Positions 1 to 32,000 of a stretch of DNA of 32,000 bases are shown in pieces. The notes below the pieces were generated by a model. The model was not told where the DNA came from, did not search any database, and was given only the letters and a program-made list of their open reading frames with translations. This DNA is from Peptococcaceae bacterium BICA1-7 (GTDB lineage: Bacteria; Bacillota; Desulfotomaculia; Desulfotomaculales; Desulfocucumaceae): assembly GCA_000802095.1 (NCBI GenBank), contig JUEB01000024.1, positions 188,277 to 220,276 on the forward strand, given 5' to 3'. The first letter of the stretch is position 1; each line of letters starts with the position of its first letter. Both the position numbers and the translations under genes were made by a program.

Positions 1-1593
1 AAGATTCAGGTTGTTTCCGACTTGCCGGAAGACACGGTGTATACCGTTAACTGGCTGGGAGGCCAGTTGGCCCCGGCCAATATTGTAGTGATCCCGCTTC
101 TTTTTGGGAAAGAGGTGCTGGGTGTCATGAGCCTCTCGTCCCTGAATAAGAATGACCATCGCCAGACAGAGGAATTGGAGACGGTGGGGACACTGGTGGG
201 GGTTGCAGTAAACAATGCTATTATGTATAAAAAAGCTCTTGATCTTTCTGTGCAGCTAAAAGAGGCTAATGAACAGCTGGCCCAGCAGAATGAGGAGTTA
301 AGCACTCAGAGTGAAGAATTGATGTCCCAGGCCGAAGAGCTTCAGATGCAGTCGGAAGAGCTTCAGACAACCACCAGGAAGCTCCAGTACAAAAATACCG
401 AGCTTGAGCGGCTGGCTGATCAGAAAACACGTTTTCTGGCCGGGTTGTCTCATGAGCTGAGGGCGCCCCTAAATGCTGTAATAAGCTTTTCTGATGTGCT
501 TTTAGATAAGGTGGTAGGTGAACTGAACCAGCAGCAGGAAAGATACCTCCATGAAATACTTAACAGCGGGCAGCACTTGCTTAATTTGATAAATGACCTG
601 CTGGATTTGTCAAAAATAGAGGTGGGCAGGGTTGACCTGAATATAAGGGAGCTGGATCTTTCAATTCCGTTGGAGGAGGCTCTGGCCATGGTTGGGGCCG
701 ATGTTTCGAGGAAGCGGCTGGAGGTAACCAACCTTGTTAATGCTGGCGACTGCGTGGTGGTTGCCGATAAGGGTAAACTAAAACAGATATTTTTAAATCT
801 CTTAACCAATGCAGTTAAATTTACTCCTGTGGGAGGTAAATTAACCATTGGATCTGCCTGCGATGGCCCAAAGTGTAGAATATGGGTTGCAGACACAGGT
901 ATAGGGATATCCCCGGAGTATCACGATGCAATATTTGAGGAGTTTAATCAGGTGGGCAGTAAAGGGCCCGGGCAATATACAGGTACCGGCCTCGGTCTTT
1001 CCATAACCAAAAAGCTAATTGAACTGCAGGGTGGTGTAATACATGTACAGAGTGGAGAAGGCGTGGGGGCAACCTTTATCTTCACACTTCCTCTTTCTGA
1101 AAAGAACTCCGTCTTGCGGCAAAGTGTCGACTGCAATTTGAAGTGCAGCTACCGGGATAGCTGTGAGAACTGCAGCTGTCCCAGGTCAAAAATTACATAC
1201 CTGCCCAAGCCTCTGGTCAAAAATGCCCTGCTGGAGAGCCTGGATATTAAATGCTGTCTTGTTGATAAGCCTCTCCTTGTTTTGGTAATAGATGATGATC
1301 CGGCGGTGAGAAGTTTTGTTCCGGACATACTTATTCCCCGGGGATATGGGGTAATAACGGCAGGTGACGGGCTTATAGGGGTCCAATTGGCGCTGGCTAA
1401 AAAGCCGGATATTATTATTCTCGACATTGTAATGCCCGGGAAAGATGGTTTCGAGGTACTGATGGAACTGAGCGGTCATTGCTGGGAAAAAGGTTTATCA
1501 ATTTTTATATGCACTTCAAAAGATCTTTCCCGGGAAGAGAAACAGGTGCTGGAACAGAGGTTTCAAAGAATATTCAATCCGGGCGGCCAATAA
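1..1593 (+). CDS. Hybrid sensor histidine kinase with C-terminal receiver domain (5' end outside window)
   Basis: Frame 1 is open from base 1, so the track ORF 22..1593 only marks the first in-window Met. GAF-like N-part, EEL-rich coiled coil, H-box SHELRAPLN, N/G boxes NLLTNAVKF, DTGIGI, GTGLGLSI. A Cys-rich linker is followed by receiver motifs LVIDDDP and LDIVMPGKDGFEV. Confidence 0.85.
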   Translation, partial: KIQVVSDLPEDTVYTVNWLGGQLAPANIVVIPLLFGKEVLGVMSLSSLNKNDHRQTEELETVGTLVGVAVNNAIMYKKALDLSVQLKEANEQLAQQNEELSTQSEELMSQAEELQMQSEELQTTTRKLQYKNTELERLADQKTRFLAGLSHELRAPLNAVISFSDVLLDKVVGELNQQQERYLHEILNSGQHLLNLINDLLDLSKIEVGRVDLNIRELDLSIPLEEALAMVGADVSRKRLEVTNLVNAGDCVVVADKGKLKQIFLNLLTNAVKFTPVGGKLTIGSACDGPKCRIWVADTGIGISPEYHDAIFEEFNQVGSKGPGQYTGTGLGLSITKKLIELQGGVIHVQSGEGVGATFIFTLPLSEKNSVLRQSVDCNLKCSYRDSCENCSCPRSKITYLPKPLVKNALLESLDIKCCLVDKPLLVLVIDDDPAVRSFVPDILIPRGYGVITAGDGLIGVQLALAKKPDIIILDIVMPGKDGFEVLMELSGHCWEKGLSIFICTSKDLSREEKQVLEQRFQRIFNPGGQ

Positions 1594-1606
1594 AAGAATA
1601 TTATAG

Positions 1607-1646
1607 ATAGATAGACCGCTAAACATATGTTTAGCGGTCTATCTAT
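1607..1646. terminator. Bidirectional intrinsic terminator candidate (perfect 40-bp palindrome)
   Basis: atagatagaccgctaaacat (1607-1626) is the exact reverse complement of atgtttagcggtctatctat (1627-1646). It lies between the convergent stop codons at 1593 (+) and 1660 (-). Confidence 0.6.
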
Positions 1647-1659
1647 AGGCTTTTATATT

Positions 1660-2976
1660 TTACTCCTTAACTTCCGGGGTTTCGGTAGCCTCCGGGGTCT
1701 TCGCAGTTTCCGGGGCCATAAGCTGGTCGGCCGGTACAGCTGCGCTGACATCTGGCTCCACAAAGGGCTTGTCGGTCCCGGTTATCTTAAATTCTCCGGT
1801 TATGTCCTCCTGCATGCTGATAACCGCATTTCCTGTTTTTTCATCCTTGATGCCAAACATTGAGGGATCGATGGTAAAGTCAAGCTTCATGTCAAAGCTG
1901 ATAAAATCGGACATCAGTGTTTTCTTATTTATATAGGTGGTGCAGTAGTAATCCAGCTTCATGTTTTTCAGCAATTCCTGCATCACACCCTGTACATCCT
2001 GGCCTTTATTCAAGTCCGCGGGAAGGCTCTTGACAACGTCTCCTATTATTTTCTGATAGCCCTCCATAAACTTTTCCATGTCCAGGGCGGCGTTGACCAC
2101 ATAATACTCCTGACCGTCTCTGGTCACATCATTGCCGAAGTTGCAGAGCATACCTATCTCCTTCATCTGCTCCACGGCCTTTAAGGGGTTGGACTGTATG
2201 TCCTGCTGCTGTTTAATAAAATCGGCAGGGAAAGGCATATCCATAACTGTCCACTGGTCCAGTCCGGGCATTTTCATATAAATCTTGCTGCCGGTCATGT
2301 AGGTCTCAATGGTTGTTCCGTCCAATCCGGGTATACTGGCCTCGGGCTGCAGGGTCTGTTTGGTATAGGCCTTCATGGGGTCGTTTTGCATCTGCCCGTA
2401 AAATTGACTTTTTATTTTCTGGGCTCCTCCGGGCATTTCCTCTCCGCCGCCATCAAGCTTAATATTCATATCAAGGGCGCCCTGCATGGAATAGGTGTTA
2501 ATTTTTTGTGTTTCGGCGCTGGACTTGGCCAGTAGTTCCTGCGGAGACATATTGTCCCTGGACTCCTGGCGGCTCAGTGTCACCTGTGATTGCTGGCCGT
2601 CCCAGCTTACCGAGTAGCCAAAGGACTCGGCCACAAATCTTAAGGGTAGCATTACCTGTTCCGCTACCCTGACCGGAGCCAGGGGTGCCTTGATCTCACT
2701 GTCATTTAGCCTGGCAGCCAGCTGATTAACTGACATGGAAAGGCTTTTGCCGTCTTCAGTGATGGTAAAGGAATCAGAGTTCCATACCACATCGGCGCCG
2801 GCAAAGCTAAGGTAATCATCCAGCCCGATCATGGTAATACCGTCGGTTATGTAACTGTCTTTTGCTTTTAGCTGGTCTGAGTTCACATCAATACTGACAT
2901 CTTCGGCCATGGCAGGGACCGCTGAAAAGGTCAATATCATAATAAGGGAAAGGATTAAAAGAATGCCCTTTTTCAC
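1660..2976 (-). CDS. Secreted protein with copper-amine-oxidase N-terminal (stalk) domain and a C-terminal LolA-like/DUF domain
   Basis: Track ORF is 1660..2994. GGAGG (complement of 2988-2992) overlaps the ATG at 2994, so the in-frame GTG at 2976 is the likelier start and gives a signal peptide MKKGILLILSLIMILTFSAVPAMA. Stalk-domain motif VMLPLRFVAESFGYSVSWDGQQSQVTL. The C-terminal domain assignment is inference only. Confidence 0.7.
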   Translation of the reverse strand: MKKGILLILSLIMILTFSAVPAMAEDVSIDVNSDQLKAKDSYITDGITMIGLDDYLSFAGADVVWNSDSFTITEDGKSLSMSVNQLAARLNDSEIKAPLAPVRVAEQVMLPLRFVAESFGYSVSWDGQQSQVTLSRQESRDNMSPQELLAKSSAETQKINTYSMQGALDMNIKLDGGGEEMPGGAQKIKSQFYGQMQNDPMKAYTKQTLQPEASIPGLDGTTIETYMTGSKIYMKMPGLDQWTVMDMPFPADFIKQQQDIQSNPLKAVEQMKEIGMLCNFGNDVTRDGQEYYVVNAALDMEKFMEGYQKIIGDVVKSLPADLNKGQDVQGVMQELLKNMKLDYYCTTYINKKTLMSDFISFDMKLDFTIDPSMFGIKDEKTGNAVISMQEDITGEFKITGTDKPFVEPDVSAAVPADQLMAPETAKTPEATETPEVKE

Positions 2977-3024
2977 TGCAACAACAACCTCCATTCATTT
3001 TTTTTAATGATACCACAAAATATA

Positions 3025-3041
3025 TTGCAGCAGTGCTGCAG
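3025..3041 (-). terminator. Weak intrinsic terminator candidate after the peptidase gene
   Basis: On the minus strand, CTGCAGC-ACT-GCTGCA (6-bp GC-rich stem, 3026-3031 / 3035-3040) is followed by ATATATTTTGTGG. It lies 65 bp downstream of the stop at 3106. Confidence 0.3.
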
Positions 3042-3105
3042 AGTAGAAAATAGTAATATTATAAATTATTGAATTATTCCTTTTTCTGTATAAAAGATTC
3101 CCGCT

Positions 3106-4017
3106 TTAGTTTAATTTACGGGGAATAAAGCTCTCGCTCAGGCCGCCCTTCACCAGCAGCGCCACCGGGAAGCTGCGGGAGTTATGGGCGGCGCCGAAGC
3201 GGCCCTGATGGTCTGCTACAATAATTCCTCCCACGGCTCCTGCTCTTCTTTCACCCAGCCGGGCCATGGCTTTTTCCGCAGCCTCCTGTGGGTGAAGGCC
3301 CTTTTTTACAAGTGAGTCAACATAATTTGCGGTTAGTGTTTCGATAAAGGCCTCCCCCAGTCCGGTACAGGCAGTGGCGCAGTTGGGGGAGGCAAAAATT
3401 CCGGCCCCCGGAATAGGGGTGTCGCCCACCCGGCCGGGGATTTTCATAAAAGATCCTCCAGTGGAGGAGGCGGCGGCCAGCCTTCCGTCATGAAAGACCA
3501 CACACCCCACTGTGTCGCAGGGTTTGGCGCTGTCTGGAGGCAGGCCGGTGAAAGGGCTGGTTTCCTGTGAAAGGCCCTGCTTCGCCCTGTCCCTTGCCCT
3601 CTGCCAGGTCTCCACCATCCCGGGAGACCTTGAGTCCACCGGCAGAAAGCCCCTGGTGAGGGCAAAGTCAGTGGCTCCCTGGCCGGCCAGGAGGACATGG
3701 GGAGTCTCTTCCAAAACCAGGCGGGCCACCGAAACAGGATGGCTTACCGACCTTATGGCTGCCACCGCACCAAATTTTCCCGTTGTTCCGTCCATAATAG
3801 AGGCATCCATTTCCACGTCACCGTCCCGGTTAAGAACCGAGCCATACCCGGCGTTAAAAAGAGGGCTTTCCTCCAGTATTTTTACTGCCTCCTCGGCTGC
3901 ATCCAAAAGCCCTGCCTCCAGCGCCCCGTGCCCGGCCAGGGCCGCTGCCCGCAAAACTTCCCGGAATTGGAGGCTGGAGCTTGTTTCTACTCCCCCGTGC
4001 ACAATAACAATACTCAA
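3106..4017 (-). CDS. iaaA: Isoaspartyl peptidase / L-asparaginase (Ntn-hydrolase family)
   Basis: 303 aa with a TTG start at 4017. N-terminal IVIVHGG, catalytic-Thr context CDTVGCVVFH, GAGIFA and GLGEAFI motifs typical of plant-type asparaginase / isoaspartyl peptidase. Confidence 0.8.
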   Translation of the reverse strand: MSIVIVHGGVETSSSLQFREVLRAAALAGHGALEAGLLDAAEEAVKILEESPLFNAGYGSVLNRDGDVEMDASIMDGTTGKFGAVAAIRSVSHPVSVARLVLEETPHVLLAGQGATDFALTRGFLPVDSRSPGMVETWQRARDRAKQGLSQETSPFTGLPPDSAKPCDTVGCVVFHDGRLAAASSTGGSFMKIPGRVGDTPIPGAGIFASPNCATACTGLGEAFIETLTANYVDSLVKKGLHPQEAAEKAMARLGERRAGAVGGIIVADHQGRFGAAHNSRSFPVALLVKGGLSESFIPRKLN

Positions 4018-4329
4018 CTAAGTCACTCTCACTTTTTTAGGAGTTGCCTGACTCTTTATAGTATGCCAGAAAAAAAGGCAATCACATAAAATAAAATTCC
4101 GTGCATGTCCTAAAATAATACATAAAAAAGGTATTTTAAATTGGAAAACAATGAAATCCTTCCGGAGGTGCTCTGCCAGGGCCCCATAGCCCGGCTGATA
4201 CCCTGTCAGGTCAGAGAACAGCGGATAGTGTACTGTTATTGGTATATAATATGACTAATTTCGACAATACAGTTTAACCACCAATTTTGTCCGGTCAACA
4301 TCAATAAGAGGTGTTTGAAAAGTTTAAAA

Positions 4330-4359
4330 TTGCAGAAAAATTAAACACTGCTTTATAAT
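4330..4359 (+). promoter_or_regulatory. Candidate sigma-A promoter for the hyp operon
   Basis: TTGCAG (4330-4335), 18 nt, then TATAAT (4354-4359). The region is very AT-rich, so other hexamer pairs (for example TATAAT at 4389-4394) are equally possible. Confidence 0.25.
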
Positions 4360-4488
4360 TAAATTTAAGGTTTTTTATTAAAATGCTGTATAATAAAAGC
4401 CAGACAAGCAATAGGACTTATATAATCATAATATACTGAATTGTAAATTAATTTAATATTCTTATGTGCCGCAAAAGGATGTGCTATA

Positions 4489-4830
4489 GTGCATGAATTC
4501 TCCCTGGTAAGTGATCTTCTGGAAACAGTCATGAAGAGTGCTGAGGAAAATGGCATTAAGAGTGTTTCAAAGGTAAAATTAACTGTGGGAGAGTGTCATG
4601 GAGCTCTCCCGGAAGCCTTATCCTTTGCCTTTATGGCCTTGTCAGGCGACACTGTGTGCAGCGGCGCTGAATTAGACATTGATATTAAAAGTGGATTGCT
4701 GCTATGCACTGCGTGCGGCCACAGCTTCTCCTATGAAATACTACAGACTATGTGCCCTGAGTGCGGATCAGTATATTTGGACATTATCTCCGGAAGGGAA
4801 TTGCGGGTAGATTATTATGAGGGTGAATAA
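4489..4830 (+). CDS. hypA: Hydrogenase nickel incorporation protein HypA
   Basis: 113 aa. GTG start giving MHEFSL, with SD AAGGA 9 nt upstream. Two CxxC zinc motifs (CTACGH ... CPECG). Confidence 0.9.
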   Translation: MHEFSLVSDLLETVMKSAEENGIKSVSKVKLTVGECHGALPEALSFAFMALSGDTVCSGAELDIDIKSGLLLCTACGHSFSYEILQTMCPECGSVYLDIISGRELRVDYYEGE

Positions 4831-4842
4831 GGGGGTTATTTT

Positions 4843-5523
4843 TTGAAGGTAATTTTGGCCAGGGATTTGCTTGGCGTCAACACTGTCAAGGGAGAAAACA
4901 ACAGGGAGATTTTAGAAAAAAAAGGCCTTCTGACACTGAATATAATCAGCTCCCCAGGTGCGGGCAAGACAACCTTGCTGGAAGTTACCATGAAATCATT
5001 AAAGAATAAATATAATTTCGGGGTAATTGAGGGAGACCTGTACACCTCACGTGATGCCCTGCGTTTGGAGGAGCACTCCCATGCCATTGTGCAGATTAAT
5101 ACCTGCGGGATGTGCCACCTGAATGCGGATATGGTGGCCAGGGCTTTAAAGGATATGCCTCTTGACTCCCTGGATGTAATTATTATTGAAAATGTTGGGA
5201 ACCTGGTCTGCCCGGCTGCCTTTTATCTGGGCGAGACCTTCAAGGTGGCGGTGCTCAGTGTGCCGGAGGGCAGCGACAAGCCGGCCAAGTACCCTGAGCT
5301 GTTTAAAGAGGCCAGGGCGGTAATTATCAATAAGTCAGACTTATTGCCCTATACAGATTTTGATTTGCCCGGATGCGTAAAAGAGTTAAGGCAAATAAAC
5401 CCCAGAGCGGAAATACTGGTAGTCTCCGCCAGAACAGGTGAGGGCATGGATCAGTGGATCGGCTGGCTGGAGGTTAATGTTCAGCAAATTAAACAGTTGT
5501 CAACTAAAGAATGTCTCCAGTAA
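4843..5523 (+). CDS. hypB: Hydrogenase nickel-insertion GTPase HypB
   Basis: 226 aa. TTG start after SD AAGGGGG. P-loop SSPGAGKTTLLE, ENVGNLVCPA and NKSDL GTPase motifs. Confidence 0.9.
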   Translation: MKVILARDLLGVNTVKGENNREILEKKGLLTLNIISSPGAGKTTLLEVTMKSLKNKYNFGVIEGDLYTSRDALRLEEHSHAIVQINTCGMCHLNADMVARALKDMPLDSLDVIIIENVGNLVCPAAFYLGETFKVAVLSVPEGSDKPAKYPELFKEARAVIINKSDLLPYTDFDLPGCVKELRQINPRAEILVVSARTGEGMDQWIGWLEVNVQQIKQLSTKECLQ

Positions 5524-5537
5524 ACGAGGTGCTTTGA

Positions 5538-5768
5538 ATGTGTCTTGGAGTTCCCGGAAAAGTGGTGGAGATTAACACTACAGGGCAAAGGGCAGTGATA
5601 GAGACCATGGGGGTGAAGAGGCAGGTGGGCACCCAACTGGTGGAGGAGGTTCAGCCCGGGGACTATTTAATGGTACATGCCGGGTACGCCATAGAAAAGA
5701 TAAATACCGACCTGGCCCTGGAAATGATCCGCCTGTGGGAGGACATTCTTAAAAATGAAAATATTTGA
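5538..5768 (+). CDS. hypC: Hydrogenase assembly chaperone HypC/HupF
   Basis: 76 aa with the canonical N-terminus MCLGVPGKV. SD GAGGTG lies 6 nt upstream. Confidence 0.9.
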   Translation: MCLGVPGKVVEINTTGQRAVIETMGVKRQVGTQLVEEVQPGDYLMVHAGYAIEKINTDLALEMIRLWEDILKNENI

Positions 5769-6873
5769 AAGGTTTAATGACCCGGATCTGGGAAAGAGGA
5801 TGGTTTCCAGGGTCAGGTCTCTGGCACTAAAGGCAGCTGATCGGCTGGGCCGGCCAATTATGCTGATGGAGGTCTGCGGCACCCATACTGCCGCCATATC
5901 AAAAAGTGGTATCAGGATGCTGCTTGCTGATCTGCTGGAATTGCGGAGCGGGCCGGGCTGCCCTGTATGCGTTACGGCCCCGGGTGATATAGAAGCGGCT
6001 GTAAATCTTTCCCGCCTTCCGGGGGTAACCGTGGCCACCTTTGGAGATATGATCAGGGTTCCTGGAATAAGCTCTTCCCTGGAGCAGGAAAGGGCCCGGG
6101 GATCGGAAGTCAATATTTTTTATTCTCCCGGGGATGCAGTGGATTATGCCCGGCTTCATCCGGAAAAAGAAGTGGTATTTATAGGGGTGGGTTTTGAAAC
6201 CACTGCCCCCCTGGTGGCACTAAGTGTTGATGAAGCACGGGAATCGGGGATAAAAAACTACAGTGTGCTGTCACTTCATAAAATAGTTCCCCCGGTGCTG
6301 AGTAATCTTCTGTCCACCGGAGAGCTCAGTGTGGATGGCCTTATTTTACCCGGACATGTCTGTGTGATTACCGGACGCAGGGCTCTTGACTTTGTTGCCG
6401 GAAAATATAACGTGCCGGCGGCCATTGCCGGTTTTGAGGCCATGGATATTCTGGCTGCAGTCCACTCCCTGCTGGAGGCCATATTGGAGGGTCGCGCGGC
6501 TGTTGTTAACTGCTACCCCAGGGTGGTTAAAGAGAATGGGAATATACAGGCCCAAAAAATTATAGAAAAAATTTTCACCCCGGTGGATGCCCACTGGCGG
6601 GGATTTGGTGAAATAGCCGGCAGCGGTCTGGCCTTCAGGGAAGAGTATAGTGACTATGACGCCTCTTACCGGTATGCCATCGGGACTTCCCTGTCCACCC
6701 CCAAAACAGCCTGCCGCTGCGGAGAACTTTTAAAGGGAAAAATATATCCCGGTGACTGTGGTCTTTTTGCCCGCTCCTGCACCCCTGCCACTCCGGTGGG
6801 GCCCTGCATGGTGTCTTCCGAAGGGACGTGCTCGGTCTACTACCGATATCACCGGACGGCAATCATCCCATAA
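5755..6873 (+). CDS. hypD: Hydrogenase formation protein HypD
   Basis: 372 aa, overlapping hypC by 14 nt. Motifs CGTHT, GPGCPVCV, FETTAP, PGHV and C-terminal Cys motifs. Confidence 0.9.
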   Translation: MKIFERFNDPDLGKRMVSRVRSLALKAADRLGRPIMLMEVCGTHTAAISKSGIRMLLADLLELRSGPGCPVCVTAPGDIEAAVNLSRLPGVTVATFGDMIRVPGISSSLEQERARGSEVNIFYSPGDAVDYARLHPEKEVVFIGVGFETTAPLVALSVDEARESGIKNYSVLSLHKIVPPVLSNLLSTGELSVDGLILPGHVCVITGRRALDFVAGKYNVPAAIAGFEAMDILAAVHSLLEAILEGRAAVVNCYPRVVKENGNIQAQKIIEKIFTPVDAHWRGFGEIAGSGLAFREEYSDYDASYRYAIGTSLSTPKTACRCGELLKGKIYPGDCGLFARSCTPATPVGPCMVSSEGTCSVYYRYHRTAIIP

Positions 6874-6878
6874 TTATC

Positions 6879-7013
6879 GGGGACATTCCTCGGCCAGAAT
6901 ACCATGCTTAAAAGAGGAGGTATCCCCATACCATGTTTGGTGTGTCCCCGCCATCCTGATCGGGGACATTCCTCCAACCCAAAAGTGAAGCTCCAAAGAG
7001 GAGGTGTGTCCCC
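6879..7013 (-). repeat. Two hairpin repeat units (reverse orientation) filling the hypD-hypE gap
   Basis: The reverse complement reads AAGGAATGGGGACACACCTCC-N24-GGAGGAATGTCCCCGATCAGGATGGC-GGGGACACACC-aaacatggtat-GGGGATACCTCC-N24-GAGGAATGTCCCCGAT. Arm positions are 7000-7013 / 6962-6975 and 6916-6927 / 6879-6891. Confidence 0.85.
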
Positions 7014-7019
7014 ATTCCT

Positions 7020-8024
7020 TTGGACAAAAGGATACTGCTGTCCCATGGCGCCGGAGGCCAATTAACCAGACAGCTGGTGGATGACATTTTTGTTAAGTAT
7101 TTTAATAACGAGGCCTTAAAACCACTGTCCGACGCCGCCGTAATTGAACTGCCGGGGTCCAGGCTGGCCTTCACCACTGATTCTTTTGTGGTGAGACCAC
7201 TTTTTTTCCCGGGCGGTGATATAGGCAAGCTGGCGGTTTGCGGCACTGTAAATGATTTGGCTGTTAGTGGCGCCAGGCCTTTATTTTTGACGGCCTCCTT
7301 CATTATTGAAGAGGGCCTGTCTTTAAGCGTACTGGATAAGGTTGCCCGCTCCCTTGGGGAGACCTGCCGGACGGCCGGGGTTAGAGTAGTGGCCGGAGAC
7401 ACCAAGGTGGTGGAAAAAGGTCACGGGGATTTGATTTTTATCAATACGGCAGGGATAGGGGTAATACCGGAGGGCCTGGATTTGGGGCAGCATAGTATAG
7501 CCCCGGGAGATGTGGTCATCGTCAACGGTCCGATGGGGAACCATGGGCTGGCAGTGTTGCTGGAAAGGGGTAATCTGGGGCTGGACTCCGGGGTGATCAG
7601 CGACTGTGCCCCCCTGAATGGATTAATTGAGCAAATACTGGGTAAGGCCCCCGGTGTTAAAATGATGCGGGATCTCACCCGGGGTGGGCTGGCTACAGCG
7701 GTTAAAGAGATAGCTCTGGGGGCGGGTGTGGATATATGGCTGGAGGAGCCCTCCATTCCGGTGGATGATCAGGTAAGGGGGGCACTGGAAATATTGGGAC
7801 TTGATCCTCTCTATATGGCTAATGAGGGGAAATTTGTCATTTTTGCCGCCCCGGAGGATGCCCCGGAGGTGATGAGAATACTTGCCAGTGACCCTCTGGG
7901 TGAAAAAGCTGCCATTATTGGCCAGGTGGCCCCGGGCAAGGGCAGTGTTTTATTAAAAACAATGCTGGGCGGGACAAAAATACTGGATTTGCTGGCCGGC
8001 GATCCTTTGCCGAGAATCTGTTGA
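7020..8024 (+). CDS. hypE: Hydrogenase maturation carbamoyl dehydratase HypE
   Basis: 334 aa with a TTG start. N-terminal ILLSHGAGG, AIR-synthase-like fold motifs, and the obligatory C-terminal PRIC. Confidence 0.9.
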   Translation: MDKRILLSHGAGGQLTRQLVDDIFVKYFNNEALKPLSDAAVIELPGSRLAFTTDSFVVRPLFFPGGDIGKLAVCGTVNDLAVSGARPLFLTASFIIEEGLSLSVLDKVARSLGETCRTAGVRVVAGDTKVVEKGHGDLIFINTAGIGVIPEGLDLGQHSIAPGDVVIVNGPMGNHGLAVLLERGNLGLDSGVISDCAPLNGLIEQILGKAPGVKMMRDLTRGGLATAVKEIALGAGVDIWLEEPSIPVDDQVRGALEILGLDPLYMANEGKFVIFAAPEDAPEVMRILASDPLGEKAAIIGQVAPGKGSVLLKTMLGGTKILDLLAGDPLPRIC

Positions 8025-8026
8025 AT

Positions 8027-8103
8027 GGGGACACACCGAAAGCGGAAAGGGGACACACCGAAAGCGGAAAGAGGACACACCGAAAGCGGAAAGGGGACAC
8101 ACC
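8027..8103 (+). repeat. 22-bp tandem repeat, 3.5 copies (GGGGACACACCGAAAGCGGAAA)
   Basis: Copies at 8027-8048 and 8049-8070 are identical. The copy at 8071-8092 has one change (GAGG). A partial copy occupies 8093-8103. The array starts 3 nt after the hypE stop. Confidence 0.95.
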
Positions 8104-8298
8104 TGCTGAAGCTGAGGTATTCCTTTGAGGACAGGAATGTCCCCGATTATATGGCGTGACACACTAAACATGGTAAGGGGATACAACTCCTCTTTAGAGT
8201 TTAGCTTCAGGGCCGGAGGAATGTCCCCGATCGGGATGGCTGGGATACACCGAACAGGATCGAACAGTGATTGCTTTGGGTGTTGGAGGAATGTCTCT
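8093..8298 (+). repeat. Three chained hairpin repeat units (third degenerate) upstream of hypF
   Basis: Unit 1: GGGGACACACCTGC (8093-8106), N24, ACAGGAATGTCCCC (8131-8144). Unit 2: GGGGATACAACTCC (8177-8190), N24, GGAGGAATGTCCCC (8215-8228), then the linker GATCGGGATGGC. Unit 3: TGGGATACACC (8241-8251) ... GGAGGAATGTCTC (8285-8297). Confidence 0.85.
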
Positions 8299-8316
8299 GG
8301 TTAAGGAGGGGTATGC

Positions 8317-10722
8317 GTGGGGGAGTGCAGGAGCTGCCGGATTATATATACCGGTACCGTCCAGGGTGTGGGCTTTCGCCCCTATGTGTACAATCTGGCC
8401 AGGTCCCTGGGCCTTAGCGGAGCGGTGGGCAACACCGGGGAAGGTGTGCTGGTGGAGTTGGAAGGGGAGGCTGAAAGGGTAAATAAATTCATCCGTGAGA
8501 TGGAATTCAATCATCCGGCTCTGGCCCGGATTAATAAGTTCGATATAATTCCTGCCCCCCAAAGGGGCTTTAAGGGATTCACAATAATGCCCAGTGAAGG
8601 TTTACCCAAAGGAGTTTCGGTGGTGCCGCCGGATGCGGCCCTCTGTTCCCAGTGCCGGGAGGAGACACTTTCCCGCCGGGACCGGCGCTACCTTTACCCC
8701 TTTACCAACTGCACCAACTGCGGGCCCAGGTTTACCATATCTGCCAGGCTGCCCTATGACCGGGTGAATACAACCATGGAGGTTTTCTCCATGTGCCCGG
8801 AATGTGCACTGGAATACAATAATCCTCAGGATCGCAGGTATCATGCCCAGCCGGTGGCCTGCCCGGTTTGCGGGCCTCAGGTATGGCTCACCGACGGCCT
8901 GGGGAATCGCCTGGAGGGCCTCTGGGCCAGTGAGTGCGGGAGATTGCTTAACGAAGGAGCTATACTGGCGGTGAAGGGGCTGGGGGGATTCCACCTGGTG
9001 TGTGATGCCTTCCAGGGGGAAGCAATTATTAAATTACGAAAAAAAAAGAGACGGCCCGCCAAGCCTCTGGCGGTGATGTGCCGGGATATGGACACTGTAA
9101 GAGAGCACTGCATGGTTACTCCCCGGGAGGAAGAATTATTGCAATCACACCATGCTCCCATTGTATTGCTTTCCAGGAACGGCAGGAACAGCCTGCCGGG
9201 AGAGCTGGCCCCGGGGATGGACACCCTGGGTGTAATGCTTCCTTATACCCCGATGCATCTGGTCTTATTGAACAGCTCAGCTCCTGTTCTGGTCATGACC
9301 AGCGGTAACAGCAGCGGTTTGCCCCTGGTTATTGATAATCAGAGGGCATATGCGGAACTTGGCGGAATTGCTGATTTCTTCCTTATGCATAACCGTGAAA
9401 TATTGAATCGCTGTGATGACTCAGTGGTGGCTGTTCATTCGGGAGGGGAACATTTTTTCCGGCGTTCCCGGGGTTACGTGCCGACACCCGTGGAGGTGCC
9501 CTTCAGGGAGGGACCGGTGGTGCTGGGGAGCGGTGGGGAGATGAAAAATACCTTTTGCATTTTAAAAGATGGAAATGCCTATTTAAGCCAGTATATTGGG
9601 GATATTTCACTGCTGGAGGGGCAGGAGGCATATATAAGTTCTTTTGAAAATTACTGCCGCCTTTTGGGTATAAACCCTGAAGTGGTGGCTCTGGATGCCC
9701 ACCCTGATTACCATGTGGCCGGATTAACCTCCTCTGTGCAGGGCCGGCGGTTTAACGTGCAGCATCATCATGCTCATATGGCGGCCTGTATGGCGGAAAA
9801 TGGTATTGACAGGCCGGTAATAGGGCTAATCCTGGATGGTACTGGATATGGTCTGGATGGGAATATATGGGGTTTTGAGGTTTTAACCGGTGACTATGTT
9901 AATTTTACCAGGGCTTCTCATTTAGACTACCTGCCACTGCCAGGAGGAGAAAGGGCTGTAAAAAACCCCTGGGTATGCGCGGCAGCCACCTTAATCCATT
10001 TTCTGGGGGACAGTGGATATCAGTCTGCCCGGTCTCTTTTTCCTGATAAGTCACCTGAAATAGCAACTATTAAAAAGATGATGAAAGAGAATATAAACTG
10101 CCCCCCGGCCTCCAGCTGTGGGCGGCTATTTGACTCAGTGGCCGCTATGCTGGGCATTTGTATGGTGAATACCTATGATGGCCAGGCAGCCATTGAGCTG
10201 GGCGATATGGTCAATAAGGAATGGGGACACACCATCAGCGGAAAGGGGACACACCTCTATAGGAAGCCTGGCTCTGGGGTCGGAGGAATGTCCCCGATTG
10301 GAAATGGCTCTGGGGTCGGAGGAATGTCCCCAATCGGTGAAGGACTGGCTATAAATCCTTACCGTTATACAATTAACGGGGATGTTATCGATCCGGCGTG
10401 TATGTTCGAGGCCATTTTAAAAGATTTGCAGTCAGGCATACCGGTTAGTGCAATTGCCCGCCGTTTTCATGATACGGTGGCGGCTATGGCGGTGGAGGGG
10501 GCGGTTAAGGCCAGAAAGGAAAAAGTAATAAACAGTGTGGTATTAAGTGGGGGCTGCTGGCACAATAAATACCTTTTTGAAACTACACTCCAACTACTGC
10601 AAAGTAAGGGATTTGATGTCCACTATCACCGCCTTGTTCCCCCGGGTGATGGGGGAATATCGCTGGGGCAGGCGGTAGTGGGCTATAAGAGATGGAAGAA
10701 TTGCAGTTCAACTGTTATGTGA
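8317..10722 (+). CDS. hypF: Carbamoyltransferase HypF (carries an in-frame repeat-derived insertion)
   Basis: 801 aa. GTG start 7 nt after SD AAGGAGG. Acylphosphatase motif VQGVGFRP, four CxxC zinc-finger motifs, YrdC-like LAVKGLGGFHL, and a Kae1-like C-terminal domain ending PPGDGGISLGQ. Confidence 0.9.
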   Translation: MGECRSCRIIYTGTVQGVGFRPYVYNLARSLGLSGAVGNTGEGVLVELEGEAERVNKFIREMEFNHPALARINKFDIIPAPQRGFKGFTIMPSEGLPKGVSVVPPDAALCSQCREETLSRRDRRYLYPFTNCTNCGPRFTISARLPYDRVNTTMEVFSMCPECALEYNNPQDRRYHAQPVACPVCGPQVWLTDGLGNRLEGLWASECGRLLNEGAILAVKGLGGFHLVCDAFQGEAIIKLRKKKRRPAKPLAVMCRDMDTVREHCMVTPREEELLQSHHAPIVLLSRNGRNSLPGELAPGMDTLGVMLPYTPMHLVLLNSSAPVLVMTSGNSSGLPLVIDNQRAYAELGGIADFFLMHNREILNRCDDSVVAVHSGGEHFFRRSRGYVPTPVEVPFREGPVVLGSGGEMKNTFCILKDGNAYLSQYIGDISLLEGQEAYISSFENYCRLLGINPEVVALDAHPDYHVAGLTSSVQGRRFNVQHHHAHMAACMAENGIDRPVIGLILDGTGYGLDGNIWGFEVLTGDYVNFTRASHLDYLPLPGGERAVKNPWVCAAATLIHFLGDSGYQSARSLFPDKSPEIATIKKMMKENINCPPASSCGRLFDSVAAMLGICMVNTYDGQAAIELGDMVNKEWGHTISGKGTHLYRKPGSGVGGMSPIGNGSGVGGMSPIGEGLAINPYRYTINGDVIDPACMFEAILKDLQSGIPVSAIARRFHDTVAAMAVEGAVKARKEKVINSVVLSGGCWHNKYLFETTLQLLQSKGFDVHYHRLVPPGDGGISLGQAVVGYKRWKNCSSTVM
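10206..10340 (+). repeat. Composite copy of the hairpin repeat family inside the hypF reading frame
   Basis: TCAATAAGGAATGGGGACACACC (10211-10233) is identical to 26839-26861. A 22-bp-spaced second GGGGACACACC sits at 10245-10255. GGAGGAATGTCCCC is at 10282-10295. A 36-bp tandem duplication covers 10269-10304 and 10305-10340. The outer boundaries are approximate. Confidence 0.85.
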
Positions 10723-10960
10723 TAGACGATTGTATTTTTATATTAAAAAATCTGAATATAAAAAATATAAAATTAATTTTAATATGCAAAAAACTGTCAT
10801 CATATAGTGAACACTGTATTTTTATTAGCAGATAGCATACGGGAAGGGAGGTCATATATGGAAAATAACAGCGAATGATTATCCTCAAACGTTACAAAAA
10901 TTACACTCTTACCGGGAAAGAAAAAGTTAAGGAATATGACTTTGAGGACAAGGAGGAAAG

Positions 10961-12997
10961 ATGGTGTCTAAAACAGGTGTTTACGTCTGTCATTGCGGCG
11001 AAAACATTGCCGGGTCAGTGGACGTTGCCAAAGTGGTAAACTATTCCACAACACTGCCTGGAGTCTCTGTGTCCAGGGAATATCTGTTTATGTGCTCAGA
11101 CCCTGGCCAGGAATTAATCCGCAAGGACATTGAAGCTGGGATTGTTGACCGGGTGGTGGTGGCCGCCTGCACTCCCCGCACCCATGAGCCCATATTCAGG
11201 AAGGCCCTGGAAGATGCCGGGTTAAACCAGTATCTTTTTGAGATGGCCAATATTAGGGACCAGGACAGCTGGGCGCACTGGGGAGATAAGGAAGGCGCTA
11301 CCCAAAAGGCCCAAAGGCTTATTGCCAGCGCGGTGGCCAAGGCCAATTTACTGCAGCCGCTGCAGCAAAGGTATGTGGAGGTGGAGAAATCCACACTGGT
11401 GGTGGGCGCCGGGGTTAGCGGCATGTTTGCCGCCCTGGACCTGGCAGGCATGGGCTATAAGGTCTGGCTTTTAGACCGCAACCCCTCGGTGGGAGGAAAT
11501 ATGGCCAAGCTGGACAAAACTTTTCCCACCAATGACTGCTCCGCCTGTATCCTTACCCCTGTCATGGTGCAGGTGGCCAACCATCCCAACATTGAGCTGC
11601 TTACCTACTCCGAGGTGGAGGCTGTAAATGGCTCCATAGGTAATTTTAATGTAACCGTCCGGAAGAAACAGACCTATATTGACTGGGATAAGTGCACCGG
11701 GTGCGGTGACTGCGTCACTGCCTGCCTTGGTAAAACAGACAATGAATTTAATGAAGGCCTGGACAGCCGTAAAGCTCTTTACATAGCCTTTCCCCAGGCT
11801 GTGCCCAAAAGGGCGGTGCTGGACCAGGATAGCTGTATAAACTGTGCCGGATCACATATTGGCAAAGAGCACAAGATCAATGCCAAATCGGGGGAACCCA
11901 TGCTGGCCCCCTGTGAAAAGGTTTGCAAAACCGGCGCCTGTGACCGCACCCTGGCCCATGACAGCGGGGGCGAAAGCTTTGATATTAACGTGGGCACCAT
12001 TATAGTTGCCTCCGGCTACCAGGCTATGCCCAAAGAACCCTTTAAAGAATATTCCCCGGATTCCCCCAATGTAATTACCTGCATGCAGCTGGAGCGTATT
12101 CTTTCGGCCACCGGCCCCACGGACGGTGAATTCCACCGCCCCTCAGACGGCCAAAAGCCTAAAACTGTGGCCTTTATATCCTGTGTGGGCAGCCGGGATA
12201 AAAACCATCATGTATACTGCTCCAAGGTATGCTGCATGTACATGCTCAAAGAGGCCAGGCTGATCAAGGAGAAATACCCCGAAACCGAGGTTTATATTTT
12301 CTTCATTGATGTCAGGACCCCGGGTAAGGATTTTGAAGAATACTACAATTACTGCCGGGAACTGGGCATTAAGATTGTCCGGGGCCGGGTGGGGGCAGTG
12401 GATCAGCTGCCGGGTGACGGCCTGAGGGTCAGGGCCTATGACGTGGATATGGACACCCCGGTGACTTTAGAAGCCGACCTGGTGGCTCTGGCCACAGCCA
12501 TGGAGCCCTCCGCCGGTCTGGCTGACCTGGGCAGAAAACTGGGGATTACCTGCGGGTCCGAAGGATTTTTAAAGGAAGTGCACACAAAGCTATATCCTGT
12601 GGAAACATCGGTAAAGGGTATATATATTGCCGGCTGTGCCCAGGGGCCCAAGGATATTCCGGAATCGGTCTCCCAGTCCAGAGCGGCTTCTTCTGCGGCT
12701 GCGGTGCCTCTGACTGCCGGCAGGGTTCCGGTGGAGCCCTTCAGCTCTTCGGTGGATCAGGAAAAATGCAGCGGCTGCGGGATATGTGTGCCTCTTTGCC
12801 CTTATTCGGCCATCAGCCGGGAAGAAATTGACGGAAAGGTACGGGCCGGCATTGAAATAGCTCTTTGCGCCGGCTGCGGTGTCTGCGCTGCCGCCTGTCC
12901 CTCTCTGGCCATAACACTGCAGGGATTTACCGCTGATCAGATTTTTGCCCAGATCGACGCTCTTACAAGCGTGGCGGGAGGTGGACCAATTGATTAG
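10961..12997 (+). CDS. hdrA: Heterodisulfide reductase subunit A-like flavoprotein (HdrA)
   Basis: 678 aa with SD AGGAGG upstream. N-terminal VYVCHCGENI, FAD-binding fold VVGAGVSGMFAALDLA ... SVGGNM, several CxxCxxC [4Fe-4S] motifs, and a C-terminal ferredoxin pair CSGCGICVPLCP / CAGCGVCAAACP. Confidence 0.9.
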   Translation: MVSKTGVYVCHCGENIAGSVDVAKVVNYSTTLPGVSVSREYLFMCSDPGQELIRKDIEAGIVDRVVVAACTPRTHEPIFRKALEDAGLNQYLFEMANIRDQDSWAHWGDKEGATQKAQRLIASAVAKANLLQPLQQRYVEVEKSTLVVGAGVSGMFAALDLAGMGYKVWLLDRNPSVGGNMAKLDKTFPTNDCSACILTPVMVQVANHPNIELLTYSEVEAVNGSIGNFNVTVRKKQTYIDWDKCTGCGDCVTACLGKTDNEFNEGLDSRKALYIAFPQAVPKRAVLDQDSCINCAGSHIGKEHKINAKSGEPMLAPCEKVCKTGACDRTLAHDSGGESFDINVGTIIVASGYQAMPKEPFKEYSPDSPNVITCMQLERILSATGPTDGEFHRPSDGQKPKTVAFISCVGSRDKNHHVYCSKVCCMYMLKEARLIKEKYPETEVYIFFIDVRTPGKDFEEYYNYCRELGIKIVRGRVGAVDQLPGDGLRVRAYDVDMDTPVTLEADLVALATAMEPSAGLADLGRKLGITCGSEGFLKEVHTKLYPVETSVKGIYIAGCAQGPKDIPESVSQSRAASSAAAVPLTAGRVPVEPFSSSVDQEKCSGCGICVPLCPYSAISREEIDGKVRAGIEIALCAGCGVCAAACPSLAITLQGFTADQIFAQIDALTSVAGGGPID

Positions 12998-13559
12998 TGA
13001 GTCTGAAAATATTGTGTTTAATCTATCTGAGGGTGAGCCCAGATTTGTGGCGCAAATAAAGGAATTGGGCGGCGAGGAGATACTTGAGTGCATTCAGTGC
13101 GGCAAATGTGCCGCTGTATGTCCCATGGCCCTGGCCGGATTTCCCATATTCAACAAAAAACTGATTCAGGCAATCTTTTTAGGGGCCAGGGAGGCGCTTC
13201 TGGATGACTCCTCCATCTGGGCCTGCCAGTCCTGCAACCGCTGTACCGAGATTTGCCCCAGGGACGTAAGGCCCTTCGAGATAATTTTAGCCATGCGCCG
13301 GGTGGCGGTGCGCGAATTTGCCGTTCCGGCAATGTCTGTTGAGGGGCTTAAATCCCTTTATGATGTGGGGCACGCCGTGTATCTGAAGGATTCCGGGCAA
13401 ACCAGGCAAAAGGTGGGCCTGCCGGAAAAACCCCCCAGCGTAATAGCCTTTCCTAAGGCACTTAAAGAATTACAGGCCATTTTACACCAGTCCGCCCTGT
13501 GGGAAATTGGCATAATCCCCATGGAAGGCAATGAAATGGCCGATACTTGTGAGGTGTAG
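12990..13559 (+). CDS. hdrC: Heterodisulfide reductase subunit C (HdrC)
   Basis: Two ferredoxin-like motifs, CIQCGKCAAVCP and CQSCNRCTEICP. The track ORF starts at 12945. The in-frame TTG at 12990, preceded by GGGAGGTGG and overlapping the hdrA stop, is my preferred start. The start is uncertain. Confidence 0.8.
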   Translation: MISESENIVFNLSEGEPRFVAQIKELGGEEILECIQCGKCAAVCPMALAGFPIFNKKLIQAIFLGAREALLDDSSIWACQSCNRCTEICPRDVRPFEIILAMRRVAVREFAVPAMSVEGLKSLYDVGHAVYLKDSGQTRQKVGLPEKPPSVIAFPKALKELQAILHQSALWEIGIIPMEGNEMADTCEV

Positions 13560-13562
13560 TGA

Positions 13563-14462
13563 ATGAAAGTAGGATTTTTTATTGGCTGCAATACTGCCTT
13601 TAACCGCCCCGATCTGGAGCAGGCAGTGCGCTTTTCCTACCCTCACCTGGGGGTGGAAATTGATGATCTGGAGGGCCAGTCCTGCTGCCCCAGTTGGGGG
13701 ACCATGCCCTCGGTGGATTTGGCGGGGTGGAGCGCGGTCAGCGCCAGGAACTTCTGCCTGGCGGAGGAAAAAGACCTGGATATTGTTACTGTTTGCGGCA
13801 GCTGTTACGGCTCTCTGGCAGAAACAAGGCACAGCCTGCAAAAAGATCCGGACCTCAGAGAAAAGGTTAACGGAATATTAGAGGGACTGGGCAGGAATTA
13901 CCGGGGCAGCGCCAATGTATACCAGTCGGTGGGTTATCTTTATAAAAAAATAGATATTGATAAGGTCAGGCAGTCCCTGAAGTACAGCCTGGCAGGACTG
14001 AAGGTGGCGCTGCAGCCGGGCTGCCATACCCTCTGGCCCAGTAAGATATATGTGGACAGGGAAGAGGATAGCTTCCACCCCCATATACTGAAGGATATGT
14101 GCCAGGCCCTGGGCGCCGATGTTGCCGACTACAGCCGGATGACAGACTGCTGCGGCATGGGGGGGATGAGAAGCGCCGATATGGAAAGGTCCTTCAACCT
14201 CCTCAATGTAAAACTCAAATCTATAAAGGAAGAGGCAGATCCGGACCTGATCGTTACCGGCTGCAGCTCCTGTCTTATACAAATAGACACTGCCCAGGGA
14301 CAGCTTTATAAAGACGGGAAGATTAAATTTCAAATACCTGTGCTGCACTATATGCAGCTGCTGGCCCTGTGCCTGGGAGGAGAGCCGGAGAAGGTGGCCG
14401 GGCTGGCCAAAACCAGTGTCAGCGGGGTAATAAATAAGATCCGGGGTGATAGCAATGTCTGA
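13563..14462 (+). CDS. hdrB: Heterodisulfide reductase subunit B (HdrB), two CCG domains
   Basis: 299 aa. Cys-rich CCG-type motifs CCPSWG, CGSCY, PGCH, DCCGMGG, TGCSSC. Confidence 0.9.
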   Translation: MKVGFFIGCNTAFNRPDLEQAVRFSYPHLGVEIDDLEGQSCCPSWGTMPSVDLAGWSAVSARNFCLAEEKDLDIVTVCGSCYGSLAETRHSLQKDPDLREKVNGILEGLGRNYRGSANVYQSVGYLYKKIDIDKVRQSLKYSLAGLKVALQPGCHTLWPSKIYVDREEDSFHPHILKDMCQALGADVADYSRMTDCCGMGGMRSADMERSFNLLNVKLKSIKEEADPDLIVTGCSSCLIQIDTAQGQLYKDGKIKFQIPVLHYMQLLALCLGGEPEKVAGLAKTSVSGVINKIRGDSNV

Positions 14463-14877
14463 CTGGAAGCCTAATATTATAGTATTTGCGTGCAACTGGT
14501 GTACTTACCAGGGCGCTGACCTGGCCGGCAGCCTCAGGTACAAATATCCAAGCAGCATTAACATCGTCCGGGTGCCCTGCAGTGGGTCCATCGAGGCGGA
14601 GTACATAGTGGAGGCATTGCATAAAGGGGCCGATGGAGTGCTGGTGGGTGGCTGCCACCCTGGTGACTGTCACTATAAAGAGGGAAATCATAAGGCTTTA
14701 CGGCGTTTCAATCTGTTGCACAGATTGCTGGTAGATATGGGGGTCGAGCCTGAAAGGGTGAGGCTGGAATGGATTTCCGGGTCTGAGGGAAAACGCTTCG
14801 CCCAGGTGATGAACGAATTTGACGCCACCATCCGGAAATTGGGCCCAAGCCCCAACGGGAGGAATGGAAATGCCTGA
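14455..14877 (+). CDS. mvhD: Methyl-viologen-reducing hydrogenase delta subunit (MvhD)
   Basis: From the ATG at 14455 the protein begins MSDWKPNIIVFACNWCTY. Other motifs are VPCSGSI and GGCHPGDCHY. The track ORF begins at GTG 14446. The gene overlaps the hdrB stop. Confidence 0.85.
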   Translation: MSDWKPNIIVFACNWCTYQGADLAGSLRYKYPSSINIVRVPCSGSIEAEYIVEALHKGADGVLVGGCHPGDCHYKEGNHKALRRFNLLHRLLVDMGVEPERVRLEWISGSEGKRFAQVMNEFDATIRKLGPSPNGRNGNA

Positions 14878-15829
14878 AAAGATAAAATTAGCCTATCTAT
14901 TGGCGGGGGGTTGCGCCGGCTGTGACATGGCGGTGGTTGACCTGTCGGAAACACTTTTGGATGTGCTGCCCCATCTGGATATAGTCTTTTGGGCCCCAAC
15001 TGTGGCCGATGTAAAGTACAAGGACCTGGAGGCCATGCCCGATAAAAGCATAGATCTGGGCCTTGTTTCCGGAATGATCAGGCTTGCCGAGCAGGAGCAC
15101 ATGACCAGAGTTATGCGCCGCAAATGTAAGGCGCTGGTGGCATTGGGAGCCTGCGCCTCCCTGGGGGGCATTCCGGGAATGGCCAATATGCACACCAAAA
15201 AGGATATATTTGATACTGCTTATTTTGATACTTACAGTACTGATAATCCTGAGGGTATTACCCCCCAGACCAAATGTCTGGTGGACGGTAAGTATGAGCT
15301 GACCCTGCCGGAATTTTATGAAAATGTGCGGCCTATTTCAGCAGTGGTGGAGGTGGACTATTTCACCGGTGGCTGTCCTCCTCATCACTCCTTTGTAGGG
15401 GCCGCGTTAATGGCTGTGCTGGAAGGCAAGCTGCCTCCCCCGGGGTCCTGGCTGACCTCCGGCAAGGCGGTCTGCGATGTGTGCTCCCGCAATCCCGGGC
15501 TTAAAGGTCAGGAGAGGGAGCTTATCAAGGAGGTCCGGAGGGTGGTGGACGGACAGCCGGATCAGGAAAAATGCCTGCTTCAAGAGGGATATATCTGTCT
15601 GGGTGCGGTAACCCAGGGGGACTGCAATGCCCAGTGCCCAGGTGTTAATATTCCGTGCCGGGGCTGCGGCGGGCCCATCCCGGGGGTGAAGGACTTCGGC
15701 CTCAGGGCTGTGAGCGCTATAGCCGCCTCAATGGCTGATGAAAAATTAGTTGACCAGATTGATTGTCCGGCAAAGCTTTTTTACCGTTATTCCCTGCCCT
15801 CATCCATTCTGGGCGGAAAGCTGAAATAA
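14870..15829 (+). CDS. mvhG: [NiFe] hydrogenase small subunit, Mvh/F420-non-reducing type (MvhG)
   Basis: GGCAGCDMAVVD, GACASLGGIP and distal Cys clusters. ATG at 14870 lies 7 nt after GGGAGG. ATG at 14864 is an alternative, and the track ORF starts at 14819. Confidence 0.85.
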   Translation: MPEKIKLAYLLAGGCAGCDMAVVDLSETLLDVLPHLDIVFWAPTVADVKYKDLEAMPDKSIDLGLVSGMIRLAEQEHMTRVMRRKCKALVALGACASLGGIPGMANMHTKKDIFDTAYFDTYSTDNPEGITPQTKCLVDGKYELTLPEFYENVRPISAVVEVDYFTGGCPPHHSFVGAALMAVLEGKLPPPGSWLTSGKAVCDVCSRNPGLKGQERELIKEVRRVVDGQPDQEKCLLQEGYICLGAVTQGDCNAQCPGVNIPCRGCGGPIPGVKDFGLRAVSAIAASMADEKLVDQIDCPAKLFYRYSLPSSILGGKLK

Positions 15830-15842
15830 GGAGTGGAAATAA

Positions 15843-17303
15843 TTGAAGCGGATTGAAATTAACCCCATGACTAGGCTGGAGGGACACGGCAAAATCAGTA
15901 TTTTTCTCGACGACACCGGCAATGTGGAAAATGCCTTTTTTCAGACGGTGGAACTGAGAGGTTACGAGCGTTTCCTCAGGGGGATGCCCATTGAAGAGGT
16001 GCCCCGCACTGTTTCCACTATCTGCGGAGTTTGCCGGGGGGTGCACTATACCGCATCGGTAAAGGCTGCCGACAGTGTTTATAATGTAGAGCCTACCCCC
16101 ACGGCCAGGAAAATCAGGGAGCTTTTTTTAAATGCCCATTATGTGGAGGATCACTGTGCCATACTCTATGCCCTTGGTTTCCCTGATTTTGTAGCCGGTC
16201 CCACGGCCAGCCCGGCTGTGCGCAATTTAATAGGACTGATAGAAATTGTGGGTGTGGAAACCGGGCGCATAGTGCTTAAAAAGCGCCGTAGCGCGGTGCG
16301 GATATTGGAAATGCTGGGAGGACGCCCCATACACCCGGTGGCGGCCCTGCCCGGAGGGTGGTCCAAAAGGGTAACCGAGGAAGAGCGCCAGGAGATTCTG
16401 GCCCTGTCCCAGGACCTGGTGGAGTTGGGCCAGATGACCTTGCAGGTGTTCGATGATGTGGTGCTCAAAAACAAGGGGTATATGGAGCTGGTGCTGGGCG
16501 ATATCTACAAGGTGGTATGCAACTATGCCGGCACAGTGGATGACCAGAACAGGGTGCAGTACTACGATGGGACCCAGCGTATTATAAACTCCAAAGGCGA
16601 GGAAATTGGCCGCTTCCAGGGGAAAGGATATCTTGATTTTATAGCCGAGAGGGTGCTGCCCTGGAGCTATCTGAAGATGCCCTACCTGAAGAAAATTGGC
16701 TGGCAGGGTGTGGAAGACGGGGAGGCCAGCAGCCTGTATTGCGTGGGGCCACTGGCCAGGTTTAATGTGGGCAGCGGCTATGATACACCCCTGGCCCAGG
16801 AAGCCTACCTGAAAATGAGGGAGGCCCTTGGTAAAGACCCTGTTCATAACATTCTGGTATACCACTGGGCCAGGGCGGTGGAGCTTTTAAACGCCGCGGA
16901 AAAAGTGCGCCAATTGGCCGGTGATGAGAGTATTACCTCCGATGACATCAGGGCGCCTCTGGGTGAGGCTGTTGGTGAAGGGGTAGGCATCATTGAAGCG
17001 GTCAGGGGAATATTGATTCACCACTATAAAACCGATAAGAGGGGTATTGTGGAGGAGGCCAACCTGATAGTGGCCACCACCCATAATAAGGGACCCATCA
17101 ATGTGGCTGTGCGCAGGGCTGCCCAGAGCCTGATCAAGGACGGCAAGGTGGATGAAGGAATACTTAATATGGTGGAGATGGCCTACCGGCCGTATGATAT
17201 CTGCCTGGCCTGCGCCACCCATACCCTCCCGGGCAGGCAACCGGTGCAGATAGACATTTATGACAGCCAGGGCAGAAACTATCAAACTCTTAAAAACTTT
17301 TAG
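15843..17303 (+). CDS. mvhA: [NiFe] hydrogenase large subunit, Mvh type (MvhA)
   Basis: 486 aa. TTG start 9 nt after AAGGAG. N-terminal TRLEGHG, the L1 motif CGVCRGVH, and the C-terminal Ni-binding motif DICLACATH followed by a 26-aa extension expected to be cleaved. Confidence 0.9.
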   Translation: MKRIEINPMTRLEGHGKISIFLDDTGNVENAFFQTVELRGYERFLRGMPIEEVPRTVSTICGVCRGVHYTASVKAADSVYNVEPTPTARKIRELFLNAHYVEDHCAILYALGFPDFVAGPTASPAVRNLIGLIEIVGVETGRIVLKKRRSAVRILEMLGGRPIHPVAALPGGWSKRVTEEERQEILALSQDLVELGQMTLQVFDDVVLKNKGYMELVLGDIYKVVCNYAGTVDDQNRVQYYDGTQRIINSKGEEIGRFQGKGYLDFIAERVLPWSYLKMPYLKKIGWQGVEDGEASSLYCVGPLARFNVGSGYDTPLAQEAYLKMREALGKDPVHNILVYHWARAVELLNAAEKVRQLAGDESITSDDIRAPLGEAVGEGVGIIEAVRGILIHHYKTDKRGIVEEANLIVATTHNKGPINVAVRRAAQSLIKDGKVDEGILNMVEMAYRPYDICLACATHTLPGRQPVQIDIYDSQGRNYQTLKNF

Positions 17304-17315
17304 GGCAGGTCTGAC

Positions 17316-17756
17316 ATGAGAACAATCGTGGTGGGAATCGGCAACCCCGTACTAAAGGATGATTCCTTTGGAATTAGAGTGGCTGAGCAGCTAAGCGGCG
17401 TATTGGAAACCAGGCTGCTTTCCACCACCGGCTTCGACGCTATTGACGCCTTACTGGGATTTGACAGGGCATATATAGTTGACGGGGTAAATACAGGTGT
17501 AAAACCGGGAACCATAATGGAACTGACTCCGGGGGATCTGATGGCGGACCTGGAGTTCTCCGGAACCCACAACCTCCACCTGGGAGCGGCTTTACACCTG
17601 GGCTACCGCCTATTCAGGGAAGAGATGCCCCGGGTGATAAAAATATTTGCCGTGGAGGTAGAGGATGCGGCGAATTTCGGTTTGCACTGCACTCCCACAG
17701 TGGAGGCGGCCATAAAAGTGGTGGTGGACAGGATAAAATCTGATCTGTTTGGCTAG
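17316..17756 (+). CDS. Hydrogenase maturation endopeptidase (HyaD/FrhD family)
   Basis: 146 aa. IVVGIGNPVLKDDSFGIRVAEQL and a GTH motif. It sits immediately downstream of mvhA. Confidence 0.85.
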   Translation: MRTIVVGIGNPVLKDDSFGIRVAEQLSGVLETRLLSTTGFDAIDALLGFDRAYIVDGVNTGVKPGTIMELTPGDLMADLEFSGTHNLHLGAALHLGYRLFREEMPRVIKIFAVEVEDAANFGLHCTPTVEAAIKVVVDRIKSDLFG

Positions 17757-17827
17757 TGCTCACTGATGGAAATGTGCCGGTTATGCCCTGCGAAGGGTAA
17801 GTAACGTGAATTGGAATAAATGTATTT

Positions 17828-17871
17828 AAAGGGGCTGTGTCAAAAGCTATTTCTTTTGATACAGCCCCTTT
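17828..17871 (+). terminator. Intrinsic terminator of the hdr-mvh operon
   Basis: 19-bp stem aaaggggctgtgtcaaaag / cttttgatacagccccttt with one G-U pair and a 6-nt loop. It lies 72 nt after the protease stop. The trailing T-run is short. Confidence 0.6.
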
Positions 17872-18075
17872 AATTTGGTAAATATGATATTTTCATAATA
17901 GTTGAACAATGCAATTTAATGGTGGATTATGTATGTAGATAGGTTGCATTCCATCTTTTTAGCATTGAATCTTTATTCAAACCGGAATATATTATTTATA
18001 GTGTAGAAAGTTAAGATGGTTGATTTCATTTCTTCTCCAGCAAAAAAATATAGCAGAGGGAGTTGTGTGCAGAGA

Positions 18076-18687
18076 ATGAAAAAAGTAATAGTTATTGCCA
18101 TGGTTTTAATGCTTACACTGGCAATTACACCGGCAGCCTTTGCCAGTGTAAGTCAGAGCGGAAGCATTAGCTTCGGCAGCCACGGCCACAGCTGGTACAG
18201 TGAGGGAGACTTAAACGGTTATACAACACCGGAATACGTGGTGCTTGATCCGGAAGTTGTGGTAAATGGAATCTATGAAAACAGCTACGGGGAAACCGGG
18301 CGCTGGTACAGCTATGTGGACAGCAACGGCAGAGAAAAGTTCTATTTCGTGCCTGAGAGAACCCAGCCGGTGCTGGTACAAGGCGCATACCATGATAACA
18401 GCGGTGATACCGGACGCTGGTACTCCTATGTGAACAGCAATGGAGAAAAACAGTATTATTTTGTGCCGGAGAACAGAAAGCCGGTGGTGGTTAAAGGGGT
18501 CTTTGACTACAACAGCAGAAATGTACTTCTGCCTGACTTTGACCGGGACGGCCAGTGGGAGTTCTACAAGGATTCCAGGGGCGTGCTTCATTACTCTTAC
18601 GTTGACCCCGACCGTGAGGGAGAGTACCAGCGCTATACTGATGGAAACGGCGTGACCCAGTACGTCTACCAATACAACAGCTGGTAA
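18076..18687 (+). CDS. Small secreted protein with aromatic beta-hairpin-like repeats (GRWYSYVxSNG...YYFVPE)
   Basis: From the ATG at 18076 there is a signal peptide MKKVIVIAMVLMLTLAITPAAFA (track ORF starts at 18016). Two clear and about two degenerate copies of a motif resembling choline/cell-wall-binding repeats. No family assignment is possible. Confidence 0.65.
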   Translation: MKKVIVIAMVLMLTLAITPAAFASVSQSGSISFGSHGHSWYSEGDLNGYTTPEYVVLDPEVVVNGIYENSYGETGRWYSYVDSNGREKFYFVPERTQPVLVQGAYHDNSGDTGRWYSYVNSNGEKQYYFVPENRKPVVVKGVFDYNSRNVLLPDFDRDGQWEFYKDSRGVLHYSYVDPDREGEYQRYTDGNGVTQYVYQYNSW

Positions 18688-18719
18688 TAAGCTTGTGCTT
18701 TTAAAAGAATAAGAAAGTT

Positions 18720-18753
18720 AAGGCGGGGTTTTCAGTGCCCTGCCTTATTTTTT
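18720..18753 (+). terminator. Intrinsic terminator
   Basis: aaggcgggg (18720-18728) pairs with ccctgcctt (18738-18746), followed by attttttg. Confidence 0.6.
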
Positions 18754-18835
18754 GTAATAATCTAGTGCCAGATAAAGGAATTTATATATAAAACATGGAA
18801 GTATTTCATATTAATTATTTAGTATGAAAGGAGAA

Positions 18836-19570
18836 ATGGTTTTGTTTAAAAGGGTACTTACAGCGCTGGGGATAGGCGGAGCTAAAATAGATCTCATTTT
18901 GCCAAAAGACCGCTTTTATGCCGGAGAGACTTTTGAGGGGCTGCTGAAAGTGTTGCCTGGAAGCAGCAGGCAGGAAATAAGCGGCATTTATCTGCACCTT
19001 ATAACAGAATCCAAATCTGACGAAGGGACCCAGCAGTATGAAATAGACAATCATAGCATTACGGGCAGTTTTGAAATTGATGGGGGGCAGGAGGCATTTG
19101 AAGCCAGGATAGAATATACAATTCCTTATTACGCCCCTGTCACTACCCACCTAACCCGGTCATACCTGATTACCGGGCTGGAAACTATGGGATTGGACCC
19201 GAAGGATCAGGATCATATTGAAATATTGCCGGAGCCCAGAGTGAGAGTGATCATGGATGCCTTTGACCGCCTTGGCTTTATGAAAGGCAGGGATGATTTC
19301 GGAGTATATAATGGCAAATACCAGGAATTTGAGTATAAGCCTCCCGGATCCCTTGCCGGTAAGGTAAAAGAGGTTGATGTAATCTTCCAGCCCACAAAGG
19401 AAGGTGTGTTTTTACTGACCGAATTTGAGAAAAAATCAATACTATTGGATATTTTAGACCTGGAGGAGTTGGGTGAAAGCAGACACAGGCTGTTCCTTCC
19501 GAATGAATACCTAAAAGCTGTTATCCCAGCATCTGAAGCGCTTATACAATTGATTACCAAAGCCATTTAA
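18836..19570 (+). CDS. spo0M: Sporulation-control protein Spo0M family
   Basis: MVLFKRVLTALGIGGAKIDLIL matches the Spo0M N-terminus. ATG at 18836 follows AAAGGAGA. The track ORF starts at 18824. Confidence 0.8.
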   Translation: MVLFKRVLTALGIGGAKIDLILPKDRFYAGETFEGLLKVLPGSSRQEISGIYLHLITESKSDEGTQQYEIDNHSITGSFEIDGGQEAFEARIEYTIPYYAPVTTHLTRSYLITGLETMGLDPKDQDHIEILPEPRVRVIMDAFDRLGFMKGRDDFGVYNGKYQEFEYKPPGSLAGKVKEVDVIFQPTKEGVFLLTEFEKKSILLDILDLEELGESRHRLFLPNEYLKAVIPASEALIQLITKAI

Positions 19571-19586
19571 AACACAGAACTCACAG

Positions 19587-19632
19587 AAAAAAAGCCTTGC
19601 AGGCGGTACAGACGACCTGCAAGGCTTTTTTT
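19587..19632. terminator. Bidirectional intrinsic terminator
   Basis: An A-run, gccttgcagg (19594-19603), a 12-nt loop, cctgcaaggc (19616-19625), then a T7 run. It lies between convergent spo0M and the efflux operon. Confidence 0.7.
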
Positions 19633-19752
19633 ATAACGCATAGGAAAGTATAGTTCTCCTTAGTCTCCCACTTTCCGTTAAGAGCGTTTCAAAAAAGCTT
19701 CCTCTATCAGCATTCGAGAAGGGCATGCACCATAGGTGCTTTTTTATATATT

Positions 19753-20907
19753 TTAAGGCTTTACTTTGGCCTTATCCGGCAGGGCCAGGCTGCCGTCCCT
19801 GACAATTACGTTCCCGGCTGACAGCCCGCCGGTTATCTCAATTTTCTCCCGGTCACCGGTACCGGTAGTTACTGTGCGCCGGGATATACGGTTATTCTCT
19901 ACCACCATTACTTCCTTCTGTCCATCTGCCCTGGTGATCACAGATTCCAGGGGCACTAAAAGATCACTGTGGCGGGACAGTGTTTCCACCGACACCTTTA
20001 CCTCATAGCCGGGCTTGAGGTTGGCCGTTTCATCCAGGCTGATGATCACCGGGACCCGGCGCTGGGAAACACCCAGGGCCGACATTTTTTCCTCGGCCCG
20101 GGGGTAGATCTGTTTTACCTTGCCGGTCAGGGATTTACTGCCCAGCACGGGGGCGGTGATATATACTTTTTGGCCCTCACTGACCTCGGCCAGGTCGTCG
20201 CTCAGTATGTCGGCCTTTATCTCCAGGCTGTCCGGGGCAGCCACTGATGCCAGCAGGCTTCCGGGACTCAATACCTGCCCCTCCTTCACAGGAAGGGACA
20301 GGACCGCCCCGGCGGACGGGCTGGTTACCAGAAGTTGCTTCTCCTTGGCGGAAAGCTGCTGCAGTGTCTGGCCAAGGCCTTCCACCTGGGCCTGGGAGCT
20401 TCTCAGTAGTGAGCTTTGCTCCTCCAGGCTCTGGCGGAGGGTTTCCACCTGCAGCTGCGCCTTCTCGTACTCCACCCGGGAGACAGCCTCTGTCCGGAAA
20501 AGCTCCTGGATGCGGTTATAGTTTTCTTGTGCGTTGCGCAGCTCCAGATCGATCTTCTGCATTGCTGCCCTGGTGGTGGAGGCGCCGGCCTCGGCCTGGG
20601 ACAGCTGCCAGCGTGTATCGTTTATCTGCACGGCCAGATCCAGGTTTTCCAATACCGCCAGTATTTGGCCGGGGGCCACCGTCTGACCTGTTTCCACAGG
20701 CACCTGAACCACCCTGGCGGACTGGGTGGCGTATAGATCGTGGTTTGTGGAGGGCTGCACGTAACCTGTTTCCACCACCGCCCGGGTAATATCTCCCGGC
20801 TGGGCCTGCACCGTTTCCACCGGAGTTCCCCCGCCGGTAAGCAGCGCCGCCACCACAACTACGGCCGCTATGCCCACTCCCAGGTAAAGCTTTTTGATCC
20901 TCTTCAT
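19753..20907 (-). CDS. HlyD/MacA-family efflux periplasmic adaptor
   Basis: 384 aa. N-terminal membrane anchor, a long coiled-coil hairpin (QLSQAEAG ... LEEQSSLLRSSQAQVEGL), and lipoyl/beta-barrel flanks. Confidence 0.8.
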   Translation of the reverse strand: MKRIKKLYLGVGIAAVVVVAALLTGGGTPVETVQAQPGDITRAVVETGYVQPSTNHDLYATQSARVVQVPVETGQTVAPGQILAVLENLDLAVQINDTRWQLSQAEAGASTTRAAMQKIDLELRNAQENYNRIQELFRTEAVSRVEYEKAQLQVETLRQSLEEQSSLLRSSQAQVEGLGQTLQQLSAKEKQLLVTSPSAGAVLSLPVKEGQVLSPGSLLASVAAPDSLEIKADILSDDLAEVSEGQKVYITAPVLGSKSLTGKVKQIYPRAEEKMSALGVSQRRVPVIISLDETANLKPGYEVKVSVETLSRHSDLLVPLESVITRADGQKEVMVVENNRISRRTVTTGTGDREKIEITGGLSAGNVIVRDGSLALPDKAKVKP

Positions 20908-20920
20908 AACCGACCTCCTG

Positions 20921-23296
20921 TTAGTCCCTGTTTTTCAGCACATCCACCAGGTCAAGCCTTTTAACTCCCCTGACTGCCAGCAGGTGGGCCACCGCTATAA
21001 AAAACACTCCGCCCAGGGCCGACCAAAAATATGTCAGGGGATAGATCACCACGGGAATTGTGAAAAGGTCTGTGCTTACAGCATTAATATAACCCTGGCT
21101 CATCAGCCGTCCGAAGGGGAGGCCTATGGCCACTCCGAGAATCGACTGGAACAGGTTTTCCTTGAGAAGCAGGCCTGAAACCTCGCGGCTTGTAAAGCCC
21201 AGCACTCTTAATGAGGCCAGCTCTCTTTTACGCTCGGCAAAGCTGATTACCGAGGAGTTGTACACTATGGCAAAGCCCATCACCACCGCGAAGATAACCA
21301 TAATGGCTATGGAGTAAACCATGGCCTCCAGGTTTTTGTTGAAGTTGTCTAATTCCTTCTGGCGGCTTGATATAGATGAAACATTATTCATGTCGTTCAG
21401 CTCTTCTTCCAGAGCCACGAACCTGCCCGGATCAACCTTCAGCATCACTCCGGAGGCCAGGCGCCTTTCCTGTATAACCTGGTTGGCCTGCTCCAGGCTT
21501 ACATACGACCCCCCGCCCACCAGCTGGCGGTTGATTTGGACTACTTTGACACTGGCCCTTCGGGAGGGGCCGGTGCCAAGCAGGGTTTCAATCTCCACCC
21601 GGTCGCCTACCCGGGCGCCCAGCTTATCGGCCGTTTTTTCACTGATTAACAGCCCCTCCCCGGGTATACTGAGGGGCCGGCCTTCTTGATTTTCCAGTCT
21701 CTTAAGGGTTGAGTCCCGGGGAATCCCCTGCAGGGAGTCCTCCTGGGTTTTTCCCTGAAAATGAATTTTAACGGGTATTTCAAAAACCGGCTCTGCTTTG
21801 ATGACCCCTTCAATCCGGGAAATGTCAAGCAAATCGTTTTCCTTCAGCGGAGAGGCGAACCGTACTAAATAGTCGTAGCGCTGGTCCTGGAAATACTGCT
21901 TGTTAATCATATAGTCAATTGAGTCGCTGGCGAACAGAGACATAACCAATAGGCCCACCGAGAAGGTCACTCCCACCAGCATCAGTGCAAACCGGCCCCT
22001 GTTTCTGAGGGCTGTCCTCAGGCTCATCTTCCAGGTGGAGTCCAGCAGCTCCCAGAGCCGGGGAAGTCTTTCCAGAAAAATTTTGCCTGCATTTTTAGGG
22101 GGCTCCGGGCGCATCGCTTCGGCGGGGTTAACCTTTGTCACCCTCCTGGAGGCAGCAAGACCTGCTGCGGCTCCCACCGAAAGGCTTAGGGCAAAGCCGG
22201 TAATTACCGAAGTGGTGTTAACTCCTCCTATTGCCCGGGGCAGGTTGAAAAATTCCGCATAGACTTCGGAAATAACCGAGGCCAGCCCAATTCCCGCAAC
22301 TGATCCCAGAAGTGCGCCCATAAGGGAAGAGGACAGGGAATAGCTGGTATAGTAAGTAATTATTTGCCTGTTGTTGTAGCCCATGGCCTTCATAATGCCT
22401 ATCTGCAGACGCTGCCCCCTGATCATCCGGCCCAGCATGACTATTTGAATGGCGGCTGCAATACTAAGGAATATAAATGGCATAAAGCCGGAGACAGCCT
22501 TGAGCCCGTCCAGCTCTCCCTGCAGTATGGCATGGCTTAGCTGTTTTTTAAGAGGGTAGCTGGACAGGTTGCCGTAGGGCTCAAGCAGCTCCTCAATCCT
22601 CCCGGCCACTTCTTTCTCATCAGCCCCGGGTGAAAGTTTTATGATCACCTGGTTTATCTGGCCGGGCAGGTTTAGGGCCTGCTGGGCCTGGTTTAAAGGC
22701 ATCATAACAAGGCCGAAGGTCTCCGGGTCGGGCATAAGGGTGGCCGCGTCCTTCATGGCGAAGGTGAACTCAGGCCCGATTCCCGTGCCTACCACGGAGA
22801 GGGAAACCTTCCTGCCTTCTGACACGATGCTTATGGTGTCATTGAAGGACAGCCGGTTGGCCGTAAAAAATTGTGGGTCCACCAAAACCTCTACGCCCCC
22901 GCCCTGGGGATACCTTTCAAAAAGCCTCCCGGACAGCAGCTGGATACGGTTTATCCCTTCCATTGGAACCGGATAGCTGGTAATCCTGGCAGTGGCCTTT
23001 TGATCGCCCTCCCTTACCAGGGGGACGTCTTTTTGCAGCCTCCCGTTGACGGCTGCCACTCCCGGCACTGACTCTATCTGCCTGGTAATCTGTTCCGGAG
23101 CCCTGACAACGTGAAAATAGTAATCGGCAAAATTATTATCGCGGTAGAATTCATCCCTGGAGTGGTTAAGGTTGTAATAGCTGGTGGTCATTGCTATGTA
23201 AACAGTTATGCCCACGGCCACCACCGCAGTTACCGCCAGGAACTGGCCCCTGGTATTCCAAATGGTGCGGAAGAGCTTTTTAAGGAGAACTCCCAT
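20921..23296 (-). CDS. ABC transporter permease with two FtsX domains (MacB-like)
   Basis: 791 aa. Two repeats, each a TM helix, a large extracytoplasmic domain and a three-helix FtsX bundle. The start overlaps the ATPase stop (TAATG). Confidence 0.8.
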   Translation of the reverse strand: MGVLLKKLFRTIWNTRGQFLAVTAVVAVGITVYIAMTTSYYNLNHSRDEFYRDNNFADYYFHVVRAPEQITRQIESVPGVAAVNGRLQKDVPLVREGDQKATARITSYPVPMEGINRIQLLSGRLFERYPQGGGVEVLVDPQFFTANRLSFNDTISIVSEGRKVSLSVVGTGIGPEFTFAMKDAATLMPDPETFGLVMMPLNQAQQALNLPGQINQVIIKLSPGADEKEVAGRIEELLEPYGNLSSYPLKKQLSHAILQGELDGLKAVSGFMPFIFLSIAAAIQIVMLGRMIRGQRLQIGIMKAMGYNNRQIITYYTSYSLSSSLMGALLGSVAGIGLASVISEVYAEFFNLPRAIGGVNTTSVITGFALSLSVGAAAGLAASRRVTKVNPAEAMRPEPPKNAGKIFLERLPRLWELLDSTWKMSLRTALRNRGRFALMLVGVTFSVGLLVMSLFASDSIDYMINKQYFQDQRYDYLVRFASPLKENDLLDISRIEGVIKAEPVFEIPVKIHFQGKTQEDSLQGIPRDSTLKRLENQEGRPLSIPGEGLLISEKTADKLGARVGDRVEIETLLGTGPSRRASVKVVQINRQLVGGGSYVSLEQANQVIQERRLASGVMLKVDPGRFVALEEELNDMNNVSSISSRQKELDNFNKNLEAMVYSIAIMVIFAVVMGFAIVYNSSVISFAERKRELASLRVLGFTSREVSGLLLKENLFQSILGVAIGLPFGRLMSQGYINAVSTDLFTIPVVIYPLTYFWSALGGVFFIAVAHLLAVRGVKRLDLVDVLKNRD

Positions 23297-24006
23297 TACC
23301 AGTCAATCCTTTCCGGGGGAACCGGCTGGCTGTTTTCAATAATCTCGGCAATTTCCCCGCTTCTCATGCGCACCACCCGGTGGGCCATGGCGCTGATATC
23401 GGTGTTGTGGGTGACTATAATCACGGTACTGCCCCGGTCCCGGTTGATGCCTGCCAGCAGGCTTAAAACAAGCTTGCCCGTCTGGTGGTCAAGGGCCCCG
23501 GTGGGCTCGTCGCAGAGCAGCAGCCTCGGATTCTTAACCATTGCCCTGGCAATGGAAACCCTCTGCTGCTCGCCCCCGCTGAGCTGGGAAGGGAAGTGGC
23601 CCATTCTGTCCGCAAGCCCTACCTCTTTAAGCATACCGGAGGCGGGAAGGGGAGTTTCTACAAGATTGGCGGCAAGCTCCACATTCTCGACAGCGGTAAG
23701 GTCGGGTATAAGGTTGTAGAACTGAAAAACAAAGCCCACCTCGTTTCGCCTATACCTGGTCAGCCTGGCGTCCCCGGCCCGGCTTAATTCATCACCTGCA
23801 TAGTGGACACTGCCTTCTGAAGGCAGGTCCATGCCGCCTACAATGTTTAGGAGAGTGCTCTTGCCGGACCCGCTGGGGCCCAGTATAACCAGCAGCTCGC
23901 CCGCATAAATGTCCAGGGAGGTCTCCTTTAGCGCCTCGACCCGTACCTCACCCATGATATAGGTTCTGGTAATATGGTCCAGCCTCATTAAAACATTTTT
24001 ACTCAT
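23296..24006 (-). CDS. ABC transporter ATP-binding protein (MacB/LolD type)
   Basis: Walker A GPSGSGKST, signature LSGGEQQRVSIARA, Walker B LLLCDEPTGALD. Confidence 0.9.
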   Translation of the reverse strand: MSKNVLMRLDHITRTYIMGEVRVEALKETSLDIYAGELLVILGPSGSGKSTLLNIVGGMDLPSEGSVHYAGDELSRAGDARLTRYRRNEVGFVFQFYNLIPDLTAVENVELAANLVETPLPASGMLKEVGLADRMGHFPSQLSGGEQQRVSIARAMVKNPRLLLCDEPTGALDHQTGKLVLSLLAGINRDRGSTVIIVTHNTDISAMAHRVVRMRSGEIAEIIENSQPVPPERIDW

Positions 24007-24493
24007 GGTTACCGCCCTTTATAAACTGGTCCTTTATTTGGCCCTTTTTCCATAGCTCGTACTGCTCTTCAATATCAGAATAGTACCAGCGCAAGAAAAC
24101 AAAATAATCTTTCATGTCTTCAAGGTTTTCCATGGCGGCCCTGTTGTCCGGGGGTAAAAACTCCAGGCCCCGGTCGATAAGATCTTCCCACACTGACAAT
24201 ACCTTGATCTGGCTGGAGGAGGCGTTAACCCATGACTGCACGTTAGCCCGGTAATAATCCCTGCGCTCACCGGTGATGCTGACCTTTTCAAAGAAGTGCA
24301 GCAGCAGGCCCTGGCGGACAGTAAGGGAAGCCGTGGCCTTGCTGAAAAGGAGGTCATTGGCTATCTGGTCCAGGGTCCTGGGAGTATCGGCCAGCAACAG
24401 GTAGCCAAAAACACGGCCCAGTGTCCTGGAACCCCCCGCCTTTTCCATCAAAAGCCCCATTTCCTCGCTGAACTCAAGTTCTTTGTTGTCTAT
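23999..24493 (-). CDS. Winged-helix transcriptional regulator (GbsR/MarR-like); start possibly a non-canonical ATA
   Basis: GRVFGYLLLADTPRTLDQIANDLLFSKATASLTVRQ. The first ATG is at 24460, but the only SD (GGAGGTG, complement of 24501-24507) sits 7 nt before an in-frame ATA at 24493, and the frame is closed by TGA just upstream. The 5' end is uncertain. Confidence 0.7.
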   Translation of the reverse strand: MDNKELEFSEEMGLLMEKAGGSRTLGRVFGYLLLADTPRTLDQIANDLLFSKATASLTVRQGLLLHFFEKVSITGERRDYYRANVQSWVNASSSQIKVLSVWEDLIDRGLEFLPPDNRAAMENLEDMKDYFVFLRWYYSDIEEQYELWKKGQIKDQFIKGGNHE

Positions 24494-24595
24494 TTCCGAT
24501 CACCTCCCTGGGAAATATTATATTATTTAATATGTTTAATTACAACTAAACAATATAAACAATATTGGAACCTGAATAAGTGCCAATATTTTCAT

Positions 24596-24621
24596 GTAAC
24601 AATAGGTGTGGGTTAATCGTT
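24596..24621 (+). promoter_or_regulatory. Candidate ECF-type promoter (GTAAC-N17-CGTT)
   Basis: GTAAC at 24596-24600, 17 nt, then CGTT at 24618-24621, about 95 nt upstream of the sigma factor start. This is pattern resemblance only. Confidence 0.25.
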
Positions 24622-24632
24622 GAAAGATGTAA

Positions 24633-24690
24633 GGGGAGTCTGACTTCGAAGTCAGAGGAATGTCCCCGATCGGGATAATGTCCCTGATAG
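24633..24690 (+). repeat. Compact variant of the hairpin repeat family in the sigma-factor leader
   Basis: GGGGA (24633-24637) and TCCCC (24663-24667) enclose a perfect 18-bp palindrome tctgacttcgaagtcaga (24639-24656). GAGGAATGTCCCCGATCGGGAT (24655-24676) is followed by a half-copy AATGTCCCTGATAG (24677-24690). Confidence 0.8.
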
Positions 24691-24716
24691 TTTAAAAAGA
24701 CGGACCGGGAAAGAGG

Positions 24717-25262
24717 GTGTTGGTACTTGTGATTGGCGTTGTCGATCTTAGAAAGGCTAGAGAAGGCGATCTCAGAGTGATTGAGCAGATATGCCTGGCT
24801 ACGTGGGAACCATTATATCGTTTTATATATTTTAAAGTGCAAAACCGTGAGGAGGCAGAGGATATTACCCAGGAAACCTATGTTAAAGTACTTGCTTATT
24901 TGCATGAGCATAAAGCTTCCGGTGAAAATCTGCCGGGTTTTATGAAGACCGTTGCCCTAAATGTATTGCGTGACCGCTGGCGACAAAAGAAGCGGCGGGG
25001 GATAGCTGTAAATATTGAGGAAATAAATCCGGAGGAAGCCTCCGGCATGGATCATCAAAAGGCTGTTACACAGCGGCTGCAAATTGAAAATGCTATGGCA
25101 AAATTAAACCGGGAACAACGTGACATCATTGAGCTAAGAATATGTAAAGGTCACTCGGTGGCTGAGACAGCTGAGATAGTAGGGAAAACCCAGGCTGCTG
25201 TCCGTACAGCTCAATACCGTGCTTTACAGGCTTTGGCTAATATACTGGATGGCGATGATTAA
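24717..25262 (+). CDS. ECF-type RNA polymerase sigma-70 family factor
   Basis: Region 2 (EDITQETYVKV) and region 4 HTH (SVAETAEIVGKTQAAVRTAQYRAL). The start is one of GTG 24717, TTG 24720 or GTG 24729. Confidence 0.85.
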   Translation: MLVLVIGVVDLRKAREGDLRVIEQICLATWEPLYRFIYFKVQNREEAEDITQETYVKVLAYLHEHKASGENLPGFMKTVALNVLRDRWRQKKRRGIAVNIEEINPEEASGMDHQKAVTQRLQIENAMAKLNREQRDIIELRICKGHSVAETAEIVGKTQAAVRTAQYRALQALANILDGDD

Positions 25263-25282
25263 AAAAAGGAGGGATGAGATTA

Positions 25283-26845
25283 ATGAATAATCCCGAAAGC
25301 AGACTTTCCGAATATATTGATGAATTGAATGCGGAACAAGAGCCGGAAAAACACCGGGGAGCCGCCGATACTCCGGAATTGGAAAAACTTTTAACAACGG
25401 TCAGAGCGGTCCGTAGTTTAAGAGAACCGGAACTACCCGATCCCGGATACCCTCAAAGACTGGCCAAAGCAGCAGCTCAAAGCCTCCACCAGCCGGCTGC
25501 GCCAAAACCCGGATTCGGTAGCCGGGTATATGAAATGGTGGCCGGGCGTTTTCGCCGACGGTGGGTTTTACCGCCTGTGGCGGCTTTGGTGGCCGGGTTG
25601 CTTTTATTTGCAGTATTGACCAGCTGGAACGGCTTGTTTAACCGTGATGTGGTATACGCCATGGAAAAAGCGGTCTCCAAATTGTCAAATTATCATGGTG
25701 TACTTGAGATGCGCTCAAAAAACGCAGCCGGAGAGGAGTGGCTGATCCGCCGGGTGGAGCTTTGGTCCGATGGAGAAAAGTATGCCGTGCGGCAGGACGA
25801 CGGCACTCTGACAGTTAACAACGGCGAGAGGAAGTGGCAGGTCCGTGCTCAAAGCAAGGAAGTGGCCTTGCTGCCTCTGGCGCCTGACCCGGCCCGGAAT
25901 GGTTTTGACCTGCGGGATGAGGCTAAACTGGCTAATCAATACCCACACACCGTTGTGGGCCCGGATATAATTGCCGGCCGCGAGACTTTAAAGCTTGAGA
26001 TTTCGCCACCGGGAGGCCTGGCCTACTATTTATGGGTGGATACAGAAACCAATCTGCCCATTCAACTGCAAACAGCGATGCAGAATTCGCTGCAGACCAC
26101 CTATACTTTTGTAAACTTTGCACCAAATACCCTGATTGACCCCATTATATTCACTTACCAGACGCCTGAAGGCTATAAAGTGGTAGAAAAGGATCCGGGG
26201 CAATTGGTGGCCACGGTGGAGGAAGCGGCTGCCATCAGCGGATTAACGCCGCTGCTCCCAAAAGAAGCACCAGCCCGCATCTTTGCTTTCAAAGACCGTA
26301 TCGTTTTTGATTATGGTGATGCTACAATTGTTGAAGCCGCCGCCAGGGGGCCCTTTAATCCCGCTCCCAATGCCGCCCTTGGCACTGCTGCAGGTGGCCC
26401 GCTGGAAGTGTGGTGGGAACGATTGCGTTGGCGGCAGGAGGGGCTTGAAATTCAGGCCGAAGGGGCGCGGCGGGCGGAATTGGCCCGTCAGATTGCTGCC
26501 GACTTTGCTCTCCCGGACTCCGGTAAAAAACTGGTCAAGGCCCAGGTCCAGGTGCCGGTGGATATGGAGATTGCCGGAGCAAACCAGCAGCAGGTGGACC
26601 GGGGAAGCAGCCCCTGGCATCTTGATCCTCTGCAGGTGGCGCTTACTTTTGTCAACTTAAAGGTATCTCCGGAAGGAATAGTAGGCGAGCCGAAGATACC
26701 AATGTCCTATTATAAGCTGGCAGCGAACAACGGCGCCGAGGCAGTGGTGGAGGTGTCCGGAGGCCCGGTTAAAAAGGTCTACCTGCAGCGGCTTGTCCGG
26801 CAGGACGAGACAGGCATCTGGTCGGTTGTCGGGTACGATCAATAA
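25283..26845 (+). CDS. Putative anti-sigma factor: single-pass membrane protein with LolA/RseB-like extracytoplasmic domain
   Basis: Adjacent to the ECF sigma gene. A short cytoplasmic N-domain, one TM helix (WVLPPVAALVAGLLLFAVLTSW), then a large external domain. ATG at 25283 is better spaced from GGAGG than ATG at 25274. The function is inferred from context. Confidence 0.6.
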   Translation: MNNPESRLSEYIDELNAEQEPEKHRGAADTPELEKLLTTVRAVRSLREPELPDPGYPQRLAKAAAQSLHQPAAPKPGFGSRVYEMVAGRFRRRWVLPPVAALVAGLLLFAVLTSWNGLFNRDVVYAMEKAVSKLSNYHGVLEMRSKNAAGEEWLIRRVELWSDGEKYAVRQDDGTLTVNNGERKWQVRAQSKEVALLPLAPDPARNGFDLRDEAKLANQYPHTVVGPDIIAGRETLKLEISPPGGLAYYLWVDTETNLPIQLQTAMQNSLQTTYTFVNFAPNTLIDPIIFTYQTPEGYKVVEKDPGQLVATVEEAAAISGLTPLLPKEAPARIFAFKDRIVFDYGDATIVEAAARGPFNPAPNAALGTAAGGPLEVWWERLRWRQEGLEIQAEGARRAELARQIAADFALPDSGKKLVKAQVQVPVDMEIAGANQQQVDRGSSPWHLDPLQVALTFVNLKVSPEGIVGEPKIPMSYYKLAANNGAEAVVEVSGGPVKKVYLQRLVRQDETGIWSVVGYDQ

Positions 26846-26914
26846 GGAATGGGGACACACCTCCCTGGCACGATTGGCTCTGTGGGTCGGAGGAATGTCC
26901 CCGATCGGGATGGC
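26834..26914 (+). repeat. Hairpin repeat unit overlapping the 3' end of the anti-sigma gene
   Basis: TCAATAAGGAATGGGGACACACC (26839-26861), CTCC plus an N24 spacer, GGAGGAATGTCCCC (26889-26902), then GATCGGGATGGC (26903-26914). Confidence 0.85.
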
Positions 26915-26935
26915 TTTTGGCCTCCCCCAATCCCC

Positions 26936-26963
26936 AAACCAGGGTTTTTACAAACCCTGGTTT
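26936..26963. terminator. Bidirectional intrinsic terminator
   Basis: Perfect 12-bp stem aaaccagggttt / aaaccctggttt with loop ttac, between convergent stops at 26845 (+) and 26963 (-). Confidence 0.7.
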
Positions 26964-29593
26964 TAATTCAATAGCTTTTCTACATACCCTTCCGTTCCGT
27001 TTACACGGATTCGCTCCCCGTCTTTGATCAGCCTGGTGGCGTTTTCCACGCTTACCACCGCCGGAAGACCGTATTCGCGGGCAATGACGGCTCCATGGGT
27101 CATAAGCCCGCCCACCTCGGTCACCAGGCCCTTGACGGATACAAAAAGCGGCGTCCAACTGGGGTCAGTGAATGTGGTGACCAAAATATCGCCATCCTCT
27201 ATGTTGGCATCAGACATCTTTAAAACCACCCGTGCCCGCCCTTCGATAACGCCGGTTGAAACGGGTATACCGGCCAGAGCGCCCTGGGGGATATTCCCTG
27301 TGTTGTATTGTCCGGATATGACCTCGCCCTCGGATGTCATCACCCTCGGCGGCGTCAGTTTCTCATAAACCTCGTACTCCTCTTTTCTCCTGGTTAGGGT
27401 GCTGTAATCCAGCCTGCCTGTGCGAACGGCGTCCCGGAGTTCATCAAAGGAGAGATAATAGATGTCCTCCTTCTCCTGCAGGACTCCCTTTTGCACCAGC
27501 ACGGCGGCCTCCTTCAGCAGTGCCTGCTTATAAATGTAGTAACGTTGTATGAAGGCATATTTGGGATATTCCCGATAGCCGATAAAATTACGCATAACGC
27601 TGATCATTTTCTTTGTCTTTTTGGCCTTTTGCCTGCCACCGGGCAATTGCTCCAGGCGGCTTAAAAGGTCTTGCTCCTTCTGCTCTGCTTCCATTCGCCC
27701 CTGCTCAAATTTGACGTTCTTGGCATTGGGTTTAAAATTTTTGATGTTGCTTAAAATCACGGGGATGAGCGAGGTGGGCTTTTCGCTCCAGCGGGGCCTG
27801 GTGATGTCGATCTCGCCGGAACAGCGCATGCCGTATTTTTCAAGGTACGACCGTAGAGATTGGCTGACAGAGTCTCCGCCCTCCAGTTTGGCCAGGTCAT
27901 CAAAAAAGGTTTCATCACTGGCATGACCAAAATATTCAATCACCGCCGGATATTGCCGGACCACATCCGAGACATCCAGGAGCGCAAGCCCCATTTCGGA
28001 GGTGACATTATTGTCTACCGATTGGGAGAGAGTGTCGGCTGCACTCTTTTCGCCCAGCCACTTTTCCATTTTCTTATTGATCCAATTAGCTGCGTAGACC
28101 CCCACCATGATCGCTCCCAGGCTTCGTGAATCATACATTAATTCCTTTAACGATTTATAGTCCTGTAAAATAAAGTCAAACAGCTCATCGCCTGATACTT
28201 GTGTGATCCTTTGCCGCAGATCTCTTATGGACGCCTGGTTTTGGGAGATGAGACTTTGAATGAGCGCCACGTCGTTTTCGCGGTAGATCTTTATGGACTG
28301 AAGGGGAAGTGCCCAGGATAGACCCTCTCTGCCCAGGCTGATGGATCTCTTTCCGTGCGGCAGTGATTTCATAAAAGCTTTTCGCTTCATTAAACTTAAG
28401 ATAGCGTTTTGCATCAGAGGGTCGTTCCTGCCGATGGTGCTGATCACTATCTTTCGCCCAATGGTCGAGGCCAGGTCGTGCGTCAGATCTAAGAAAAGCC
28501 TTCCACCGGCTTTACGTATTGGAAAATCACCAGATAAAAACTGGAGGAAGGACATGCCCAGAGGCTTAATGGCATCCGTCATCATCTGCTGATGGCCGAA
28601 CGACATATAGACACGGTTCTGATCATCGTTTACGTCCATTATTGGATATAAGGTGGTGATGGGGCGGCTCTGAAGGATGAATAACATTTCCTCGCATATG
28701 CACCATTCAATATCCTGGGGGCGGCCAAAATACTTCTCGATCTTTCTTCCCGTGCTCTCAAGCTGCAAAATCTGCTGGTCTGTCAGGGCTTGCATATTTT
28801 GCTGCTGTGGCTCAATCTCCCGCTCCTCCGTGCCGCCTTCTTCCAGTGCATGGATGGCCAGCTTCTTGGAGGATATCTTCTTATCAATAATCCTTCCCTC
28901 CCGCACCTTATAGATATCAGCATTCACCAGGCCTGAGACCAGCGCCTCGCCAAGCCCAAAGCTGGCGTCGATGGAGAGCACCTTCCTGTTGGAGGTGACG
29001 GGATCGGCCGTAAACATAATCCCAGCTGTCTGCGGGAAAACCATCCTCTGTATGACCACAGACAGGTAGACTTTGCGGTGGCCGAAGCCGTTTTGCATAC
29101 GGTAGATCACCGCCCGGTCGGTAAACAGCGAGGCCCAGCACTTGCTGACATGCTGCAGGATGGAATACTTTCCTTTAATGTTCAAATAGGTATCCTGCTG
29201 GCCCGCAAAGGAGGCCAGAGGCAGATCCTCAGCCGTGGCGCTGGAGCGCACGGCATAGGCGTTCTCCCCGCCAAGCTTTAAAAGGTAGCTGGTAATCTCT
29301 TCCTCTATGTCCCTGGCAATCTTCGCCCCTTCGATGATCCCACGGATCTTTCCGCTAATTTCACCTATTTTTTCCCTTTCGTTCACCTTTAAAAGGGACA
29401 GATGATCCAGCAGCGCGTTAAATTCTCTGTTATCTTCAATAGTTCTTTTATAGGCAGCGGTGGTGACACAAAAGCCCTCCGGCACCCGTACTTCCTCAAT
29501 CCTTGACAGTTCCCCCAGGTTTAAGCCTTTGCCACCGACGACCGCAAGCTTTGTTTTGTCTATCTCCTGAAAACCAAGCACATATGAATTCAT
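26963..29593 (-). CDS. PEP-utilizing enzyme, PpsA / rifampicin-phosphotransferase (RPH)-like architecture
   Basis: 876 aa from the ATG at 29593; the track ORF extends to 29659 and would overlap the nitroreductase. N-terminal ATP-grasp (VGGKGLNLGE, AVRSSATAEDLP, FTADP) and a C-terminal swivel phosphohistidine domain (GGLMTHGAVIAREYGLPAVV). No C-terminal PEP/pyruvate TIM-barrel domain follows. Confidence 0.85.
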   Translation of the reverse strand: MNSYVLGFQEIDKTKLAVVGGKGLNLGELSRIEEVRVPEGFCVTTAAYKRTIEDNREFNALLDHLSLLKVNEREKIGEISGKIRGIIEGAKIARDIEEEITSYLLKLGGENAYAVRSSATAEDLPLASFAGQQDTYLNIKGKYSILQHVSKCWASLFTDRAVIYRMQNGFGHRKVYLSVVIQRMVFPQTAGIMFTADPVTSNRKVLSIDASFGLGEALVSGLVNADIYKVREGRIIDKKISSKKLAIHALEEGGTEEREIEPQQQNMQALTDQQILQLESTGRKIEKYFGRPQDIEWCICEEMLFILQSRPITTLYPIMDVNDDQNRVYMSFGHQQMMTDAIKPLGMSFLQFLSGDFPIRKAGGRLFLDLTHDLASTIGRKIVISTIGRNDPLMQNAILSLMKRKAFMKSLPHGKRSISLGREGLSWALPLQSIKIYRENDVALIQSLISQNQASIRDLRQRITQVSGDELFDFILQDYKSLKELMYDSRSLGAIMVGVYAANWINKKMEKWLGEKSAADTLSQSVDNNVTSEMGLALLDVSDVVRQYPAVIEYFGHASDETFFDDLAKLEGGDSVSQSLRSYLEKYGMRCSGEIDITRPRWSEKPTSLIPVILSNIKNFKPNAKNVKFEQGRMEAEQKEQDLLSRLEQLPGGRQKAKKTKKMISVMRNFIGYREYPKYAFIQRYYIYKQALLKEAAVLVQKGVLQEKEDIYYLSFDELRDAVRTGRLDYSTLTRRKEEYEVYEKLTPPRVMTSEGEVISGQYNTGNIPQGALAGIPVSTGVIEGRARVVLKMSDANIEDGDILVTTFTDPSWTPLFVSVKGLVTEVGGLMTHGAVIAREYGLPAVVSVENATRLIKDGERIRVNGTEGYVEKLLN

Positions 29594-29618
29594 AAGGACA
29601 TCCCTTCTTAAGAAGAAT

Positions 29619-30458
29619 TCAAACCAAAAATTGCCATACGGAGCGTCCCTGTTCCTCATTTAATAAAATATTGCAGTCTATATTCTTCATCATCATTCCC
29701 AGCCAAAAGTGACAGGCGCATACCCCAATGTCAACATTGGGATGTTCCCACTTGATGTGTTTATAGCCGACGGGCATTGCTATGGAAATTGTTTTAAAGT
29801 CAGATGAAACAGTGAAGCGCCAGAACTGGCTATTGGCGGCAGAAGGAGCTTTCCGGGCAAGGTCAAACGCGTACAAAATCTCTGGAGGAAGGCTTTCCTC
29901 GCTTATGCCCTCCTCCAAAAATGCGCCCACAGGCTTGCGCCTGTAGCTAAAAAATGATGTCTGCACCCTATCAGCCAGCCTAACGCCCTCATTCTGCCAG
30001 TATCCGACCGGTGTGATGCAAATAGCCCGTTGGCCCTGCACCACGCCCTTTCCGTAGCCCCATTTGGGCATTGGCAAGGCAGCGTTTGCCCCCAGATGCG
30101 GCATAATGCGCTCCAATTCAGCCAGAGTATAATGGCCATACCAGCAGGTAGCAAGTCCCAGGCTGGTGGCGTATAGGATCAGAATTTCCCCCACAAATCC
30201 GGCCGCTGACACGGAGCAGACATCCGTATCCGATAGAAAAGCCGCCCCATCAGGCGGTGCCGGAAAAACAGTATAGAGTTTCCTGTCGGGTCTGGCCTTG
30301 AACATGCGTATGGAAACAGTGTGTTCAAAAGGCACTTGAATATTGCCAATGAAGCTTTGCAGCAAAGTCATTTTCGATTCCTCAACGGGACGCAGCTCAT
30401 AAGCCCGCGTGGATCTGCGGGCGTTTACTGCGGCTTCCCAATCAATGCCTTTAATCAC
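29619..30458 (-). CDS. Nitroreductase-family flavoprotein
   Basis: 279 aa. GTG start 5 nt after AGGTG. N-terminal RRSTRAY motif and the overall nitroreductase-like pattern. The substrate is unknown. Confidence 0.7.
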   Translation of the reverse strand: MIKGIDWEAAVNARRSTRAYELRPVEESKMTLLQSFIGNIQVPFEHTVSIRMFKARPDRKLYTVFPAPPDGAAFLSDTDVCSVSAAGFVGEILILYATSLGLATCWYGHYTLAELERIMPHLGANAALPMPKWGYGKGVVQGQRAICITPVGYWQNEGVRLADRVQTSFFSYRRKPVGAFLEEGISEESLPPEILYAFDLARKAPSAANSQFWRFTVSSDFKTISIAMPVGYKHIKWEHPNVDIGVCACHFWLGMMMKNIDCNILLNEEQGRSVWQFLV

Positions 30459-30661
30459 TATTTCACCTGTGCATTTCTTTTTTTAGATATTGTTCCGCAG
30501 TATTTTTTATTTTAAACACCTTTCATGCCTTCCTTTACTTCACCGGCCAAAGTGTTTGAGCGTTAAGGGATATATAATTATTTGGAAGCTTGGGTAAAAA
30601 AACAGATTTTAATGCTGCACCTGCCGCACAGGGGCATAATAGGCCTGAGGAGTGATTCAAA

Positions 30662-32000
30662 ATAGGCGTATACGTTATGCAGTTCGATGAGATAGATAGA
30701 GCCAGTTTACCTGATGTTGGGGGAAAAGGAGCCAATCTGGGGGAAATGGCCAGAGCGGGATTCCCAGTCCCCCAGGGATTCTGTATTACCACATTCGCCT
30801 ACCGGAAGTTTATCTCAGCAAGTCACCAGATGGATGAGCTGTTAGGTTTGCTTGACCGGTTGCGGCCGGATCAGCTGGACCAAATCAGCAACCTGGGAAA
30901 AAGGATCCGGGATCACCTGCAGTCCGTTACCATACCCCAGGAGATTAAAGCAGCAGTCATTGACGGGTGGAAAAAGTCGGGGGAAGAACAGGAGTATGCC
31001 GTCAGGTCCAGCGCCACGGCTGAAGATTTGCCGACGGCCTCCTTTGCCGGACAGCAGGAAACCTATCTGAATATAAAAGGGGCCGATCAGCTGCTGCAAG
31101 CAGTTCAGCAGTGCTGGACCTCTCTGTTTACCGACCGGGCCATTGTTTACCGCGCCAAAAACCGATTTGATCACAGGTCGGTATTTCTGTCCGTGGTGGT
31201 GCAGCGGATGGTCTTTCCCGAAGTGGCGGGGATTATGTTTACCGCCGATCCGGTCACCGGCAACCGGAAAATTGTAGCTATTGATGCCAGCTTTGGCCTG
31301 GGAGAAGCGCTGGTGTCAGGAATTGTGTCTGCCGATTTATACCAGGTAAAAGAGGATAAATTGGTCAAAAAGAAAATAGCCAGGAAAGAAATGGCCATTT
31401 ATGCCAGGCCTGAGGGCGGAACGGCCAAAGTAGAGATTAAGGGAGAGCAGCAGACCGCCCCGGCTTTGTCGGACCATCAGGCGGTCAGGCTGGCCCGGAT
31501 CGGTCGAAGCATTGAAGAACACTTCGGAAGTCCACAGGATATAGAGTGGGGTCTTTATGACGATCAGATATTTATTTTACAGAGCCGCCCCATTACCACA
31601 CTCTATCCCGTTCCGGCCACCGCCGACGATAAACTTCACCTTTTCCTGTCCTTCGGCCATGCGCAAATGATGACCGAGGTGATCAAGCCCCTGGGGCTAT
31701 CGGTGATAAGGACTGTTGTTCCTTTCGGAAAAAGAACGCCCCGGGCGGAGAGCTATCTTATGCTGGAGGCCGGTGGAAGATTGTATCTCGACATCACCCA
31801 TTTGCTTGAGTACCCGCAGTTAAGAAAACGGCTGCCCGGAATGCTGGCCAATGTCGATGAATTGATGGGCCGGGTGGTGCAGGACTTCGTTGGGAGAGAG
31901 GAATTTCAGGCAGCGCCGCAGCACGGCAAAAAACTGGACCTGGCACTGGTTAAAAAGGCCTTTCCCACGGCCTTTGCCATATTAAGAAATATACTGTACC
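30662..32000 (+). CDS. Second PpsA/RPH-like PEP-utilizing enzyme (3' end outside window); start possibly ATA
   Basis: The frame is open to the window end, so it is absent from the ORF track. VGGKGANLGEM, AVRSSATAEDLPTASFAGQQETYLNIKG, FTADPVTGNRK, QDIEWG ... ILQSRPITTLYP. It is a paralog of 26963..29593. The first ATG is at 30677. ATA at 30662 is the only candidate start correctly spaced from GAGGAG (30647-30652). Confidence 0.8.
   Translation, partial: MGVYVMQFDEIDRASLPDVGGKGANLGEMARAGFPVPQGFCITTFAYRKFISASHQMDELLGLLDRLRPDQLDQISNLGKRIRDHLQSVTIPQEIKAAVIDGWKKSGEEQEYAVRSSATAEDLPTASFAGQQETYLNIKGADQLLQAVQQCWTSLFTDRAIVYRAKNRFDHRSVFLSVVVQRMVFPEVAGIMFTADPVTGNRKIVAIDASFGLGEALVSGIVSADLYQVKEDKLVKKKIARKEMAIYARPEGGTAKVEIKGEQQTAPALSDHQAVRLARIGRSIEEHFGSPQDIEWGLYDDQIFILQSRPITTLYPVPATADDKLHLFLSFGHAQMMTEVIKPLGLSVIRTVVPFGKRTPRAESYLMLEAGGRLYLDITHLLEYPQLRKRLPGMLANVDELMGRVVQDFVGREEFQAAPQHGKKLDLALVKKAFPTAFAILRNILY

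Follow-up and report, generated by a model that had tools for sequence, protein, structure and literature searches.

A 32,000-nt stretch of the genome of Peptococcaceae bacterium BICA1-7 (hereafter the window) carries an apparently unnamed family of short palindromic repeats, which is probably a selfish, non-autonomous, hairpin-forming, REP/RPE-like repeat proliferating within the chromosomes of Desulfotomaculia/Peptococcaceae and Syntrophomonas. Mobility is the preferred reading because the same orthologous site may be occupied in one relative and vacant in another, and from these sequence comparisons we infer that copies have been both gained and lost. The most interesting property of the family is its intragenic location: in-frame copies are found in HypF, a PEP-synthase-like enzyme, StiP, and the C-terminus of HypD.

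Read from left to right, the unit consists of WTAAGGAAW, GGGGACA, CA, CCTCC, a loop of 3 or ~24 nt, GGAGG, AA, TGTCCCC, and GAT, with a length of 31 or 51–52 nt. The hairpin comprises a 7-bp stem, a 2x2 internal loop (CA/AA) that is never paired, and a 5-bp stem, and more than 120 units with this 12-bp interrupted stem occur in the sampled loci. The terminal inverted repeat (GGGGACA...TGTCCCC) is perfect over 7 bp and matches at 12/14 positions when extended; according to the flank logos, the left and right ends of the unit are WTAAGGAAW and GAT, respectively, with 10 nt of conserved flank on the former side versus 3 nt on the latter. A first-pass annotation of the window had described the arms as 7 bp, a 2-nt mismatch, and 5 bp. 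This anatomy is kept in 98.2% of cells, compared with 42–57% for slid controls, and the 23–24-nt spacer and GATC(G/A)GGATGGC linker described alongside it are likewise present.

That the repeats form a genuine family, as the same annotation proposed, is borne out by arm counts far above those of shuffled sequence. Eight left arms (GGGGACACACC) and eight right arms (GGAATGTCCCC) lie within the 32 kb, and neither arm is present in 462 kb of unrelated HypE loci, a negative control taken from a metagenome scan with HypE in which relatives had at most 59% identity among the matches listed. With up to two mismatches, GGAGGAATGTCCCC occurs 11 times in the window versus 0.45 expected (0/100 shuffles reach 11), and GGGGAYAC occurs 12 times against an expectation of 2.3. 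A covariance model built from 86 copies, from other genomes and the window, recovered six of the eight units originally listed as full units in the same positions; the other two (24633–24667 and 8241–8298) are recognizable by eye and match this long-unit model weakly (E ~4–9).

Complementarity of the arms is preserved across copies, with one compensatory change at the level of a subfamily: a C-G to G-C replacement in 16/86 copies converts CCTCC/GGAGG to CCTGC/GCAGG. The covariation score is 0.091 versus 0.053 in shuffles (0/500 shuffles reach 0.091), and the predicted hairpins have minimum free energies of -18 to -24 kcal/mol (z -4 to -5). As judged from its aligned copies, the hairpin is under selection. 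No copy with a repaired CA/AA internal loop was found. Loops from one genome resemble each other more than they resemble loops from other genomes (similarity 0.536 vs 0.480; permutation 7/1000). The features of the window are as follows.

6876–7021, minus strand: array that fills the whole hypD–hypE spacer; in minus-strand order, left end AAAGGAAT, L arm 7013–7003, R arm 6972–6962, linker GATCAGGATGGC, L arm 6949–6939, AAACATGGTAT, L' arm GGGGATAC (6927–6920), R arm 6889–6879, GAT.
6962–7013, minus strand: full 52-nt unit (covariance model 63.3 bits, E 3e-10).
6879–6927, minus strand: 49-nt unit with left arm GGGGATAC and inner stem variant CGAGG (covariance model 29 bits, E 6e-4).
8023–8103, plus strand: tandem 22-bp left-arm module GAAAGGGGACACACCGAAAGCG, 3.7 copies (TRF score 148, 94% matches).
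8093–8144, plus strand: full 52-nt unit of the CCTGCTGAAG...ACAGG subfamily (covariance model 56.7 bits).
8155–8228, plus strand: degenerate L arm CGTGACACACT, AAACATGGTAA, then the unit 8177–8228 (covariance model 45.6 bits).
8229–8298, plus strand: linker GATCGGGATGGC, then a degenerate unit (TGGGATACACC ... GGAGGAATGTCTCT; weak covariance-model match, E 8.6).
10213–10337, plus strand: L-L-R-R array, in frame within the hypF ORF (8317–10722); unit 10245–10295 (covariance model 65.9 bits).
24630–24688, plus strand: compact degenerate unit TAAGGGGAGTCTGACTTCGAAGTCAGAGGAATGTCCCC, then GATCGGGAT and a decayed second R arm AATGTCCCTGAT.
26840–26914, plus strand: single 52-nt unit with both ends present (26851–26902, covariance model 63.7 bits).
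28683–28698, minus strand: empty site, loop DIEWCICEEMLFILQSRPIT, in a PEP-synthase/rifampicin-phosphotransferase-like gene (26963–29659, minus strand).

Four of these features had been overlooked at first: the in-frame copy inside hypF at 10213–10337, with two left and two right arms; the 22-bp left-arm tandem at 8023–8103; the additional left arm at 6939–6949; and the stop codon that the copy at 26840 provides to the upstream ORF. The minus-strand array terminates 2 nt past the hypD stop codon, and at its other end it shares the first base of the TTG with which hypE starts; the left-arm tandem begins at the hypE stop codon (TGA 8022–8024). Further downstream, the segment 8155–8228 is homologous to the minus-strand module 6876–6949, and an inverted repeat joins 6934–7018 to 8172–8256 (81% complementary). 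The degenerate unit at 8229–8298 stops 14 nt ahead of the hypF ribosome-binding site, while the compact unit at 24630–24688 is located upstream of an ECF sigma factor gene. The copy at 26840–26914 has CAATAAGGAAT as its left end and GATCGGGATGGC as its right end; a separate terminator-like hairpin follows it at 26936–26964.

The hypD–hypE and hypE–hypF gaps measure 146 and 292 nt, respectively, and the other hyp junctions are 12–14 nt or overlapping, as had been noted. Comparison with the hyp operons of relatives indicates that the elements create these two long spacers. Indeed, the hypD–hypE spacer, filled in the window, is empty in two related loci (25 nt in L119; also empty in L120), and the hypE–hypF spacer, also filled in the window, spans 89 nt without an element in L120. 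In a further relative (L203), a unit inside the 3' end of hypD truncates HypD, and the displaced original C-terminal coding sequence remains downstream.

The family extends well beyond BICA1-7: at least 35 genomes at species level, from Desulfotomaculia/Peptococcaceae and Syntrophomonas, carry copies, and these hosts are free-living, slow-growing, spore-forming anaerobes of subsurface, digester, and sediment habitats. Since the window and most of the loci come from metagenome-assembled genomes, and several carrier contigs bear implausible taxonomic labels (Actinomycetota, Puia, Desulfobacterales, Clostridium thermobutyricum), an assembly or binning artefact might be suspected. Isolates also carry the family, however, including Desulfoscipio gibsoniae (complete genome, L204), Pelotomaculum terephthalicicum, and P. 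propionicicum, which refutes this reading; copies are moreover embedded in intact conserved ORFs, and the same loci appear independently in JGI, NCBI, ENA, and Logan assemblies, leaving the artefact with practically no probability. The arms provide a sharp clade marker, which already flags contigs that look mis-binned.

The arms are identical across genera whose proteins share only 50–80% identity, an identity that might stem from selection by the host for a function instead of from ongoing mobility. The earlier statement that the sequence belongs to no named family agrees with searches of several kinds. Rfam gave 0 matches at or above the gathering score over the whole window, and in 6800–8400 even a cutoff of E = 10 brought up nothing relevant; a full-text literature search for the arm sequences returned unrelated primer matches only, and BLAST against plasmid and phage collections gave no match. 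A scan of viral contigs yielded three chance 17-mers, all without left arms. CRISPR was considered and rejected: the Rfam match was sub-threshold (CRISPR-DR56, 20.5 bits vs a gathering score of 35, E 0.59), the 14–37-nt periods contain no unique spacers, and the window lacks cas genes.

Within coding regions, filled and empty alleles can be compared at the level of the protein. The hypF copy at 10213–10337 encodes NKEWGHTISGKGTHLYRKPGSGVGGMSPIGNGSGVGGMSPIG (HypF residues ~633–674) and adds ~43 residues to a loop; distant HypF proteins lack this insert, and in close relatives the same loop holds other versions or decayed remnants. In the AlphaFold model, the insert (residues 634–676) has pLDDT values of 25–27 inside a domain with pLDDT >90; it is thus predicted to be a low-confidence coil within a confidently modelled domain. 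A second example is the PEP-synthase-like enzyme, which carries a PPDK_N domain. Its loop is empty in the window, filled in frame and antisense in three relatives (L027, L085, and L108), and filled in 15/116 homologues that are scattered over the tree, with at least 13 gain/loss events. In one filled/empty pair, the flanks are ~96% identical. Intragenic copies persist at tolerant surface loops, provided that the insertion keeps the reading frame open.

Most copies are intergenic, often directly 3' of a gene whose stop codon is frequently the element's own TAA. In the window, the left end of the copy at 26840 supplies the stop codon (TAA, 26843–26845) of the ORF 25274–26845, whose product ends in ...GYDQ* versus ...GYDPRVS* in the L022 orthologue; by this comparison, the unit replaces the last codons of the ORF.

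Because the hypF copy is translated in frame by conceptual reading, the repeat could instead be a coding one, in which a peptide motif (GGMSPIG/EWGHT) is the conserved entity and intergenic copies are unannotated small genes or pseudogenes. Units are also open in all six frames more often than controls (18% vs 5–7%); this enrichment is modest, and a strict design for openness in all six frames was rejected. From one protein to the next, however, the peptides derive from different frames and from both strands (HypF, KEWGHT..GGMSP; PEP-synthase-like enzyme, RGHSS..EVCPH, antisense; StiP, MGTHL..GMSP), and this heterogeneity effectively refutes the coding reading, which we regard as extremely improbable. 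Moreover, copies are mostly intergenic, the tandem periods (22, 35, 37, and 38 nt) are not divisible by three, and peptide searches yield no protein family. The 44-aa HypF insert gave one weak match among 1.84 billion representatives, and a 256-aa six-frame concatenation gave none at E up to 1, both searches having low power with such short, biased peptides.

The stable, covarying hairpins would also suit host-selected RNA elements, acting either as exonuclease barriers and processing sites or as couplers and attenuators via GGAGG–CCTCC pairing, and thereby setting the relative expression of neighboring cistrons. Many copies begin no more than 20 nt from an upstream stop codon, and most of these share the orientation of the gene (14 vs 5; Fisher p=0.01); the sole Shine-Dalgarno-like sequence before hypE (GGAGGTG, 7000–7006) sits in the stem of an element, and REPs of other bacteria are known as RNA elements (PMC3733652). 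Nevertheless, such a role is an unlikely reason for the existence of the family. Over all copies, both orientations occur at random relative to transcription (27 same, 29 opposite; p=0.89), some copies lie in frame inside the HypF, PEP-synthase-like, StiP, and HypD coding regions, and relatives in which the operon is conserved have no element in the corresponding spacer. The unpaired CA/AA loop lowers the stability of the hairpin, yet is never repaired, and no U-tract trails the stem. An intrinsic terminator was likewise rejected, the right flank being GAT followed by unconserved sequence without a U-tract. As by-products of a selfish repeat, the hairpin may act as a barrier at mRNA 3' ends and may sequester GGAGG before hypE; segmental mRNA stability, the role suggested in the first-pass annotation, is not favored as the primary explanation.

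The arms are also amplified separately. Left-arm modules (22-nt period) and right-arm modules (14–17-nt or 33–37-nt period) each form tandems, giving arrays of the form L^m R^n in which every left arm precedes the right arms, and units are in addition chained head to tail through the recurring linker GATCGGGATGGC. Among the sampled loci, LR arrays were counted 52 times, LRR 13, LLRR 12, and LRLR 10. Each array keeps a single orientation, with no alternation, and inverted doublets are not the pattern. The idea that L-L-R-R arrays arise solely by nested self-insertion was rejected in view of unbalanced arrays (LLLLR, LRR, L3R8) and near-identical tandem copies, which indicate that local duplication occurs.

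The half-site GGGGACAYWCC is extremely conserved, and its tandem spacing of 22 nt corresponds to about two helical turns. Together with the identity of the arms across genera, these properties raise the prospect that the arms are putative sites for a host DNA-binding protein (e.g., a nucleoid-associated protein, or gyrase or IHF as in E. coli BIMEs) serving chromosome organization. We consider this very unlikely: copies show no tie to regular spacing or domain structure, and pairing is maintained by compensatory change, which points to recognition of a folded single strand rather than a duplex. In-frame intragenic copies and presence/absence between near-identical strains also fit mobility better.

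How a mobile repeat of this kind would move can be narrowed by what its insertions lack. Flanking direct repeats have the same distribution as in the control, with no long duplication, and 2–5-bp target duplications show no excess at any of 256 boundary offsets. One exception, the L203 hypD copy, is flanked by a 15/16-bp duplication and misfits a duplication-free mechanism. A 6–7-bp duplication in another pair (L206/L207) was discarded; there, the putative copies differ from the empty site at 3/14 positions, and the flanks are ~96% identical. Ends of the Tn3- or Tn7-like type, with multiple transposase-binding sites, were also rejected, as there is no 5-bp duplication and TG...CA termini are inconsistent.

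The window contains no transposase, as the first-pass annotation had stated. When ORFs near copies were clustered over ~1 Mb of sampled loci, no recurring mobile gene emerged, only housekeeping genes (Hdr-like proteins, AlaRS, MnmA), and no parent insertion sequence with matching inverted repeats was seen in ~1 Mb of loci. IS200/RAYT proteins were not detected by tblastn and motif searches of 0.98 Mb in 8-kb blocks, a low-power screen with approximate IS608 TnpA and E. coli RAYT queries. Taken together, an internal loop that is asymmetric and invariant, a flank conserved on one side, and the absence of target duplication suggest that a folded single strand is recognized, presumably by a trans-acting, structure-specific enzyme. 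The most likely kind would be an HUH/Y1 enzyme (IS200/IS605 or RAYT-like) encoded elsewhere in the genome, an assignment that we offer tentatively. With gene strand as a proxy for replication direction, the 27:29 orientation ratio does not reveal the strand bias that a strict IS200/IS605-type element should produce.

A more specific proposal, to which we attach a rather low probability, is that the element is inserted, and perhaps precisely excised, through a site-directed mechanism that leaves no duplication and returns repeatedly to the same few nucleotides. In the enzyme loop DIEWC[ ]FYIVQSRPIT, at least 13 state changes are required among 116 close homologues, and the orientation of the element there is always the same. 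In the two closest filled/empty pairs, the empty allele has A(A/G)AAGG exactly at the junction, a motif that the never-filled allele of the window lacks. If correct, this proposal would mean that Bacillota contain a target-motif-guided, hairpin-dependent mobility system distinct from GTAG-REP/RAYT, a side effect of which would be to diversify surface loops of conserved enzymes. Filled and empty alleles with ~96% identical flanks provide a tractable system in which to study both the movement of the element and the function of the inserted loop.

For annotation, the family explains anomalously long hyp spacers, some shifted stop codons, and extra segments of ~15–50 residues in HypF and the 'phosphoenolpyruvate synthase' of Desulfotomaculia, cultured species included. 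Gene callers also make spurious ORFs through the arrays (e.g., L053, L061, and L078), whose tandem half-sites are potential VNTR-type strain markers.

Several described systems of small repeats share some features with this family. Like MITEs (Correia/NEMIS, ERIC, RUP), it is non-autonomous, has terminal inverted repeats, forms RNA hairpins, and can fuse in frame with ORFs (PMC10969869). MITEs, however, which depend on a DDE transposase, have target-site duplications and a parent insertion sequence with matching inverted repeats, neither of which is seen in the sampled loci, apart from the duplication at the L203 hypD copy. Pneumococcal BOX elements (boxA-boxB(n)-boxC) are likewise modular small repeats of Bacillota with a variable number of internal modules, possible stable secondary structure, and no coding capacity or known transposase (in part PMC10969869). 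They differ in their unrelated sequences and hosts and in their larger size, and here it is both terminal half-sites that are the amplified modules. With mycobacterial MIRUs, the family shares tandemly variable short units in intercistronic operon spacers and unit ends that overlap flanking stop or start codons, as in the array that contacts both the stop region of hypD and the start of hypE. As direct tandem repeats, MIRUs lack the hairpin architecture, and their pattern of dispersal differs.

The mosaic of palindromic units joined by a recurring linker (GATCGGGATGGC), in intercistronic and 3' locations, resembles E. coli BIMEs. BIMEs alternate the orientation of Y and Z REPs, whereas orientation is constant within the arrays described here and all left arms precede the right arms; the sequences are unrelated, and intragenic in-frame copies occur in the present family. 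The original label, a modular REP/BIME-like hairpin repeat, therefore suits the anatomy and fails as a statement of membership: there is no GTAG/CGTC tag, arrays run head to tail, copies are not strictly extragenic, and no RAYT was seen in the window or the sampled loci.

REPs and REPINs are also short imperfect palindromes of 20–50 nt, present in many copies and mostly just 3' of genes, whose hairpins have conserved unpaired positions and which, like the present family, lack target duplications. For REPs, too, there are reports of a terminus that can provide the flanking ORF with its stop codon and of some copies inside genes (PMC3733652). RAYT-associated REPs, however, carry a GTAG or CGTC tetranucleotide at one end (PMC3733652), whereas the flank logos here contain neither GTAG/CTAC nor CGTC/GACG. 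The RAYT gene of such genomes typically has the repeats on its flanks; no RAYT was found in the window or the sampled loci. The phyla with GTAG repeats in that survey include Proteobacteria, Cyanobacteria, Chloroflexi, and PVC, and its text is silent on Firmicutes (PMC3733652); the hosts of the present family are Bacillota. Unlike REPINs, the units are arranged head to tail rather than as inverted doublets, and half-sites are amplified separately.

In-frame palindromic selfish DNA in conserved enzymes is best known from obligate intracellular Rickettsia. The RPEs of this genus are palindromic repeats whose insertions preserve the reading frame of functional protein-coding genes that are unrelated to one another (Ogata et al., 2000, as summarized in PMC10969869), and in both families the added peptide apparently occupies a tolerated position (here the HypF loop, with pLDDT 25–27) and no transposase is known. 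RPEs are ~100–150 bp long, CGTC-tagged (PMC3733652), and confined to obligate intracellular Rickettsia, whereas the units described here are 31–52 nt long, modular, mostly intergenic, and free of a CGTC tag, and insertions in the same protein loop have been gained or lost many times. Rickettsia-like in-frame behavior is thus displayed here by free-living anaerobic Bacillota.

The hairpin repeats that the first-pass annotation had picked out in the window, by their GGGGACA/TGTCCCC arms, form a genuine family. Allowing at most two mismatches, the right-arm 14-mer is found 11 times (0.45 expected), and GGGGAYAC is found 12 times (2.3 expected), both far above expectation; eight exact left arms (GGGGACACACC) and eight exact right arms (GGAATGTCCCC) are present, and neither was found in 462 kb of unrelated HypE loci used as a control. 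Trained on 86 copies from other genomes and the window, a covariance model recovers six full units (29-66 bits) where that annotation had placed them, and separates the strands clearly (e.g., 65.9 versus 15.9 bits).

Anchoring on the arms in ~1 Mb of loci from other genomes revealed a bimodal unit size of 31 nt (GGGGACACACCTCC-TTC-GGAGGAATGTCCCC) or 51-52 nt. Both classes fold into a 7-bp stem, a 2x2 internal loop (CA opposite AA) and a 5-bp stem, with mean MFEs of -18 and -24 kcal/mol for the two classes (z about -4 to -5). Arm complementarity is kept across copies, with 98.2% of cells paired in the 86-sequence alignment, against 42-57% for a slid partner. None of 500 shuffles reached the observed covariation score, whose support comes mainly from one subfamily: in 16 copies, an inner C-G pair has become G-C (CCTGC...GCAGG), which is essentially a single subfamily-level event, worth one or two independent confirmations and not sixteen. 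The CA/AA loop is never turned into pairs. Around the outermost arms, the flank is conserved for 10 nt on the left (WTAAGGAAW) and only 3 nt on the right (GAT), and TAA stands at position -8 in 36% of outermost left ends.

Units are chained into arrays whose grammar, read from 123 of them, places left arms (L) before right arms (R); types include LR (52), LRR (13), LLRR (12) and LRLR (10), up to L3R8, with left arms spaced at 22 nt and right arms at 14-17 or 33-37 nt. Near-identical tandem copies, 3.7 x 22 bp at window positions 8023-8103 and six of 36 nt at locus L046, indicate that arrays are built by local duplication. Heptamer runs (CCAATTC/CTAATTC) adjoin arrays in relatives (L042, L104, L202:120-165), and a degenerate trace (CCTCCCCCAATCCCCAAACC, 26918-26940) follows the window's copy at 26840-26914; these could represent an additional module or another repeat family. 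An extension, G(C/T)ATAGACGGCGGAAT(T/C/A)C..., recurs after the right arm at loci L025, L029, L034, L055, L063 and L080; its partial complementarity to sequence upstream of the unit hints at larger composite palindromes.

Pfam scans and gene calls on the source contig place the following hyp operon in the window, with an Hdr/Mvh-type [NiFe]-hydrogenase cluster after it:

4489-4830, hypA
4843-5523, hypB
5538-5768, hypC
5755-6873, hypD
7020-8024, hypE
8317-10722, hypF

Element units make up the whole of both long hyp spacers (146 and 292 nt), as first proposed; in relatives with the same operon, an element-free hypD-hypE spacer measures 25 nt (L119) and an element-free hypE-hypF spacer 89 nt (L120, Desulfotomaculum sp. 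BL5_bin.2). The earlier remark that no transposase is present also stands (0/20 large window ORFs by Pfam). The opposed arrays of both spacers make an 85-nt inverted repeat (6934-7018/8172-8256, 81% complementary) around hypE, which could drive its inversion or deletion via recombination. The sole Shine-Dalgarno-like sequence before hypE, GGAGGTG (7000-7006), lies in an element stem, 15 nt from the TTG start at 7020; L119 (GGGAGGAG) and L203 (Betzabe_MAG120; GGGGGGGAG) keep a purine-rich run of this kind a few nucleotides before the start. CACCTCC(T), within the left arm, resembles the anti-Shine-Dalgarno end of 16S rRNA. Elsewhere in the window, a terminator-like hairpin (AAACCAGGGTTTTTACAAACCCTGGTTTT, 26936-26964), flanked on each side by T-runs, occurs between convergent genes immediately downstream of an element copy, and an 18-bp tandem repeat (2.5 copies, CTTCCGGGGTTTCGGCAG, 1671-1715) occupies the 3' end of ORF 1660-2994 (minus strand), which encodes a copper amine oxidase N-terminal domain/DUF6612 protein.

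Orthologous sites with and without the element (filled and empty) were found repeatedly. In the hypD-hypE spacer, the window and L203 have the element, and L119 and L120 lack it. L203 carries an extra unit inside the hypD 3' end (4570-4660), 36 nt before the natural stop; the ORF now stops at a TAG in the unit's loop, and the original C-terminal codons, now displaced, can still be read downstream. A loop of HypF is filled in the window (L-L-R-R), L203 (long unit) and L119 (compact unit), holds decayed remnants (AAGAAAGGGCAATGTTCCC) in L120 and L121, and contains nothing in L202 and distant HypF proteins. ORF 25274-26845 ends in ...GYDQ* through the TAA of an element left end; its orthologue in L022 ends in ...GYDPRVS*. 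One window gene carries an empty site:

26963-29659, minus strand, PEP-synthase/rifampicin-phosphotransferase-like gene, empty site at 28683-28698

At this site, which falls within the PPDK_N domain, one to three units are present antisense and in frame in L027, L085 and L108. The site is filled in 15 of 116 close homologues, with junctions and unit types differing among them, and at least 13 changes (Fitch) are required to explain the filled state on a neighbour-joining tree of closely related, partly paralogous proteins. Two filled/empty pairs share 90% protein identity, the flanks of one (L206/L207) being about 96% identical in DNA. Such comparisons of sequence are evidence that copies are gained and lost at orthologous sites.

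The peptide encoded by the hypF copy reads NKEWGHT...GGMSPIG. In an AlphaFold model (14-sequence alignment, N-terminal half poor), residues 634-676 have pLDDT 25-27 and lie between helix 623-630 and strand 685-687 of a domain otherwise above 90; these values would suit a disordered or flexible loop, but low pLDDT alone proves neither surface exposure nor tolerance. The frame and strand in which the element is read vary from protein to protein, so a protein motif was rejected. Units open in all six frames are only modestly enriched (18% versus 5-7%). In L120, a degenerate compact unit (4847-4900, GAAAGGGGACACGATGCAATGTCCTC) is in frame in the N-terminus of HypE, which is about 20 residues longer than in relatives. 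At L095 (1-2259), a hybrid histidine kinase (HisKA, HATPase_c, receiver) and an OmpR-type response regulator are separated by an L3R3 array in an open frame; this may be a fusion of two genes by the element or simply an ORF running through the spacer.

Target duplication was not detectable: the best flanking direct repeats are distributed as in mismatched controls, and no 2-5-bp duplication appeared at any of 256 boundary offsets. Only two of 119 arrays are outliers, the L203 hypD copy, flanked by a 15/16-bp direct duplication (AGTCTACTACCGCTA/AGTCTTCTACCGCTA), and L069, with a shorter 12-nt repeat bearing one mismatch. Relative to flanking co-directional genes, 27 arrays have the same and 29 the opposite orientation; those starting within 20 nt of an upstream stop are co-oriented 14:5 (Fisher p=0.01). 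We read this, together with the left-end TAA, as survivorship: insertion in a gene's last codons would be tolerated when the element supplies the stop codon, a behaviour that PMC3733652 also reports for GTAG REPs. Four features (no target duplication, a flank conserved on one side, an unpaired loop that never varies and a scattered filled/empty pattern) together suggest that a structure-specific enzyme would recognise a folded single strand of the element, most likely one of the IS200/IS605- or RAYT-like Y1 kind. Against such an enzyme stand the missing GTAG/CGTC tag, the lack of strand bias by the gene-orientation proxy and a low-power search that saw no Y1-type gene near copies or in the sampled loci. 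Both close empty alleles have A(A/G)AAGG at the junction (two pairs and one negative), which is only a lead to a target motif.

Further copies abound beyond the window. A 17-mer scan of species-representative genomes returned at least 114 blocks; those from unrelated phyla, each a lone match lacking a left arm, were rejected as chance. Genuine units are present in at least 35 genomes, including Pelotomaculum propionicicum, P. terephthalicicum, Candidatus Syntrophopropionicum, Desulfotomaculum, Desulfosporosinus, Desulfocucumis, Peptococcaceae BRH_c4a and c4b, Syntrophomonas, several Bacillota metagenome-assembled genomes and the complete genome of Desulfoscipio gibsoniae. The Peptococcaceae-type repeat also lies on oddly labelled contigs (L009-L104 (JAMCVT), L096, L008, L114), labelled Actinomycetota (FK_Sedi_B_Bin.80, about 30 blocks), Puia sp., Desulfobacterales (where the copies match those of Bacillota Ch29 exactly) and Clostridium thermobutyricum; their bins or labels are probably wrong. 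At L013, L023, L028, L051 and L070, a unit holds a conserved position in a conserved flank (CCAYGGGGACGGTTCCATCG...CCCGATTAAGG upstream and TCTAYYGCTGCGCTTCGG downstream). The L023 unit, the only one of this set with a neighbouring gene identified, is located some 180 nt before alaS and may belong to its leader.

The first-pass annotation had recognised no named family, and indeed the element has no match in Rfam, plasmid or phage collections, viral contigs or the searchable literature. It works like REP/REPIN and Rickettsia palindromic elements and is organised like BIME or BOX mosaics. The REP/BIME likeness first drawn is sound for mosaic organisation but not for membership: unlike REP/REPINs, the element lacks the GTAG/CGTC tag and inverted doublets, and unlike BIMEs, its arrays lack alternating orientation. 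The defining test came out negative for each known system, including through the absence of target duplication and differences in size and host. Because of this, we file the element, which belongs to no named family, as a new family of an already known kind of repeat.

Follow-up and report, generated by a model that had tools for sequence, protein, structure and literature searches.

Within the 32,000-nucleotide stretch of DNA analyzed here (the window), which comes from the metagenome-assembled genome (MAG) "Peptococcaceae bacterium BICA1-7," the gene for the hydrogenase maturation protein HypF carries a copy of a short hairpin repeat that is translated as part of the enzyme. We consider it very probable that positions 10213 to 10340 of the window are a copy of a non-autonomous hairpin repeat, which was inserted once in the ancestor of a clade and has been kept as a tolerated loop of HypF. 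The element-encoded segment is rich in Gly, Ser, and Pro and, judging from the predicted structure and its distribution, seems to be a flexible surface loop inherited vertically. The repeat itself belongs to a family that appears not to have been described before; it is abundant in a clade of Peptococcaceae/Desulfotomaculales-like Bacillota.

The host gene, hypF (8317 to 10722, plus strand), encodes a carbamoyltransferase of 801 residues. Profile searches returned the Pfam domains Acylphosphatase, two zf-HYPF, Sua5_yciO_yrdC, HypF_C, and HypF_C_2, the TIGR00143 equivalog model scored 766 bits against a cutoff of 466 bits, and PDB entry 3VTH was matched as HypF with an E value of 2.6e-189; the acylphosphatase domain, the two zinc-finger CxxC pairs, and the YrdC-like and Kae1-like domains expected of a HypF carbamoyltransferase are thus all present. 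All columns that are invariant across 115 HypFs are conserved in the window protein, and a second member of its sequence cluster differs solely in how the start residue is written. The hypABCDEF genes are intact and adjoin an hdr-mvh [NiFe] hydrogenase cluster. With dN/dS values of 0.12 to 0.21 (0.12 to 0.20 in comparisons that include the window lineage), hypF remains under purifying selection.

According to the original prediction, the hypF open reading frame (ORF) runs straight through a composite copy of an intergenic repeat, and the conceptual translation of ORF 8317 to 10722 bears this out: the whole stretch is read as NKEWGHTISGKGTHLYRKPGSGVGGMSPIGNGSGVGGMSPIGEG with no stop codon. The copy (plus strand, residues ~633 to 675, without counterpart in PDB or outgroup HypFs) has the layout A1-A2-spacer-B1-B2, where the A box is GGGGACACACC and the B box is GGAATGTCCCC. 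A unit 1 (AATAAGGAATGGGGACACACC, 10213 to 10233) is read as NKEWGHT, and its codons recur in the hypF genes of L001, L002, and L004. When every sequence statement was rechecked against the window, the likeness to the intergenic copies held up: the left end (10211 to 10233, TCAATAAGGAATGGGGACACACC) is identical to 26839 to 26861 at 23 of 23 positions, and the TAA of the element at 10215 to 10217 is indeed out of frame within hypF. The repeated 22-mer that had been noticed corresponds to a second A unit with a 22-nt period (ATCAGCGGAAAGGGGACACACC, 10234 to 10255), which is read in a shifted frame as ISGKGTH; two A units spaced 22 nt apart also occur in the hypF of L006, and positions 10219 to 10255 are 92% identical to a tandem array of the same 22-nt period at 8023 to 8103. 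The spacer, which corresponds to the hairpin loop region and extends from the A2 core to the B1 core (10256 to 10284), is 29 nt long; as the window thus has 22 plus 29 nt where L001 and L002 have 30, the net gain is 21 nt and the reading frame is kept. B unit 1 (10269 to 10304, 36 nt, including GGCTCTGGGGTCGGAGGAATGTCCCCGATTGGAAA) is read as GSGVGGMSPIGN, and its block 10269 to 10298 equals 26875 to 26905 save for one additional T in the intergenic copy. B unit 2 (10305 to 10340, 36 nt) is a direct repeat of B unit 1 and is read as GSGVGGMSPIGE. The 36-nt tandem duplication called earlier therefore stands as a pair of direct repeats, but the two units are identical at only 31 of 36 positions, and because they differ at 5 the duplication is not very recent. 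Tryptic peptides predicted from the element-encoded stretch include EWGHTISGK, GTHLYR, and KPGSGVGGMSPIGNGSGVGGMSPIGEGLAINPYR.

The family consensus is (T)AAGGAAWGGGGACACACCTCC, a loop of ~20 nt, and then GGGGTCGGAGGAATGTCCCCGATYGG, giving an element of ~65 to 75 nt; a "mini" form has a spacer of 9 nt. The A and B arms are imperfect inverted repeats that pair as 7 bp plus 5 bp, and similarity between copies runs a few bases past the arms (TAAGGAA.. and ..GATYGG). Eight copies of each core, GGAATGTCCCC and GGGGACACACC, were counted in the 32 kb, whereas shuffles lead one to expect 0.06 and 0.03 occurrences, respectively, and no shuffle attained 8. In the retrieved family DNA we counted 123 A-spacer-B units, the commonest spacer classes being 30 nt (38 copies) and 29 nt (29 copies); loci of the family number 84 and are spread over several MAGs. 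Compensatory changes are seen in the inner stem (C-G in 78 copies versus G-C in 19; U-A in 97 versus G-C in 3). Single copies fold with z-scores between -2.5 and -3.7, and the composite hypF copy, folded on the sense strand, is not exceptional (z = -1.56). Core counts, number of loci, stem covariation, and folding scores together identify a dispersed, multicopy hairpin repeat of the RPE-like class. Arrays of B units with a period of 35 to 38 nt are common in the family (for instance, six units in L049). The consensus is free of internal stop codons in all six frames and encodes low-complexity peptides, which would account for why the element is easily tolerated; ~8% of the sampled repeat clusters fall within genes.

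Further sites in the window hold the repeat. Two tandem copies in reverse orientation occupy the hypD-hypE gap (6868 to 7020, minus strand), where the hypD stop codon (6871 to 6873) lies inside a copy and a GGAGG of the element sits upstream of the hypE TTG start. The hypE-hypF gap contains a cluster (8023 to 8302, plus strand) of 3.7 A units with a 22-nt period and three B boxes; orthologous clusters with other module numbers are found in L001, L003, and L004. A solo B-box copy (24636 to 24676, plus strand) precedes an ECF sigma factor gene. The single complete intergenic copy (26839 to 26914, plus strand), composed of an A box, a 30-nt spacer, and a B box, folds as a hairpin of -29.2 kcal/mol (z = -2.45), and its TAA (26843 to 26845) serves as the stop codon of ORF 25274 to 26845. 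A sigma-54 promoter considered in TGGCACGATTGGCT of the spacer at 26862 was dropped, as the spacing is wrong and it occurs in a single copy only. No target-site duplication is evident at the hypF junctions or, by comparison with the empty site of the window, at those in a rifampin-phosphotransferase (RPH) gene described below; insertions of this age may have lost one. No transposase-sized ORF bracketed by A and B boxes was found in ~0.7 Mb of family loci, and L101, considered as an autonomous parent element, proved to be a chance match. The whole window gave no match in Rfam 15 at gathering thresholds, and a literature search for the core strings returned just coincidental primer matches.

At the protein level, the predicted insertion in the Kae1-like domain is supported by ~40 residues that have no counterpart in the solved structures 3VTH and 4G9I or in HypFs outside one clade. 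Residues 633 to 688 of the window HypF align to 16 residues of 3VTH, and outgroup HypFs have short, unrelated loops at the insertion site. In an AlphaFold2 model of the whole protein (pLDDT 91.5, pTM 0.91), the loop is placed in the Kae1-like domain between a helix (623 to 633) and a strand (685 to 687), and residues 637 to 674 form the sole segment with pLDDT below 50, modelled as coil; the model superposes on 3VTH_A with a TM-score of 0.95 (Foldseek). The confident fold around a single low-confidence coil is consistent with the surface-loop reading put forward earlier, and the loop position fits the fold as predicted. Searches with the 44-residue element peptide found no relative: a word-indexed protein search gave zero candidates, and an exhaustive HMMER protein search gave a single match, P0122 (E = 1e-4), which was rejected as an unrelated tandem-repeat protein.

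Orthologs of hypF that are 72 to 80% identical bear the element at the identical site and in the same frame and orientation. Their A and B boxes are recognizable at the DNA level, and the corresponding loop peptides include KERGHT..GSGVGGMSPI in P0003, KEWGHT..GGMSPM in P0011, and KERGHT..GMSP in P0004. The carriers form a monophyletic group of at least 10 lineages, and in a neighbor-joining tree of HypFs they map to the base of one clade. A homologous segment in genomes that lack the family would have pointed away from a repeat origin; where flanking DNA sufficed for a judgment (L001, L004, and L123, the contigs of L002 and L006 being too short), the ortholog genomes also bear the family, with copies in equivalent intergenic gaps. 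Loop length varies across the clade from about 11 to 56 residues, the motif is fully lost in some members, and element length differs between lineages. These comparisons suggest that the insertion is ancient and clade-wide, not specific to the window genome, and that nothing but the additional A and B units is peculiar to the window lineage. In metagenome scans, the exact left junction of the hypF insertion, sought as a guide to length polymorphism, had 0 matches, and of 132 pattern matches to the HypF C-terminal region, 0 were confirmed as relatives.

From this distribution, we infer one insertion in the ancestor of the carrier group, followed by divergent fates of the copy. It would have become the "mini" form in L004 and a solo box in L123 and L006, decayed in L003, L005, and L122, and expanded in BICA1-7 by one A unit (+22 nt, with a 29-nt instead of a 30-nt spacer, net +21) and one B unit (+36 nt). 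Modules were most likely gained and lost by replication slippage or by recombination between the tandem 22-nt and 36-nt units, and frame-breaking variants would have been removed by purifying selection on hypF. A single insertion requires a loss in the lineage of the closest relative, P0002/L003, whose hypF (84% identical) contains no recognizable box. That gap, together with the differing forms of the element at orthologous hypF sites (long, mini, solo box, and composite), could also be read as the outcome of repeated independent insertions, or of replacement by gene conversion, at a hot spot in the loop. An RPH-like loop, which holds the long form in L030 and two or three mini forms in L088 and L111 and is empty in a 74%-identical homolog, would fit such a hot spot, as would the genic spacers, which match unrelated copies of other genomes as well as or better than they match their orthologs (0.83 to 0.87 versus 0.70 to 0.77). 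However, a 30-nt spacer carries too little signal to decide between independent insertion and descent, and codon position, frame, and orientation are shared by every hypF that carries the element, the early-branching P0011, P0004, and P0009 among them. The decayed remnants in other clade members occupy the same position, and the various forms can be derived from each other by deletion or duplication of units. We therefore regard recurrent insertion as unlikely. That the insertion damaged hypF, leaving a decaying pseudogene or a weakened enzyme, is highly improbable, even though ~43 residues added to the Kae1-like catalytic domain might, in principle, interfere with the site of HypE carbamoylation and the NCBI label of the protein is "hypothetical." The ORF of 801 codons is intact, the invariant residues are present, selection on the gene is evident from its dN/dS, the fold predicted around the loop is confident, and the equivalog cutoff is passed with 300 bits in hand; moreover, the complete hyp operon and its client hydrogenase lie intact alongside, and the insertion has persisted across the whole clade. 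Between a tolerated loop and a compromised gene, the two outcomes envisaged by the original prediction, the evidence favors the former. A repeat-induced misjoin that placed an intergenic repeat into hypF deserves mention, since the source is a MAG and repeats classically cause chimeric joins, but such an artefact is extremely improbable: the identical 801-residue HypF is encoded both on a 255-kb contig and on a second, distinct record from JGI, BICA1b, and has two NCBI accessions; independent assemblies from other species and samples have the element at the same codon; and colinearity with HypF holds in either flank, with the frame preserved.

Simple passive carriage of the element does not explain its 11-nt cores, which are conserved beyond what a neutral, disordered loop would retain at a dS of 0.7 to 0.9. 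Between the window and L001, the hypF boxes are identical at 50 of 52 nt, compared with 80% over the gene. Both cores match at 11/11 positions among the hypF genes of the window, L001, L002, and L004, and the B core does so in L123 as well, although the peptide is variable in length and predicted to be disordered. The cores may instead be retained in hypF and in the hyp gaps for a role as nucleic acid, which would make the genic copy dual-coding and no passive passenger; as a hairpin in the polycistronic hyp mRNA, the repeat could govern how stable individual segments are or how they are processed; alternatively, a dedicated protein could bind or nick it. Such a role would accord with the covariation in the stem, hairpins of about -29 kcal/mol retained by genic copies, cores that are equally invariant in orthologous intergenic copies while module numbers shift, and the placement of copies at gene boundaries all along the hyp operon. 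On the other hand, the genic copy has decayed or lost one box in L003, L005, L122, and L006 with hypF kept, the repeat has no Rfam match, a promoter and terminator scan around the hyp elements gave counts not above those of shuffles, the sense-strand fold of the composite copy is unexceptional, and short-patch gene conversion with the many other copies could equally conserve the cores. We judge this role quite unlikely, and give the same low weight to its extension, in which selection on an RNA or DNA hairpin, or a dedicated protein recognizing it, actively maintains the cores across species in coding DNA and at hyp gene boundaries and makes the hypF copy a cis-element tying processing or stability of the hyp mRNA to a translated loop. 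If that were true, the family would also serve subsurface Desulfotomaculales-like bacteria as a lasting source of new surface loops and gene fusions. Recruitment of the loop at the protein level, for example, as a flexible lid or as a segment interacting with HypE or HypC-HypD, is very unlikely: the loop has long been kept in frame and GSGVGGMSPI is nearly identical between the window and P0003, but its length varies widely, some members are wholly without the motif, and the segment is predicted to be disordered. In addition, unrelated enzymes contain the same element peptides, which also appear in other frames and orientations, so that peptide conservation follows from conservation of the DNA. 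The tolerated, vertically inherited loop remains our preferred reading of the hypF copy.

Colonization of genes in frame, as proposed by analogy with Rickettsia, extends beyond hypF. The repeat is read in frame in an RPH/PpsA-like gene of three genomes and also in StiP and C-C_Bond_Lyase genes, such that the family appears in several unrelated conserved genes and in at least three combinations of frame and orientation. In the RPH/PpsA-like protein, the insertion adds 27 residues relative to 5HV1, exactly at one loop between two conserved strand motifs. The window homolog (26963 to 29659, minus strand; Pfam PPDK_N and PEP-utilizers) is empty at this site (DIEWCICEE/MLFILQSRP) where, in the alignment, those of L030, L088, and L111 hold the element in frame. 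Element-spanning ORFs in L064, L068, L081, L056, and L044 were set aside as spurious, being low-complexity or antisense-looking sequence; those of L064 and L081 contained no Pfam domain. In a SpoIID (L112) and an arginase (L078) gene, the element is located N-terminal of the domain, perhaps ahead of the true start, and these cases are left ambiguous.

Rickettsia RPEs lie in frame inside unrelated housekeeping genes as well as between genes (Ogata et al. 2000 Science 290:347, as summarized in PMC10969869). Like them, the BICA1-7 repeat is short, hairpin forming, and non-autonomous, with both intergenic and in-frame genic copies, encodes extra peptides compatible with the host fold, and is passed to descendant species while decaying to varying degrees. 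The two differ in host (free-living anaerobic Bacillota versus an obligate intracellular alphaproteobacterium) and in length (~65 to 75 nt versus ~100 to 150 nt). Unlike RPEs, the BICA1-7 repeat has a modular build in which 22-nt A units and ~36-nt B units vary in number, occurs also in the mini form, is read in several frame and orientation combinations, and has cores that are nucleotide-invariant across species; it thus seems to behave like RPEs but is likened to them by behavior, not by sequence, and we do not file it as a member of RPE-1 to RPE-10. Among prokaryotic MITEs, intragenic in-frame copies are described for Coxiella QMITE1/2 (PMC5896051), and intragenic ERIC and Anabaena MITEs are mentioned in PMC10969869. 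Like MITEs, the BICA1-7 repeat is small, has arms that are inverted repeats, is dispersed in many copies, and now and then is fused in frame to a gene or extends one at the C terminus; it also supplies or overlaps stop codons of upstream genes. Unlike those of MITEs, its arms seem to be internal stem partners, not clearly terminal repeats, and the ~0.7 Mb of family loci contain no parent insertion sequence with matching ends. Pneumococcal BOX elements, also cited in PMC10969869, have the modular structure boxA-boxB(n)-boxC and resemble the BICA1-7 repeat in their tandem internal unit of variable number, their occurrence in Bacillota mostly in intergenic DNA near gene ends, and their stable structure; they sit in an unrelated host group, so this comparison is one of architecture, not sequence, and no BOX element is known to have resided in frame in a conserved enzyme over the long term. 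With REP/BIME sequences, the BICA1-7 repeat has in common imperfect palindromes at gene 3' ends, clustering, both orientations, and stable orthologous positions. REPs are by definition extragenic and are associated with RAYT (TnpA-REP) transposases; given its share of genic clusters, the BICA1-7 repeat is not strictly extragenic, and the REP 5' tetranucleotide is not evident.

Rickettsia provides the best-known cases of palindromic repeats colonizing housekeeping genes in frame, a phenomenon often tied to relaxed selection in bacteria that live inside cells. In the present case it is found in free-living, hydrogen-metabolizing Bacillota of deep clay rock, where it affects a maturation enzyme needed for [NiFe] hydrogenase, and the insertion has survived speciation under purifying selection. 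Annotators should be cautious, since peptides derived from the element and stop codons supplied by it turn up repeatedly in these MAGs. The clade offers a natural experiment on the insertion tolerance of the HypF Kae1-like domain, and a tractable case for asking why the cores of a repeat stay invariant within coding DNA.

The hypF open reading frame (8317..10722, plus strand, 801 aa) passes through 10211-10340 without a break, and the composite repeat copy that the original prediction placed there is borne out in its parts. The left end (10211-10233) is identical to 26839-26861 at 23/23 positions, and the block 10269-10298 equals 26875-26905 except for one additional T in the latter. The repeated 22-mer corresponds to two A units with a 22-nt period, like the tandem array at 8023-8103, and the 36-nt tandem duplication consists of direct repeats (10269-10304 and 10305-10340) identical at 31 of 36 positions. 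The A and B boxes, the two arms of a dispersed hairpin repeat, have 11-nt cores (GGGGACACACC for A, GGAATGTCCCC for B) that occur eight times each in the 32-kb window, with chance expectations of 0.03 and 0.06 from dinucleotide-preserving shuffles. The repeat also occurs in the hypD-hypE gap (6868-7020, in reverse orientation), in the hypE-hypF gap (8023-8302), and at 24636-24676 and 26839-26914.

The hypF segment is an insertion. Query residues 633-688 stand opposite only 16 residues of 3VTH (Caldanaerobacter HypF), and 52 query residues stand opposite 11 of 4G9I (Thermococcus HypF); in an alignment of 115 HypFs, the sequences below ~60% identity all have an unrelated short loop of 9 to 14 residues. 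The AlphaFold2 model built from this alignment (mean pLDDT 91.5, pTM 0.91) superposes on 3VTH_A with a TM-score of 0.95. Residues 637-674 form its sole segment with pLDDT <50, modeled as coil and placed after helix 623-633 and before strand 685-687.

Purifying selection acts on the host gene (pairwise dN/dS with the loop excluded, 0.12 to 0.21; dS, 0.4 to 1.2), and the sequence evidence points to a hypF that still works. All columns invariant across the 115 HypFs are kept, and the gene belongs to an unbroken hypA-B-(C)-D-E-F operon, which is immediately followed by hdrA/C/B-mvhD/G/A and a maturation protease. The hypF product (KJS65971.1, from the metagenome-assembled genome [MAG] Peptococcaceae bacterium BICA1-7) is publicly named “hypothetical protein JL50_14245” yet is clearly a HypF; because it scores 766 bits against the 466-bit cutoff of the NCBIfam equivalog TIGR00143, that label is a mere old annotation. 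In the related locus L001, hypF and hdrA are separated by a sigma-54 activator that has an Fe-hydrogenase-like sensor domain (L001 12351-14540); L005 has no more than a 65-aa piece of this activator, the window (10723-10960) has none, and regulation of hyp-hdr-mvh therefore differs among relatives.

The hypF stretch is a member of the repeat family, lies in frame in a HypF loop, and is common to a clade. Ten HypF relatives with 70 to 84% identity form this clade in a neighbor-joining tree computed with the loop columns left out, and their DNA was fetched and compared at the insertion site. In L001 and L002, one A box, a 30-nt spacer, and one B box are read in the frame used in the window and encode KE(R/W)GHT...GSG(V/D)GGMSP(I/M). 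L004 carries a mini form, its spacer being 9 nt; L006 lacks a B box and has two A units at a 22-nt distance; L123 has a solo B box (GGAATGTCCCCAAT); and L005 and L122 have decayed remnants. No recognizable box was found at the site in L003, the closest relative, and the early-branching members P0011 and P0004/P0009 are carriers. The family is also present in the corresponding hyp intergenic gaps of the ortholog genomes. Those with enough flanking DNA to tell (L001, L004, and L123) carry the family, so their homologous segments do not come from repeat-free genomes, as an objection to the original prediction would have it. The simplest history would be a single insertion in the clade ancestor, followed by lineage-specific deletion and decay and by expansion in the BICA1-7 genome. 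Recurrent insertion or gene conversion at the hypF site is a live sub-alternative; the orthologous spacers are 0.70 to 0.77 identical (ranks 3 to 51 of 117) versus 0.83 to 0.87 for the best unrelated copies.

Compared with L001 and L002, the window copy has an additional 22-nt A unit and a 29-nt spacer (net, +21 nt) as well as one additional 36-nt B unit. All length variants observed in the clade are multiples of three and stop-free, the expected residue of purifying selection on the host gene. Very probably, the element is carried as a tolerated passenger translated into a disordered loop, whose units would be gained and lost by slippage or recombination between tandem units, with selection for frame filtering the changes. 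The 11-nt cores are identical in hypF of five lineages, despite dS values of 0.7 to 0.9 and a length-unconstrained peptide; between the window and L001, 50/52 box positions are identical, against 80% for the whole gene. Orthologous intergenic copies have equally invariant cores and changing module numbers. Such invariance would reflect either selection on a hairpin or binding site or short-patch gene conversion from other copies.

One genome per species was scanned for the 17-mer GGAGGAATGTCCCCGAT. Matches with A boxes clustered in one set of MAGs: Bacillota bacterium Ch29, FK_Sedi_B_Bin.80, Peptococcaceae BRH_c4a/b, Betzabe MAG118-121, Desulfotomaculum sp. BL5_bin.2, Soudan_19, Pelotomaculum propionicicum, and P. 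terephthalicicum; lone matches that lack an A box and come from unrelated phyla seem coincidental. FK_Sedi_B_Bin.80 holds dozens of copies (L012, L024, L027, L028, L032, and others, JAMCVT01 contigs) and is labeled Actinomycetota; the repeat being otherwise seen in Peptococcaceae-like Bacillota, it may be mislabeled or a mixed bin. In the same MAG, a tandem run of six B units, spaced at exactly 36 nt, lies outside long ORFs (L049 2950-3146), showing that tandem amplification of this 36-nt unit also happens at other places in the family. The 123 A-spacer-B units in the fetched DNA give the consensus (T)AAGGAAWGGGGACACACCTCyC, a variable loop, and GGGGTCGGAGGAATGTCCCCGATYGG, with core-to-core spacers of 30 nt (38 copies), 29 nt (29 copies), ~52 nt owing to one additional 22-nt A unit (14 copies), or 9 nt in the mini form (12 copies). 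The arms are imperfect reverse complements, and in the structure predicted by RNAalifold, stems of 7 bp and 5 bp are separated by a 2-nt mismatch; the 7-bp one is uninformative because it is set by the search pattern, and compensatory changes are seen in the inner stem (C-G in 78 copies versus G-C in 19; U-A in 97 versus G-C in 3). Folding energies of single copies are about -29 to -30 kcal/mol (z-scores, -2.5 to -3.7). All six frames of the consensus are free of internal stop codons; its sole stop is the 5'-edge TAA, in one frame.

At this edge, TAAGGAA, the element recurrently provides, or overlaps with, the stop codon of the gene before it. The TAA of ORF 25274..26845 (26843-26845) belongs to a repeat copy, the hypD TAA (6871-6873) lies inside the reverse-orientation copy, and the first A box of the hypE-hypF cluster adjoins the hypE TGA (8022-8024). 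The last ~11 codons of L001 hypD run into an A box (L001 8585-8618), making its C terminus element encoded. A reverse-complemented A box (7000-7022) provides GGAGG ~15 nt upstream of the putative hypE TTG start, and a B-like box (8287-8302) lies immediately upstream of the hypF ribosome-binding site; the elements may influence translation initiation in the hyp operon.

In 84 family loci, boxes were grouped into 123 clusters and screened for spanning long open frames and then with Pfam; of the clusters sampled, about 8% lie within genes. A rifampin-phosphotransferase/PpsA-like (RPH/PpsA-like) gene contains the element in frame and antisense in three genomes (one long form in L030, two mini forms in L088, three in L111), encoding NRGHSS/REVCP exactly between DIEWC..G and (F)YIVQSRPITT. 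The L088 protein has 27 residues at this site and structure 5HV1 has 0; the window homolog (26963..29659, minus), 74% identical to that of L030, has an empty site. Further in-frame copies occur in StiP and a C-C-bond lyase (L116). In L098 (1-2259), a single frame without stops runs from a hybrid histidine kinase (HisKA-HATPase-REC) through an element into an OmpR-type regulator (REC-Trans_reg_C), which may represent gene fusion mediated by the element or read-through. Two candidates, SpoIID and arginase, are equivocal, and five further element-spanning ORFs are spurious.

Elsewhere in the window, an 86-nt inverted repeat (29172-29257/30995-31080, 84%) was rejected as a mobile element; it reflects the similar coding sequences of two PPDK_N-type (PpsA/RPH-like) paralogs carried on opposite strands, of which the second extends towards the window end. 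A perfect 20+20-nt palindrome (ATAGATAGACCGCTAAACAT/ATGTTTAGCGGTCTATCTAT, 1607-1646), unrelated to the repeat family, lies between the ends of two convergent genes (1593 and 1660) and may act as a bidirectional terminator or an operator.

In-frame MITE or palindromic insertions are on record for Rickettsia palindromic elements (RPEs), intragenic ERIC, BOX, Coxiella QMITEs, and Anabaena MITEs (PMC10969869; PMC5896051). The present family resembles RPEs in mode of action but is shorter, modular, and in another host phylum; on these grounds, rather than by sequence comparison, we leave it outside the RPE families. MITE membership is unproven because no target-site duplication was found and the fetched family loci contained no transposase-bearing parent IS; unlike REP sequences, the family is not strictly extragenic. 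Rfam gave no match, and the core strings did not occur in the searchable literature; a repeat family with RPE-like behavior in Peptococcaceae-like Bacillota is apparently undescribed. In-frame repeat insertion is already known; what is notable here is its occurrence in free-living subsurface hydrogen-metabolizing bacteria, together with the age of the insertion, its remodeling in place, and the invariance of its cores.
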